In this document: piece after piece, positions 1-64,000 of the stretch
Layout of the letters: each line of letters opens with the position of its first letter
Numbering within the stretch: position 1 is the first letter of the stretch
Assembly (NCBI GenBank): GCA_038241735.1
Contig: JBBSST010000012.1
Span: 9,098-73,097 of the forward strand
DNA: 64,000 nucleotides
Direction: 5' to 3'
Origin: Lysobacterales bacterium
Lineage (GTDB): Bacteria; Pseudomonadota; Gammaproteobacteria; Xanthomonadales; Xanthomonadaceae
Position numbers and translations under genes: made by a program
The notes under the pieces: model-generated
What the model was told of the DNA's origin: nothing
Seen by the model: only the letters and a program-made list of their open reading frames with translations
Database searches by the model: none

Positions 1-1
1 A

Positions 2-70
2 CACATCGAAGGCCATTCCGACAAGATCAAGGGACTGGTATTGAAGACCTGTTTCTTGAAAAAGGCCTGA
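2..70 (+). CDS. 3' end of an unidentified CDS entering from the left edge (22 codons visible: ...HIEGHSDKIKGLVLKTCFLKKA*)
   Basis: Frame 2 is open from the window edge to TGA at 68-70. It is the only frame here with GC-rich third positions (about 17 of 22). Too short to name. Confidence 0.3.
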   Translation, partial: HIEGHSDKIKGLVLKTCFLKKA

Positions 71-308
71 CCTCAGCGCCAGCGGGGCACGTATTCGCGT
101 ATGCCCATGAGTAGGCTGCCGTTGCCGGCACGGGATCGTTACAAGCGGGTTTGAGCGACAGATGCGCTACTTCGCGCACACGATGACGAGCGTTTGGCCA
201 CGCCAGAGCAAGCCGGAGTCGACACAACGCATGCGGACGGATTGAGAGATGCGGGACGGATGAATGCCGGGAGCGATTTGACCCGCGTCCCGCCTTACCT
301 GCCCGTGA

Positions 309-527
309 TTACGCCGGGCTGGGCTTCTGCGAGCCCGCAGCCGGTTCGTCCACTTTCTTGAGCACGCGAGTCACACCGAGGACCTCGACATGACCACCGG
401 CTTTCTGGAAATCCACCAGGTCGGCGGAAATCCGGTCGCTGGTCAGGCGTTTTTGGACATTGCTGTCGCCGCCTTCACGCGTGCTCTTGCGGATGCGTGC
501 CTTGGGGCTGGGTTTTACGTCGGCCAT
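309..527 (-). CDS. small basic hypothetical protein (72 aa)
   Basis: Internal ATG at 527 of ORF 309..614 gives MADVKPSPKARIRKSTREGG...HVEVLGVTRVLKKVDEP. This frame has strong GC3 bias. No family recognised. Confidence 0.55.
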   Translation of the reverse strand: MADVKPSPKARIRKSTREGGDSNVQKRLTSDRISADLVDFQKAGGHVEVLGVTRVLKKVDEPAAGSQKPSPA

Positions 528-673
528 GTTGCAATGCCTGCCTTTTGGAGGTGATGCGTGTAAAAACGCTGGAAATCCAGCCATAAAGCCACGCGCTGAC
601 GCTCCATGGTGCACTATTTGGCGTTAGCGGGCTGTTACTGGCCGCTTTTATATCGGGGTAGCCGTCGGGAATA

Positions 674-1063
674 TCAATACATGACCAGTGGAATGCCGCG
701 CGTCATATGGTCCCGATAGGTGGCCCGCTCGTCCCGGCAATATGGGCTGCCCATCGCGAATTTCCGGCAGATGGCCGGGCGCTGCTCATAGATCGAGCAG
801 CACATGCGCAGCGGGTCGACGGCCACGCACCAGCCATCCTCGTCGCGCGCCATCACTTCCAGGCCTTGTTCGGTGCGCGTGGTGAGGTGGGCAGGAACGG
901 CATCCTCCGGCATCAGCACGACGGTGAGCCTGCAGCAAACTGCATCGCAGGCGCTGCACGAAACCGAGGGATCAACGCTTTCGGCGTAGGGGTCGTCGTC
1001 CGGCGCGCGGTTGTCGTGCGGGTCGCCGGGTTGGTTGTCGTCATGGATGTCGTTGTGGGTCAT
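674..1063 (-). CDS. YkgJ-family cysteine-cluster (Zn/Fe-S binding, UPF0153-like) protein
   Basis: 129 aa with CSACDAVCC (CxxCxxCC) plus distal Cys residues (CCSIY..C..C). The start codon overlaps the upstream methyltransferase stop (ATGA at 1060-1063). Confidence 0.8.
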   Translation of the reverse strand: MTHNDIHDDNQPGDPHDNRAPDDDPYAESVDPSVSCSACDAVCCRLTVVLMPEDAVPAHLTTRTEQGLEVMARDEDGWCVAVDPLRMCCSIYEQRPAICRKFAMGSPYCRDERATYRDHMTRGIPLVMY

Positions 1064-1740
1064 GCGTGTGTTTCCATGCTGGCTGCTTGGGTGCGGCCGT
1101 AGCTCAACAGGCGTCCGCGGAATGGCGGTACGTCATTGGCGTTCATGCGGCAGCGCCGTTCGGTGACGGTATAACCCTGTGCAACCACGGCACGCGTGAA
1201 CGGCATGCTGTTGCCGCGACCGGGGTCGGTGATCAATATTTCGGAAGCCGGGAATGCGTGCAACGGCAGCAAGGCCGACAGGCACTCGGCGTGATCGCGT
1301 TCGTACAACACGTCGCTGCCGATGATCAGGTCGAAACGGCCCAATGATGTATTCGGCGCATTCCAGCGCAAGGTTCGATACGGCACGGCGGGCAGCTCGT
1401 TGAGCGCGGCGTTGTAGGCCAGGAAGGTTTCCGCCAGCGGGTGGTAATCGCTGGCAACCACGTCCGCGCCACGGTAGCGCAGCACCAGGCTGGCAAGGCC
1501 CAGGCCGCAACCGAGTTCAAGGATGCGCTTGCCGGCGATATCGTGCGTCGCCATGGCTTCGGCCAACAGGCGCCCGGACGGCCAGACATGCCCAAACAGG
1601 CTCCATTGCGCCGATGAAATGCCCAGGCGCTGCGCGTTGTGGTCGGGATCGGCAAACTGCTGCAGGTCGGTGAGTGAGCGGATGCGGTAGTCGTGATCGC
1701 CGAGGCGAAACGTGCGGATGTGGGTGTCGTAGCCCGGCAT
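1060..1740 (-). CDS. class I SAM-dependent methyltransferase (Nnt1/METTL21-like protein-lysine MTase type)
   Basis: 226 aa. ILELGCGLGLASLV matches SAM motif I, and DLIIGSDVLYE is typical of the Methyltransf_16-like group. Confidence 0.85.
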   Translation of the reverse strand: MPGYDTHIRTFRLGDHDYRIRSLTDLQQFADPDHNAQRLGISSAQWSLFGHVWPSGRLLAEAMATHDIAGKRILELGCGLGLASLVLRYRGADVVASDYHPLAETFLAYNAALNELPAVPYRTLRWNAPNTSLGRFDLIIGSDVLYERDHAECLSALLPLHAFPASEILITDPGRGNSMPFTRAVVAQGYTVTERRCRMNANDVPPFRGRLLSYGRTQAASMETHA

Positions 1741-2012
1741 GGGCGCTCCCGGAGATGCGCCATCCAGGAAGATCCAGGATGCCGGCGCGGAGGAGGGGAG
1801 CGAGACGGCGACGAAAATCGGCCGGGCGTAACGCGCGAAACAGCGTGTAACGCCGCCATGCTACGCCACCGGCCCGGAGGCGGCCTCATTTCAGGGCAAA
1901 GCTTCGTGATTATTCAGCGTGGAAGCGCGGACGGTTGGCGGCCCGGGCAGGTTCGGCACGGCGACCCTGCACATCCAGCGCCCAAGGGAATCTTGAGCCG
2001 CGTCTACACGGC

Positions 2013-2042
2013 CAATTCCATTCATCGCAATTCCATTCATCG
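2013..2042. repeat. perfect 15-bp tandem duplication (CAATTCCATTCATCG x2), with a degenerate third copy to about 2057
   Basis: Read directly at 2013-2027 and 2028-2042. It lies in the 400-bp divergent intergenic region between the MTase (-) and thpR-like (+) genes. Confidence 0.9.
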
Positions 2043-2096
2043 GACTCCCTTCATGGGAGTTTCCGGGGATCTGGTCGCTTGGGCGATCGCGGGGTT

Positions 2097-2125
2097 TTCA
2101 GCCGTTATCATTTTCTCAATATAAA
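2097..2125 (+). promoter_or_regulatory. possible sigma70-type promoter (TTCAGC-17 nt-TATAAA) for the 2H-phosphoesterase gene
   Basis: The only AT-rich patch in the intergenic region. Hexamers at 2097-2102 and 2120-2125 have a 17-nt spacer. Prediction by eye only. Confidence 0.3.
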
Positions 2126-2143
2126 TGACGATGAATCGATTAC

Positions 2144-2743
2144 ATGGATAAACCGGCAGCAACCACCGCGCAGCTCTCCTTCGAGGCCATGGCGTCGAAG
2201 AAAACGACTGATCGCCTGTTCTTCGCCCTGTTTCCCGAGCAGGAGGCCGCTGCGCGGATATCGACCCTTGCACAGTCGCTGCGTGGTGAACACCGATTGC
2301 ATGGGCAGGCGTTGCGCGAGGATCGCCTGCACGTCACGTTGCACCATCTTGGCGATTACGCGGGCGTTCCACAGGACGTGGTCGCGCAGGCTGGCGTGGC
2401 CGCGGCGCGGTTGGCGGTGGCGGCATTCGAGGCCAGCTTCGACCACGTTTCCAGCTTTTCCGGCAGGCCAGGCAATTGTCCGCTGGTCCTGCGTGGTGAC
2501 CAGGGTTTGGTGCCGCTGCTGGCAATGCAGCGTGAGCTCGGTGAGTCCATGAAAATCGCCGGGATTGGGCGTTGGGTCAAAAGCGACTTCATCCCGCACG
2601 TCACCCTGCTGTACGACGCGCGCAGCGTTGCCATGCAGCCGGTCGAACCGATCGCGTGGACGGCACGCGAGTTCGTGCTTGTCCATAGTGAGCTGGGCCA
2701 GACCCGGCACCATGTCCTCGGACGCTGGCCGCTGCGCGCCTGA
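2144..2743 (+). CDS. thpR: 2H phosphoesterase / RNA 2',3'-cyclic phosphodiesterase (LigT/ThpR family)
   Basis: Two HxT motifs (LHVTLHHLG and PHVTLLYD) and an RLFFALFP N-terminal strand. An alternative start at 2189 (MASKK...) is equally plausible. Confidence 0.8.
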   Translation: MDKPAATTAQLSFEAMASKKTTDRLFFALFPEQEAAARISTLAQSLRGEHRLHGQALREDRLHVTLHHLGDYAGVPQDVVAQAGVAAARLAVAAFEASFDHVSSFSGRPGNCPLVLRGDQGLVPLLAMQRELGESMKIAGIGRWVKSDFIPHVTLLYDARSVAMQPVEPIAWTAREFVLVHSELGQTRHHVLGRWPLRA

Positions 2744-2826
2744 GCCAGGTTCGTACCCGCCTTGCAGCGCGTCCACGGCCGTCGCCGCAAGTAAGATGGG
2801 GGTCCGATGATTCTCCAGGTGGGGCG

Positions 2827-3453
2827 ATGGCCAAGGCTGCGCGCATGACGCTTCCCGCAGGCCAGCTTGCTGTCCTGGAGGCTGCCTATGCCTCGCCGCC
2901 ACGGGCTTACCACAGCTTCCAGCACGTGCAGGAAGTACTGCGTCAGCACGCCGATGTCGACAGCGGGCCGGGCTGGTTGCAGCCTGTGGAAACGTATCTG
3001 GCCATGCTTTACCACGACGCCATCTACGAGGCCGGCCGCAGCGACAACGAGGCGCGTTCGGCCCAGCTCGCCATTGCGGAAATCGCCCGTTGGTTGCCGG
3101 AGGCCGACATCGACGCGGCGCGCGTGGCTGCATTGATCGAACTCACCGCGCGCCATGGCCAGTTCAGCCCGGATGATTTCGGCGATGGCGTGTCGGCCGC
3201 GGACACCCGTCATTTCCTCGACTGCGACATGGCGATCCTCGGTGCCGACCCCGCTGTATTCGATGCCTATGACCGCGGCATCGCGGCCGAGTACCGGGGC
3301 AAGGTGCCTGGCTGGATATTCAAGCTGCAGCGCCGCCGTTTTCTCAAGGCATTGCTCGCCCGGCCGCGCATCTACCTCAGCGATTTGTTCCACGATCGCT
3401 ACGACCTGCAGGCACGCGCCAACCTGCGTCGCGCCATAAACGAGAAGCGCTGA
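2827..3453 (+). CDS. HD-superfamily metal-dependent phosphohydrolase-like protein (COG4339-like)
   Basis: 208 aa. The YHSFQHVQEVL and LYHDAIYE motifs are typical of this uncharacterised HD-like family. Alternative start at 2845. Confidence 0.75.
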   Translation: MAKAARMTLPAGQLAVLEAAYASPPRAYHSFQHVQEVLRQHADVDSGPGWLQPVETYLAMLYHDAIYEAGRSDNEARSAQLAIAEIARWLPEADIDAARVAALIELTARHGQFSPDDFGDGVSAADTRHFLDCDMAILGADPAVFDAYDRGIAAEYRGKVPGWIFKLQRRRFLKALLARPRIYLSDLFHDRYDLQARANLRRAINEKR

Positions 3454-3458
3454 GCGCG

Positions 3459-4010
3459 ATGCAAGGATTCGCCACCGGGCGCTTGCGGATGCGCAGGCTC
3501 GCCCAGGCCGACGAAGCGTTCTATTGCCGCATCTACACCGATGCAGGGCTGATGCGGCACGTCGCGCAAGCGTCCACGGAGCAAACGGCCCGGAAGGATT
3601 TCCAGAACGCATGCTGCGAGGCTTTCCAAAGCGCGCAGTGGTGGTACTGGGTGATGCAGACACGGGACCAAGAGCACGACGTCGGCCTGTTGGGACTGGT
3701 AGCCAGCGAGGGCGTCGGCGGATACGCGGGTGAAATCGGCGCGATGCTGTTGCCTGCTGCACAAGGCGGCGGACTCGCTGCGGAGGCCATTGCCGCGCTG
3801 GTTGATATCGCCTTCGCGCAGACCACCCTGCAGCGCCTGCATACCCGCCATGCCCGGGCCAATGTTGCTGCCGAGGGCTTGATGCGCAAGCTTGGCTTCA
3901 CCCGTGAACTCGCGGACGACAAGGTGTGTTGGCAGTTGTCGCGCGATACCTGGCGCGAAAGCGGAGCATGCCGCCCCAGTGGCTTTGCAAACCCGCATGC
4001 AGATCGCTAG
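3459..4010 (+). CDS. GNAT family N-acetyltransferase (RimJ/RimL-like)
   Basis: 183 aa with the GNAT core (GYAGEIGAMLLPAAQGGGLAAEAIAALVDIAF...NVAAEGLMRKLGF). Starts 5 nt after the HD gene stop. Confidence 0.8.
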   Translation: MQGFATGRLRMRRLAQADEAFYCRIYTDAGLMRHVAQASTEQTARKDFQNACCEAFQSAQWWYWVMQTRDQEHDVGLLGLVASEGVGGYAGEIGAMLLPAAQGGGLAAEAIAALVDIAFAQTTLQRLHTRHARANVAAEGLMRKLGFTRELADDKVCWQLSRDTWRESGACRPSGFANPHADR

Positions 4011-4035
4011 ATTGCCCTCTTTCAAGGGGAATGCC

Positions 4036-4836
4036 ATGGGCGAGCCGGGACGTCTGGTCTGCGTGGGCTTGGGGATGATGCTGGGTGCGCACCTCGGGCC
4101 ACGGGCGCGCAACCACATTGCCCAGGCGGACGTCGTGTTCGCCGCGGTATCCGATCCGCTGGTCGAGTTATGGCTGCAGGACATGCATGCCGACGTGCGC
4201 AGCCTGCAGCCTTACTACAGCGAGGGAAAATCCCGCCGAGAGACCTATCGCGAGATGGTCGAGGCGATGCTGGTCGAGGTAAGGGCCGGCCGACAGGTCT
4301 GCGGCGCGTTCTATGGGCACCCCGGAGTTTTCGCACAGGCTCCGCACCACGCCATCGCCCAGGCGCGCGCGGAAGGGTTCGAGGCCCACATGGAGCCCGG
4401 CATCTCGGCCGAGGATTGCCTGTATGCCGATCTCGGGATCGACCCTGGTACCCATGGCTGCCAGCATTACGAGGCCAGCCAGTTCATGTTCTACCAGCGC
4501 CGGTTCAATCCGGCGGCCTACCTGGTGCTGTGGCAGGTGGGGCTGGCGGGCGATCGCAGCCTGCGCCGCTACTCGACCGGAGGCGAATACCGGCAGTTGC
4601 TGGTTGACCTGCTGGCGGCGGATTATTCGTTGCACCATGAGGTAATCGTCTACGAAGCTGCTACCCTCCCCATAGCGGCCCCGCGCATGGAAACCATGCC
4701 GTTGTCGGGATTGGTCGATACTGGGCTGGATCTTCAATCGACGCTGGTGGTTCCGCCCGGGCGGCCCATGGAGCTCGATCAGGCCATGATCGACAGGATC
4801 TCAGCGCTTGACGCGCGTGCTGGGGAAGGCATTTGA
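4036..4836 (+). CDS. tetrapyrrole-methylase-fold SAM-dependent methyltransferase of the OphMA/SonM (borosin peptide alpha-N-methyltransferase) type
   Basis: 266 aa from ATG 4036 (SD AAGGGGA at 4024-4030). The longer ORF start at 3892 would overlap the GNAT gene. Blocks present: GRLVCVGLG, YGHPGVFA, MEPGISAEDCLYADLGIDPG, YEASQFMF, HEVIVYEAATLPIAAPR. Confidence 0.85.
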   Translation: MGEPGRLVCVGLGMMLGAHLGPRARNHIAQADVVFAAVSDPLVELWLQDMHADVRSLQPYYSEGKSRRETYREMVEAMLVEVRAGRQVCGAFYGHPGVFAQAPHHAIAQARAEGFEAHMEPGISAEDCLYADLGIDPGTHGCQHYEASQFMFYQRRFNPAAYLVLWQVGLAGDRSLRRYSTGGEYRQLLVDLLAADYSLHHEVIVYEAATLPIAAPRMETMPLSGLVDTGLDLQSTLVVPPGRPMELDQAMIDRISALDARAGEGI

Positions 4837-4873
4837 TCCACAACCAAATCAATTAATGGCCAGGGGAATGCAC

Positions 4874-5170
4874 ATGAGCAATATCATCCGGTTTCTTGAA
4901 TCCGCAGGTGCTGATCCGGCGTTTTCCCGCATTTCGGGCGCGGACTACGAGGCAAGCGTGGACTTGCTGCAGGCCGACGATGCACAACGCGATGCGTTGC
5001 TGGCGCGCGACCCGAAGGCATTGAATGCGCTGCTGGGTGGGCGCAACAAGATCTGGTGCTCGCTGTATCCGCCCAAAGAGGACCAGCCGGCCAGGCGCGA
5101 AGAAAAACGCGAGGACCGAGAGGACGAGCAGGATGATGACAACAGCCCTGCTGCGCCTTTAGATGATTGA
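4874..5170 (+). CDS. candidate borosin precursor peptide (98 aa: helical leader, short hydrophobic core, hyper-acidic tail)
   Basis: ATG 4874 with SD AGGGGA and a 6-nt spacer, 37 nt after the MT stop. Sequence: MSNIIRFLESAGADPAF...ADDAQRDALLARDPKALNALLGG-RNKIWCSLYPP-KEDQPARREEKREDREDEQDDDNSPAAPLDD. Confidence 0.6.
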   Translation: MSNIIRFLESAGADPAFSRISGADYEASVDLLQADDAQRDALLARDPKALNALLGGRNKIWCSLYPPKEDQPARREEKREDREDEQDDDNSPAAPLDD

Positions 5171-5191
5171 CTGAGCGCCGGGAGGTCGGCC

Positions 5192-7018
5192 ATGGCACTT
5201 CGCAGTCTATGGTTTCTGGTGATCGCCGCCTGCTTGTGCATGGCCCCGGTCTGCAGCCTTGCGGCAGACAATACCGAGGCGATGCTGCAGAAGGCCGACA
5301 GCTTGCGAAGCTCGAACCCCGGCGAGTTTGCCCTGCTGCTCGCCAGCCTCAATGTCGCCCATGACGGCGTCACCCAGAATCAACGGGATCGGATTACCTA
5401 TCTCAACGGCTATTCCAAGGCCTATGCCGGGGATTTTTCCGGAGCGATCCATGACATGCAGGGCCTTGTCGAATCGTCCACCGACGAAGACATCAAGTTC
5501 CGCGCACGGGCATTGATCGTCAATCAATATGCAGTGACGCGGCAGTTTACCGATGGGCTTCGGCAGTTGGAATACATATTGCCGTTCGTGGACCACACCA
5601 CGAACAATGACCTGCGCGATCATGGTTTGGCCGTCACCTCACAGCTATACAACCAGGTGGGCCAGTACAAGCTCGGCCTGCACTATGCCGACAAGATGCT
5701 GGCGGTTGCCAATGCAGCAAGGTCGCGCTGCTTCGCGGGCCAGTACCGCCTCGAGGCATTGCAAAACCTCAACGCGTTGCCCGAAGACGATGCGCCGATC
5801 CGCACAGTGATCGAGCAGTGCGAAAGCGCCAAGGAAGCGGTCGTGACCAATCTTGCGCGCACCCACCTGGCACGCAAATGGGCAGACCATGGTGAGCGCG
5901 CGGCGGCGATTGCCCTGCTGAAATCGCATCTCAAGGAGGTCAAGGCCACTCGTTATCCGCCATTGATCGGCCAGTTCGAGGCACTGCTTGCCGATTACCT
6001 GCTGGCTGACGGCAATTTGGATGGTGCCCAGGCACATGCAGATGCGGCGATCGAACAACGCGCGGGCATGACCTTCTCGATCCATCTTGCCTCGGCCTAC
6101 AAGACGCTTTACGAAATCGCCGAGCGTCGCAATGAGCCGGTTGCAGCGCTTAGTCATTACACCCGCTATGCCGAGACCAACATGGCCTACCTGGGAGAGG
6201 TCAAGACGCGCGAGCTGGCGTATCAAATCGTTCGCCAGGAAACCCTGCAAAAGTCACAACAGATCGAATTGCTTGACCGCAAGAACCAGGTGCTGCAGTT
6301 GCAGCAGCGCGTTGACAGGCAGTCGGCACAATATTCAAGGTTGATGATCGTGCTGCTGGTGTTCCTGATGGGTTCGATCGTGTTCTGGGCCTTCAAGATC
6401 AAGCGCGTGCAGTTGTCGCTGCGACGCATGGCCCAAACCGACGCGTTGACTGGAATTTTCAACCGCCATTATTTCACCCAGCAGTCCGAACATACGCTGG
6501 CGCAATGTGCCCGCGCTGGCGAGGACGTGGCGTTGATCATGTTCGACCTGGATCATTTCAAGTCGATCAACGATCGATTCGGCCACGATGTCGGCGACTG
6601 GGCGTTGAAGCGGGTCACCGATGCCTGCAAGACGTTCTGTCGGCGCATCGACCATCTGGGGCGTATCGGTGGCGAGGAGTTTGCAATCCTGTTGTCGGGT
6701 TGCGATTTACGCGGAGCGACCCGCGTGGCCGAGGATTGTCGCGTCCGCATTGCCAGCATCGACACCTCGCCCAGCGGTCGAAACAAGTTCCTTATCACCG
6801 CCAGTTTCGGCGTCACCGCCTCGTCACTGTCGGGTTACGATCTGGTCAAGCTGCTCTCGCAGGCCGACCAGATGCTGTACCGGGCCAAGCGCGACGGGCG
6901 CAACCGGGTGGCCACCTTTGACGGCCAGGTACCGAACTGGTCGCCGTTGCAGTCGGTTCCTGGCAGCGAGCAGGCCACGGGACAGGGCCCGGTCGCGGTC
7001 GAATCGGGCGCCACCTGA
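5192..7018 (+). CDS. diguanylate cyclase with N-terminal periplasmic TPR-like sensor domain (GGDEF)
   Basis: 608 aa with a signal peptide (LVIAACLCMAPVCSLAA) and one TM segment (LMIVLLVFLMGSIVFWAF). It has a GGEEF active site with an RxxD I-site five residues upstream (RRIDHLGRIGGEEF). SD GGAGG at 5181-5185. Confidence 0.9.
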   Translation: MALRSLWFLVIAACLCMAPVCSLAADNTEAMLQKADSLRSSNPGEFALLLASLNVAHDGVTQNQRDRITYLNGYSKAYAGDFSGAIHDMQGLVESSTDEDIKFRARALIVNQYAVTRQFTDGLRQLEYILPFVDHTTNNDLRDHGLAVTSQLYNQVGQYKLGLHYADKMLAVANAARSRCFAGQYRLEALQNLNALPEDDAPIRTVIEQCESAKEAVVTNLARTHLARKWADHGERAAAIALLKSHLKEVKATRYPPLIGQFEALLADYLLADGNLDGAQAHADAAIEQRAGMTFSIHLASAYKTLYEIAERRNEPVAALSHYTRYAETNMAYLGEVKTRELAYQIVRQETLQKSQQIELLDRKNQVLQLQQRVDRQSAQYSRLMIVLLVFLMGSIVFWAFKIKRVQLSLRRMAQTDALTGIFNRHYFTQQSEHTLAQCARAGEDVALIMFDLDHFKSINDRFGHDVGDWALKRVTDACKTFCRRIDHLGRIGGEEFAILLSGCDLRGATRVAEDCRVRIASIDTSPSGRNKFLITASFGVTASSLSGYDLVKLLSQADQMLYRAKRDGRNRVATFDGQVPNWSPLQSVPGSEQATGQGPVAVESGAT

Positions 7019-7151
7019 CAGGCTCGTCTCTTGCCTGGCGCCGCGGGAATGCCGGCCACCAGCGATCCCCAAGCGCAGCGTGAGGCGTGTCAGGCGGTGA
7101 TCGCGTGTGGGTGTTCGTCGTGGCACTGGGCGAAACGTTTAAGATGCGGCC

Positions 7152-7517
7152 ATGTCAAAGTTGCTGCTCAACCTGCGCCAGGTCCTCGACGACGAGGTCG
7201 ACGACGTGCGTGCCTTCCTCGATGCGCACCAGCTCGAGTATTACGAGACCACGCCCAGCCGCTGGGGAATTTCCTATGGTGGTATCTGGATCACCCATGA
7301 TGCTGACATCCTCGAGGCCAAGCGCCTGATGGCTGATTACCAGCAGCAGCGCCAGGCGCGGGTGCGGTCCGAAAATGCCAAAGCCAGGCTGGATGGCACG
7401 GCCGAAACCTTTGCCGACGTCCTGCGTGAGCAGCCGCTGCGCGTGGCGCTGACCGTCATCGCGATCATCTTCCTGCTCGGGCTCGTGGCGCTGCCGGTAT
7501 GGATACTGCATCGCTGA
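7152..7517 (+). CDS. conserved hypothetical protein with C-terminal membrane anchor
   Basis: 121 aa with good GC3 bias and a C-terminal TM segment (VALTVIAIIFLLGLVALPVWIL). No function recognised. Confidence 0.7.
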   Translation: MSKLLLNLRQVLDDEVDDVRAFLDAHQLEYYETTPSRWGISYGGIWITHDADILEAKRLMADYQQQRQARVRSENAKARLDGTAETFADVLREQPLRVALTVIAIIFLLGLVALPVWILHR

Positions 7518-7766
7518 ACTGGCTCCGCACTCCGTGCAGCTGCGTCAAGCCGGGGCTTGCCCGGATAGCAGGCGGCTGCCCGGTTCGGCATGCTTGCGTG
7601 TCCTGCGCGGCGCCTGCCGACATTGCCCCAGCATGCATCGACACTTGCGTGCCCAATCCCCACAGATGCGCCCACTGATTTGCCTTGCAGCCGCTAACAT
7701 TGGTTGGACGTTCGAGGCTTAAGATGGTGGGTCGCATCACTATGCGTCCTTCGGAGATCGAGATTC

Positions 7767-8393
7767 ATGGCTTTCCCACGCTGTCGTTTTGCCGTATCGA
7801 TGCTCGCTGCGTCGATTTTCCTGCTTGTCATCGCCGGTTGCGCACGGGATGAAACCAGTCCGGCGTCGACGAAGCCATCGACTGCCAACACGGCCCCTGC
7901 GCCACCAGCGATCCCGCAGCACGATCCCACCGCCGCACCGGTTGAGCGCGCCGCGCCGCCGACCGTGCAGTCGGTCGCGCTCGGCAAGTTCGTCGCCGGC
8001 AACGCGGTGGCGGAATCGGCGACGGGCAACTTGACCATCGAGGACACCAGGATCACCGGCACCAACGGCGCGAGCTTCGAGACCGAGCGCGTTGCGCTGG
8101 TCAGCGGGGACGATCAGTACAGTGACGGTGCCCGTTTTGCCGATGCGATGATGATCGAACCGCGCGTGGCTGTGGAATTGCGCCACGTAGTCGAGGAAAC
8201 GGCACCGACCAAACTGCCCGGCGATGCATTTTGCGGCACGACCAAGACCGGCTACCTGGCGTTGGCCAAGATCATGGAAGGTGAAGTCGAAGTGGTGAAG
8301 CTGATGGCGCTCAGTGGCCAGGGCTTGCCGGCGGCATCGGCCACCGATGTGAAGCTGTGCGCGGCAACCGAATATCGATCTGCCGGACACTGA
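7767..8393 (+). CDS. hypothetical lipoprotein
   Basis: ATG at 7767 gives MAFPRCRFAVSMLAASIFLLVIAGC with lipobox LVIAGC, followed by a Pro/Ala/Thr-rich linker. The longer ORF start at 7704 lacks a signal-peptide-like N-terminus. Confidence 0.7.
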   Translation: MAFPRCRFAVSMLAASIFLLVIAGCARDETSPASTKPSTANTAPAPPAIPQHDPTAAPVERAAPPTVQSVALGKFVAGNAVAESATGNLTIEDTRITGTNGASFETERVALVSGDDQYSDGARFADAMMIEPRVAVELRHVVEETAPTKLPGDAFCGTTKTGYLALAKIMEGEVEVVKLMALSGQGLPAASATDVKLCAATEYRSAGH

Positions 8394-8437
8394 GTTCGAG
8401 CGGCGCCATGGCGCGTTGATGGCGACGCTGCGCCGGC

Positions 8438-9346
8438 ATGCTGGAAACGGGCGTTGACACGATGTCGGATGACGATTTGATCGATGGCGCCATGGCCAGC
8501 CGGCTGCAGCTTCCGCGCGGCGAGTGGCACACCGTACTCGACTGCCTGTGCGCGCATTTCCCGGCGATTTCACGTGACCAATGGTGGCAACGGATGGCGC
8601 GCGGGCGTGTGCAGGGTGTCGACGGGAATCCGCTGGCATCGACGCATCCGTATCGCGTGGGGTTGGAGGTGCGCTATTTCCGCGAAGTGGACGACGAGAC
8701 CGTCATTCCGTTTTACGAAACCGTCGTGCATCTCGATGACCACCTGTTGGTCGCCGACAAGCCGCATTTCCTGCCTGTGGTGCCGGCGGGGAAGTACGTC
8801 GAACACACCCTGCTGTCGCGGCTGCGACGCAGGTTCAATAATCCGGATTTGGTGCCGCTGCATCGCATTGATCGCGCCACGGCAGGACTGGTGTTGTTCT
8901 CGGCCAACCGCGACACGCGGGCACGCTACCAGGCGCTGTTTCGCGAGCAGCGGATCGAAAAAACCTATGAAGCCATCGCGGCAGCCCTGCCGATGCAGGT
9001 GTTTCCCATGGTGCATTGTTCGCGATTGGCCAGGGGCGAGCCGTTCTTCCGCATGCGCGAAACCTGCGGCGATGCCAACAGCGAGACCCGCATTGGCGTG
9101 CTGGAATCATTGGGGTCGACATGGCGCTATCGACTGCAGCCGGTCACGGGCAAGAAACACCAGCTGCGCGTGCACATGGCGGCCTTGGGGGCGGCGATCG
9201 TCAATGATGACTGCTACCCCGAACTGGCCGTCGAACCGGAGACGCCGGATTTCACGCGGCCGTTGAAGCTGCTGGCACGTCGGCTGGCGTTCAATGATCC
9301 GATAACCGGGCAGGCGCGTGGGTTTGATAGCTTGCGGGAGCTGTGA
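8438..9346 (+). CDS. RluA-family pseudouridine synthase
   Basis: The catalytic HRIDRATAGLVLF motif and the KTYEAI block are present. Alternative start at 8462 (MSDDDL). Confidence 0.85.
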   Translation: MLETGVDTMSDDDLIDGAMASRLQLPRGEWHTVLDCLCAHFPAISRDQWWQRMARGRVQGVDGNPLASTHPYRVGLEVRYFREVDDETVIPFYETVVHLDDHLLVADKPHFLPVVPAGKYVEHTLLSRLRRRFNNPDLVPLHRIDRATAGLVLFSANRDTRARYQALFREQRIEKTYEAIAAALPMQVFPMVHCSRLARGEPFFRMRETCGDANSETRIGVLESLGSTWRYRLQPVTGKKHQLRVHMAALGAAIVNDDCYPELAVEPETPDFTRPLKLLARRLAFNDPITGQARGFDSLREL

Positions 9347-9382
9347 CGTTTTTTTTGCAAAATCCGCAGGAAGGATTCGCGC

Positions 9383-10639
9383 CTAGATTGGCGGCGCCGC
9401 GCCAGCTTCCGCAAGCCATGCCACGGCTCCCTCACCGGCGCGTTTGCCGCTGGCGAAGCATGCCGTGAGCAGGTAGCCACCGGTCGGTGCTTCCCAGTCG
9501 AGCATTTCGCCGGCGCAAAAGATGCCTCCCGGCAAGCGTCCGGGAATGGTGTGCAACATGAGATCGGCATCCAGCGCTTCAAGGCGCACGCCGCCGGCAC
9601 TGCTGATGGCTTCGGCCAGGGGGCGGGGGCGCTTCAACAGCAAGGGCAGGCGTTTGATGGTGGCGGCGAGCGTCGCCGGTTCTTCCATCGCGCTGCGATC
9701 CAGGACCTCGCGCAGCAGTGCGCGTTTCACCCCCGACAGCCCGGTCTGGCGGCGCAGGTGCTCGGCAAGCGTGCGGTGGCCGCGCGGCTTTGCCAGGGCG
9801 TCCTTTAAGCGTGATTGTTCGCGGTTCGGTGCAAGGTCCAGGTGCAGCAACGCGCTGCCGTCGCGACCGATGGCATCGCGCAGGTCGGCAGACAGCGCGT
9901 AGACCAGGCTGCCTTCGATGCCGCTGGCGGTCGCCACGCATTCGCCCTGCAGTTGATGCTGGACACCGTCGGCGTCGCGCCAATGTGCGATCACCGGCTT
10001 CAGCGGGGCGCCGGCGTGGTGCTGGGCGAAATGCGAGCTCCAATCGATATCGAAACCGCAGTTGGACGCTTGCAACGGTGCGACATCGACACCGCGTTGG
10101 TGCAGGATCTCCTGCCATGCGCCGTCGGATCCAAGCTGCGGCCAACTGCCGCCGCCCAGCGCCAGCACAACGGCGTCGGCGTGCACGTCGCGTTCGCCAT
10201 CGGCTGTCGAAAAACGCAGGTCACCTTCATCGTTCCAGCCGGTCCATCGATGATGTACATGGAAGCGCACGCCCTGGTCGCGAAGGCGCCGCACCCAGCC
10301 ACGCAGCAGCGGCGCGGCCTTGAGGTCGGCGGGAAACACGCGACCGGAGCTGCCCACGAAGGTCTCCACGCCAAGCCCGCGCGCCCATCCACGCAAGGCC
10401 TCGGCGTCAAAATCATGCAGCCACGCAGCCACGGCCTGTTCACGCGTGCGATAGCGCCGTGCGAACGCCGGCATTGGCTCGGAATGGGTGAGGTTGAGCC
10501 CGCCCTTGCCGGCGATCAGGAACTTGCGACCGACCGATCCCTTGGCATCGAACAGGTCGACGTCGACGTCCGCCGCCCGCGCGACCTCTGCGGCCATCAG
10601 CCCGGCTGGCCCGCCGCCGATGATCGCCAGCGTGCTCAC
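9383..10639 (-). CDS. NAD(P)/FAD-dependent oxidoreductase, HI0933/BaiN-like flavoprotein paralogue (TIGR03862-like)
   Basis: GTG start at 10639 gives VSTLAIIGGGPAGLMAAEV (GxGxxG). C-terminal GGYLLTACFASGKRAG motif. The start overlaps the upstream paralogue's stop (GTGA). The 593-aa ORF-track version is an over-extension. Confidence 0.8.
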   Translation of the reverse strand: MSTLAIIGGGPAGLMAAEVARAADVDVDLFDAKGSVGRKFLIAGKGGLNLTHSEPMPAFARRYRTREQAVAAWLHDFDAEALRGWARGLGVETFVGSSGRVFPADLKAAPLLRGWVRRLRDQGVRFHVHHRWTGWNDEGDLRFSTADGERDVHADAVVLALGGGSWPQLGSDGAWQEILHQRGVDVAPLQASNCGFDIDWSSHFAQHHAGAPLKPVIAHWRDADGVQHQLQGECVATASGIEGSLVYALSADLRDAIGRDGSALLHLDLAPNREQSRLKDALAKPRGHRTLAEHLRRQTGLSGVKRALLREVLDRSAMEEPATLAATIKRLPLLLKRPRPLAEAISSAGGVRLEALDADLMLHTIPGRLPGGIFCAGEMLDWEAPTGGYLLTACFASGKRAGEGAVAWLAEAGAAPPI

Positions 10640-11817
10640 GCGACCTCTCCGGCGGCACGGCCCGATGCCCACGCCCATTGGAAGTTGTAGCCACCGAGCC
10701 AGCCACTGACATCGACCACCTCGCCGATGAAGTACAGCCCCGGCACGCGGTTTGATTGCATGGTGGTGGACGAAAGTCCGCGCGTATCGATGCCGCCCAG
10801 GGTGACTTCCGCCGTGCGATAGCCTTCGGTGCCGCTGGCCGTAACCGGCCAATGGCGCAGTTGCGCAGCGATGACACGCAACTCGCGTTCGTCGTACTGG
10901 CGCAGCGGCTTGTTTGCGAACCAGTGCTCGCACAAACGCTGCGCAAACCGTTTTGGCAGCACCTCGGCCAACACCGTCTTCAGCTCGCTGGCAGGATGCG
11001 CGTGACGTTGTGCGCTCAGCCATGCGTCGGCGTCGATGCCCGGCAGCAGGTCGAGATGCAGGGCATCGCCGGGTTGCCAGTACGAGGAGATCTGCAGGAT
11101 CGATGGTCCACTCAGGCCGCGATGGGTGACCAGCATGAAGTTGCGGAACGATTGGCCGTTGCACGTCGCCTCGACCGGCAACGCCACGCCACTGAGATCC
11201 TGCAGGCGCTCGGAGTGCGTGCCGCTCAACGTCAATGGCACAAGGCCGGCGCGCGTGGGCAGTACGTCGTGGCCAAACCGGCGCGCGAGTTCATATCCCC
11301 ATCCGCTTGCACCCATGCTCGGGATCGACAGCCCCCCGCTGGCGACCACCAGCGATGGACTGGTGAATGCACCCAGCGTGGTGCGCAATGCGAAGCCATC
11401 GGCATCGTGTTGCACGGTGTCGATGCTGCACCCGGTTTCAATGCGCACGCCAGCGGCGCTGCACGCATCGACCAGCATGTGCACGATCTGTTTCGATGAG
11501 GTATCGCAGAACAGCTGCCCGAGTTCCTTTTCGTGGTACGCAATGCCGTGCTGCTCGACCATGGCGATGAAATCCGCCGGCGTGTAGCGCGCCAATGCCG
11601 ACTTGCAGTAATGCGGATTGGCCGACAGGAAGTGGCCCGGCTGCGTGCCGGTATTGGTGAAATTGCAGCGCCCGCCGCCCGACATCAGGATCTTCTTGCC
11701 GACCCTGTTGGCATGCTCGATCACCAGCACGCGTCGCCCGCGTTGCCCGGCAGTCAACGCGCACATCAGCCCGGCGGCGCCGGCACCGACGATCACCACG
11801 TCGAACGATCCGGTCAT
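10636..11817 (-). CDS. HI0933/YhiN/BaiN-family NAD(P)/FAD-dependent oxidoreductase
   Basis: 393 aa. MTGSFDVVIVGAGAAGLMCA...GGGRCNFTN at the N-terminus and GGYNFQWAWASGRAAG at the C-terminus are family hallmarks. Confidence 0.9.
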   Translation of the reverse strand: MTGSFDVVIVGAGAAGLMCALTAGQRGRRVLVIEHANRVGKKILMSGGGRCNFTNTGTQPGHFLSANPHYCKSALARYTPADFIAMVEQHGIAYHEKELGQLFCDTSSKQIVHMLVDACSAAGVRIETGCSIDTVQHDADGFALRTTLGAFTSPSLVVASGGLSIPSMGASGWGYELARRFGHDVLPTRAGLVPLTLSGTHSERLQDLSGVALPVEATCNGQSFRNFMLVTHRGLSGPSILQISSYWQPGDALHLDLLPGIDADAWLSAQRHAHPASELKTVLAEVLPKRFAQRLCEHWFANKPLRQYDERELRVIAAQLRHWPVTASGTEGYRTAEVTLGGIDTRGLSSTTMQSNRVPGLYFIGEVVDVSGWLGGYNFQWAWASGRAAGEVA

Positions 11818-11821
11818 GCCG

Positions 11822-12379
11822 TCAGCGCGGCCGCGCGGAGGGCGCCATGCGCACGTTGCACTCGACGGTCAGCGACATGCCTTCACCGTACAGTTCGACC
11901 TGGCCATCCTGGACCATGCTCTGCAGGCGGATGCTGCGATCGGCGATGGCCACCAGCGCGGCGATGGTGGCGCTGCCAATATCGAGCACGGTGAGGTTGT
12001 CGATGCGCGCCAACGTCGCGTGATTTTTTTCCCACCAGATATCGGCGCTGCGTCCGCTGTAATTGATGACGACGACCTCGCGGGCACGGCCGCAGGCCTT
12101 GCGGATGCGCGATTCGTCGGGCTGGCCGAGGTCGATCCACAGCTCGATCTCGCCGCTGAGCGACTTGCGCCACAGGTCGGGTTCATCGTCGCTGCTCAGG
12201 CCACGACCGAATTCAAGCGCCTCATCGGCATACAGCACGAACGCCAGCAATCGCACCATCAGCCGCTCGTCGGTTTCGGATGGATGGCGTGCCAGGGTCA
12301 GTGCATGGGTGGCGTAATAATGCCGATCCATGTCGCTGACCTGTACTTCGGCTTTGTAAATGGTGGATTTGATCGCCAT
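11822..12379 (-). CDS. yaeQ: YaeQ family protein (PD-(D/E)xK-like)
   Basis: ATG at 12379. MAIKSTIYKAEVQVSDMDRHYY..LTLARHPSETDERLMVRLLAF closely parallels E. coli YaeQ as I recall it. Its stop lies 4 nt before the next gene's start. Confidence 0.9.
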   Translation of the reverse strand: MAIKSTIYKAEVQVSDMDRHYYATHALTLARHPSETDERLMVRLLAFVLYADEALEFGRGLSSDDEPDLWRKSLSGEIELWIDLGQPDESRIRKACGRAREVVVINYSGRSADIWWEKNHATLARIDNLTVLDIGSATIAALVAIADRSIRLQSMVQDGQVELYGEGMSLTVECNVRMAPSARPR

Positions 12380-12572
12380 GTGGCCTGAGCAAGGAAGGTG
12401 GTCGATGCCTAGTGTAGATGCGGCTGCAGGAGCGGCGCAGCATCGGGGGCATGCCGATTCCCGATTCCGGGCGCGTTGTTTGCCTGCAATGGCGGCGGTT
12501 GAACCCGACCACGACTTGCATCCACCCGTGGCCCGCAACGGCAGGCAGGTGCTCGAATCGACGGTCGGCCGA

Positions 12573-12600
12573 TAGGCAAGCTGCCGGGCTTCCGTAGAAT
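12573..12600 (+). promoter_or_regulatory. possible promoter (TAGGCA-16 nt-TAGAAT) only 6 nt upstream of the trhO ATG
   Basis: The -10-like TAGAAT is at 12595-12600 and the ATG at 12607, with no SD between them. Prediction by eye only. Confidence 0.25.
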
Positions 12601-12606
12601 GCCGGG

Positions 12607-13368
12607 ATGATCACCAATATCGCCGCCTACCACTTCGTCGCCATCGATGCGCCGGAAACACTGGCCACGCACGTGCAGGCATGGGCGGAGCAAGCAGAAT
12701 TGCTTGGCTCGGTACTACTGGCGGGCGAGGGCATCAACCTGTTCCTGGCCGGGTCGTCGACCGGCATCGAGGACTTCCTGGGGCAATTGCGCGGTGATGC
12801 ACGCCTGGCCGGTTTGCGGGTGAAGTACAGCGTCAGCGATATGCCGCCCTTTGCACGCCTGAAGGTGAAAGTGAAGCCTGAGATCATTGCCTTCCGCCGC
12901 AGCGACGCGTCGCCCCTGCGCGGGCGTGCGCCGGCGGTGGCGCCGCTGGACCTGGCGCGCTGGATCGCGCAGGGCAGCGATGATGCCGGCAACCCGCTGG
13001 TGTTGCTGGACACACGCAACCGTGAAGAAGTCGCCTTTGGCACGTTTGCCGGCGCGATGACCCTGCCGATCGACAGTTTTACCCAGTTGCCCGATGCGCT
13101 GGCGCCGCACTGCGCCGCGCTGGCCGACGCCACCGTGGTGAGCTTTTGCACGGGCGGCATCCGCTGTGAAAAGGCCGCACTTTGGATGCGCGCCAATGGC
13201 ATCGACAAGGTCTTGCAGCTCGATGGCGGCATCCTGGGTTATTTCGAGCACGCAGGCGGGGTGGGCTACGACGGCCACTGCTTCGTGTTCGACGAACGCA
13301 TCGCCTTGGACGCCCGCTTGCGCCCGATTGCGGGAATGCCGCCTGAGCATGACAGGCAAGCCGCATGA
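12607..13368 (+). CDS. trhO: rhodanese-domain tRNA uridine(34) hydroxylase TrhO (YceA/UPF0176)
   Basis: GEGINLFLAG in the N-terminal domain, FCTGGIRCEKA in the rhodanese active-site loop, and FVFDERIALD. Confidence 0.9.
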   Translation: MITNIAAYHFVAIDAPETLATHVQAWAEQAELLGSVLLAGEGINLFLAGSSTGIEDFLGQLRGDARLAGLRVKYSVSDMPPFARLKVKVKPEIIAFRRSDASPLRGRAPAVAPLDLARWIAQGSDDAGNPLVLLDTRNREEVAFGTFAGAMTLPIDSFTQLPDALAPHCAALADATVVSFCTGGIRCEKAALWMRANGIDKVLQLDGGILGYFEHAGGVGYDGHCFVFDERIALDARLRPIAGMPPEHDRQAA

Positions 13369-13541
13369 GCTGGCTGGGAATCATCGTGATCATCATTGGC
13401 CTGTACCTGGCCTTCAAGGTGGTCAGCGTGGCGCTGAAGGTGGTGCTGTGGATGCTGGTCGTGGTGGCCGGCTATTGGTTCCTGGCCCCATTTTTTGGCT
13501 GGCCGCCGCTGGCCGAAGTGATCCACGTGCTTGGACCGTAG
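13365..13541 (+). CDS. small hydrophobic membrane peptide (58 aa), translationally coupled to trhO
   Basis: Not in the ORF track because it is under 60 aa. The ATG overlaps the trhO stop (ATGA at 13365-13368). Sequence MSWLGIIVIIIGLYLAFKVVSVALKVVLWMLVVVAGYWFLAPFFGWPPLAEVIHVLGP has two predicted TM helices and GC-rich third positions. Confidence 0.5.
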   Translation: MSWLGIIVIIIGLYLAFKVVSVALKVVLWMLVVVAGYWFLAPFFGWPPLAEVIHVLGP

Positions 13542-13568
13542 CAGGCGCTCACGCGATTACCCGCACGC

Positions 13569-13591
13569 AAAAAAGCGCCCCATCGGGCGTT
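13569..13591 (-). terminator. putative intrinsic terminator downstream of deaD
   Basis: On the minus strand: CGCCC-GATG-GGGCG stem-loop followed by TTTTTT. The stem is short (5 GC pairs). Confidence 0.45.
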
Positions 13592-13716
13592 CCTGCCAGC
13601 GGAATCCGAAGGCGCACATCGACATCACAGGCGTGCAAGCGCCGGGGGTGTGACCCCGACCTGCGGGTTTCAAGACGTGGCCAGGGTCGCCATGGGCGAT
13701 CCTGCCGATCGACCGA

Positions 13717-15654
13717 TTATCGCGGTCGCTTGAAGCCTGGTTTGCGCGGACCACCGGGGCCGCCGGGGCCGCCCGGGCCACGCGGCTTGCCCGGGAACGC
13801 ACGCTTGCCCTGCGGCAAGGCCGCGTGGGTATCGGCGGCTTCGGCCGGCCGCATCCGCAGCTGCTGGCCGGCGACGCGCACGCGCTTGAGGTGCTCGAGC
13901 AGTTCGCTCGGCATGCCTTCGGGCAAATCAACCAGGCTGTAATCGTCGCGGATGTCGATGCGGCCGATGTAGCGGCTTTCCAGGTCTGCTTCGTTGGCAA
14001 TGGCGCCGACGATATTGCCCGGCTGCACGCCGTGGCTGTGGCCGACTTCGATGCGGAAGGTTTCCATGCCCGTTTCGACGCCAGCCCCGGCATCGTTGTG
14101 TTTGCCACGCGAAGGCGCCGGTGGTGCGCTGTCGAACAAGGCCTCGCCGGCATTGGCATCCAGGCGCGGCGGGGTGAACTGGCGTTCGGTGTGGCGCGCG
14201 GCCGGCGCGCGCTCGTGGCGCTCGGGCCGTTGCGGTTCATGCCGCGCGCCGCGATCCGCCGACGGTGCGTAACCGTCATCGCGCGACGGACGTGCGTGTT
14301 GCACGCGCTCCGGCGCGGCGGGCAGCAGCAGCGGTGTATCACCTTGCACCAGCTTGGCCAGGGCCGCCGCGATCTCGATGGCCGGCACGTTCTGCTCGCG
14401 CTCGTAGCGTTCCACCAGGTCGCGGTAGATGCCGATGTCGGTCGACTCGGTTGCGCCACTGATGCGGCCCAGGAAGCGCGCGACGCGCTGGTCGTTGACG
14501 GCATCGATGCTGGGCAGCTGCATCGGTTCGATCTTCTGCCGGGTAGCCCGTTCAATCGCGCCCAGCATGCCGCGCTCGCGCGGCGCCACGAACAGGATCG
14601 CCTCGCCGCTGCGTCCTGCGCGGCCGGTGCGGCCGATGCGGTGGACGTAGCTTTCAGTGTCGTAGGGGATGTCGTAATTGAGCACGTGGCTGATGCGGTC
14701 GACATCAAGACCGCGTGCGGCCACGTCGGTGGCGACCAGGATATCGATGCGGCCATCCTTGAGCGACTGCACCATCTTTTCGCGCTGCTTTTGCTCGACG
14801 TCGCCGTGGATGGCGGCGGCCGACAATCCGCGCGCGGCCAGTTTTTCGGCCAGCTCCTGCGCACCCAGCTTGGTGCGCGCGAATACCAGCATGCCGTCGT
14901 AGGTCTCGGCCTCGAGGATCCGGGTCAGGGCATCGAGCTTGTTGACGCCGCTGACCATCCAGTAACGCTGGCGGATGTTCTTGGCGGTGGCGGTGCTGGA
15001 CTTGATCGCGATCTCGATCGGGTCTTTCAGGTAGGTCTGGGCGATGCGGCGGATCTGCTGCGGCATGGTCGCCGAGAACAGCGCCACCTGGCGGTTCTCC
15101 GGGGTTTTCTTCAGCACGGTCTCGACATCGTCGATGAAACCCATCCGCAGCATTTCGTCGGCCTCGTCAAGCACCAGGCAGCGCAGCTCCGACAGGTCCA
15201 GCGAGCCGCGCGTCAAATGGTCGATGACGCGACCCGGCGTGCCAACCACCACATGCACGCCGCGCTTGAGCGCCGACAGCTGCGGCGCATAGCCCTGGCC
15301 GCCGTAGATCGGCAGGACGTGGAATCGCGGCATGTGCGCGGCATACGTGTGGAAGGCCTCGGCCACCTGGATGGCCAGCTCACGGGTCGGGGCCAGCACC
15401 AGCGCCTGCGGCTTGATCCGCGTGGGATCGATCTTGGCGAGGATCGGCAGCGCAAACGCGGCGGTCTTGCCGGTACCGGTCTGGGCCTGGCCGAGCACGT
15501 CGCGGCCGGCCAGCAGTGGCGGGATGGTCGCGGCCTGGATGGGCGACGGTGACTCGTAACCGACAGCCGTCAGCGCCTGCAGCAGGTATTCGGGCAGGTC
15601 GAGGTCGGTGAACTTCGTGCTGTCGGCGGGGGCGGGAGTAGGTTCAGCGCTCAT
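13717..15654 (-). CDS. deaD: DEAD-box ATP-dependent RNA helicase DeaD/CsdA-like with DbpA-type RNA-binding domain and basic Gly/Pro tail
   Basis: AQTGTGKTAAF (motif I), DEAD, SAT and HRIGRTGRAG motifs. ATG 15654 (MSAEPTP) is preferred over the upstream GTG at 15681. The C-terminus reads PGKPRGPGGPGGPGGPRKPGFKRPR. Confidence 0.9.
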   Translation of the reverse strand: MSAEPTPAPADSTKFTDLDLPEYLLQALTAVGYESPSPIQAATIPPLLAGRDVLGQAQTGTGKTAAFALPILAKIDPTRIKPQALVLAPTRELAIQVAEAFHTYAAHMPRFHVLPIYGGQGYAPQLSALKRGVHVVVGTPGRVIDHLTRGSLDLSELRCLVLDEADEMLRMGFIDDVETVLKKTPENRQVALFSATMPQQIRRIAQTYLKDPIEIAIKSSTATAKNIRQRYWMVSGVNKLDALTRILEAETYDGMLVFARTKLGAQELAEKLAARGLSAAAIHGDVEQKQREKMVQSLKDGRIDILVATDVAARGLDVDRISHVLNYDIPYDTESYVHRIGRTGRAGRSGEAILFVAPRERGMLGAIERATRQKIEPMQLPSIDAVNDQRVARFLGRISGATESTDIGIYRDLVERYEREQNVPAIEIAAALAKLVQGDTPLLLPAAPERVQHARPSRDDGYAPSADRGARHEPQRPERHERAPAARHTERQFTPPRLDANAGEALFDSAPPAPSRGKHNDAGAGVETGMETFRIEVGHSHGVQPGNIVGAIANEADLESRYIGRIDIRDDYSLVDLPEGMPSELLEHLKRVRVAGQQLRMRPAEAADTHAALPQGKRAFPGKPRGPGGPGGPGGPRKPGFKRPR

Positions 15655-15856
15655 GACGGTCTCTTCAAGGTGGTGTGGCACGCCAATCGCTTGCGTGCCC
15701 TCCTGGCGGCCTGCCCTGGGTCAGCGGGAGGGCGGAGGATGGGGATTGATTCGGTCGATTTGAACCTGGGTCCAGTCCGAATCCATGGCGCCGGTACGGC
15801 GCAGGCATAGACGCACAGTTTAACGGCATGCACGCGCCAGCGAATAAGCTGTCTGC

Positions 15857-17434
15857 ATGGAACTGCACACGCTGCGCTTCGACAACAGCTTTATTCGTGA
15901 ACTTCCCGGCGACCCCGATGCCACTCCTGGCATTCGCCAGGTGCACGGCGCCTTGTGGTCCAGCGTGACGCCGACGCCGGTTGCCGCGCCGCGATTGCTG
16001 GCGTATTCGGCCGAAATGGCGGCGTTGCTGGGGTGGCGGGCGGACGAGCTGGTCGCGCCGCGTGACAGGGACCGGTTTGCGCAGGTGTTTGCCGGCAATG
16101 TCCTGTTGCCGGGCATGCAGCCGTATGCGGTCAACTACGGCGGCCACCAGTTTGGCCATTGGGCCGGGCAGTTGGGCGATGGACGCGCGATTTCGCTGGG
16201 CGAAGTGCTCAACGCCGCCGGCCAGCGCTGGGAACTGCAGCTCAAGGGCGCCGGCTTGACCCCGTATTCGCGTGGCGCCGATGGCCGAGCCGTGTTGCGC
16301 TCATCGATCCGCGAATTCCTGTGCAGCGAGGCCATGCATCATCTCGGCGTGCCGACCACGCGCGCGCTGTCGCTGGTGGCGACCGGCGAGGCGGTGGTGC
16401 GCGACATGTTCTACGACGGCCATGCGCAGGCCGAACCCGGGGCGATCGTCTGCCGCGCGGCGCCGTCGTTCATCCGCTTCGGCAGTTTTGAGCTGCCTGC
16501 ATCGCGCGGCGACGTGGCGCTGCTCCGGCAGCTGGTGGATTTCACCATCCGCCGCGATTTCCCGGAGCTCTCGGGCAGCGGCGAGGCCTTGTATGCCGAC
16601 TGGTTCGCCCAGGTCTGTGAACGCACCGCGGTGACCATCGCGCACTGGATGCGGGTGGGTTTCGTGCATGGCGTGATGAACACCGACAACCTGTCGATCC
16701 TCGGGTTGACCATCGATTACGGTCCCTATGGCTGGATCGACAACTACGACCAGGACTGGACGCCCAACACCACCGACGCGCAGGGCCGACGCTACCGTTT
16801 TGGCTGGCAAGCGAAGGTCGCGCACTGGAACCTGACGCGGCTTGCGCAGGCGCTATCGCCGCTGTTTGGTTCGGTCGAGCCCCTGCAGGCGGGCCTGGAT
16901 CACTACGCACAGGCCTACGCGCGCGCCGACCGCGACAACATCGCGCGCAAGCTGGGCCTGGCGCAATGCCGCGACGACGATGTGATCCTGGCCACTGACC
17001 TGCACACGCTGCTGCAATCGGCCGAAGTGGACATGACGATCTTTTTTCGCGCCCTGGCCGATCTGGATGCGCAGGCGCCCTCGCTGGATCCGATGCGCGA
17101 TGCGTTTTACGACGAGGCCAAGCGGCTGCAGGCGCAAGCCGCGTTCGCTGCGTGGCTGGCGCGTTACGCCGCGCGGCTGGGCGATGATCCGCTTGCGCCG
17201 CAGCAGCGCCATGCGCGCATGCAGGCGGCCAATCCCAAATACGTGCTGCGCAATTACCTTGCCCAGCAGGCCATCGACCGTGCCGGGCAGGGCGACGATG
17301 GCGGCGTGATCGAGTTGCTGGAGGTCATGCGCAGGCCGTATGAGGAGCAACCCGGCCGCGAGGCGTTCGCGTGCAAGCGGCCTGACTGGGCGCGCGATCG
17401 CGCCGGATGCTCGATGTTGTCGTGCAGTTCTTAG
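15857..17434 (+). CDS. selO: protein adenylyltransferase (AMPylase) SelO/YdiU
   Basis: 525 aa. Family blocks: [56 protein letters not shown]. Confidence 0.92.
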
Positions 17435-17530
17435 GGCCGGGCACTATTCCGGGACGATGTTGCGACCCACTGGTGCGAGCCGCTGGCGGCGTTGCCCCGA
17501 CCCGCGCGATATCCGTCCCGCGCGGGAATG

Positions 17531-17559
17531 AAAAAGCCGGCTTAGCTGCCGGCTTTCTT
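17531..17559. terminator. bidirectional intrinsic terminator between convergent selO and the Lys-rich small ORF
   Basis: AAAAAGCCGGC-TTAGCT-GCCGGCTTTCTT. The 7-bp stem is AGCCGGC/GCCGGCT, flanked by an A-run and a T-run. The loop contains the small ORF's stop codon. Confidence 0.7.
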
Positions 17560-17643
17560 GTCTTTCTTGGCGGCGCGCTTTTCCTTCAGCGTCTTCTCGG
17601 GCTTCTTCTTGTCTTCTTTCTTCTTGTCCAGACTCTTGGCCAT
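17542..17643 (-). CDS. 33-aa lysine-rich small protein (MAKSLDKKKEDKKKPEKTLKEKRAAKKDKKAGS)
   Basis: Below the ORF-track cutoff. ATG 17643 is preceded by GGAG with a 6-nt spacer (GCGGAGACCATCATG). The stop is embedded in the terminator hairpin. Confidence 0.55.
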   Translation of the reverse strand: MAKSLDKKKEDKKKPEKTLKEKRAAKKDKKAGS

Positions 17644-17736
17644 GATGGTCTCCGCAGGTGATGGGGCAACGGCCAATGTACTGCGGGTTGCCGCTGTCGC
17701 ATAGGGGGTGGCGCGGCATGCCGTTAAACTATGCGC

Positions 17737-19629
17737 ATGTCCCTGATCACACTCAATGCCGTCGACTACAGTGTCGGTGGCCCATTACTGCTCGAACGCG
17801 TCGACCTGTCCATCGAGACCGGCGAGCGGATCGCCCTGATTGGTCGCAACGGCGCGGGTAAATCCACCTTGCTGCGGCTGCTGTCGGCCGACCTGAAGCC
17901 CGATGACGGTGAAGTCCGCCGCGAGGGTGGCGTGCGAGTGGCGCGTCTGGAGCAGGAAGTGCCGCTGGGCACCGAGGGCAGCGTGTTCGACGTGGTCGCC
18001 GACGGGCTCGGTGACCTCGGTGCGACGCTGGCCGAATACCACCGCCTGACCCATGCCGAGGTGTTCGACGGCGACGCGCTGGCCAAGGTGCAGGCGCGGA
18101 TCGAGCAGGCCGATGGCTGGGCGGCCGACCAGCGCGTCGTCGAAACCCTGACGCGGCTGGACCTGGACGGCGACATGGCCTTTGCCAGCCTGTCGGGCGG
18201 CATGAAGCGGCGCGTGCTGCTGGCCCGCTCGCTGGTGTCCGCGCCGGACGTGCTGCTCCTGGACGAACCCACCAACCACCTCGACATCGCCGCGATCGAC
18301 TGGCTGGAAGGCTTCCTGAAAGGCTGGGCGGGCGCGCTTGTGTTCATCACCCATGACCGTCGATTCCTGCGCCAATTGGCCACGCGGATCGTCGAGATCG
18401 ACCGTGGACAGGTCACCAGCTGGCCCGGCGACTGGGACAACTACCTGCGCCGCAAGGAAGAACGGCTGAATGCCGAGGCGCAGGAGAATGCGCGTTTCGA
18501 CAAGCTTCTGGCCCAGGAAGAGGTGTGGATCCGGCAGGGCATCAAGGCCCGGCGTACCCGCGACGAGGGTCGCGTGCGACGGCTGGAGGCGATGCGCAAC
18601 GAGCGCACGGCGCGGCGCGAGCTGACCGGCAACGTGCGCATGGATACCGCGCAGGCCGGCGCCTCGGGCAAGAAGGTCATCGAGGCCAAGCATGTCGATT
18701 TCGATTTTGGCGGCAAGCCGCTGCTGCGCGATTTTTCGACCACGATCATGCGCGGCGATCGCATTGGCCTGATCGGCCCCAACGGCAGCGGCAAGACCAC
18801 CCTGCTGAAATTGCTCCTGGGCGAGCTGCAGCCGCTGGCTGGCGAGATCCGCATCGGCACGCAGTTGCAGGTGGCGTATTTCGACCAGTACCGCGCGACC
18901 TTGCGCGAGGACTGGAACGCACTGGAAAACGTCGCCGAAGGCCTGGAGTTTGTTGAAGTCGGTGGCAAGCGCAAGCACGTCATCGGTTACCTGCAGGACT
19001 TCCTGTTCACCCCGGAGCGCGCCCGCGCGCCGATCACGCGCTTGTCCGGTGGCGAGCGCAACCGGCTACTGCTGGCAAAACTGTTCGCCCAGCCCTCCAA
19101 CCTGCTGGTGATGGACGAACCGACCAACGACCTGGATGTGGAGACCCTGGAGCTGTTGGAGGAATTGCTTGCCGACTATCCCGGCACCTTGTTGCTGGTC
19201 AGCCACGATCGCGATTTCCTCGACAACGTGGTCACCTCCACGCTGGTGATGGACGATGGCGTTGAGCCTGGCCAGGTCGGTGACTACGTGGGTGGCTACA
19301 CCGACTGGTTGCGGCAGCGGGCGCGTGCAACGGCGACGGCTGCAAGCGTGGCCAGTGCGTCTTCGCCATCGCCGGCGGTCGTGCCCAAGATGGCAGCGGT
19401 GCCCAGGCGCAAACTGAGCTACAAGGACACCCGCGACCTGGAGCAACTGCCGGTGCGCATCGAGGAATTGGAAGCGCGCGTCGCCCAATTGACCGCCGCG
19501 ATGAATGCCCCGGCGTTCTACCAGCGCGAAATGGCGGCCATCAACATCGACAATGCGGCGCTCGCCGAAGCGCAATCGGGCCTGGAAGCGGCCTATGCGC
19601 GCTGGGAATCGCTGGAAAGCGAAACCTGA
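17737..19629 (+). CDS. uup: ABC-F family ATPase Uup
   Basis: Two ABC cassettes (GRNGAGKSTLL and GPNGSGKTTLL, LSGGMKRR and LSGGERNR) and a C-terminal coiled coil. MSLITL aligns with the E. coli Uup N-terminus. ATG 17731 is an alternative start. Confidence 0.9.
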   Translation: MSLITLNAVDYSVGGPLLLERVDLSIETGERIALIGRNGAGKSTLLRLLSADLKPDDGEVRREGGVRVARLEQEVPLGTEGSVFDVVADGLGDLGATLAEYHRLTHAEVFDGDALAKVQARIEQADGWAADQRVVETLTRLDLDGDMAFASLSGGMKRRVLLARSLVSAPDVLLLDEPTNHLDIAAIDWLEGFLKGWAGALVFITHDRRFLRQLATRIVEIDRGQVTSWPGDWDNYLRRKEERLNAEAQENARFDKLLAQEEVWIRQGIKARRTRDEGRVRRLEAMRNERTARRELTGNVRMDTAQAGASGKKVIEAKHVDFDFGGKPLLRDFSTTIMRGDRIGLIGPNGSGKTTLLKLLLGELQPLAGEIRIGTQLQVAYFDQYRATLREDWNALENVAEGLEFVEVGGKRKHVIGYLQDFLFTPERARAPITRLSGGERNRLLLAKLFAQPSNLLVMDEPTNDLDVETLELLEELLADYPGTLLLVSHDRDFLDNVVTSTLVMDDGVEPGQVGDYVGGYTDWLRQRARATATAASVASASSPSPAVVPKMAAVPRRKLSYKDTRDLEQLPVRIEELEARVAQLTAAMNAPAFYQREMAAINIDNAALAEAQSGLEAAYARWESLESET

Positions 19630-19715
19630 CCCGTGCTGTCCTGGAAGACAACGACGGGACCGGCCAACGCGACGCCTGCGGGTTTTCCGACGGCGTACCG
19701 CATGGGGATGTGGGC

Positions 19716-20387
19716 ATGACCACCGTCCACCATCTCGATAATTCCCGTTCGCAGCGCGTGCTGTGGTTGCTGGAGGAGCTGGGCGTCGATTACGACATCG
19801 TGCAATACAAGCGCGATCCGAAGACGATGCTGGCGCCGCCGGAACTGCGCGCCATCCATCCGCTGGGCAAGTCGCCGGTGGTGGTGGACCGCGGCGACGT
19901 GCTGGCCGAGTCCGGCGCGATCATCGAAACCCTGGTCGAACGCCATGACGTCGCGTGCGTCCTGGCGCCCCCGCCCGGCAGTCCGGAGCGGCTGCGCTGG
20001 CGTTATTGGCTGCATTACGCCGAAGGCTCGGCGATGCCACCGTTGCTGATGAGCCTGGTGTTTTCCCGCATCGGCACGACGCCGATGCCGTTTTTTGCAC
20101 GGCCGGTGGCGCGTGGCATCATCAACAAGGTGATGGCCGGTTTCATCAACCCGCAGTTGAAACTGCATGCCGGGTATCTTGAGGCCGAGCTGGCCAAAAA
20201 CGATTGGTTTGCCGGCGCGACGTTCAGCGCGGCCGACATCCAGATGAGCTTTCCCGTCGAGGCACTATCGGCCCGACTCGGGCTTGCCCGATATCCGCAC
20301 CTGCAGGCCTGGCTTGAACGCATCCACGCCAGACCCGGCTACCGGCGGGCGCTGGAGCGCGGCGGCCCGTACGCACTGATGCGCTGA
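19716..20387 (+). CDS. glutathione S-transferase family protein
   Basis: N-terminal thioredoxin-like domain (SQRVLWLLEELGVDYDIV...HPLGKSPVV) and a GST C-terminal domain. ATG 19716 is preferred over GTG 19710. Confidence 0.85.
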   Translation: MTTVHHLDNSRSQRVLWLLEELGVDYDIVQYKRDPKTMLAPPELRAIHPLGKSPVVVDRGDVLAESGAIIETLVERHDVACVLAPPPGSPERLRWRYWLHYAEGSAMPPLLMSLVFSRIGTTPMPFFARPVARGIINKVMAGFINPQLKLHAGYLEAELAKNDWFAGATFSAADIQMSFPVEALSARLGLARYPHLQAWLERIHARPGYRRALERGGPYALMR

Positions 20388-20540
20388 CGCGTGGTGCCAG
20401 CCAGCGCAGGGCCCGGTCGAAGCCATGGCGCGGGACTGGAAGTACGCCAGCGTTCGTGACGCAGGGCCACGTTGCCCTGGCTGCGGGTCTGTATGCTGGG
20501 GTGCTTGAACCACGCACAGCACAAGGCCACCGATCGCGAC

Positions 20541-21590
20541 ATGGTTTTCCTGGAATCCGACTCGTCCCCGTCCCGCGACCGGCGATTCGTCGACCGCATG
20601 CGCCAGATGCGCGTCCTGGGCCTGGGCTTGGGAGCGCTGTCGATCGCGTCGGTGCTGTACGAAACCGCGGCGCCAGCGGCGATCTGGGTGGCGCTGTTGT
20701 TCAACGGATTTATCTGGCCACACCTGGCCTGGTGGATGGCGCGGCGCAGCGGCGATCCGAAACGCAGCGAATTCCGCAACCTGGTCGTCGACTCCGCGCT
20801 CGGCGGCATCTGGCTGGCAGTCATGCAGTTCAACCTGGTGCCCAGTGCGCTGCTGATCACCATGTTGTCGATCGACAAGATCGGCGTGGCCGGCTGGCCA
20901 TTCCTGGCGCGCACCGCGCTCGCAATGGGGATGGCCTGCGTGGTGGCTTCAGCCCTGCTCGGCTTCCCGGTGCAACTGCACAGCAGCATGCTGAACGTCG
21001 TTGCCTCGCTGCCCTTGATGCTGGGCTTTCCGCTGGCGCTGAGTACGGTTGCCTCCGCACTTGGCCGTCGTGTTGCGCGGCAGAACCGCATGCTGGAACG
21101 GCTCAATCGGATCGACGTGCTGACCGGGCTGCCCAACCGCAGGCACTGGGAGGAGGCGGCCGGCAATGAGCTGGCCCGTTACCAGCGCACGCGCCGCCCG
21201 GCGGTAGTGATGCTGATCGACATCGACAACTTCAAGGAGGTCAACGACAACCACGGCCATGCCATGGGTGACGAGGTGCTGCGTTGCGTGGCCAGCGTGT
21301 TGCGCCATGCCATCCGCGACATCGACACCCCGTCGCGCTACGGCGGCGACGAGTTTGCGGTGTTGCTGGCTGAAACCAACGTCAATGGAGCGCGCGACGT
21401 GGCCGAGCGCATCCGCATTGATTTCATCGACAAGCGCGGACCTGCGGCGGCCGAACAGTTGTGCACCCTGAGCATCGGCCTTGCCGATGCCAATCGCCTG
21501 ATGATCTCCGTGGAGGACTGGATGCAGCGCGCGGATGCGTCGATGTACCGGGCCAAGGCGGCGGGGCGGGATCGCGTTGATATCGCCTGA
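20541..21590 (+). CDS. AdrA/DgcC-like diguanylate cyclase (MASE2 membrane domain + GGDEF)
   Basis: WPHLAWWMARRSGDPKRSEFRNL...NLVPSALL parallels the E. coli AdrA MASE2 domain. GGDEF site with an RxxD I-site (RDIDTPSRYGGDEF). Start chosen at ATG 20541. Confidence 0.85.
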   Translation: MVFLESDSSPSRDRRFVDRMRQMRVLGLGLGALSIASVLYETAAPAAIWVALLFNGFIWPHLAWWMARRSGDPKRSEFRNLVVDSALGGIWLAVMQFNLVPSALLITMLSIDKIGVAGWPFLARTALAMGMACVVASALLGFPVQLHSSMLNVVASLPLMLGFPLALSTVASALGRRVARQNRMLERLNRIDVLTGLPNRRHWEEAAGNELARYQRTRRPAVVMLIDIDNFKEVNDNHGHAMGDEVLRCVASVLRHAIRDIDTPSRYGGDEFAVLLAETNVNGARDVAERIRIDFIDKRGPAAAEQLCTLSIGLADANRLMISVEDWMQRADASMYRAKAAGRDRVDIA

Positions 21591-21679
21591 GTAGCGGCCT
21601 GCGCAGGCGCGCCAAGCTTGCCCGACCACGCGTCCGGATGCGCGCCACGGCCGACGTCCGTCGCCGCAACGGCGGGCAT

Positions 21680-23455
21680 TCAATCGGGCTCGTGGGCGGT
21701 ACGCATCACCGGATACAGGTTGTACTGCTCGTCCCAGGACGAATGCCTGCGCGCGAAGAAGTCCAGCCGCGCTTCGGGACTTTTGGCGAAGTCGGGGTCG
21801 TCGCTCAGGCGCTGCTTGAATTGCGCCTGCAGCCCGGGGGTATTTGCCAGCATCGCGCGCGCGACGTCCTCGGCGACATAGGCTTCCATGTATTCCTTGC
21901 GCTCGAACGCATTATTGAATTCGCCCCATTGGACGTACGCGTCGGGTGCCAGGGGTTCCAGCAACCCCATCAACAGGCGTGCGCCGGGCTGGGCGATCGG
22001 CACGAACAGGCTGCCCACCGGGATGTCGCGCGTTTCCGGCGCCCACTGGCCTTTCAGTGCCAGGCGTTGGTGGCCTTCGAAAGAAGTTGCAGTCAACGTG
22101 GTCTCGCTGGCGCGAAAGGTCTCGACGCGGGCGTTGGGCAAGGCCTGCGCGATCGTCCGGTAGGCAATGCCGTGGGTCTTGAGCTTCTGTGCGATCGCTG
22201 CGGCATACGCGGCGGGGATCAGATAGCCGCCCCTGGGCGCGATCACAGTGACGCTGGGCAGGATCTCGTCGTGCAAGGGCAGGGTCCAGACCTGCGGCGT
22301 GGTTTCGTCGTAGTGCGTCATCAGGGCACCGGAGATCTCCGAGGGCGTGCGTGTGTATGCGTAGCCGCGGAAGTCGATCATGCGGACCTTGGCGCTGGCC
22401 GCGTAAGCCAGGGCCACCGCCTGGCCGCCGAGTTTCGCCGAGCGCGCATCGGCGGCGTCGGCCAGCTTGAGCCAGCGGCCGCCATCGCGCGCAGTCAGTT
22501 CAAGCAGGTCGACGATGGTGTTGCGGGTGCTGCGCACGCGGGTCGGGTAATCCTTCCACGAATGCGTTTCGACCAGCATGCCGAAGCGGTTGCGCAGCTG
22601 GAAATACCCATGCGAGAAACGCGGCGTCGGCACGCCGTCGGAAAACCCCGAGGCCGGGTTGTCGTTTTCGATGAAAGAGGGATAGAACGCCAGCGGCAGC
22701 GAGCCCTGGCGGGCGAGCATGGCGACGGTGTCGTCGCGCAACGCGCGCCCGGCCTTGCGCAGGCCGGCGTCGCCGGCGTTGACCGGCTCGACCTGGATCG
22801 AGATGTCGTGTTCGAACTTGGCGCCGTCGGTGACGTGCAGGTCGACGTAGGCAATTGGGTCCCATGCATTTACCAAGACCAACATTGCCTGCATTTCCGG
22901 CGCGTCGGCCTTCATGTAATCGCGGTTGAGGTTGTAGTTCTGCGCGGTGGTGCGCCAACCCATTTGCTCCGGGCCGCGCTGGTTGGGGCGGTTCCACGGG
23001 CCAAATCGCTCGTGGCCATCGATGTTGAACACCGGCACGAACACCAGCACGATCTTTTCCAGGGCGCCGACGGCCGCCGTGCCATCGAGCACCTGGCGCA
23101 GCGCCAGCAGTCCCGCATCCTTGCCGTCGATCTCACCCGAATGGATGCCGCCCTGGATCAGCAGTACCGGCAACCCCCGGTCGTGCGCGGCTTGCGCCGT
23201 CAGCGCGCCGCTGCGCGAGGCAATCAACGCCTTCATCGGCCGGCCTTCGGGTGTGGTGCCGAAATCAATGCAACGCACGGCGTCGGGGTAGCGTTGCGCG
23301 AACGCGGTACACAGCGCGATGACTTCGTCGTAACGACCGGTCTTCAAGAAGCCGGAGCGCTCCGACACCGTGGTGAGCGCAGCCTCGGCGGCCAAGGCCT
23401 GCAGCGGTTGCGCGAGAAGGGAAAGCAGCAGGGCCATGTGCAGCGGACGGATCAT
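21680..23455 (-). CDS. secreted M14-family zinc carboxypeptidase
   Basis: Signal peptide MIRPLHMALLLSLLAQPLQALAA. The GGIHSGEIDG sequence provides the HxxE zinc ligands, and the gene has M14 carboxypeptidase-type organisation. Confidence 0.88.
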   Translation of the reverse strand: MIRPLHMALLLSLLAQPLQALAAEAALTTVSERSGFLKTGRYDEVIALCTAFAQRYPDAVRCIDFGTTPEGRPMKALIASRSGALTAQAAHDRGLPVLLIQGGIHSGEIDGKDAGLLALRQVLDGTAAVGALEKIVLVFVPVFNIDGHERFGPWNRPNQRGPEQMGWRTTAQNYNLNRDYMKADAPEMQAMLVLVNAWDPIAYVDLHVTDGAKFEHDISIQVEPVNAGDAGLRKAGRALRDDTVAMLARQGSLPLAFYPSFIENDNPASGFSDGVPTPRFSHGYFQLRNRFGMLVETHSWKDYPTRVRSTRNTIVDLLELTARDGGRWLKLADAADARSAKLGGQAVALAYAASAKVRMIDFRGYAYTRTPSEISGALMTHYDETTPQVWTLPLHDEILPSVTVIAPRGGYLIPAAYAAAIAQKLKTHGIAYRTIAQALPNARVETFRASETTLTATSFEGHQRLALKGQWAPETRDIPVGSLFVPIAQPGARLLMGLLEPLAPDAYVQWGEFNNAFERKEYMEAYVAEDVARAMLANTPGLQAQFKQRLSDDPDFAKSPEARLDFFARRHSSWDEQYNLYPVMRTAHEPD

Positions 23456-23602
23456 GTCGGTGCCGGGTCGGGAAGGGTCTGCCGATCATGCCCGGAGTAC
23501 CGCCCCAGCCCAAGTGTCGTGAGGCGCCCGCGGTGGCCATTTTGTCGATGGGGCTACACCTGCCTATGATGCGGCGGTCGCGCATCGTCCTGGAGTCCCG
23601 CC

Positions 23603-24235
23603 ATGCATACGCTGTATTACTCGCCCGGTGCCGCCAGCATGGCCGTGCACTGGTTACTGATCGAGCTGGGCATCACGCACCGGCTGGAATTGGTTGATTT
23701 CGACAGCCGAGCGCAGAAAAGCCCGGAATACCTTGCCCTCAACCCCAACGGCGTGGTGCCGACCCTGCTCATCGATGGCATCGCCCATTACGAGGGCGCT
23801 GCGCTGTTGATGCACCTGGCCGAGAGCCATCCACACGCGCAGCTGGCGCCCGTCGTCGGCCATCCGGATCGCCTCGATTACCTGCAATGGATGTTCAACC
23901 TGGCCAATGCCGTGCAGCCGGTGTTCCGGCTGTGGTGGTATCCGCACGAGCCGGCGGGCGAGGGCCATGAAGATGCGGTGCACGAAGCCACCTGCGCACG
24001 GATCGAGGCGGCTTGGGAACGCATCGACGTGCACCTGGCGAAGTGCGGCCCCTACCTGCTGGGCGATAGCCCCAGCGTGGCGGATTTTTATCTGGTCATG
24101 CTGATGCGCTGGTCGCGCAACATGCCAAAGCCCGCCACGGCCTGGCCACGGTTGGCCATGCTGGCGCAGCAAATGAAGGCGCGGGCGTCGTTTGCCGAGC
24201 TCTACGAGCGCGAGGGATTGAGCGAATGGGCGTGA
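23603..24235 (+). CDS. glutathione S-transferase
   Basis: 210 aa. MHTLYYSPGAASMAVHWLLIELG...LNPNGVVPTL N-terminal GST fold plus a C-terminal helical domain. Confidence 0.88.
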   Translation: MHTLYYSPGAASMAVHWLLIELGITHRLELVDFDSRAQKSPEYLALNPNGVVPTLLIDGIAHYEGAALLMHLAESHPHAQLAPVVGHPDRLDYLQWMFNLANAVQPVFRLWWYPHEPAGEGHEDAVHEATCARIEAAWERIDVHLAKCGPYLLGDSPSVADFYLVMLMRWSRNMPKPATAWPRLAMLAQQMKARASFAELYEREGLSEWA

Positions 24236-24308
24236 GCGGCAATCGGTTAGGCTTGCGCCTCGCCCTTGCCTGCGCGCCCGCCCCAGGCCAACCAACGGAA
24301 CCCACTGG

Positions 24309-25898
24309 ATGACGATACCCGCAGCCTCCATCGACGCCCCTGCGAAACTGCCACGGCAGATTCCCTACATCATCGGCAACGAGGCCTGTGAGCGCTTCAG
24401 CTTCTACGGGATGCGCAACATCCTGGTGCCGTTCCTGATCAGCAGCGTGTTGATGGCCTACCTGCCGGAGGCCGAGCGCAACGGCGCAGCGAAGGATGTG
24501 TTCCATACCTTCGTCATTGGCGTGTATTTCTTCCCGCTGCTGGGCGGCTGGCTGTCGGACCGGTTTTTCGGCAAGTACAACACCGTGCTCTGGCTGTCGC
24601 TGGTGTACGTCGCCGGCCATGCGTGCCTGGCGTTGTTTGAAGACAACCGCAACGGCTTCTACACGGGTTTGTTCCTGATCGCGCTGGGATCGGGGGGCAT
24701 CAAACCGCTGGTATCGGCTTTCGTCGGCGACCAGTTCGACCGTAGTAACAAGCGGCTGGCGAAGATCGTCTACGACGCGTTTTACTGGACGATCAATTTC
24801 GGTTCGTTCTTCGCCTCGCTGCTGATGCCGATCTTCCTGCGTGAATACGGCCCCGGCATCGCATTCGGGATTCCCGGCGTGCTGATGTTCATCGCCACGG
24901 TGATCTTCTGGTCGGGGCGCAAGAAGTACGTGCATGCGCCGCCGTCGCCGCCCAACCCACATTCGTTCCTGCACGTCGCGCGGACGGCATTGTTCGCGCA
25001 GGTGGATGGGCAGGGTCGGCCTGGCCTGATGGTGTTTGGCATCGGCGTGCTGCTGGCGGCGGCGTCGCTGGCATGGATGATCCGCTCGGACTTCGTGATC
25101 GCGGTGCTGCTGGCGCTGGGCTTGCTGATGGCATTTGGCGGCATCGGTGCTTCGATGCAGCTCGATCGCGCGCGCGGTCGGCATCCGGACCAGTCGGTCG
25201 ACGGCGTGCGGGCGGTGTTGCGCATCCTGATCGTGTTTGCGCTGATCACCCCGTTCTGGTCGCTCTTCGACCAGAAGGCGTCGACGTGGATCATCCAGGG
25301 CAATGCCATGGTGATGCCGCACGAGCAGTGGTGGTGGCCGAGCTGGCTGGTCAAGGCTCCGGCGCAGATGCAGGCGCTCAATCCCCTGCTGGTGATGCTG
25401 CTGATCCCGTTCAACAACCTTGTGCTGTATCCGGCGCTGCGGCGCATGGGTATCGAGGTGACGGCGCTGCGACGGATGGGCGTGGGCATCGTGTTCTCGG
25501 GCCTGGCGTGGATCGTCGCGGGCATGATCCAGCTGTCGATCGACGGCGGCGACGCGGTATCGATCGCCTGGCAGGTCGCGCCTTATGTGTTGCTGACCAT
25601 GGGCGAGGTGCTGGTTTCGGCCACGGGCCTGGAGTTTGCCTACAGCCAGGCGCCACAGCCGATGAAGGGCACGATCATGAGTTTCTGGCTGCTGTCGGTG
25701 TCCTACGGCAACCTGTGGGTGCTGATGACCGATGCCGCGGTGCGCAATGACGTGGTGACCGGACAGATCGCCAGCACCGGGCTCACCGAGAATGCATTCC
25801 TGATGTTCTTCTTCGCCGGCTTTGCGTTGGTGACGGCGCTGGTGTTCGCGCTGTACGCCAGGAGTTACCCGATGCAGGACCATTACCGGACCGTCTGA
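24309..25898 (+). CDS. POT/PTR2-family proton-dependent di/tripeptide transporter (MFS)
   Basis: ERFSFYGMRNILVPFL PTR2 signature, FPLLGGWLSDRFFGKY, and about 14 hydrophobic segments. Confidence 0.9.
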   Translation: MTIPAASIDAPAKLPRQIPYIIGNEACERFSFYGMRNILVPFLISSVLMAYLPEAERNGAAKDVFHTFVIGVYFFPLLGGWLSDRFFGKYNTVLWLSLVYVAGHACLALFEDNRNGFYTGLFLIALGSGGIKPLVSAFVGDQFDRSNKRLAKIVYDAFYWTINFGSFFASLLMPIFLREYGPGIAFGIPGVLMFIATVIFWSGRKKYVHAPPSPPNPHSFLHVARTALFAQVDGQGRPGLMVFGIGVLLAAASLAWMIRSDFVIAVLLALGLLMAFGGIGASMQLDRARGRHPDQSVDGVRAVLRILIVFALITPFWSLFDQKASTWIIQGNAMVMPHEQWWWPSWLVKAPAQMQALNPLLVMLLIPFNNLVLYPALRRMGIEVTALRRMGVGIVFSGLAWIVAGMIQLSIDGGDAVSIAWQVAPYVLLTMGEVLVSATGLEFAYSQAPQPMKGTIMSFWLLSVSYGNLWVLMTDAAVRNDVVTGQIASTGLTENAFLMFFFAGFALVTALVFALYARSYPMQDHYRTV

Positions 25899-26518
25899 TG
25901 AGTCTCTCGATCACCGTCATCATCATCGCCGCCACCTGCATCGTCTCGTGGCTGGCGTTCAACAACCGCCAGTTGCTCGATCGCCTGATCCTGTGGCCGC
26001 CGGCCATCGATCGCTACAAACAATACGACCGGCTGGTCACGCATGGCTTCATCCATGCCGACTTCACCCACCTGCTGTTCAACATGGTCACGCTGTTTTT
26101 CTTCAGCCGCGACGTCGAGGCGCTGGTGGTGGAGCGGATCGGCGCGCTCGGGTACGTGTTGTTCTATCTGTCGGCGATCGTGATCGCGATCCTGCCGACC
26201 TACACCCGCCATCGCCACGACGCGCAGTATCGAAGCCTGGGCGCTTCCGGCGCGGTGTCGGCGGTGTTGTTCGCCTCCATCCTGATGGCGCCGTGGACGG
26301 GCATCTACATCTTTTTCATCCCGATCCCGATCCCGGCGATCATCTACGCCGTGCTGTACGTCGGCTACAGCATCTGGATGGACAAGCGTGGCACCGACAA
26401 CATCAACCACAGCGCCCATCTGTGGGGCGCTGCCTATGGCGTGTTATTCGTGTTGGTGATGGAACCGGGGCTGATCGGCCACTTCATGCGCGAACTGGCA
26501 AACCCGCGGTTCGGCTGA
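25898..26518 (+). CDS. rhomboid-family intramembrane serine protease
   Basis: HGFIHADFTHLLFNM, the GASGAVSAVLF catalytic Ser motif, and the HSAHLWGAAYG catalytic His. The ATG shares one nt with the POT gene stop (TGATG). Confidence 0.88.
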   Translation: MSLSITVIIIAATCIVSWLAFNNRQLLDRLILWPPAIDRYKQYDRLVTHGFIHADFTHLLFNMVTLFFFSRDVEALVVERIGALGYVLFYLSAIVIAILPTYTRHRHDAQYRSLGASGAVSAVLFASILMAPWTGIYIFFIPIPIPAIIYAVLYVGYSIWMDKRGTDNINHSAHLWGAAYGVLFVLVMEPGLIGHFMRELANPRFG

Positions 26519-26521
26519 ACC

Positions 26522-26695
26522 TCAAACCGCCGTTTGCGTCCGCATGGTCGCATCTTCATTCACCGCATAGGTTTGCGACAGACTCTCGTAAACCATCGAG
26601 TCAAGCTGGCTGAATTCGCAATTGTCGGTATCACCGCTGCACGCCAGGTCAAACAGGCGGGTGACGGCATCGTGTTCGGTATCAATAGTGGACAT
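26522..26695 (-). CDS. small acidic hypothetical protein (57 aa)
   Basis: Internal ATG at 26695 preceded by GGGGAG. Sequence MSTIDTEHDAVTRLFDLACSGDTDNCEF... GC3 is only moderate (about 60%), so coding status is uncertain. Confidence 0.35.
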   Translation of the reverse strand: MSTIDTEHDAVTRLFDLACSGDTDNCEFSQLDSMVYESLSQTYAVNEDATMRTQTAV

Positions 26696-26926
26696 GGCAT
26701 GGACTCCCCTGGATGACTCAGGGGAAGCAGCAAGCGTGCCAGAGCATTCCGTGATCCAGTTCACATGAAACATGACGCACTGTGTCAGGTGCCAGGTGCG
26801 CGGCGCCGCGCAACGACAGCGGGGGCCGCAACGCGACGCTCACTGGGCGTGAATGTTGGCAGTGCTATCCATGCGGCCGAGACATTGTTGTTGAACGAGT
26901 GATCCCCACCCACTAGCGGAGGCGAC

Positions 26927-27715
26927 ATGGCGACGAAACGAGCGACGAGCAAGCACACTGCCAGCAAGTCGGGCCGGGCCGGACCCGCAACCAGTAAGAC
27001 CGCCAGCAAACGCGCGGCCAAGACCGTCAGGCAAGCGCCGGGCAAACCGATTGCCGCGGCTGCTGCCAAAAAGGCCGCGGTGAAGAAGACTGCGCTGAAG
27101 AAGACCGCAGTGAAGAAGGTCGCGGCGAAGAAGGTCGCGGCGAAGAAGGTCGCGGCGAAGAAGGCCCCCATGAAGAAGGCCACGGTGAAGAAAGTCGCGG
27201 GGAAGAAAGCGACGGTGAAGAAAGCTGCAGCGAAGAAGGTCGCGGTCAAGAAGGCAGTGCCCAAAAAGACCGCAAGCAAGAAAGTCGCGACGAAGCAGGT
27301 CGTGGCGAAAAAAGCCACGGCGAAACAGGTCGCGGTGAAGAAGGTGGCGCCAAAATCCGCGGCAAAGCCTGCGCGCAAGCCTGCGGTGAAACCTGCGATC
27401 GCCAGCAAGCCTGTCGCCAAGTCGTCTCCATCGAGCACCAGGAAAACCGCACCGGTCGCGCGCAGGATCACTCCCGAGCAGGCCCTGGCCAACACCCATG
27501 CGTTGCTCAAGGCCAAGCAGGAGCACGATCGCCAGCCGCAGCCGTGGCAACAGCTCGATCACAACCACCCTCACGTGCCAACACCGGGACCGCAATCGCC
27601 GGAAGCGGCGGCCAAGGCCGAACAGCTGCACGCAGGCGAAAGCAGGGAACAAGCCATTCAGGGCAGTATCAGCACCCAGGACCGTCGCAACCAGGGCAAG
27701 TGGGACAACCGTTGA
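26927..27715 (+). CDS. histone H1-like / AlgP-like lysine-alanine repeat protein
   Basis: SD GCGGAGG 5 nt upstream. 262 aa with about 20 tandem pentapeptide (A/V)xKK units, then a non-repetitive Gln/Pro-rich C-terminal domain. Confidence 0.8.
   Translation: MATKRATSKHTASKSGRAGPATSKTASKRAAKTVRQAPGKPIAAAAAKKAAVKKTALKKTAVKKVAAKKVAAKKVAAKKAPMKKATVKKVAGKKATVKKAAAKKVAVKKAVPKKTASKKVATKQVVAKKATAKQVAVKKVAPKSAAKPARKPAVKPAIASKPVAKSSPSSTRKTAPVARRITPEQALANTHALLKAKQEHDRQPQPWQQLDHNHPHVPTPGPQSPEAAAKAEQLHAGESREQAIQGSISTQDRRNQGKWDNR
27064..27350 (+). repeat. in-frame 15-nt periodic coding repeat, including a perfect 3x copy (GTCGCGGCGAAGAAG at 27119-27163)
   Basis: Read directly; it encodes the AAKKV repeat core of the histone-like protein. 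Confidence 0.85.
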
Positions 27716-27736
27716 GTTGCCCTGCAAGGAGATCTC

Positions 27737-28015
27737 GTGGAAGAGTCCAACATCCGTCATGACGCTGCCGCGCATCGGTTCGTCGTCGACGTCGGCGCGC
27801 ATAGCGGCTATGTGGAATACCAGCGCAAAGACGGCATCCTTGCGATCAACCACACCATCGTGCCGGCGGACATCGGCGGACGTGGCATCGCCGCGCGGCT
27901 GGTGCAGGCCACCCTTGAGTACGCTCGCAACGAAGGCCTGAAAGTGCAGTCCAACTGTTCGTATGCACGAGCCTATCTGGACAAGCATCCCGAATACGCC
28001 GACTTGATGGCCTGA
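27737..28015 (+). CDS. small GNAT-like N-acetyltransferase (YjdJ-type, about 90 aa)
   Basis: GTG start after AAGGAG. 92 aa; HRFVV...GYVEY....ILAINHTIVPADIGGRGIAARLV is typical of the single-domain GNAT-like family. Confidence 0.8.
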   Translation: MEESNIRHDAAAHRFVVDVGAHSGYVEYQRKDGILAINHTIVPADIGGRGIAARLVQATLEYARNEGLKVQSNCSYARAYLDKHPEYADLMA

Positions 28016-28022
28016 GGGCAGC

Positions 28023-28056
28023 GTCCAGCCGGCACGCCGCCAGCGCCGGCCTGGAC
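28023..28056. terminator. GC-rich hairpin between convergent genes (possible bidirectional terminator)
   Basis: GTCCAGCCGGC (28023-28033) pairs with GCCGGCCTGGAC (28045-28056), leaving one bulge. There is no clean T-tract, so function is uncertain. Confidence 0.4.
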
Positions 28057-28075
28057 TGCGGCTGTCGTTTGCTTG

Positions 28076-29122
28076 TCAGGGGCGGGCTTCGGTCGCCGTC
28101 ATCGGCGCGATGTCCTGCCCCTGTACCGGTTCGCCGCGTGCGACCGGCTTGCCATCGGCACGATAGTGGTTGAAGAACACCGGCAGGCCTTCGCCATCGC
28201 CAAAGCGTGGCGCATCTTGCAGGTGGAAATGCAGGTGCGGCTCACTGGTGTTGCCGCTGTTGCCGCAGCGGCCGAGAGGTTCGCCGCTGGCGACAGCTTG
28301 GCCCGGCTTGACCGCCACGCTGCCTTGGCGCAGGTGGGCGAGCAGGGCATATTCGCCTTGGCCGAGGTCGAGCATGACGTGGTTGCCGGCCGGTGCTTGC
28401 GCATTGGTCGTGCCGATGGCCTGGTCGGGCAGGCCATCGATGGCTTCGATGACGGTGGCCTCGGCGGGGGCCAGGATGGCTTGGTTCCAGCAGTAATAGT
28501 CGTCGAGCGCCGTGCCTTGGCCGCGATGGGTCTTGCCGTCGAGCATGCGCAGCAGGTCGTAGGCGAAGCGTTGGCCGGGTGATGCGGCGTGGTAGTTCTG
28601 TTCGATCGTGTGTCCGCCCCAGACCACGTGCCACGTGCCGTCAAACGGCAGCCGCAAATTCGCCCTGGTCTGGTAATCCAGATGACTCGAGGGTGCCGCC
28701 TGCGGTGTTGGCTGCACCACGAAGCCGGCGATGCGATCATCGTCATCCAGCACCCATTGCATGCGGATCGGCATCGGCGCCTTGCTCCAGCGTGCGCTGC
28801 GCAGGTAGACACGCATGCCGTCGTGTTGTTGCGCGGACTCCTCGATCACCGATTGTTCCTCGCCCAGGTCGTGCGCGATCTTCGCGCGGAATTGTGCCAG
28901 TGCCTCCGCGCTCTTCAACGCATCACGCATCGCCGGCGACATGCGTGCCCAGACCGCATCGGAATCGCCGTGCAGGAATTGCCGCGTCAGCGCCCGGCCT
29001 TCGGCGAGGATTGATGCGGATGGCGATGCCGGCTCGAGCGGCGCGGCGCGGAGCAGGGTCGGCATCGAGGCCAGCAACATGGCTGCGAGCGCGATTCTTG
29101 CCGGTGACAGGATCGACATCAT
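28076..29122 (-). CDS. secreted M23-family metallopeptidase
   Basis: Signal peptide MMSILSPARIALAAMLLASMPTLLRAAP. C-terminal LytM-type domain with GNSGNTSEPHLHFHL. The start overlaps the upstream regulator's stop (ATGA). Confidence 0.88.
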   Translation of the reverse strand: MMSILSPARIALAAMLLASMPTLLRAAPLEPASPSASILAEGRALTRQFLHGDSDAVWARMSPAMRDALKSAEALAQFRAKIAHDLGEEQSVIEESAQQHDGMRVYLRSARWSKAPMPIRMQWVLDDDDRIAGFVVQPTPQAAPSSHLDYQTRANLRLPFDGTWHVVWGGHTIEQNYHAASPGQRFAYDLLRMLDGKTHRGQGTALDDYYCWNQAILAPAEATVIEAIDGLPDQAIGTTNAQAPAGNHVMLDLGQGEYALLAHLRQGSVAVKPGQAVASGEPLGRCGNSGNTSEPHLHFHLQDAPRFGDGEGLPVFFNHYRADGKPVARGEPVQGQDIAPMTATEARP

Positions 29123-29460
29123 GGAATCTCCGTTTGTGACGCAGGGGTGGACTGCAGCAACGCCGCGATTTGCATCCGGTACTGCGCCAGGGCATTGCGG
29201 CCGGCATCGGTGATTGACGCGCGGGTCAGCGGGCGTTTGCCGCGGAAACTCTTCTCGATCGCCACCAGCCCGCCGGCTTCAAGCTTGGACAAATGGCTCG
29301 ATAAATTGCCCTTGCTCAGCCGGCAGATGGTTTCCAGGAAGCCGAATTCGACCTGTTCTGCATTTGCCAGCACGGTGAGGATGGCCAACCGCGCCGGCTC
29401 GTGGACCAGGCGATCGATTGCCAGCACGTGGTCGACAATGTCTTGGGTGCATGCTTTCAT
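29119..29460 (-). CDS. winged-helix (ArsR/MarR-like) transcriptional regulator
   Basis: 113 aa. VHEPARLAILTVLANAEQVEFGFLETICRLSKGNLSSHLSKLEAGGLV forms the HTH plus wing. ATG 29460 is used, with GTG 29463 as an alternative. Confidence 0.8.
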   Translation of the reverse strand: MKACTQDIVDHVLAIDRLVHEPARLAILTVLANAEQVEFGFLETICRLSKGNLSSHLSKLEAGGLVAIEKSFRGKRPLTRASITDAGRNALAQYRMQIAALLQSTPASQTEIP

Positions 29461-29726
29461 CACTCGGGGCCGGGGTTTGCGGGGGCCGGGTTTACAGGAG
29501 CGACGTATCGGCCCAGACCCCGTTCGATGCGCAACCGCTGCTCATCGCGATGTTCACGCCAGCCGGTCGGGATCGCGATGGCCGCGAAAGCGGCGGCGAT
29601 CGGGGTGCAGTACCATGGGTAATGACCGCCGCTGACCACTAAAGAGGCCTGGCAGAACAGCAAGACGCCGATCACCAGGCTCAGGCCGCCGACACTGCGC
29701 GAATAGCGGGCGTATCGGATGGTCAA
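29460..29726 (-). CDS. possible small two-TM membrane protein at the head of the wHTH-M23 operon
   Basis: This is the high-GC3 C-terminal part of an otherwise implausible 465-aa ORF. TTG at 29726 is the first usable start outside rluF. Sequence ...LSLVIGVLLFCQASLVV...YCTPIAAAFAAIAIPTGW. Its stop shares one nt with the regulator's ATG (TGATG). The start is uncertain. Confidence 0.35.
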   Translation of the reverse strand: MTIRYARYSRSVGGLSLVIGVLLFCQASLVVSGGHYPWYCTPIAAAFAAIAIPTGWREHRDEQRLRIERGLGRYVAPVNPAPANPGPE

Positions 29727-29912
29727 CCCAAGAGGTGCTTCAGTTGGGCGGAGTCGATTTGCATGGCGTGCCCTTGATCTTCGCAAATAAGTTTGTATCA
29801 CAAACCAAATGATTTCAAGCCTGCCACGGGAAATAGTTGCCGGCGTCCAGGCGTGCCGCGGCCGTGTCGATCTGCGAGACTTGCCCGCCTTCTGTCCAAG
29901 CACGACTTTCCG

Positions 29913-30626
29913 ATGCGATTGAACAAGCACATCAGCGATACCGGCTTCTGCTCGCGCCGCGAGGCCGATCGCCTGATCGGCGAAGGCCGTGTCACCGTCA
30001 ACGGCCAGCGCGCGCCCGTGGGCGCAGAGGTGGGCGAGGGCGACGAGGTCAAGCTCGACGGCCAGGCATTGAAGGTACGTGCCGCCGCCAAGGGCCAGCG
30101 CAAGCACGTTTATATCGCTCTGAACAAGCCGGTCGGCATCACCTGCACGACCGAATCGGCGGTGCAGGGCAACATCGTCGACTTCATCGACCACCAGCAG
30201 CGCATTTTCCCGATTGGCCGCCTCGACAAGGATTCCGAAGGCCTGATCCTGTTGACCAGCAATGGCGACATCGTCAACGCCATCCTGCGCGCGGAAAACA
30301 AGCTGGAAAAGGAATACCTGGTGGCGGTGAACCTTGAGGTCACACCCGAGTTCCTGCGTGGCATGAGCCGCGGCGTGCCCCTGCGCGGCGAGACCACGCT
30401 GCCCTGCAAAATGGGGAAGCTGGGGCGTTTTGGCTTCCGTATCGTGCTGGTGCAGGGCATGAACCGGCAGATCCGGCTGATGGCCGAGTATTTCCGATAC
30501 CGGGTCAAGCAACTGGTGCGGGTGCGCATCGGCAACGTCAAGCTGGGCCACCTCAAGACCGGCCAATGGCGCAACCTCACCGACGCCGAGTTGCACGGCC
30601 TGCTGCCGCAGCGCGAAGACTGGTAG
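29913..30626 (+). CDS. rluF: 23S rRNA pseudouridine synthase RluF
   Basis: MRLNKHISDTGFCSRREADRLI (S4 domain), FPIGRLDKDSEGLILLT catalytic motif, EKEYLV, VQGMNRQIR. It closely parallels E. coli RluF as I recall it. Confidence 0.9.
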   Translation: MRLNKHISDTGFCSRREADRLIGEGRVTVNGQRAPVGAEVGEGDEVKLDGQALKVRAAAKGQRKHVYIALNKPVGITCTTESAVQGNIVDFIDHQQRIFPIGRLDKDSEGLILLTSNGDIVNAILRAENKLEKEYLVAVNLEVTPEFLRGMSRGVPLRGETTLPCKMGKLGRFGFRIVLVQGMNRQIRLMAEYFRYRVKQLVRVRIGNVKLGHLKTGQWRNLTDAELHGLLPQREDW

Positions 30627-30984
30627 GCTGCCTCGCGCCTGGGGTGTTGGGCCGTAAGGTATTTGTCGCGATAAAAGGCGGCAATCGCGGACCGATCCCA
30701 CCATGCGCAACACAGCGCCAGCATCGGTCTGGGCCCATCCCGTAGCCAGTCGCACCAGTCGGCGCGCCCATTCATAACTTTGGGTATTCCCATTCACACT
30801 TTCGGCGAAAAGTGCGGTATGGTGCGCGCACTGTTCAAAGCCGGGATCACGGTACATCGTGGTTTCGATGCGGTAGATCTACCGATCCGCTCCATCGCTT
30901 CGCGTTACCCCTTGCTAGACACAGTCTCGGATCCGCTTTCAGGCGGACCGTGTTTCCTAAAAAACTGTTCCAAGGAGTAACAAC

Positions 30985-31194
30985 ATGTCAGATCGTCAGA
31001 CCGGTACCGTCAAGTGGTTCAACGACGCCAAGGGCTTCGGCTTCATCACCCCGGAAAGCGGCCAGGACCTCTTCGTCCATTTCCGTTCGATCCAGGGCAG
31101 CGGCTTCAAGTCGTTGCAGGAAGGCCAGAAGGTCTCGTTCAAGGTCGTGCAGGGCCAGAAGGGCCTGCAGGCCGACGAAGTGCAGGCTATCTAA
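30985..31194 (+). CDS. cspA: CspA-family cold-shock protein
   Basis: 69 aa. [15 protein letters not shown] (RNP1) and DLFVHF (RNP2). SD AAGGAG at 30972-30977. Confidence 0.95.
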
Positions 31195-31220
31195 AGCCGC
31201 ATCGCGTCAGTCGCAACATC

Positions 31221-31253
31221 AAGCCCCGGGCAGCAATGCCCGGGGCTTTTTTG
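31221..31253 (+). terminator. rho-independent terminator of the csp gene
   Basis: AGCCCCGGGC-agcaat-GCCCGGGGCT, a perfect 10-bp stem, followed by TTTTTTG. Confidence 0.85.
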
Positions 31254-31376
31254 TGCGGGATCGCCAGAGTTCTTCGCCCGGGCCGGGCAACGCTGCATTC
31301 CTGCGGCGTCAATCCGGGCATCACGAACTGGGCATTAGACTGCTCTTTGAATTCATATCTTGCTGGGGAACTCGCC

Positions 31377-32189
31377 GTGAAGCGCATCTTGATGTTGTCC
31401 ATGTTGTTTGCGCTCGTCGCCTGCCAGCGCGAGGCGCCGGCACCGGAAACAACACCACCATCGCCGATCAACACGCAAGCGCCCGCGCCAACGGCGGCGC
31501 CGATGGAATTGAAGGATGTGATCGAACGTGATCCGCGCTACCTGGTGGGTATCACCTATCCCAAGAACCTCAGCCGATACCCGGGCCTTGTCGCGCAATT
31601 GCAGCGCTATGCCGAGGCTGCCCGCGGTGAACTCAAGCAGGCCGTCGATGGTTTGGGTAGCGATAAACCGAGTGCTCCGTATGACCTGTCGTTGACCTTC
31701 ACCACCGTCGTGGAGACCCCCCAGATCGTTGCCGTCGCTGCCGATGGCAGCACTTACACCGGTGGCGCGCATGGCAATCCGCTGCTTGCGCGGTTTGTCT
31801 GGCTGCCGCAGCAGGACAAGCCGCTGGAGGCGTCCGGCCTGATCGTCGACAAGCGCGGTTGGCGCGACATTTCCGACTATGTCCGCGAGCAATTGCATGC
31901 CGCGCTGTCACAGCGCATCGATGCCGACGACATGGAAGCTGCCGAGCGGGCCCAGACCATGCAATCGGCGTTGAAGATGATCGACGATGGCACCGGTCCG
32001 GACGCGACCAATTTTGAGCAATTCGAGCCGGTAATCAGCGATGACGGCAAGATCAGCGCACTGCGTTTCGTGTTTGCGCCGTACCAGGTCGGGCCGTATT
32101 CGGATGGCGTGCAGACGGTGGAAGTCCCCGCCAGCGTACTGCGACCGCATCTTGCGCCGGCCTATCGCGATTTGTTTGCCGGACGCTGA
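31377..32189 (+). CDS. lipoprotein with DUF3298/DUF4163-like domain
   Basis: GTG 31377 (GGGGA about 9 nt upstream) gives VKRILMLSMLFALVACQ with lipobox LVAC. Also has the ...TYTGGAHGN motif typical of the DUF3298 family. The longer ORF start at 31014 overlaps cspA and its terminator. Confidence 0.75.
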   Translation: MKRILMLSMLFALVACQREAPAPETTPPSPINTQAPAPTAAPMELKDVIERDPRYLVGITYPKNLSRYPGLVAQLQRYAEAARGELKQAVDGLGSDKPSAPYDLSLTFTTVVETPQIVAVAADGSTYTGGAHGNPLLARFVWLPQQDKPLEASGLIVDKRGWRDISDYVREQLHAALSQRIDADDMEAAERAQTMQSALKMIDDGTGPDATNFEQFEPVISDDGKISALRFVFAPYQVGPYSDGVQTVEVPASVLRPHLAPAYRDLFAGR

Positions 32190-32302
32190 GTTCAATGGCC
32201 ATGGCCTCTACACCGGGTAGCGGAATGCAGGGTTCGCCCCCCACGGCAAGGCCATCACAGCCGGCGCAGTAACGTGGGAGCGTCTGCTGTTGCCCGCCCA
32301 TC

Positions 32303-33445
32303 ATGCCCATGTCCGCGATGCATCCATTGCGCGCTCGATTGCAATCACTGCTGGCCGATGCCGATATCCGCATCGATGGTGATCGTGCATGGGACATGCA
32401 GGTACATGATCGCCGCCTGCCGGCGAGGCTGATGGCGGGCGGCGGCTCGCTCGCACTGGGCGAGGCTTACATGGACGGCTGGTGGGATGCGGCGTCGCTT
32501 GATGGCGCATTGTTCCACCTGCTCGATGCACGCATCGACGAGCGTGCGCACGGGCTGGCCGACGTCCGCGACGCGCTGCGTGCACGCGTGTTGAACCTGC
32601 AGGCTGCGCGTCGCAGCTTCGAGGTCGGCAAGCGCCACTACGACCTGGGCAACGATCTCTACCACGCCATGCTGGGCCAGCGCCTGGTCTACAGCTGCGG
32701 ATATTGGCGCAACACCGACAACCTCGACGATGCACAGGAAGCCAAACTCGACCTGGTGTGCCGGAAACTTGGCCTGGAGCCCGGCATGCGCGTGCTGGAT
32801 ATCGGCTGTGGCTGGGGCGAGGCGCTGAAATTTGCCGCGCAGCGCCACGGCGTGACCGGCGTCGGCGTGACCATCTCGCAAGAACAGGCGGTGTTCGCGC
32901 GCGCGCTGTGCGCAGGCCTGCCGATCGAGATCCGCGTACAGGATTATCGTGAGCTCGATGAGCGTTTCGACCGCATTCTTTCAATCGGCATGTTCGAGCA
33001 TGTCGGCGTACGCAACTACCGCACTTATTTCGAGGTGGCGCGACGTTGCCTTGGCGATGATGGGCCGGATGGCGGGCTGTTCCTGCTGCATTGCATCGGC
33101 GGCAATCGTTCGGTCAACCATACCGATCCGTGGATCACGAAGTACATCTTCCCCAACTCGATGCTGCCTTCGGCCGCGCAAGTGACCGATGCCATCGAGG
33201 ACCTGTTCGTCATCGAGGATTGGCACAATTTCGGCATCGATTACGACCGCACCCTGCAATCCTGGCGGGACAATATCGAGCGTGCGTGGGACAGCTTGCC
33301 TGCCCGCTACGACCAACGCTTCCGCCGCATGTGGCGTTATTACCTGGCCGCGTCGATGGCCAGCTTCCGCACGCGGCGCACCCAGCTGTGGCAACTGGTG
33401 TTGTCCCCGCGCGGAGTGCCAGGGGGTTACATCGCACCCCGGTAA
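32303..33445 (+). CDS. cfa: cyclopropane-fatty-acyl-phospholipid synthase
   Basis: HYDLGNDLY, YSCGYW, VLDIGCGWGE (SAM motif I) and FEHVG blocks. Several in-frame ATGs lie near the start (32303, 32309, 32318). Confidence 0.9.
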   Translation: MPMSAMHPLRARLQSLLADADIRIDGDRAWDMQVHDRRLPARLMAGGGSLALGEAYMDGWWDAASLDGALFHLLDARIDERAHGLADVRDALRARVLNLQAARRSFEVGKRHYDLGNDLYHAMLGQRLVYSCGYWRNTDNLDDAQEAKLDLVCRKLGLEPGMRVLDIGCGWGEALKFAAQRHGVTGVGVTISQEQAVFARALCAGLPIEIRVQDYRELDERFDRILSIGMFEHVGVRNYRTYFEVARRCLGDDGPDGGLFLLHCIGGNRSVNHTDPWITKYIFPNSMLPSAAQVTDAIEDLFVIEDWHNFGIDYDRTLQSWRDNIERAWDSLPARYDQRFRRMWRYYLAASMASFRTRRTQLWQLVLSPRGVPGGYIAPR

Positions 33446-33527
33446 ACGAGGGCTTTGGCCGTGTATATTCGTTCGCCGGCAATGCCATCACCCGGCTGGC
33501 GATCGGGCCTGGGACTTGCGCTGGCGG

Positions 33528-34397
33528 TCAATGCAAGATCGCGAGTCGCTCGCCAAGGCGCACGGGTGATTCCGCAGCAAGACCTTGTGCCAGTTCGGCT
33601 ACGCCCGGCGGCAATAACACGATCACGGTCGAGCCGTAATTGAAGCGTGCCATTTCCTCGAAGCGTGACAACACGATTTGCCCCTCGCTGTCATCGATGC
33701 GGTAGTCCTTGACCGTGACCATGTCGCCGTATGCGGGGATTTCCTCGCCACTCCACACGGTTTCGACACCCGAGACGAGCAGGGCGCCCACCATCACCAC
33801 CGCCATCGGGCCGAAGTCAGTGTCGAAATGGCAGACCAGGCGCTCGTTGCGTGCAAACAGGCGCGGCACGTTGCGCACCGCGTCGGGACCGACGCTGAAA
33901 AGACGGCCCGGGACGTGCACGGTTTCACGCAATCGTCCGGTCCACGGCATGTGCGCACGGTGGTAGTCCCTGGGCGACAGGTACACGGTGGCGAACAGGC
34001 CGCCGGCGAAGGACTCGGCGGTTGCCTCGTCGCCCAGCAGCTCGGCGGTGGTGAACGACTGGCCCTTGGCCTGGAAAATGCGCCCGGCATCCGTTCCGGT
34101 CGCGCCGATCACGCCGCACTGGCTGATGCGACCGTCGGCCGGCATCAGCACGGTGCGCGGGTCGGGGTCGGGCGTGCGTACACCTGGCTTGAGGGCGCGG
34201 GTGAAGAACGCATTGAAGGTGGGGTAGGCGTGCGGATTGGATTCGGCCGCTTCAGACAGGTCGACGCCAAACTTGCGCGTGACGTTGTCGATCAGCCATT
34301 GCTTGAGCGTTGCGTTGTCCGAATACGCCAACCAGCGCGCCAGCGACGACAGCAGGCGATGCGGCAGGACGTAGCTGAGGGCGGTGATGGGGCTCAT
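33528..34397 (-). CDS. psd: phosphatidylserine decarboxylase proenzyme
   Basis: 289 aa. FNYGSTVIV contains the G-S self-cleavage (pyruvoyl) site; RDYHRAHMP block. Confidence 0.92.
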
Positions 34398-34447
34398 GCG
34401 TTTTTCTCGTTGCCGTTTTGCTGTTCTTGCGGGAAAAACGTCGTGAT

Positions 34448-35101
34448 CTACTTGGCTGAAGCCGCCGTCAGCGCCGTCAGCGCCGTCAGGTCGGCCGCGA
34501 TCGCCTTTGGCTGCAGCGGTGGCTGGATGATGCCGGCCATGCGGCCCTGCGGGTCGAGCACGGCGATGGTGGCGGAATGGTCGATGCTGTAGCTATCGGC
34601 CGGCGCACCATCGACCGCCGGTGCCCGGGCAAACACCAGCGACAGCGAACGCGCGAAATTTTCCAGCGCCGGCACGTCGGCAGTGGCGGCCAGGGTGTCG
34701 CGATGGAAGGCATGTGCGTATTCGCCGATGCGATCGGGCGAATCGCGCTCCGGGTCGACCGAGATGAACAACACGCGCGGGCGCACCGGTTCGGGCAGGG
34801 TTTCCCAGGATTTCTGCGCCTGTGCCAATTGGGTCAGCGTGGTCGGGCAGACATCGGGGCAATAGGTGAAACCCAGGAAAACCAGGGTCCAGTGACCGTT
34901 GAGTTCGCCCGGCACCAGCTGCGTACCATCGGACTGACGCAATGAAAATGCCGGCAACTCTCGCGGCTGCGGGAATAACGTGACGGTCTGCATCGATGGC
35001 CCGGGCGGGGACTTCGACGCAAAAAACATCTGCGAGGCCAGCAGGCCCAGGCCAGCGGCCAATGCGACGACGATGATGATCAGGGTGGTGCGATTGAACA
35101 T
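34448..35101 (-). CDS. SCO1/SenC-family copper chaperone (thioredoxin fold)
   Basis: N-terminal TM segment, FTYCPDVCP (CxxxC copper site) and IDHS motif. It lies upstream of psd with a 50-nt spacer. Confidence 0.9.
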
Positions 35102-35202
35102 GGCCGATGCGCTTCTTCAGGTGATCCTTGAACGGCGGCCATGATAACCGCGCCACCGTTATACTTCTCTGCCCGGCTGCCAACAGCGCGCCACGAGCTG
35201 CC

Positions 35203-36216
35203 ATGACCGACGAACTGCACACGATCATCGACCTGATCCGCTACGGCGCCAGCCGTTTCAATGCGGCCGGGCTGACCTTCGGCCACAGCTACGACAACGC
35301 GCTCGACGAGGCCACGCAACTGGTGCTGCATGCCCTGCACCTGCCCCATGACCTCGGCCCGGCCTATGGCCAGGCGCGGATCACGCTGGAGGAAAAAGAG
35401 GACGTGCTGGGATTGTTCCTGCGCAGGATCGAGGAACGCATCCCGGCGTCGTACCTGACCGGTGAAACCTGGTTCGCCGGCTTGAGTTTCAAGAGCGACC
35501 CACGCGCACTGGTACCGCGCTCGCCGATCGCCGAGTTGATTGAAAGTGGCTTCGAGCCGTGGCTGGGCGGCCGTGACGTGCGCCGCGCGCTCGATCTGTG
35601 CACTGGTTCGGGTTGCATTGCCATCGCCATGGCGCATTACAACCCCGATTGGCAGGTCGACGGCATCGACCTGAGCGACGACGCGCTTGCGCTGGCCGCC
35701 GAGAACAAGACGCGCCTGCATGCCGACAACCTGCGGTTGCTGAAATCCGATTTGTTCGATGGCTTGTCTGGCCAGCATTACGAATTGATCGTCAGCAATC
35801 CACCCTATGTCACCAATGCCGAAACCGACGCGCTGCCGGAAGAATATGCGCATGAGCCCGAAATGGGCCTGCGCGCCGGCGACGACGGCCTCGACCTGGT
35901 CCTGAAGATCCTGCGCGATGCACCGCTGCACCTGGTCGAGGACGGCCTGCTGATTTGCGAAGTCGGCGAATCCGAGCGCGCGCTGGTCAACCTGCTGCCG
36001 GAGATGACGTTCATCTGGATCGAGTTCAAGGTCGGACAGATGGGCATCTTCGCAGTGGAGTGCGCGGAGCTGATCGCCCACAATCCGCGCATCCGCGCAC
36101 TTGTCGATGCACGTGAGGTCGATGCACGTGAGAGAGTGGTCCAGCCGCGCGGCAATGGATCGCCGGTTGATGCATCGCCTGCGACGGCGGTGGGTGCCGC
36201 GGACGGTCTGTTTTGA
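35203..36216 (+). CDS. prmB: 50S ribosomal protein L3 N5-glutamine methyltransferase PrmB (with about 35-aa C-terminal extension)
   Basis: [19 protein letters not shown] and NPPY motifs. ATG 35203 ([15 protein letters not shown]). Confidence 0.88.
36103..36132 (+). repeat. perfect 15-bp in-frame tandem duplication (GTCGATGCACGTGAG x2) in the prmB 3' extension
   Basis: Read directly; it encodes [10 protein letters not shown]. Confidence 0.95.
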
Positions 36217-36259
36217 AGGCGGCACGCCAACCAGGCGCGCAGCAGCCAGGTTGGTTGTC

Positions 36260-37357
36260 TTGAACACGTTTAGCCAGCTTTTCCGTGTTACCACCTTCGG
36301 TGAGTCGCATGGGCCGGCGATCGGCTGCGTCATCGATGGTTGCCCGCCCGGCATCGACGTGGCTCCAGGCGATTTCAGCCATGATCTCGCTCGTCGCGCC
36401 ACCGGCAAAACGCGGCACACGTCGGCGCGCCACGAAACCGATGACGTCGAGATCCTCAGCGGCGTCCATCAAGGCAAGACCACCGGAACCCCGATCGCAC
36501 TGCTGGTGCGCAACACCGATGCGCGCAGCAAGGATTACGCGCGCATCAGCGAGCAGTTCCGGCCGGGCCATGCCGATTACACCTATTGGCACAAATATGG
36601 CATCCGCGATCCACGCGGCGGCGGTCGCTCGTCGGCGCGCGAAACCACGATGCGCGTGGCTGCGGCCGTGATTGCAAAAAAATGGCTGGCCCAACGCCAC
36701 GGCGTGCATGTGCGCGGCTATTTGTCGCAGATCGGCGATATCACGCCGCGCTCGCATGACTGGGACGCTGTCGAAACCAATCCGTTCTTCTGGCCCGATG
36801 CCATGCAGGTGGGTGAGCTTGAAGCCTGCATGGATGCACTGCGCAAATCCGGTGATTCGGTCGGCGCGCGGGTCACCGTGGTGGCCGATGGCGTGCCGCC
36901 CGGCTGGGGCGAGCCGGTGTACGGCAAGCTCGACGGCGATCTGGCCGCAGCGATGATGTCGATCAACGCAGTCAAGGGCGTGGAGATCGGCGACGGTTTC
37001 GCCAGCGTGGCGCAAAATGGCAGCGAGCATCGCGATGCGATGACGCGCGCGGGATTTGCGTCCAACCATGCCGGCGGCATCCTCGGCGGCATCAGCAGCG
37101 GCCAGCAGGTTGTGTGTTCGATCGCCTTCAAGCCCACCTCCAGCCTGCGCCTGCCGGTGCAGGGCGTGGACGTGCACGGCAACGAGGTGGAGATCATCAC
37201 CACCGGTCGCCACGACCCCTGCGTCGGTATCCGCGCAACGCCAATCTGCGAGGCGATGATGGCGCTGGTGCTGGTTGACCAGGCGCTGCGTCATCGCGCG
37301 CAATGCGGTGATGTCGGCGACGTGTCGCCGCGCATCCCGGGCGATGTCGGTGGCTGA
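36260..37357 (+). CDS. aroC: chorismate synthase
   Basis: [31 protein letters not shown]-terminus and [10 protein letters not shown] block. No ATG is available, so TTG 36260 is chosen to match the homologue N-terminus (TTG 36251 is an alternative). Confidence 0.88.
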
Positions 37358-38351
37358 TACCCGGCCCAAGGTGTGGGTGTCGCAGCCCTTGTTCGAGGAC
37401 ATCATCGCGCGGATGGATGCCTGCTTCGAGGTGGTTCGCACGCCGCACGACACCCAGTACACGCCCGCCATGATCGCGGCCGCGTTGCGCGATGTCGACG
37501 GCGCACTGGTGAACATCAACGAACCCATCGGCGCCGATGAGATTGCAGGCGCCGGCAAGTTGCGCGTGGTTGCCAACCTCGGCGTTGGCTACAACAACCT
37601 TGATATCGCCGCGCTTGCCAGCGCAGGCATCGTCGCCACCAATACGCCCGACGTGCTCACCGAGGCGACTGCCGACTTTGGTTTTGCATTGATCATGGCC
37701 GCTGCACGCCGGATCACTGAAGCCGAACGCTGGTTGCGCCACGGCCAATGGCAGCGCTGGGCGTTTGACATCATGCCCGGTGCCAGCCTGCATGGCAGCA
37801 CGCTTGGCATCCTGGGCATGGGCCGGATCGGCCAGGGCATCGCGCGCCGAGCGGCGGGCTTCGAGATGCGCGTGCTGTATCACAACCGCCATCGCCTGCC
37901 GCGAGACATCGAGCAACCGTTGCGCGCGGACCGTGTCGGGTTTGATGCGTTGCTGCAGCAGGCCGATCACCTGATGGTGGTGCTGCCGTACTCGACGCAG
38001 ACCCACCACATCATCGATGCCGCCGCGCTGGCGCGGATGAAGCCGACCGCAACCCTGGTCAACATCGCGCGCGGCGGGGTCGTCGACGAGTTGGCGCTTG
38101 CCGATGCGCTGGCCAACGGACGCCTGGCCGCAGCCGCGCTGGATGTGTTCGAAGGCGAACCGGCGGTGCGCCCGGAATTGCTGGCGCTGCGCAATATCGT
38201 GCTGACCCCGCATATCGCCAGCAGCACGCTGGCCACGCGCCGGGCGATGGTGTCGCTGGCCGTGGATAATCTGATCGCAGCGCTCGGTTTTGGCCCGGAT
38301 GCGGGCAGGCCGCCGAGCGTGATCGGCGCTGCAGTCAAGCCTGAGCCATAG
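37344..38351 (+). CDS. D-isomer-specific 2-hydroxyacid dehydrogenase (GhrB/TkrA-like glyoxylate/hydroxypyruvate reductase)
   Basis: [18 protein letters not shown]-binding motif, [10 protein letters not shown], and LTPHIASST with the catalytic His. ATG 37344 overlaps the aroC 3' end by 14 nt (GTG 37350 is an alternative). Confidence 0.85.
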
Positions 38352-38471
38352 GCATGGTTTCAGCGGCGGGTATTTGATCTTCGTGTTGGGGTGATGCCAG
38401 TCGCGGCAACCCTCGCTCGCGCAAACAGCACAACGCACCGAACGGTGTCCTTCCATTTCCAGGGAAAGCAA

Positions 38472-39488
38472 ATGAGCAGGCAATACAAGGTTGCGGTAGT
38501 GGGCGCCACCGGCGCGGTCGGCGAGGTGATGCTGTCGATCCTCGCGGAGCGCAAGGTCCCGGTCGGCGAGATCATCGCGCTGGCCAGCGAGCGCTCGGCC
38601 GGGGGCAAGGTCAAGTTCGGAAATCGCGACGTGGTCGTGCAGGATCTGGCCACCTTCGACCCCACTGGCGTCGACATCGCCCTGTTCTCCGCCGGCGGCT
38701 CGATCTCGAAACAATACGCGCCGAAATTCGCCGCGGCCGGCGCAGTGGTGATCGACAATTCGTCGGCATTCCGCTACGACGACGATGTCCCATTGGTGGT
38801 CAGCGAAGTAAACCCGGAGGCGGCGAAACAGCGCCCGCGCGGGATCATCGCCAATCCCAACTGCTCGACCATGCAGCTGCTGGTCGCGCTGGCGCCGATC
38901 CATCGCAAGGCCGGCATCGAGCGCCTCAACATCGCCACCTACCAGTCGGTGTCGGGTACCGGTCGCAAGGCGCTGGAGGAGTTGGGCCGGCAGACGGCGG
39001 GCCTGCTCAACTTCCAACCGGTCACCCCCGAGGTCTATCCGGTGCAGATCGCCTTCAACGTGATCCCGCATGGCGGTGATTTCACCGGCAACGGTTACAC
39101 CACCGAAGAGATGAAGCTGGTCTGGGAAACGCGCAAGATCCTGGCCGATGACTCGATCCGGGTGAATGCCACCGTGGTGCGGGTGCCGGTGTTTTATGGC
39201 CATGCCGAGGTGGTGAACATCGAAACGCGCGACAAGCTGTCGGCACGCGATGCGCGCACGCTGCTGGAAGCCGCGCCGGGCGTGGAGGTCGTCGATGAAC
39301 ATGCCGATGGCGGTTATCCGACGCCGGTCACCCATGCGTCGGGCAGCGATGCGGTGTATGTCGGTCGCATCCGTGACGATCTGTCGCACGAGCGCGGCCT
39401 GAACTTGTGGATTGTCTCGGACAACATCCGCAAGGGCGCGGCGCTGAACGCGGTGCAGATTGCGGAATTGCTGGTCGCGGGCGGATGA
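38472..39488 (+). CDS. asd: aspartate-semialdehyde dehydrogenase
   Basis: KVAVVGATGAVGE, the ANPNCSTMQL active-site Cys, and SVSGTGRKA. ATG 38472. Confidence 0.93.
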   Translation: MSRQYKVAVVGATGAVGEVMLSILAERKVPVGEIIALASERSAGGKVKFGNRDVVVQDLATFDPTGVDIALFSAGGSISKQYAPKFAAAGAVVIDNSSAFRYDDDVPLVVSEVNPEAAKQRPRGIIANPNCSTMQLLVALAPIHRKAGIERLNIATYQSVSGTGRKALEELGRQTAGLLNFQPVTPEVYPVQIAFNVIPHGGDFTGNGYTTEEMKLVWETRKILADDSIRVNATVVRVPVFYGHAEVVNIETRDKLSARDARTLLEAAPGVEVVDEHADGGYPTPVTHASGSDAVYVGRIRDDLSHERGLNLWIVSDNIRKGAALNAVQIAELLVAGG

Positions 39489-39528
39489 ATCGTTGCGGAT
39501 CACCGGCCAGCACCGCTAGAGTCGGGGC

Positions 39529-41409
39529 ATGAGACAGGGGATCGGCGTGGCCGGAAGATTGCGAAAAGCGTGGCTGCTGGTGCTGGTGGCGGCATTGGTG
39601 CTGCTGTCGGGGCCCGCGTTCGCGCTTGGTCTTGGCAAGATCGAGGTGCGCTCGCAGCGCGGCGAGCCGTTGCTGGCCGAAATCGCGATCATCTCAAGCG
39701 ATCCGGCCGAGCTTGAAAACCTGCAGGCGCGACTGGCATCGCCCGACACGTTCACCCGGATCGGGCTGGAACCGCCAAACGGCATCCTGACCGACCTGCA
39801 ATTCAGCGTGGCGCTGGATCCGCAGGGTCGCCCGGTAATCCGGGTCACCAGCCACCAGCCGGTCGAGCAGGCCACGCTGACCTTCCTGCTTGAGGTCGAT
39901 TGGGGGCAGGGCCGGCTGGTTCGCGAGTATTCAGTGCTGGTCGACGCGCCGCGTACCGTCTCGGCACCCGCGCAACCGCCGATCCAGGCAGCCACGGTGG
40001 CGCCATCCAACGCCATCGTGCGTGAACCCACGGCGGCGCCTTCGACGCCACCGGCCGAAACAAGGCCGGAACAGACAAGCCCCGCCAAAACGACCGCCGC
40101 GTCCATCGCCAATCCGCCGGGTGAAGCCAAGCCTGCGGACAACGCCATCCCCACGCCGCCGGCCGCCGTGTCGCAACAACAGCCCGCCGCGCAACCGGTG
40201 GTGGCGCAAGAAATTGCGGCCACGCCCGGCGAGTACGGCCCGGTCAAGATCGGCGACACGCTGGGACGGATCGTCGGTGAGCTGGCGATCGAAGGCGCGT
40301 CGCGCGAACAGACCATGTTGGCGCTGTTGGCCGCCAATCCCGAAGCCTTCATCGGCGGCAACGTCAACCTGATCAAGCGTGGCGCGGTGCTGCGCGTGCC
40401 CGTTTCGGCGGAACTGTCGCAATACAGCGCCGCGCAAGCGCGCGCAATCGTGCAACAGCAGGTCGGGCAGTGGCGCGAAATGCGCAAACCCGCCGTGCAG
40501 CCGACGGCGCTCGCCGGCGCGGATGGCGCGGCTGCCGACACTCGAAACGCGGCGGCCGGCAAGGCCACCAGCACAACCACGAAGACATCGGCTGCCGCCG
40601 ACGCGCGGCTTGAAATCGTGCCGCCATCGGCGAACAGCGGCCGGCAGGCGGGAACACGATCGGGCATCCAGTCCGGCGGCGAGGGCGACATGCTGCAACT
40701 GCAACAGACACAGGAAACCCTGGCCGCGCGTGATGCAGAAGTCCAGGAGTTGAAGACGCGCCTGGCCGACCTCGAAAAACTGCAGCACGACCAGCAGCAG
40801 CTGATCGCGCTCAAGGACAGCAAACTGGCGGAGGCGCAGCAGGCATTGGCCGCTTCGAACCAGCAGCAGGCCGTGACGACGACCGCGCAGGCCGGGCCTG
40901 TCGAGACGCCGCCGACCCCCCAGTTCCTGCTGTGGCCATGGTTGATCGCCGCGCTGGTGGCGGTGTTATTGCTGGCCTGGTGGTTCATGCGGCGCAAACC
41001 GGCCAAGGCCGTGCGCCCGGTTTTCGACACGTCCAGGCTGGCGGCGAGCATGCCGGGGTCGGCAAATCCCGAGACATTCACAGCAGCCGATGTCGCGGAT
41101 GTTGATGGCGACAGCGGGATCGATGCGGATGCCGATGCCGGTGTCCATGCTGCGCCCGTGACCCTGCAACCCGGCATGGCGCCCGGCGGCACGCCCACCT
41201 GGCACGCGGGTGCATTCAGCGCGCCTGCCACCGATGCCATCGCTTCGCCTGACCCGGCCCCGGCCGGGCACGAGCGGCTCGAACTCGCCCGTGCCTACGT
41301 CGACCTGGGCGATGTCGAAACTGCGCGCACACTCCTGCAGGAAGTCGTCGATGGCGGCGACGCGGCCGCTCGTGGCGAGGCCGCCCGGTTGCTGCGCGAG
41401 CTGAGCTGA
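39529..41409 (+). CDS. fimV: FimV-family peptidoglycan-binding (LysM) pilus assembly/polar landmark protein
   Basis: Signal/TM segment, the FimV N-terminal block [23 protein letters not shown], a LysM-like [14 protein letters not shown], a central coiled coil, a TM segment ([18 protein letters not shown]) and the C-terminal motif [23 protein letters not shown]. Confidence 0.88.
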
Positions 41410-41414
41410 CCCAC

Positions 41415-42212
41415 ATGCGTCACGCGCTCGGCGTCGAATACGACGGCAGCGGATTCCACGGTTGGCAGCGCCTGGGCAAGCCGGGTACCGCCAGCGCGGA
41501 CACCGTGCAGCAGGCGTTGGAAACAGCGCTGTCATCGGTCGCCGCCACGGCCATCGGCACCATCTGCGCCGGCCGTACCGATGCCGGCGTGCATGCGCAA
41601 TGCCAGGTGGTGCATTTCGACAGCGAGGTGCATCGCGACCCGCACAACTGGACCCTGGGCACCACCGCGTGCCTGCCGCCAGCAGTCTGCGTGCGCTGGT
41701 GCGTGCCCGTGGCCGATGATTTCAGCGCGCGGTTTTCCGCGCGCGCGCGCCGCTATCGTTATCGCTTGCTCAACCACCCGGTGCGGCCTGCGCTTGGCCG
41801 CCATTACCTGTCGTGGGTCCGGCGCCCGCTGGATGCCGATGCCATGCACCGCGCCGCGCAGGTGTTGCTGGGCGAACATGATTTTTCCGCGTTCCGCACC
41901 GTGCATTGCCAGGCGCCGCATGCGCGTCGCGACCTGCAGCGGATCGTGGTGGCGCGCGAGGGCAATGAGGTGTGCATCGAGGTACAGGCCAACGCCTTCC
42001 TGCATCACATGGTGCGCAATATCGTCGGCTCGCTGCTGGACGTGGGTGCCGGCGATCGGCCCGAAGACTGGATCGCCGACATACTCGCCGGCCGTGATCG
42101 CACGCTCGCCGGGCCCACCGCACCTGCCGCGGGACTGGTGTTCGTGGGGCCGTTGTATCCGCGCGAATGCGGGTTGCCCGACGAGGTGACGTTGAAACCC
42201 ATCGCGGCTTAG
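41415..42212 (+). CDS. truA: tRNA pseudouridine(38-40) synthase
   Basis: [10 protein letters not shown], the GRTDAGVHA catalytic Asp motif, and [11 protein letters not shown]. Confidence 0.93.
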
Positions 42213-42287
42213 CAAGCAGGCGCAGCGGGCGAGCACAGGCAAGCGCAGCGGGCAAGCACAACGGTCGGGCGCGACGGTCGGGCGCAA
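42212..42287. repeat. two adjacent short tandem repeats in the truA-trpF spacer
   Basis: GCAAGC(AGGC)GCAGCGGGC(G/A)AGCACA occurs twice (42212-42237 and 42239-42260). CGGTCGGGCGC(G/A)A occurs twice (42262-42274 and 42275-42287). Confidence 0.85.
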
Positions 42288-42384
42288 CGACACGTATTCA
42301 TCGCCATCGCCTCCATGCGCCTGCCGGGATGACGGGCAAACCAGTTACGCTATCGATGATGCCATCCCACTCCAGCCACCCGAC

Positions 42385-43089
42385 ATGAGCCGCACCCTCT
42401 ACCGCACCCGCATCAAGTTCTGTGGCATGACCCGCGCAGGTGACGTGCGTTTGGCCAGCGAGCTGGGTGTCGATGCGATCGGTTTCATCTTCGCTGGCGA
42501 CAGCCCGCGTCGTGTGCATGCAGAGCAAGCACGCGTCCTGCGTAATGCGCTTGCACCACTGGTTGATGCGGTTGCGGTGTTCCGCGACAACACGGCCAAG
42601 GATGTGCGCGAGGTGGTCAAACAGGTGCGGCCGAGTTTGCTGCAGTTCCACGGCGATGAAACCGACGCGTTTTGCCGCGGGTTTGGCGTGCCCTACGTCA
42701 AGGCCATCGCGATGGGCAATCCGCTGGTCGACGATGCCGTGGCCCTGCAAGTGCGCTATCCGGCCGCAGCGGCGTTCCTGTTCGACAGCCATGGCGATAC
42801 CTCCAGTGGCGGCAGTGGCCGCAGCTTCGACTGGTCGCGAATTCCAGCCGGGCTGGTCAAGCCGATCATCGTTGCCGGCGGCATCGGCCCGCACAATGTC
42901 TTCGATGCGATCACCCGCACCGTGCCCTGGGGCGTCGATGCCTCCAGTGGCATCGAGTCGGCGCCGGGCCTCAAGGATGGCGATCGCATGCACGCCTTTG
43001 TCGAGGAGGTGCGACGTGCCGACTGCCATGTCGAACCCGATTCGGTTGCCGGCACGGCGCCCGGCCAGCAGGACAGTTCGTGCCAGTGA
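42385..43089 (+). CDS. trpF: phosphoribosylanthranilate isomerase
   Basis: [29 protein letters not shown] and VAGGI blocks. It has a slightly extended C-terminus. Confidence 0.9.
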
Positions 43090-43159
43090 CCTGACCGATT
43101 CGACGTGACCGATTTGCCATGCCCCATCCCGCCATGACCAACCCATCACCAACCTAGCC

Positions 43160-44433
<1,274 letters not shown>

Positions 44434-44437
<4 letters not shown>

Positions 44438-45243
44438 ACCGCATCGACGCCCGGTTTGCCCAGCTCAGATCCATCGGTCGAAAAGCGTTGGTGCCCTTCA
44501 TCACGGCCGGCGATCCCTTGCTCGAAGCAATGGTGCCGGTCATGCATGCGCTGGTCGATGCCGGCGCCGACCTGATCGAACTGGGCGTGCCGTTTTCCGA
44601 CCCGATGGCCGACGGCCCGACCATCCAGCGCAGCTCCGAGCGCGCCTTGGCGCGAGGCGCGAGCCTGTCGTACGTGTTCGACAGCGTGCGCATGTTCCGC
44701 ACCCGCGACAGCGACACCCCGGTGGTGCTGATGGGATATCTCAATCCGGTCGAGATCCGCGGCGCGTCGGTGTTTGCCACGCAGGCGGCGGACGCGGGGG
44801 TTGACGGCGTGCTGCTGGTCGACCTGCCACCAGAGGAATCGGCCGGGTTCCGCGAGGCATTCGCCGCCCACGGCATTGCATTGATCCTGCTGATGTCGCC
44901 CACCACCAGCGATGCGCGCCTGCTGTCGCTGTGCAAGCAGGCACAGGGCTACCTGTACTACGTCAACATCGCCGGCGTCACTGGCGCCTCCGAGCGCCTG
45001 GATACCGGCGTCGCTTCCGGGCGGCTGCGCACGATCCGCGCCATGAGTACGGTGCCGGTGGTGGCCGGCTTTGGCATCAAGGACGCCGTTAGTGCCGCTG
45101 CCATGGCGCGCGACGCCGATGGCGTGGTGGTGGGCAGTGCCCTGGTCGAGGCCATGGCCGATGCCGGGTCGATCGAGGTGGCGGTGGCGCGTGCGAGCAC
45201 ATTCCTGGCGCCGTTGCGCGCGGCGCTGGACCGCGACGGCTGA
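44434..45243 (+). CDS. trpA: tryptophan synthase alpha chain
   Basis: [28 protein letters not shown] and GFGI blocks. ATGA overlap with the trpB stop. Confidence 0.93.
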
Positions 45244-45325
45244 ATTGGCCACGTGCGCTAAACTCCCCGGTCTGGCGTGGCACGCCTGTTTGGCTGCCGC
45301 ATCGACAAGAGGCTGACCTGATCGC

Positions 45326-46216
<891 letters not shown>

Positions 46217-46400
46217 CAGAGAAGCCAACCCTGGAGCGCGGAGTTTCGAGTCCGGGGATTGGAGGCGAGCAGCCGACCGGATTTCATGGTGATCGTGCGA
46301 GCCGGTTCTCTCCGCAACCCAGCCGGCAACCCAAGCCCGCGACCCTAGCCCTCAATCCCAGCCCTCAATCCCAGATTCAAGCGACCGAGCCGATGACGCC

Positions 46401-47756
46401 ATGACCCGCAAATATTTTGGCACCGACGGCATCCGTGGGCGCGTCGGTGAAGGCGTGATTTCGGCGGATTTCGTCCTGCGGCTGGGCAATGCCTATGGCC
46501 ATGCCCTGTGCGCGGCGACCAGGACCGACGGTGACTGGCGCAAGCCGCAGGTGATCATCGGAAAAGACACGCGCATCTCCAACTACATGTTCGAGGCTGC
46601 GTTGGAGGCTGGCCTGGTCGCTGCCGGCGTCGACGTGCAGCTGATGGGGCCGATGCCGACACCGGCCGTCGCCCACATGACGCGTTCGTTGGGCGCCGAT
46701 GGCGGCATCGTCATTTCCGCCTCGCACAACCCGCATTACGACAATGGCATCAAGTTTTTCTCGGCGCGGGGCGAGAAGCTCGACGATGCCACCGAGCAGG
46801 CGATCGAAGCCGCGCTGGAAACCCCGTTCCACACGGTTTCCTCCGAACTGCTCGGCAAGGCCATCCGCACGCGCGATGCCGTTGGCCGCTACGTCGAGGC
46901 CTGCAAGAGTTCGGTGTCACGCCATTTCGACCTGGGTGGCATGTGCATCGTGGTGGATTGCGCACATGGCGCGACCTACCAGATCGGTCCGATGGTGTTG
47001 CGCGAACTCGGTGCACAGGTCGATGCGATCGGCGTGGATCCCAATGGGACCAATATCAATGACGGCGTGGGTTCGATGTATCCGCAGGGACTGGCCGATC
47101 GCGTGCTGGAGATCGGCGCGGAGCTCGGCATCGCCTTTGATGGCGACGGTGATCGCGTGATGTTCGTCGACGGCAACGGCGTGACGCGCGATGGCGATGA
47201 CCTGTTGTTTGTGTTGGCCAACGACTGGAAAGCCAGCGGTCGCCTGCACGGGCCGGTGGTCGGCACGCTGATGACCAACTACGGTTTCGAACGCGCGATG
47301 GAGCAATCGGGCATCGCCTTCATCCGCTCCAAGGTCGGCGACCGCTACGTGCACAAGGCATTGCTGGAACACGGCGGCATGCTGGGTGGCGAGGCGTCGG
47401 GTCACCTGTTGTGCCTGGATCGCACCACCACCGGCGATGGCATCGTCAGCGCCCTGCAGGTGCTGGAGGTATTGCGTCGCCGCGGCATCAGCTTGCACGA
47501 AGCACTGCGCGGGCTTGAGAAAGTCCCGCAGAAGACCGTCAACGTCCGCTATGGCAGTGGCGCGAAGCCCGCAGAGGCCGAAAGCGTGCAGCGGGCGCTG
47601 GCCGAGGCGCAGTCCAGCGTGCAGGGCAGGGGTCGGGCCTTCCTGCGCCCGTCGGGCACCGAGCCCGTGGTGCGGGTGACGGTCGAGGCCGATGACGCCG
47701 CGCTGATGCAATCCACCCTGGAGCGGCTGGCCGATGCGGTACGCGCGGCGGCGTGA
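46401..47756 (+). CDS. glmM: phosphoglucosamine mutase
   Basis: [25 protein letters not shown] (the phosphoserine loop), DGDGDR and GGEASGH. Confidence 0.94.
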
Positions 47757-47956
47757 GCGACAGGATCAAAGCACGGGCAGGCCTGGTTGTGTGGGGAGCG
47801 CCGATGGCATGGCCGCAGCTGATCCACCGCACGATGCAGGCAAAAATAACTTCGTGCCTGCAGTAATCTACCCACGGCGTGAGTGCTTCCGCCTCCACCA
47901 GGCGCATCGCGCCCTCTTCTCCCGCCGGGAGGAGTCACCCGCACCAGGTTGATCGC

Positions 47957-48910
47957 ATGGCTTCCCGAATCCCCACCCTCGATATCCGTCGTTTCACGAC
48001 CCCCACCAGCGCCAGCGATCGCCAGGCCTTCGTCGATGAGCTCGGCGCGGCGTATCGCGAATGGGGATTTGCCGGCATCCGCAACCACGGCCTGCCACGT
48101 ACGCTGATCGATGATGCCTACGGTGTCTTCAAGGCGTTTTTCGCCCTGCCGGACAGCACCAAGCAGCGTTACCACGTCGCTGGCGGCGGCGGCGCGCGCG
48201 GCTACACGCCGTTTGGCGTGGAGACCGCGAAAGGCGCCCAGCATTTCGACCTCAAGGAGTTCTGGCATATCGGTCGCGAGACTCCAGAAGGCTCGAAATA
48301 CCACGACGTGATGCCGCCCAACCAGTGGCCTGGCGAAGTCGAGGGATTCCGTGAAAAAGGCTATGCGCTGTACGCTGCGCTGGATGCCCTGGGCACGCAG
48401 GTGCTGGCGGCGTTGGCGCTGCATATCGGCCTGGCCGAAGATTATTTCGCCGACAAGACCAATTTTGGCAACTCGATCCTGCGGCCCATCCACTACCCGC
48501 CGATCACCAGCGACAATGTTCCCAACGCGCGCGCCGGCGCGCACGAGGACATCAACCTGATTACCCTGCTGGTCGGCGCCAGCGCCGCCGGGCTGGAAGT
48601 GAAATCCAGGCAGGGCGAGTGGGTGCCGTTCACGTCGGACGCCGACACCATCGTCGTCAACATCGGCGACATGCTGCAACGCCTGACCAACCATGTGTAT
48701 CCGTCCACCACGCACCGCGTGGTCAATCCGCCCGGCGAACAGGCGCGCCAGCCGCGTTATTCGGTGCCGTTCTTCCTGCATCCCAACCCGGATTTCCTGA
48801 TCGACGTATTGCCTTCGTGCATAGGTCCAGGCAACCCCAGCCGGTATCCCGAGGCGATCACGGCGCAGGCCTACCTTGACGAGCGTTTGCGCGAGATCAA
48901 GCTGAAGTAA
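47957..48910 (+). CDS. 2-oxoglutarate/Fe(II)-dependent oxygenase (isopenicillin N synthase-like family)
   Basis: ATG 47957. Facial triad context: GAHEDINLITLL ... STTHRV, and RYSVPFFLHPN. Confidence 0.88.
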   Translation: MASRIPTLDIRRFTTPTSASDRQAFVDELGAAYREWGFAGIRNHGLPRTLIDDAYGVFKAFFALPDSTKQRYHVAGGGGARGYTPFGVETAKGAQHFDLKEFWHIGRETPEGSKYHDVMPPNQWPGEVEGFREKGYALYAALDALGTQVLAALALHIGLAEDYFADKTNFGNSILRPIHYPPITSDNVPNARAGAHEDINLITLLVGASAAGLEVKSRQGEWVPFTSDADTIVVNIGDMLQRLTNHVYPSTTHRVVNPPGEQARQPRYSVPFFLHPNPDFLIDVLPSCIGPGNPSRYPEAITAQAYLDERLREIKLK

Positions 48911-48957
48911 ACGTCCGGCGTTACGACAAGCGCTGCGTGCATCGCGCGCTTTGACCC

Positions 48958-49060
48958 GACTGTTTCGACCTGACTGTTTCAACCCGCCTGCTTCGACCCC
49001 ACGGTTTTTAAGCCAAGGGTTTCAATCCATGGACTTGAATCCATGCGCTCCAACCCATGC
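48958..49060. repeat. degenerate short direct repeats in the long spacer upstream of tpiA
   Basis: GACTGTTTCGACC, GACTGTTTCAACC and CCTGCTTCGACC occur at about 14-nt spacing (48958-48998). They are followed by TTCAATCCATGG, TTGAATCCATGC and CAACCCATGC (49021-49060). Confidence 0.5.
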
Positions 49061-49387
49061 ATCGGGGCTGGCCCGGTTTGCAAGCGCGGCGAGCGCAAGG
49101 CCTCGTTCCGGTTTGACACGCAGACAGTCGGGGCCGGAGAAGCTGGCGGCCGAGTTTAATGAAGCCAACTCTTGGCGGCTTGCGCATTCGAGGCCATCGC
49201 TTTTCCCTGCATCACATTGGCGCCAGCCGATTGTTTCCCTGTTGGCCTTGGTGGGCCATAGGGAACCTGGCAGTCAATCACTGGCGGTCCGCATTGCCCT
49301 GGTTGCGGCAAGACAGGGCGACCGCTACCGCTCCAATGATTTGGGGGCATCCGCTATCCTGTCGACCTGTCAAACAGGAGTGACCCG

Positions 49388-50140
49388 ATGCGTCGCAGGA
49401 TCGTAGCCGGAAATTGGAAACTCAATGGCACCCGCGCGTTCGCCAGCCAATTGCTCGCCGCCGTTGCCGCCGGCCTGCCGGTTGCGGGCGTGGAAGCAAT
49501 CGTGCTGCCACCGCTGCCATACCTGGGCGATCTGATCGGCGATTTCGCCGGTCGTCACATCGCCTTTGGCGCCCAGGACGTCAGCAGCAACGAGAAAGGG
49601 GCGTACACCGGCGAGGTATCGGCGGCGATGCTGGTTGATGTCGGTGCGAAATACGGGCTGGTCGGCCATTCCGAGCGCCGCCAGTACCACCAGGAGAGCA
49701 GCGAGTTGGTCGCGCGCAAGTTCCTCGCCGCCAAGCACGCCGGACTGGTGCCAATCCTGTGTGTGGGCGAGACCCAACAACAGCGCGCGGCCGGGCAGAC
49801 CGAATACACCATCGCCAGCCAGCTCGCGCCGATCTTCGAGCTGGCCGGTGCACAGGCGTTGGACGGCGCCATCGTGGCCTACGAGCCGGTCTGGGCGATC
49901 GGGACCGGGCTGACGGCTACCCCGGAGCAGGCGCAGGCCGTGCACGCGTTCATCCGTGGCGAGGCCGCATCACGCGATGCTACAATCGCCGGCTTGCTAC
50001 CGCTGCTGTACGGCGGTAGCGCCAAGCCCGACAATGCCGCCGCGCTGTTCTCCCAGCCCGATGTCGATGGCGGGCTGATCGGCGGGGCTTCACTGGTCGC
50101 CGCTGATTTCCTGGCCATCGTCACGGCGGCGGCTCCCTAG
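49388..50140 (+). CDS. tpiA: triosephosphate isomerase
   Basis: VAGNWKLNG, GHSERR, AYEPVWAIGTG. SD AGGAG 8 nt upstream. Confidence 0.94.
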   Translation: MRRRIVAGNWKLNGTRAFASQLLAAVAAGLPVAGVEAIVLPPLPYLGDLIGDFAGRHIAFGAQDVSSNEKGAYTGEVSAAMLVDVGAKYGLVGHSERRQYHQESSELVARKFLAAKHAGLVPILCVGETQQQRAAGQTEYTIASQLAPIFELAGAQALDGAIVAYEPVWAIGTGLTATPEQAQAVHAFIRGEAASRDATIAGLLPLLYGGSAKPDNAAALFSQPDVDGGLIGGASLVAADFLAIVTAAAP

Positions 50141-50190
50141 ATACCAAGCGGTTCGCCGGCACGGGAATCCAACCTCACAGAGTCCAAACG

Positions 50191-50637
50191 ATGTTGATGC
50201 TGATCCTCAACGTGGTATTCGTGCTGATCGCGGTCTCGATGGTCGCGTTGATCCTGATGCAGCGCGGCGCAGGTGCGCAGGCGGGTTCAGGATTCGGCGG
50301 CGGCGCATCGGCCACCGTATTCGGTTCGCGCGGCTCGTCGAACTTCATGTCGAAGGCGACCAAGTGGCTGGCGATCCTGTTTTTCGCGGTCACCCTGTTC
50401 ATGGCCTGGCATGCGACGCGCACCTCTGCGCCCGGCCCGGTGCAGCAGGATCTTGGGGTCATGTCGCAAGCGCCCGCCGCGCCGGCGCAGGCACCAGCGG
50501 CAGGCGATCGCGTTCCGGTGGCCCCGTCGCAGTCGGCGCCGGGTTCAACGCTGCCGTCGGCGCCTGCCCAGTCGGCACCCAAGCCCGCGCCAACGCAACC
50601 GCCGACACCTGCGCCACCGGTTCCTCAGGGCGGCTGA
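50191..50637 (+). CDS. secG: preprotein translocase subunit SecG with Pro/Ala-rich C-terminal extension
   Basis: Two TM helices flank the Gly-rich loop LMQRGAGAQAGSGFGGGASATVFGSRGSSNF. About 60 extra P/A/Q/S residues follow at the C-terminus. Confidence 0.9.
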   Translation: MLMLILNVVFVLIAVSMVALILMQRGAGAQAGSGFGGGASATVFGSRGSSNFMSKATKWLAILFFAVTLFMAWHATRTSAPGPVQQDLGVMSQAPAAPAQAPAAGDRVPVAPSQSAPGSTLPSAPAQSAPKPAPTQPPTPAPPVPQGG

Positions 50638-50691
50638 TAACACTTACAATACGGCCGCTGCGTGCGCGTTGCGGCACGCAACAAATGATTT

Positions 50692-50776
50692 GCCCAGGTG
50701 GCGGAATTGGTAGACGCACTACCTTGAGGTGGTAACGGCTTAGGTCGTGGGGGTTCGAGTCCCCCCTTGGGCACCA
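50692..50776 (+). tRNA. leuU: tRNA-Leu (anticodon GAG), class II with long variable arm, CCA encoded
   Basis: The acceptor stem GCCCAGG pairs with CTTGGGC. D-loop GGAATTGGTAGAC, anticodon loop TTGAGGT (GAG at 50726-50728), T-arm GGGGGTTCGAGTCCCCC. Same position after secG as E. coli leuU. Confidence 0.95.
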
Positions 50777-50904
50777 CACTGCGTTTCGCGCGCGGGATTC
50801 GGCATCGCCAGATGTTGCTTCCGCCGAAGACGCGTATCACCCGCAGATGATGCGGATCGACGTAGCCACGGCCGCTTGATGGGCCTGTAGCGGAGAGAAC
50901 ACGA

Positions 50905-51261
50905 GTGCTGGCCGAATACCTGCCGACCCTGCTGTTCCTGTTCGTTGCCACCGGCATCGGCATTGCCTTGCTGGTCATCGGCAACTTGCTTGGACCCAAG
51001 CGCCCCACGTCCGAGAAACTGTCGCCGTACGAATGCGGTTTTGCCCCGTTCGAGGAAACACGGATGCAGTTCGACATCCGTTATTACCTGATCGCCATCC
51101 AGTTCATCATCTTCGACCTGGAAATCATCTTCATCGTGCCGTGGGCCACCGTGTTCCGCGACCTGGGCGTGCTTGGCCTGATCGAGATGGGTATCTTCGT
51201 GGGCATGCTGTTGCTGGGCTTCATCTACGTGTGGAAGAAGGGAGCGCTGGAGTGGGAGTGA
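50905..51261 (+). CDS. nuoA: NADH-quinone oxidoreductase subunit A
   Basis: GTG start after GGAGAG. 118 aa with three TM segments and the SPYECGF motif. Confidence 0.92.
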
Positions 51262-51833
51262 TCCAATCGATTCAGAAGGTTGCCGATTTTGTCAGCAACC
51301 CGCTGCCCGAAGGCCGCCTCGACGACATCCTGCGTCCCGAGGGAGAAAATCCGCTACTCGAACGCGGTTTCGTGACCACCAGTTCCGACATATTGCTGAA
51401 CTGGGCGCGCACCGGCTCGATGTGGCCGATGACGTTTGGCCTGGCGTGCTGTGCGGTTGAGATGATGCATGCCGGCGCATCGCGCCTGGATCTGGACCGG
51501 TTCGGGGTGGTGTTTCGTCCCAGCCCGCGTCAATCCGACGTGATGATCGTCGCCGGCACCCTGGTCAACAAGATGGCGCCGGCCTTGCGCAAGGTCTATG
51601 ACCAGATGCCCGACCCCAAGTGGGTGATCTCGATGGGCAGCTGCGCCAATGGCGGCGGCTACTACCATTATTCGTATGCCGTGGTGCGCGGTTGCGACCG
51701 AATCGTGCCCGTCGACATCTACGTGCCGGGCTGCCCGCCGACCGCCGAGGCGCTGGTCTACGGCATCCTGCAATTGCAGAAAAAAATCCGCCGCGGTACC
51801 AATTTCGGCGACAACAAGACAGGGCTGCGCTGA
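51252..51833 (+). CDS. nuoB: NADH-quinone oxidoreductase subunit B
   Basis: GTG 51252 gives MGVIQS..., matching Xanthomonas-type NuoB N-termini. Has [20 protein letters not shown] and VPGCPP (N2 cluster ligands). Overlaps nuoA by 10 nt. Confidence 0.92.
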
Positions 51834-52621
51834 TGCTTGAGACAGCTGCCGTGTTTGCCGACCGCCTGCGCGCGCGTTTTGATGGCGCCCAGGTCTCCAA
51901 CGACGCGCCGCGCGGCGAAGTCGGCATCGTGTTTTCCGCCGATGCCTGGCACGACGGCTGTCGCGCGCTGCGCGATGAGTTTGGATTCGATCAGCTGGTC
52001 GACATCTGCGGCGTCGATTATTTCGGCTACGGCAGCGATGAGTGGGACACGGAGGTGTCATCGGAAGGTTTCAGTCGCGGTGTCGAGGGCAGGGGCCCGG
52101 GTCGGTTCATGTTTGGTGAAGTGCCCAGCGAACAAACCGCGCAACCGCAGGGTGAGCAGCCCACGCAGGTGCCGCAACGTCGCTATGCTGCGGTCGCGCA
52201 CCTGCTGTCGGTGTGCAACAACCAACGCGTGCGGGTGAAGTGTTTCGCACCCAACGATGACCTGCCGATCGTCGCGTCGCTGACCGACCTGTGGCGTGGT
52301 TCAAACTGGTTCGAGCGCGAGGCGTTCGACCTGTTCGGCATCGTTTTCGAAGGCCATCCGGATTTGCGCCGCATCCTCACCGATTATGGTTTTGTCGGAC
52401 ATCCGTTCCGCAAGGATTTCCCGTTGATCGGCAACGTCGAAGTGCGTTACGACGCGGAAAAAAAGCGCGTTGTGTACGAGCCGGTGACGTCGGTCGAACC
52501 ACGCGTGCTGGTGCCGCGGGTGATCCGCGATGATGCGCGGTATGCCACCGCCCAGGGCGAGGATCGCGACCTCAAGGTGCACGAACGCATTGGTCCGGCG
52601 GATGCGGGAGCGGTGAAATGA
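51833..52621 (+). CDS. nuoC: NADH-quinone oxidoreductase subunit C
   Basis: The ATG shares one nt with the nuoB stop (TGATG). [25 protein letters not shown] signature. Confidence 0.92.
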
Positions 52622-53928
52622 GCGCACATCCAGCGCCGTCCACGGTGCCCTTCGCAAGCGATGCGGCCGAAGCGCGCCAGGAAATCCGCAATTACACCTT
52701 CAACTTCGGTCCCCAGCATCCCGCCGCGCATGGCGTGCTGCGCCTGATCCTTGAAATGGACGGCGAGACCGTGGTCCGCGCCGACCCGCATATCGGCCTG
52801 CTGCACCGTGGCACCGAAAAACTGGCCGAATCCAAGCCGTTCAACCAGTCGATCGGCTACATGGATCGCCTCGACTACGTATCGATGATGTGCAACGAGC
52901 ACGCCTACGTGCGTGCAATCGAAACCCTGATGGGGATCGAGGCGCCCGAGCGCGCGCAGTGGATCCGCACCCTGTTCGACGAGGTCACGCGCATCCTCAA
53001 CCACCTGATGTGGCTGGGCTCCAATGGCCTGGACCTCGGCGCGATGGCGGTGTTCCTGTACGCGTTCCGCGAGCGCGAAGAATTGATGGACGTGTACGAG
53101 GCCGTCAGTGGCGCGCGCATGCACGCGACCTATTACCGTCCCGGCGGCGTCTACCGCGACCTGCCCGAGCGCATGCCGCAGTACCGCGAATCGCCGTGGA
53201 AGAAGGGTGCCAACCTCAAGCGCTTCAATGCATGGCGCGAAGGTTCGATGCTCGATTACCTGGATGCGTTCTGCAAGGATTTCCCCGATCGCATCGATGA
53301 GTACGAAACCCTGCTGACCGACAACCGCATTTGGAAGCAACGCACGGTGGGCATCGGGGTGATTCCGCCTGAACAGGCGCTGGCACTGGGCATGACCGGG
53401 CCAATGCTGCGTGGTTCGGGCATCGCCTGGGACCTGCGCAAGAAGCAGCCGTATGCGAAATACGCCGAGGTTGATTTCGACATCCCGGTCGGCGTCGAAG
53501 GCGACTGCTATGACCGATATCTCGTGCGCGTGGCCGAAATGCGCCAGTCGGTGCGGATCATCGAGCAGTGCGTTCGCTGGCTGCGGGTGAATCCCGGCCC
53601 GGTCATGCTCGACAATTACAAGGTGTCGCCGCCATCGCGTGAGTCGATGAAGGACGACATGGAAGCGTTGATCCACCACTTCAAGCTGTTCACTGAAGGC
53701 TATTGCGTTCCGGCAGGCGAGACCTACTGCGCGGTGGAAGCGCCGAAGGGCGAGTTTGGCTGCTACCTGGTGTCCGATGGCGCCAACAAGCCGTTCCGTG
53801 TGCACCTGCGTGCGCCGGGTTTTGCCCATTTGTCATCGATGGACGAGATCGTGCGCGGGCACATGTTGTCCGACGTGGTGGCAATGATCGGCACCTATGA
53901 CGTGGTGTTCGGAGAAATCGACAGGTGA
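52618..53928 (+). CDS. nuoD: NADH-quinone oxidoreductase subunit D
   Basis: [27 protein letters not shown], and a C-terminal VFGEIDR. ATGA overlap with nuoC. Confidence 0.95.
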
Positions 53929-54452
53929 AGGCGACAGGCAACTTCGAAAACGCGCGCAACATCGATCCGATGCTGGCATTGAGTGACAGCACGCGCGCGC
54001 ACATCGACCACTGGCTGGAGAAATTCCCGCCGGACCGCAAACGCTCCGCCGTGCTGCAGGGCCTGCACGCCGCGCAGGAACAAAACGGCGGCTGGCTGAG
54101 TGATGAATTGATCGCCGCCGTGGCCAAGTACCTCGGCTTGCCGCCGGTGTGGGCGTACGAGGTGGCGACGTTCTATTCGATGTTCGAGGTCGAGAAGGTT
54201 GGTCGCAACAACGTCGCGTTCTGCACCAACATCAGCTGCTGGTTGAACGGCGCCGAAGACCTGGTCAGGCATGCCGAACAGAAACTTGGCTGCAAGCTGG
54301 GCGAGTCCACCGCCGATGGCCGCGTGTTTCTCAAGCGCGAGGAAGAATGCGTCGCGGCGTGCTGCGGCGCGCCGGTGGTGGTCATCAACGGGCATTACCA
54401 CGAGAAGCTCGATGCGACGAAAGTCGACGCGCTGCTCGACGGCTTGAAGTGA
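53925..54452 (+). CDS. nuoE: NADH-quinone oxidoreductase subunit E
   Basis: GTGA overlap with nuoD. 2Fe-2S ligands are in CTNISC...and EECVAAC contexts. Confidence 0.93.
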
Positions 54453-54466
54453 GGCCGCAGACGCAC

Positions 54467-55834
54467 ATGACACAGCATTCCCCCCACGCTTCCGAAGGCT
54501 ACGGTCCCGTCGGTCCTGCACCGAAGGAGCACCAGGCCGTCTACACCACGCTGCATTTCGACAAGCCGTGGTCGTATGAGAACTACCTGAAGACCGGCGG
54601 TTACAGCGCCCTGCGCAAGATCATCGAGGACAAGATCGCACCGGTCGATGTGATCGAGATGGTCAAGCAATCGGGTTTGCGCGGCCGCGGCGGCGCGGGC
54701 TTCCCCACGGGCCTTAAATGGAGCTTCATGCCCAAGGATTCGGGCATGCAGAAATACATCCTGTGCAACTCCGACGAATCCGAGCCGGGCACCTGCAAGG
54801 ATCGCGACATCCTGCGCTACAACCCGCACTCGGTGATCGAGGGCATGGCGATTGCGTGCTACGCGACTGGCAGCACCGTGGGCTACAACTACCTGCGCGG
54901 CGAATTCCACCACGAGCCGTTCGAGCATCTCGAGGAAGCCACCGCCGAGGCCTACCGGCATGGCTGGCTGGGCAAGGACGTGTTGGGCAGCGGGATCGAC
55001 ATCGAGATCCACAACGCGCTGGGCGCGGGTGCCTACATCTGTGGCGAAGAAACCGCGTTGATGGAATCGCTGGAGGGCAAGAAGGGCCAGCCGCGCTACA
55101 AACCGCCGTTTCCGGCGAATTTTGGCCTGTTTGGCAAGCCGACCACGATCAACAATACCGAGACGTTCGCCTCGGTGCCGGCGATCGTGCGCAACGGCGC
55201 CGAGTGGTTCCTGAACCTGGGCAAGCCCAACAATGGCGGACCGAAAATTTTCTCGGTCTCAGGCCACGTCGCCAAGCCCGGGAATTACGAAGTCCGCCTG
55301 GGCACATCGTTTGCCGACCTGCTGGAAATGGCCGGCGGCATTCGCGCCGGTCGCACGCTCAAGTGCGTGATTCCCGGTGGTTCGTCGATGCCGGTATTGC
55401 CGGGCGAGACGATGATGCAACTGACCATGGATTACGACAGCATCCAGAAGGCCGGTTCCGGCCTGGGCTCGGGTGCGGTGATCGTGATGGATGACACGAC
55501 CTGCATGGTGCGTGCCTGCCAACGCATCGCGCGTTTCTATTTCAGCGAGAGCTGCGGCCAGTGCACGCCGTGTCGCGAAGGCACCGGCTGGATGTACCGC
55601 ATGCTCACGCGCATCGTCGATGGCCAGGCCACGATCGATGACCTCAACATGCTCAAGGCCGCTGCCGGCCAGATCGAAGGCCACACCATCTGCGCCTTCG
55701 GCGAAGCCGCCGCGTGGCCGGTGCAGGGATTCCTGCGGCATTACTGGGACGAGTTCGAATACGCCATCGTCAACGGGCGCTTTCTTGTCGACGACCAGCG
55801 TGCCGGCACCGTGGTGGAGAAGGTGGCCGCATGA
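54467..55834 (+). CDS. nuoF: NADH-quinone oxidoreductase subunit F
   Basis: ATG 54467. [13 protein letters not shown] (FMN/NADH site) and [12 protein letters not shown] (N3 4Fe-4S). Confidence 0.95.
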
Positions 55835-55910
55835 ATTCCACGACCTTCCGTGATCGTTCCGCTGCCATTCCCGCCGTCGCCTCGATGACGGGCCAACACG
55901 AGAGCCAGGC

Positions 55911-58193
55911 ATGAGTTCGCAACCGGTGAACCCGAACCTGCCGCCCGACCACGTCACCGTCTTCATCGATGGCGTCGAGATGGCTGCGCCCAAGGGTTCG
56001 ATGATCATCCAGGCCGCCGACAAGGCCGGCATCGCGATCCCGCGTTTTTGTTACCACGACAAGCTGGCCATCGCGGCGAATTGCCGCATGTGCCTGGTGG
56101 ATGTCGAGAAGATGGGCAAGCCCGCGCCGGCGTGCGCCACGCCGGTGATGGACGGCATGCAGGTGCGCACGCGCAGCGACAAGGCGCTCAAGGCGCAGCG
56201 CAACGTGATGGAATTCCTGCTGATCAACCATCCGCTCGATTGCCCGATCTGCGACCAGGGCGGCGAATGCGAACTGCAGGACCTGTCGCTGGGCTACGGC
56301 CGTTCGGTCAGCCGTTTCAGCGAACGCAAGCGCGTGGTGGCCGACGAGGACATGGGCCCGCTGGTGGCCAGCGACATGACCCGCTGCATCCATTGCACGC
56401 GCTGCATCCGTTTTACCGCTGAAATCGCCGGCACCTATGAGCTTGGCGGCATGCAGCGCGGCGAAGACCTGCAGATCGGCACCTACGACGGCAAGCCGCT
56501 GACCACGGAGTTGTCCGGCAACGTCATCGACGTCTGTCCGGTGGGCGCGCTGACCAACAAGGTGTTCCGCTTCCGCGCACGCCCGTGGGAGCTGATCGCC
56601 AAGCCATCGCTGGGTTATCACGACGCAATGGGCAGCAACCTGTTCCTGCATTCGCGCCGTGGCGACGTGATGCGCGCGGTGCCGCGCGACAACGAAGCGG
56701 TCAACGAGTGCTGGCTGTCGGATCGTGACCGGTACTCGCACGAGGGCCTGTATGCCGAGGATCGCGCGCTCAAGCCGATGCTCAAGGTCGATGGCCAGTG
56801 GCGTGAAGCCTCGTGGGAAGACGCGCTGGCCAAGGCCGCCAAGATCCTGCGTGACAACGCGGCCGATGACCTCGGCATCCTGGTGCATCCGGCAACATCG
56901 AACGAGGAAGGTGCGTTGCTCGCACGCCTTGCCGATGCGCTGGGTTCGGGAAATCTTGACCACCGTATCGCCCAGCACGATGTCTCCGATGGCGCGACCG
57001 CGGCGGCGTTCGCGATGCCGGTCGCTGACATTGAACATGCTGATTTCATCGTCATCGTCGGCAGCCACCTGCGCTTCGAGTTGCCGCTGCTGCATGCGCG
57101 CGTCCGAAAGGCGACGATGCGCGGCGCCAAGGTCCATGTGATCAATCCGGTCGATTTCGAATTCGCATTCGATATCGCCGGCAAGCAGATCGTGGCACCG
57201 TCGCAGATTGCCGCGGCGCTGGCTTCGGGCGACCTTGCCAAGGCAATCCAGGGCGCCACGCGCGCGGTGGTGATCGTTGGCGCGGTGGCCGAAAACAGCC
57301 TGCACGCTGCTGCGATCCGCAAGGCCGCGGCTGATTTCACCAGCGCCAGCAACGCCGCGCTGTGTCGTATCCCGCAGGGCGCCAATGCGCTTGGGCTTGT
57401 CCGCAACGGCGTACTGCCGGCTTCGCGCGACTGCAGCACCATGCTGGCGCAGCCGCGCAGCGGCTATGTCATTTACGGCATCGAACCTGGCCTTGATTTC
57501 GCCGACCAGGCGACGGCCATGAAGGCATTGGACGATGCCCAAGTCGTGGCGTTCAGTCATTTCGCGTGCGAGTCCACGCGTGCGGTCGCCGACGTGATCC
57601 TGCCGATCGGCGCATTGCCGGAAGTCGACGCCACGTTGACCAACCTGGATGGGTTCGAACAACGCGCCGTCGCGGCCGGCAAGCTGCCGGGCGACGCACG
57701 TCCGGGCTGGCGCGTGCTGCGCGCATTGGGTGGCGAGTTGAACCTGGCCGGTTTTGAGTTCACCGACCTGGCCGGCCTGCGGGCTTCGATGCAGGCCAGT
57801 GGGGAAACGGGCAAGCGCGGTGAACGTCGCGATGTTCAACGCGGATACGACGGCAGTCGGTTCGACGATGCAACCGCGGGACTGGATGGGCAGGGGACGA
57901 TCGAGCTTGCCGTGTCCGAGGCCATCTATCGCGTCGATGCTGTCACCCGTCGCGCCGCCGCCTTGCAGGCACATCCGTTGACCACGGGGCCGCGCATCAG
58001 CTTGCATCCGCAGGATGCGCAGTCCGCTGGTATCGCCGATGGTGAGATGGCAAAGGTTTCCAACGTCCTGGGCACTGCAGTCCTGCCGGTCTTCATCAGT
58101 GACCGCGTCGCACCGGGCGCGGCGTGGGTCGAGCGTGGCTACGGCGCAACGGCGGCGTTGGCCGCAGGCCGCGTGAAGGTGGGGGCGGCATGA
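55911..58193 (+). CDS. nuoG: NADH-quinone oxidoreductase subunit G
   Basis: [37 protein letters not shown] and [10 protein letters not shown] cluster motifs. 760 aa. Confidence 0.95.
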
Positions 58194-59281
58194 ATACCGC
58201 AACCCTCTTGGCCAATGTGTTCGATCCGCTGCACGAGTGGCTGTTGTCGCTGGGCGCCATCGGCCTGATCGCGTGGATCGTGCTGAAGATACTGGCGGTT
58301 GCGGTGCCTGTGATCCTTGCGGTTGCGTTTTACGTGGTCTGGGAGCGCAAGTTGATCGGCTGGATGCATGTACGCCATGGCCCGATGTATGTCGGGTTCG
58401 GCGTTTTCCAGGCATTCGCCGACGTCTTCAAGCTGTTGTTCAAGGAAGTCATCCAGCCGACCAATGCACAACGATCGCTGTATGTCCTTGCGCCGCTGAT
58501 CACCCTGGTGCCGGCGTTCGCGGCGTGGGCCGTGGTGCCGTTCGATTCGCAGCTGGTGTTGTCCAATGCCAATGCGGGGTTGCTGTATTTGCTGGCGATG
58601 ACGTCGCTGGGCATCTACGGGGTGATCCTGGCCGGCTGGGCCTCCAACTCCAAGTACGCCTTCCTCGGCGCGATGCGCTCGGCCGCGCAGATGGTCAGCT
58701 ATGAAATCGCGATGGGCTTTGCCCTGGTCGGCGTGATGATCGGTGCCGGCAGCCTCAACCTCACAGAGATCGTCATGGCGCAAGCCGGCGACAAGGGGTT
58801 GTTCGAGTGGTTCTGGCTGCCGATGCTGCCGTTGTTCGTGGTGTATTTCGTGTCCGGCGTGGCCGAGACCAACCGCGCACCATTTGACGTGGTCGAGGGC
58901 GAATCGGAAATTGTCGCCGGTCACATGGTCGAATATTCCGGTGCTGCCTTTGCGCTGTTCTTCCTGGCCGAATACGCCAACATGATCCTGGTCAGTTTCC
59001 TGACCGCGATCTTCTTCGCCGGCGGCTGGCTGTCTCCTCTGCAGGGCTGGTTTAGCGATGTCCCGCTGCTGTCGTGGTTGGCCGTCGACGGGTGGTGGTG
59101 GCTGTTCCTGAAGGTCGGTTTCTTTGCCAGCTGCTTCATCTGGTTCCGCGCCACGTTCCCGCGCTATCGCTATGACCAGATCATGCGGCTGGGCTGGAAG
59201 GTCTTCATCCCGCTGAGTATTGGATGGATCGTGGTGACGGCGCTGATGGCGTATTACGGCGTGTTCGAGGCCGGTCGGTGA
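58190..59281 (+). CDS. nuoH: NADH-quinone oxidoreductase subunit H
   Basis: ATGA overlap with nuo[25 protein letters not shown] and EYSG motifs; multi-TM. Confidence 0.94.
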
Positions 59282-59286
59282 AGGAC

Positions 59287-59784
59287 ATGACAGTGATTGA
59301 AAAAATGGCGTCCTGGTTCAAGGGCCTGCTGCTGCTGGAAATGCTCAGCGGCATGTGGCTGACCTTTAAATACCTGTTCCGGCCCAAGTACACGCTGATG
59401 TATCCGATGGAAAAAACGCCGCAGTCGCCGCGCTTCCGCGGCCTGCATGCGCTGCGTCGATACCCCAACGGCGAGGAACGCTGCATCGCTTGCAAGTTGT
59501 GCGAGGCCGTGTGCCCTGCGCTGGCGATCACCATCGATTCCGAACAGCGCGCCGACGGTTCGCGCCGGACCACGCGCTACGACATTGACTTGTTCAAGTG
59601 CATCTTCTGCGGATTTTGCGAGGAATCGTGCCCCGTCGATTCGATCGTCGAAACCCATGTCCTTGAATACCACTTCGAAAATCGCGGCGAGAACATCGTC
59701 AACAAGCAGCAGTTGCTGGCAATCGGGGACCGGCTTGAATCCGAGATCGCCGAACGCCGCGCTGCCGATGCCCCGTTTCGATGA
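59287..59784 (+). CDS. nuoI: NADH-quinone oxidoreductase subunit I
   Basis: Two ferredoxin motifs, [12 protein letters not shown] and [15 protein letters not shown] 59287. Confidence 0.95.
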
Positions 59785-59805
59785 ACCTGTGCCGTTGAGG
59801 ACCTG

Positions 59806-60456
59806 ATGGACTACGCATTGCTCACCTTCCTTGCCTTCGCCGTAGTGACCGTGGTCGCCGCCGGCGCGGTGATCAGCGTCAGGAACCCGGTGCACGCCGC
59901 GCTGTTCCTGGTGCTGACGTTCTTCAGCGTTGCATGCACCTGGATCCTCGCCGATGCCGAGTTCCTTGGCATTGCGCTGGTGCTGGTCTATGTCGGTGCA
60001 GTGATGGTGCTATTCCTGTTCGTGGTGATGATGCTCGATATCGACCTGGTGCCACTGCGCGAAGGCTACGTGCGCTACCTGCCGGTTGGTTTGCTGGTGG
60101 CAGTGGTGATGCTGGTCGAGATGCTGTCGCTGATCGGGATCAGGTCGCGGCTGGTGCCGTTTGGGATCGACCCTGCAGTAGAGGCCGGTATCCCCAACAT
60201 CGAATGGCTGGCGCATCGCCTGTTCAGTGAATTCCTGCTGCCGTTCGAGGTTGCCGCGCTGATCCTGACGGTCGCGGTGATCGCGGCGGTCACCCTCACC
60301 TTGCGCCGTCGCGTGGGTACCAAGCACCAGAATCCCGGCGCGCAGGCACGGACCCGGGCCGAAGATCGTTTCCGTCTGGTCAAGATGGACGCCACGACCA
60401 GGCCGCAGGACATCACGCCGCCGCTGCCCGGCGCCGTGGACGGAGAGGCCAAATGA
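59806..60456 (+). CDS. nuoJ: NADH-quinone oxidoreductase subunit J
   Basis: 216 aa with five hydrophobic segments and the [19 protein letters not shown] block. Position in the operon supports the call. Confidence 0.92.
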
Positions 60457-60779
60457 TCGAAATCTTCGGACAGGGGCTGGCGCTGGGTCATTACCTTGCG
60501 CTCGGCGCGGCGTTGTTCTGCATCAGCGTGGCCGGCATTTTCCTCAATCGCAAGAACGTGATCATCCTGCTGATGTCGATCGAGCTGATGCTGCTCGCGG
60601 TCAACATCAATTTCGTCGCCTTCGCCCGTCAAGCCGGCGATGCCGCCGGGCAGGTGTTCGTGTTCTTCATCCTCACCGTGGCCGCTGCCGAGGCCGCCAT
60701 CGGCCTGGCGATCCTGGTCACGCTGTTCCGCAACCGGCGCACGATCAACGTCGCCGAAATCGACACACTCAAGGGTTGA
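60453..60779 (+). CDS. nuoK: NADH-quinone oxidoreductase subunit K
   Basis: ATGA overlap with nuoJ. 108 aa, three TM segments, with [15 protein letters not shown] and [12 protein letters not shown]. Confidence 0.94.
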
Positions 60780-60783
60780 CGTG

Positions 60784-62856
60784 ATGCCGGACATGGAACA
60801 CGCGATTTCCAAGATCGTCCTGCTGGCCATCGTGCTGGCACCATTGGTCGGTGCTCTGTTGGCTGGATTGCTGGGTCGCCAGATCGGACGCAAGGGGTCG
60901 CACACCCTCACCATCGTCGGGGTCGGGGCGAGCTGCGCCTTGTCGATCTACGTGCTGTGGCAGCTGCTCGGGCAGGGCGCCGCGCCGTTCAACGAGAACG
61001 TCTACACGTTTTTCCAGGTCGGCGTTTACGACGCCCATATCGGCTTCATGGTCGACAAGCTCACGGCGATGATGATGGTGGTGGTCACCTTCGTTTCGTT
61101 CCTGGTGCATGTCTACACCGTTGGCTACATGGCCGATGACCCGGGCTACCAGCGATTCTTCAGCTACATCAGTTTGTTCACGTTCTCGATGCTGATGCTG
61201 GTGATGAGCAACAACTTCCTGCAGCTGTTCTTCGGTTGGGAAGCCGTGGGCCTGGTGTCGTACCTGCTGATCGGCTTCTGGTTCAAGAAGCCCACCGCGG
61301 TGTTCGCCAACCTCAAGGCGTTCATGGTCAACCGTGTCGGCGATTTCGGCTTCCTGCTGGGAATCGCCGGGGTGCTGTACTGGTTTGGCACGCTGGATTA
61401 CGCAACCGTCTTTGCCAATGCAAACGACAAGATCGGCGGAGGCCAGATGATCGCGATCATCGGCGAGCATCAATGGTCGGTGGCGACGGTGATCTGCCTG
61501 TGCCTGTTCGTCGGGGCGATGGGCAAATCGGCGCAGGTGCCGCTGCATGTGTGGCTGCCCGACTCGATGGAAGGGCCGACGCCGATTTCGGCGCTGATCC
61601 ATGCCGCGACCATGGTCACCGCCGGCATCTTCATGGTGGCGCGCATGTCGCCGCTGTTCGAGCTAAGCGAAACCGCGCTGAACTTCGTGCTGTTCATCGG
61701 TGCGACCACGGCCTTCTTCACCGGCCTGATCGGCATCGTGCAAAACGACATCAAGCGCGTGGTGGCGTATTCGACATTGTCGCAACTGGGCTACATGACG
61801 GTGGCATTGGGCGTGTCGGCGTATTCGGCGGCCGTGTTCCACCTGATGACCCATGCCTTCTTCAAGGCGCTGCTGTTCCTGGCGGCCGGCTCGGTGATCA
61901 TTGGCATGCACCACGAGCAGGACATGCGCAAGATGGGCGGCCTGCGCAAATACATGCCGGTGACCTACTGGACGATGCTGATCGGCACGCTGGCACTGGT
62001 GGGCACGCCGTTCTTCAGTGGCTTCTATTCCAAGGACACGATCATCGAGGCCGCGGCGCACCACGCGCACGAATCGAACAACTGGATCGCGACGTACGGC
62101 TACTGGGCGGTGTTGCTGGGCGCCTTCGTCACCGCGTTCTACAGCTTCCGCTTGCTGTATCTCACGTTCCACGGACCGGAGCGTTTCCGCAACGTCGATG
62201 CCGCGGATCACGGCCATGACGACCACGATCACGGCCATGGCGCGCATGAGCCGCACGAATCGCCGTGGGTGGTGACCCTGCCGCTGATCGTTCTGGCGAT
62301 TGCGTCGATCGGCGTGGGCTTTGTCACCATCGGGCCGATGTTGTTCGGCACTGATGTCATGGGCAACGTGAAGCAACTTCCGTTCTTCCTGGGTTCGATC
62401 GACGTGTCGGCGGCGCGCGACGTGGTCGCAGCGGTTGGCCTGGAGGCCTGGCATGGCCCGGTGGCCTTCGCCCTGCATGGATTCCTGATGCCGACGTTCT
62501 GGCTGGCGTTCTCGGGGTTTGCTCTGGCCACGCTGATGTACGTGTTCAAGCCCGGGTTGCCCGCAAAAGCGGCGAAGATCTTCGCGCTGCCGATCCGCAT
62601 CCTCGACAACAAGTACGGGATGGACGACCTGTGGATCAAGGGCTTGGCCGGCGGCAGCGTGTTGCTGGGCAAGTTGCTGCGCAAGAACGACGAAAAGGTG
62701 ATCGATGGCGCCTTCGTCAATGGAAGTGCGCGCCTGGTTGACCTGTTCGCGGGGGTGCTGCGACGTACCCAGTCCGGCTACCTGTACCACTACGCATTCG
62801 TGATGATCGTCGGCCTGATCGTGCTGCTCGCCGTCCTGATTCGCTATTGGCGCTAA
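60784..62856 (+). CDS. nuoL: NADH-quinone oxidoreductase subunit L
   Basis: WEAVGLVSYLLIGFW, PLHVWLPDSMEGPTPISALIHAATMVTAG and AYSTLSQLGYM. ATG 60784 (GTG 60781 and ATG 60793 are alternatives). Confidence 0.93.
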   Translation: MPDMEHAISKIVLLAIVLAPLVGALLAGLLGRQIGRKGSHTLTIVGVGASCALSIYVLWQLLGQGAAPFNENVYTFFQVGVYDAHIGFMVDKLTAMMMVVVTFVSFLVHVYTVGYMADDPGYQRFFSYISLFTFSMLMLVMSNNFLQLFFGWEAVGLVSYLLIGFWFKKPTAVFANLKAFMVNRVGDFGFLLGIAGVLYWFGTLDYATVFANANDKIGGGQMIAIIGEHQWSVATVICLCLFVGAMGKSAQVPLHVWLPDSMEGPTPISALIHAATMVTAGIFMVARMSPLFELSETALNFVLFIGATTAFFTGLIGIVQNDIKRVVAYSTLSQLGYMTVALGVSAYSAAVFHLMTHAFFKALLFLAAGSVIIGMHHEQDMRKMGGLRKYMPVTYWTMLIGTLALVGTPFFSGFYSKDTIIEAAAHHAHESNNWIATYGYWAVLLGAFVTAFYSFRLLYLTFHGPERFRNVDAADHGHDDHDHGHGAHEPHESPWVVTLPLIVLAIASIGVGFVTIGPMLFGTDVMGNVKQLPFFLGSIDVSAARDVVAAVGLEAWHGPVAFALHGFLMPTFWLAFSGFALATLMYVFKPGLPAKAAKIFALPIRILDNKYGMDDLWIKGLAGGSVLLGKLLRKNDEKVIDGAFVNGSARLVDLFAGVLRRTQSGYLYHYAFVMIVGLIVLLAVLIRYWR

Positions 62857-62893
62857 GCAGCGCTGTCACTGGCTCCACAACGGATAAGAACAC

Positions 62894-64000
62894 GTGTCGA
62901 ACTGGCCTCTCCTGAGTTTGTTGATCTGGCTGCCGATCCTCGGTGGCGGACTGGTGCTTGCGCTTGGCAACGGGCGTGCGAATGCAGCGCGCTGGCTGGC
63001 GCTGGCGATCGCGGTGGCGACGTTCGTGCTCAGCATCCCGCTGTTCACCGGCTTCGACCACGTCAACGCCGGGCTGCAATTCCTCGAGCGCCGCGAGTGG
63101 ATCCCGGCCTACGACATCCAGTACCACCTGGGCGCCGACGGTATCTCGGTGGCGCTGATCATCCTGACCACGATCACCACCGCGCTGGTGCTCATTGGTG
63201 CGTGGACGTCGATCGACAAGCGCGTCAGCCAGTATTACGCGACGATGCTGATCCTCGAAGGCGTGATGATCGGTGTGTTCTGCGCAGTCGATGCGATCCT
63301 GTTCTACGCGTTCTTCGAAGGCATGCTGATCCCGATGTTCATCATCATCGGCGTGTGGGGTGGGCCGCGGCGGGTGTATGCGTCGATCAAGTTCTTCCTG
63401 TACACGTTCCTCGGCTCGGTATTCATGCTGGTCGGGCTGGTGTACCTGTACATCAAGGGCGGCAGCTGGCAGTTGCCGGACCTCTACCAGTTGCCACTCA
63501 CGGCCACCGAACAGGCATGGCTGTTCTTCGCGTTCCTGATCGCCTTCGCGGTCAAGGTGCCGATGTTCCCGGTGCACACCTGGTTGCCGGATGCACACGT
63601 CGAGGCGCCGACCGGCGGTTCGGTGATCCTGGCCGCGATCATGCTGAAGATCGGTGCATACGGGTTCCTGCGTTTCAGCCTGCCGATCGTGCCCGATGCC
63701 AGCCATGAATTTGCCTGGCTGCTGATCGCGTTGTCGCTGATCGCGGTGATCTATGTCGGCCTGGTCGCGCTGGTCCAGGACGACATGAAGAAGCTGATCG
63801 CCTATTCGTCGATTGCCCACATGGGCTTCGTGACTTTGGGTATCTTCATCGCGCTGGCGCTGGTGCGTGATGTCCATAACATCGATGCGGCGCGGCTGGG
63901 CCTGCAAGGCGCCATGGTGCAGATGGTCTCGCACGGATTCATTTCCGGCGCGATGTTCTCCTGCGTCGGCGTGCTGTACGACCGCATGCACACCCGGCGC
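62894..64000 (+). CDS. nuoM: NADH-quinone oxidoreductase subunit M (5' part; runs off the right edge)
   Basis: Absent from the ORF track because no stop lies inside the window. From GTG 62894 my own translation gives VSNWPLLSLLIWLPILGG...FEGMLIPMF...VHTWLPDAHVEAPTGGSVILAAIMLK...AYSSIAHMGFV, open and in frame to position 64000. Confidence 0.9.
   Translation, partial: MSNWPLLSLLIWLPILGGGLVLALGNGRANAARWLALAIAVATFVLSIPLFTGFDHVNAGLQFLERREWIPAYDIQYHLGADGISVALIILTTITTALVLIGAWTSIDKRVSQYYATMLILEGVMIGVFCAVDAILFYAFFEGMLIPMFIIIGVWGGPRRVYASIKFFLYTFLGSVFMLVGLVYLYIKGGSWQLPDLYQLPLTATEQAWLFFAFLIAFAVKVPMFPVHTWLPDAHVEAPTGGSVILAAIMLKIGAYGFLRFSLPIVPDASHEFAWLLIALSLIAVIYVGLVALVQDDMKKLIAYSSIAHMGFVTLGIFIALALVRDVHNIDAARLGLQGAMVQMVSHGFISGAMFSCVGVLYDRMHTRR

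Follow-up and report, generated by a model that had tools for sequence, protein, structure and literature searches.

In an uncultured Lysobacterales genome, the locus described here is very probably (probability about 0.85) a borosin RiPP cluster of type IV ('split'), SamM1/SamA1 subtype. Four genes encoding a GNAT acetyltransferase, a methyltransferase, a precursor and a periplasmic-sensor diguanylate cyclase form a same-strand run with gaps of 25, 37 and 21 nt. A preliminary description of this DNA had proposed a two-gene split-borosin pair; the pair is supported, but the conserved GNAT and GGDEF genes, and with them the four-gene module, had been missed. All coordinates refer to the window, that is, the whole 64-kb stretch (64,000 nucleotides) that was analysed, and the features are as follows.

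3459..4010, + strand: GNAT acetyltransferase, 183 aa (PF13302 Acetyltransf_3, E=9.1e-23), with 25 nt between its stop and the methyltransferase start
4036..4836, + strand: predicted borosin-type peptide backbone alpha-N-methyltransferase, stand-alone (PF00590, SonM match, SamM1 identity)
4874-5170, + strand: precursor, 98 aa, ATG start, 37 nt 3' of the methyltransferase
4874..5035, + strand: leader, precursor residues 1-54, predicted five-helix borosin binding domain (AlphaFold2, Foldseek, family profile)
5045..5068, + strand: hydrophobic patch, precursor residues 58-65 (NKIWCSLY), predicted N-methylation zone (alignments to SamA1 and SonA)
5069..5170, + strand: tail, precursor residues 66-98 plus stop codon, candidate released peptide, disordered and net-anionic (PPKEDQPARREEKREDREDEQDDDNSPAAPLDD)
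5192..7018, + strand: membrane diguanylate cyclase, 608 aa (PF00990, E=1.1e-43, residues 414-572), starting 21 nt after the precursor stop

The 64-kb window contained no second copy of the methyltransferase or the precursor, and a promoter and terminator scan of positions 1700-7700 gave nothing above shuffled expectation. The cluster is a real but ordinary representative of a family already catalogued. Its novelty had been overrated, since type IV is the commonest borosin type and the literature already contains more than 2,500 borosin clusters (RODEO: 3,064 precursors assigned in 2,596 clusters). Xanthomonadales account for 22.5% of all borosin hits in a published survey, and GGDEF and GNAT proteins are the commonest neighbours beside borosin genes (Imani et al. 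2021).

Identity of the methyltransferase

The ORF at 4036-4836 starts with ATG and encodes 266 aa, and the Shine-Dalgarno sequence noted earlier was found as an SD-like AAGGGGAA stretch ending 6 nt upstream of the start codon. The sequence blocks quoted for this protein (GRLVCVGLG, YGHPGVFA, MEPGISAEDCLYADLGIDPG, YEASQFMF and HEVIVYEAATLPIAAPR) are all present. PF00590 is the sole Pfam domain (E=2.3e-20), in agreement with the tetrapyrrole-methylase fold originally assigned, and there is no fused binding domain, core peptide or further catalytic domain. The length of 266 aa lies within the range of about 250-300 aa of the stand-alone methyltransferases of type IV borosins.

In the PDB search, the best match was SonM (7ltc_A, E=4e-74), with residues 5-255 aligned to residues 2-255 of the 263 residues of SonM; OphMA, dbOphMA and MroMA matched with E=1e-45 to 1e-50, and the top precorrin methylase, precorrin-2 methylase, gave E=0.0099. 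The placement in the OphMA/SonM clade, not with the precorrin/CysG enzymes, was thus borne out by SonM at 4e-74 against 0.0099 for the best precorrin methylase, a difference of about 70 orders of magnitude. Identity to SamM1 was 59% over 261 residues (E=3e-114), and identity to SonM was 48%. In the pairwise alignment with SonM, residues Y58, R67, R68, Y71, Y93, H95, F99, E146, W166 and Q167 are all kept and E173 is replaced by D173. Mutagenesis of SonM had shown that Y58, R67, Y71 and Y93 matter, and F99, W166, Q167 and E146 are lock residues (PMC8429565). In addition, the YGHP and DCLYAD motifs, which correspond to two published diagnostic borosin HMMs (Imani et al. 2021), are present.

The same data bear on whether the enzyme is instead a precorrin, uroporphyrinogen, CysG-type or YabN/RsmI-type methylase lying beside an unrelated hypothetical gene, which we consider extremely improbable. 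Such a reading could draw on PF00590 as the only Pfam match, on public annotation of homologues as 'precorrin-2 methylase', 'siroheme synthase', 'precorrin-6B methylase 1' or 'YabN', and on the best NCBIfam match, which is YabN (E=2.6e-10). However, the YabN model scored 39.9 bits against an NCBIfam cut-off of 525, the tetrapyrrole models scored 13-18 bits against cut-offs of 163-400, all far below, and the borosin enzymes matched in the PDB search at 1e-45 to 4e-74 against 0.0099 for precorrin-2 methylase. On these sub-cut-off scores and borosin PDB matches, a tetrapyrrole or YabN identity was rejected. The peptide-binding residues of SonM that are kept in the methyltransferase also argue against it, as do the precursor ORF in 79/79 loci and the genomic context, since no tetrapyrrole genes were found nearby. 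The earlier statement that no cobalamin or siroheme gene lies nearby holds for 25 other Pfam-scanned proteins (most called genes, 2-33 kb), with the tetrapyrrole context at 0.7-1.7 kb (the two leftmost genes) and upstream of the window judged by existing Pfam labels.

The precursor gene and its parts

The precursor ORF is a real gene under coding constraint. Its position 37 nt downstream, its own Shine-Dalgarno sequence (AGGGGAA) and the leader sequence quoted for it were all found as described, and the ORF was called by independent gene callers on four public contigs. Compared with an 87%-identical orthologue, third codon positions account for 32 of the 46 nucleotide differences, the changed codons comprise 26 synonymous and 13 non-synonymous ones, and residues 44-78 are invariant. 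A homologous ORF lies 3' of the methyltransferase in every one of the 79 loci with downstream DNA, showing that the small ORF is kept downstream in relatives.

Single-sequence comparisons of the 98-aa ORF were mostly uninformative: Pfam and NCBIfam gave no match or noise only, in the PDB, phmmer found nothing better than a chance match (E=0.46), the BLASTP comparison with SonA fell short of significance (E=4.2), and a word-indexed protein search returned only the sequence itself and one 87% relative. Precursor homology surfaced only via a profile built from the neighbours of methyltransferase homologues. With hhalign, this family profile matched SonA with a probability of 86% (E=4.8e-6), ungapped and colinear over 1-65, and SamA1 with a probability of 95.8% (E=7.9e-9); BLASTP of the precursor against SamA1 gave E=4e-4, spanning the core. 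An exhaustive phmmer search returned 312 cluster representatives of similar length to the ORF at E<=1e-3. The consensus of 88 collected precursors is MSNVIxFLE...ALLxRDxxALxxLLGGRxxM, followed by a hydrophobic patch, Pro and an acidic tail, and could be a seed for a precursor HMM.

For the leader, AlphaFold2 predicts helices at residues 3-13, 15-19, 22-30, 36-43 and 47-53, with block-mean pLDDT of 86-92 over residues 1-50. The top Foldseek match in the PDB was SonA (9ch7_H), with a TM-score normalised to the target of 0.69 and an rmsd of 2.6 A over 53 columns; no Foldseek E-value for the leader, this one included, reached significance (best 1.5), so that ranking and rmsd alone are informative. 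The only low-rmsd PDB matches were SonA and the OphMA binding domain. The proposed resemblance of the leader to the SonA borosin-binding domain is therefore supported by profile and fold but not by pairwise BLASTP; the SonA sequence that the preliminary description had quoted was exact. As in type IV borosins, a separate short precursor with a predicted N-terminal five-helix domain adjoins the methyltransferase.

In the BLASTP alignment, KIWCSLYP of the precursor is paired with DVFCVFFP of SamA1, which places the methylated Phe52 of SamA1 opposite Leu64 and the SamP cut between Phe53 and Pro54 opposite Tyr65 and Pro66. In the ungapped hhalign alignment to SonA, the methylated L63 and I65 stand opposite S63 and Y65. 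The methylation zone first predicted at residues 58-67 agrees with these alignments to mapped SonA and SamA1 sites, from which we infer that the precursor patch is backbone N-methylated.

The succession of hydrophobic patch, Pro and acidic tail recurs across the precursor family. As in SamA1, hydrophobic P2/P1 residues are followed by Pro and, here, a 33-residue anionic tail (...SLY/PPKEDQ... vs ...VFF/PAEDE..., the slash marking the cut). The tail has 14 Asp/Glu vs 6 Lys/Arg (net -8), and AlphaFold2 gives it block-mean pLDDT of 42-65, with residues 78-91 and 96-98 below 50. The precursor in the window has Pro-Pro-Lys-Glu-Asp at this position, vs Pro-Ala-Glu-Asp/Asn in SamP-linked relatives, and the alignment leaves a one-residue ambiguity in the placing of the conserved Pro.

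Neighbouring genes, proposed processing and possible role

Of 80 related loci, 56 carry a GNAT homologue immediately next to the methyltransferase, on its upstream or its downstream side and in the same orientation, and about 26% of split borosin clusters contain PF13302. The closest solved structure to this GNAT is PA3944, at only E=6e-5; it is speculative that the enzyme may further modify the product. The diguanylate cyclase consists of a signal peptide, about 350 aa of periplasmic domain, a single transmembrane helix and a GGDEF domain, the signal peptide and the helix being read by eye from the sequence. It contains an intact GGEEF at residue 493 with an RxxD motif (RRID) five residues upstream. 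A homologue is found downstream in 77 of 80 related loci, and GGDEF, present in 56% of split borosin clusters, is their most frequent Pfam (Imani et al. 2021). Synteny points to a Luteimonas-like member of the Lysobacteraceae as the host, and Luteimonas mephitis DSM 12574 shows the same gene arrangement.

No SamP-like peptidase was found in the 64-kb window by tblastn with SamP at E<=10 or by a scan for a double D[TS]G motif, which tells against the SamA1-type cleavage step here. In 13 related loci, SamP homologues lie directly upstream of the GNAT-methyltransferase-precursor genes, and a fragment is found at a contig edge in a 14th (14/80); these homologues share 34-38% identity with SamP across the roughly 400 residues of it that were available, with E-values down to 2e-76, and one related cluster with a SamP homologue is from Arenimonas. 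According to Lee et al. 2024, SamP-like peptidases can be encoded distally. M14 (21680-23455) and M23 (28076-29122) peptidases are encoded 16-24 kb from the pair, with no evidence of a link.

At this locus, methylation, cleavage and product are each proposed by homology. The leader would dock on the methyltransferase as SonA does on SonM, and the enzyme would use SAM to place methyl groups on one or two backbone amides of the segment IWCSLY (residues 60-65), with Leu64 as the likeliest site according to the SamA1 alignment. The methyl mark and the bulky P2/P1 residues would then let a peptidase cut before Pro66, as in SamA1, and this cut after Tyr65 would release a 33-residue anionic peptide. 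Since the window has no SamP-like (PF00026) gene, the peptidase would be encoded elsewhere in the genome, or another protease would act instead.

The same enzyme and substrate could also yield a different product, the methylated fragment itself, with the acidic tail as a trimmed follower; we regard this as possible, although clearly less probable than release of the tail. It would parallel shewanellamide A, the sole structurally elucidated bacterial borosin product, which keeps both methylated residues (PMC10549244), and it would sit well with a window that has no SamP homologue and with a literature in which the final sam product is not yet defined. The precursor, however, has the layout of SamA1 and not that of SonA, with its 33-residue anionic tail against 6 residues after the last methylated residue of SonA. 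The methyltransferase is likewise nearer SamM1 (59%) than SonM (48%), and the junction of hydrophobic patch and Pro is kept family-wide, all of which favours release of the anionic peptide.

The position of the cyclase also allows the module to be viewed as a signalling device and not as an antibiotic-type pathway, with the peptide or the methylation state of the precursor sensed by or regulating the cyclase and so tuning c-di-GMP. The cyclase follows the precursor in 77/80 loci, here at a gap of only 21 nt, and appears catalytically competent from its GGEEF and RxxD I-site; no other Pfam is as common as GGDEF in borosin clusters, and type X even has it fused to the enzyme (Imani et al. 2021); and the module shows no sign of a transporter or immunity gene. 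These points are purely correlative, though, and co-regulation and ligand sensing would look alike in gene neighbourhood alone. The analysis turned up no exporter for the peptide, and published work gives no connection between borosins and c-di-GMP levels and describes the native role as elusive, so that a signalling device seems improbable. Slightly more doubtful still is the specific proposal that the Lysobacterales module, with or without SamP, is a peptide signalling circuit in which methylation licenses the anionic peptide and the cyclase reads the peptide or its absence to set c-di-GMP. If true, such a circuit would be the first physiological role for borosins.

Comparison with known borosin systems

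The public records of these genes read 'precorrin methylase', 'siroheme synthase', 'YabN' or 'hypothetical protein'. [quoted passage not shown] In the part of the characterised-borosin table of Lee et al. 2024 that was consulted, there is no Lysobacterales type IV borosin, which fits the original remark that no characterised example from this lineage was known. The family would therefore be well suited to asking whether an anionic peptide is released in a methylation-gated manner outside Shewanella, as it is from SamA1, and why a diguanylate cyclase is almost always attached.

In type X borosins, found mostly in Xanthomonadales, a GGDEF protein is fused to the methyltransferase (Imani et al. 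2021). The present locus comes from the same taxonomic order and likewise combines a borosin methyltransferase with a GGDEF protein that has a transmembrane helix and a periplasmic sensor. A type X fusion was ruled out, as ORFs 4036-4836 and 5192-7018 are separate with the precursor between them; with GGDEF and methyltransferase as separate genes, the locus falls under type IV.

The son cluster of Shewanella oneidensis MR-1 is the founding example of type IV split borosins. It comprises SonM, SonA, SO1480 (a GGDEF protein) and SO1481 (a cation efflux pump) (PMC8429565, PMC10549244); in it, SonA is methylated at L63 and I65 and the product is shewanellamide A (PMC10549244). Shared with it are a stand-alone methyltransferase with the key SonM residues kept, a separate precursor with a five-helix borosin binding domain (predicted here), and the order methyltransferase, precursor, GGDEF. 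In contrast, SonA ends 6 residues past its second methylated residue whereas the precursor here has a 33-residue anionic tail, the GGDEF gene here is followed by DUF6164 and not by a cation efflux pump, and the GNAT found here is absent from the list of four son genes.

Judged by sequence, the nearest of the studied systems is the sam cluster of Shewanella amazonensis (SamM1/SamA1/SamP) and not SonM/SonA, with which the preliminary description had compared the pair; methyltransferase identity is 59% vs 48%. As given in Lee et al. 2024 (bioRxiv 10.1101/2024.01.09.574750), the sam cluster of strain SB2B encodes SamM1, SamA1, SamP (shewasin A) and a PF13302 acetyltransferase; the same source describes Phe52 of SamA1 as methylated, cleavage between Phe53 and Pro54 by the pepsin-like SamP (PF00026) as methylation-dependent, and the anionic SamA1 fragment PAEDEPEKEQQENEEEDEAPKA as detected in vivo. 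The present locus differs in having no SamP-like PF00026 peptidase in the 64-kb window, in its precursor, which has 98 aa vs 78 aa for SamA1, Pro-Pro-Lys following the patch and a tail of mixed charge, and in its host, which belongs to Lysobacterales and not Alteromonadales; it is also known from sequence alone. The likeness to sam lies in the PF13302 GNAT of both clusters, in the SamP homologue directly upstream in related Lysobacterales loci, and in the precursor, where a binding-domain leader, a Cys-containing hydrophobic patch, Pro and an anionic tail succeed one another (KIWCSLYP/PKED... vs DVFCVFFP/AEDE..., the slash here following the Pro) and the tail parallels the SamA1 fragment PAEDEPEKEQQENEEEDEAPKA.

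Identity of the methyltransferase and coding evidence for the small ORF

The two genes under study and their immediate neighbours are as follows.

3459-4010, PF13302 GNAT, ending 25 nt 5' of the methyltransferase
4036-4836, + strand, methyltransferase ORF, 266 aa, its stop followed by 37 nt to the small ORF
4874-5170, + strand, putative precursor ORF, 98 aa, with its own AGGGGAA upstream
5192-7018, GGDEF protein, 608 aa, beginning 21 nt 3' of the precursor

Both ORFs were as quoted in the preliminary description, all cited motifs being present in the 266-aa product and the 98-aa sequence and the 37-nt gap being as given. A AAGGGGAA stretch terminates 6 nt 5' of the methyltransferase ATG. The string aggggaatgc is common to the ribosome-binding contexts of the methyltransferase (4016-4035, caaggggaatgccATG) and the precursor (4854-4873, ccaggggaatgcacATG).

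The methyltransferase matched PF00590, the family expected from its proposed fold, and no other Pfam model. Among all PDB sequences searched, the top match was SonM, the methyltransferase of the type IV split borosin pair of Shewanella oneidensis MR-1 (E=4e-74, residues 5-255 against 2-255; 48% identity overall), followed by the fungal peptide N-methyltransferases dbOphMA, MroMA and OphMA (1e-45 to 1e-50). SamM1 from Shewanella amazonensis (sequence as given in the Lee et al. 2024 supplement) was closer than SonM (59% identity, E=3e-114). The SonM residues implicated by mutagenesis and structures (Y58, R67, Y71, Y93, F99, W166, Q167 and E146; PMC8429565) were all identical in the window enzyme. 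The top-scoring tetrapyrrole enzyme in the PDB search, precorrin-2 C20-methyltransferase, reached 0.0099, and scores against the NCBIfam YabN, CobI, CobJ, CobM, CysG and uroporphyrinogen methylase models were far under every cut-off. The reading of the enzyme as a tetrapyrrole (precorrin/CysG) or YabN methylase was therefore rejected, and its earlier placement in the OphMA/SonM clade rather than with CobA/CysG/precorrin enzymes held. The reported absence of nearby cobalamin or siroheme genes was also found among the neighbours scanned or already labelled.

The small ORF is a genuine gene. It was annotated by independent gene callers on four public contigs bearing the identical enzyme, and in comparison with the orthologue of a close relative (L085, 87% protein identity), 32 of the 46 nucleotide differences fell at codon position 3, with 26 synonymous-only against 13 non-synonymous codons and residues 44-78 unchanged. 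In the Arenimonas-group leaders, differences at codon positions 1/2/3 numbered 352/156/859.

Homology and predicted fold of the small ORF

Searched singly against Pfam, NCBIfam and PDB, the small ORF gave no match, and its identity was resolved by context, from the neighbours of methyltransferase homologues. The comparison set comprised 80 loci from different species with methyltransferases 63-77% identical to that of the window, mostly Lysobacterales (Lysobacter, Luteimonas, Arenimonas, Pseudoxanthomonas, Rhodanobacter and Frateuria), together with Rheinheimera and Steroidobacteraceae. With an iterated HMM seeded by the window small ORF, at least one homologous small ORF was found near the enzyme, mostly directly 3', in all loci with downstream DNA (79/79), with two or three copies in several loci and nine in one. 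The consensus of alignment A1 (88 sequences) reads MSNVIxFLExxG...ALLxRDxxALxxLLGGRxxMxC, followed by Pro and an acidic tail. Over residues 1-65 of SonA the precursor profile aligned colinearly (probability 86%, E=4.8e-6), and its match to SamA1 was better (95.8%, E=7.9e-9). When 1.84 billion cluster representatives were searched exhaustively with phmmer, 312 matches were obtained at E<=1e-3, nearly all of 64-108 aa and aligned end to end.

AlphaFold2 (69-sequence alignment) predicted five helices within residues 3-53 (block-mean pLDDT 86-92 across residues 1-50), with disorder in the C-terminal half. The predicted helical part fits the borosin binding domain as defined in the literature (five-helix bundle, SonA 1-53). 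In a Foldseek search of 350,542 PDB chains, SonA (9ch7_H) ranked first (target-normalised TM 0.69, rmsd 2.6 Å, 53 columns), and the remaining low-rmsd matches were to other chains of SonA and to the binding-domain portion of OphMA and dbOphMA; the domain being so small, none of these E-values was significant. The resemblance of the leader to SonA, noted earlier from a SonA sequence that proved exact against 7ltc_B, was recovered by profile and by structural rank, pairwise BLASTP against SonA being not significant. On profile and model, the small ORF is predicted to be a borosin precursor.

In Frateuria sp. GZRR35 (L067:2142-6130), nine paralogous precursors surround one methyltransferase (eight in tandem 5' and one 3'), the upstream copies ending ...Q(V/M)(I/V)WRE without the acidic tail; this locus resembles the 11-precursor cluster mentioned in Lee et al. 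2024. A long polybasic tail (...RKKKSSKKKGSKKKRGGKKAPRK...) takes the place of the anionic one in a Steroidobacter metagenome-assembled genome (L074:6426-6857) and in P0192, and tails of >60 residues, almost wholly Asp and Glu, were observed in two Steroidobacteraceae loci (L073, L080). Across the family, the released peptide evidently has no fixed charge.

Neighbouring genes

The GNAT and GGDEF neighbours, overlooked in the preliminary description, have already been documented for borosins: no Pfam is more frequent in split borosin clusters than GGDEF (56%), and roughly 26% of these clusters contain PF13302 (Imani et al. 2021), the former also being part of the son cluster and the latter of the sam cluster. 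Gene content and homology of the module were observed directly, a GGDEF homologue being present in 77/80 loci and a GNAT in 56/80, directly 5' or directly 3' of the methyltransferase and on the same strand every time. In the GGDEF protein, a signal peptide is followed by a ~350-aa periplasmic domain, a single transmembrane helix and then the GGDEF domain, in which the GGEEF motif is intact and an RxxD I-site is present; the reading of the module as a c-di-GMP signalling circuit is only correlative.

When the window GNAT was set against L052, L056, L058, L061, L063, L068, L070, L072, L074, L076, L078 and L079, it lay 5' of the methyltransferase in most Lysobacteraceae, and between methyltransferase and precursor in Rheinheimera, Tahibacter, some Pseudoxanthomonas and some Steroidobacteraceae. 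Only 5 nt separate the GNAT start from the end of a 208-aa protein without Pfam match (2827-3453, +); its homologues (64-76% identical) were found in 12/80 loci, within ~1.2 kb 5' or 3-5.7 kb 3' of the methyltransferase, and together with LigT (2144-2743) it represents Luteimonas-type synteny. A DUF6164 gene (7152-7517, +) follows the GGDEF gene, likewise in L085, and lies within 4 kb in 12/80 loci, every one Luteimonas/Lysobacter-type. Elsewhere in the window, 13 kb downstream, was a second diguanylate cyclase (MASE2 + GGDEF, 20472-21590, +), followed by a secreted M14 carboxypeptidase on the opposite strand (21680-23455). Two tandem head-to-tail HI0933-like flavoprotein genes (9383-11817, -; PF03486, PF22780) were also present, the upstream ORF as listed having a long, probably spurious N-terminal extension.

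Comparison with characterised borosin systems

Outside fungi, 1,804 OphMA homologues were found, 22.5% of them from Xanthomonadales, and type IV makes up 78.8% of network nodes (Imani et al. 2021); Lee et al. 2024 assigned 3,064 precursors, spread over 2,596 clusters with 2,699 methyltransferases. The window locus is an unremarkable type IV borosin cluster belonging to the SamA1-like subtype. In Lee et al. 2024, the portion of the characterised-borosin table drawn on here covers Legionella, Shewanella, Streptomyces, Rhodospirillum, Spirosoma, Achromobacter and others, consistent with the earlier statement that no characterised example was known from this lineage.

In the sam system, SamM1 methylates the backbone amide of SamA1 Phe52, the pepsin-like SamP (shewasin A) cuts Phe53|Pro54, efficiently only with the methyl group, and the unmethylated anionic fragment PAEDEPEKEQQENEEEDEAPKA was detected in vivo (Lee et al. 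2024). BLASTP aligned window KIWCSLYP to SamA1 DVFCVFFP, which pairs Leu64 with Phe52(Me) and Tyr65|Pro66 with the SamP cut; the tail Pro66-Asp98 contains 14 acidic and 6 basic residues. Methylation and cleavage at the window locus, with any role of the GNAT or cyclase, are what we infer: the precursor leader would dock on the methyltransferase, methylation would fall on one or two of the amides in residues 60-65, and a peptidase encoded outside the window would cut before Pro66. A product consisting of the methylated fragment rather than the tail, as with shewanellamide A from SonA, is plausible.

SamP homologues (34-38% identical over the ~400 available residues of SamP, with E-values as low as 2e-76) were found directly 5' of GNAT-methyltransferase-precursor in 13 loci, with a fragment at the contig edge in a 14th (L020). 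These loci, which carry a pepsin-like A1 aspartic peptidase gene (L007, L009-L013, L016, L017, L020, L024, L026, L029, L037 and L041; for example L013:3131-4309), belong to Arenimonas, Agrilutibacter and some Lysobacter; the precursor sequence in them is ...VPAEDD or ...PAEND. The order SamP-GNAT-methyltransferase-precursor appears to match that of the sam genes, judged by their consecutive accession numbers. Whereas SamP is encoded in the sam cluster, no SamP homologue was found anywhere in the 64-kb window; for this part of the family, Lee et al. 2024 describe the peptidase as either clustered or distally encoded. The sam cluster is the closest characterised system, with SamM1 59% identical, SamA1 matched by the precursor profile (E=7.9e-9) and a PF13302 acetyltransferase encoded in both (Lee et al. 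2024).
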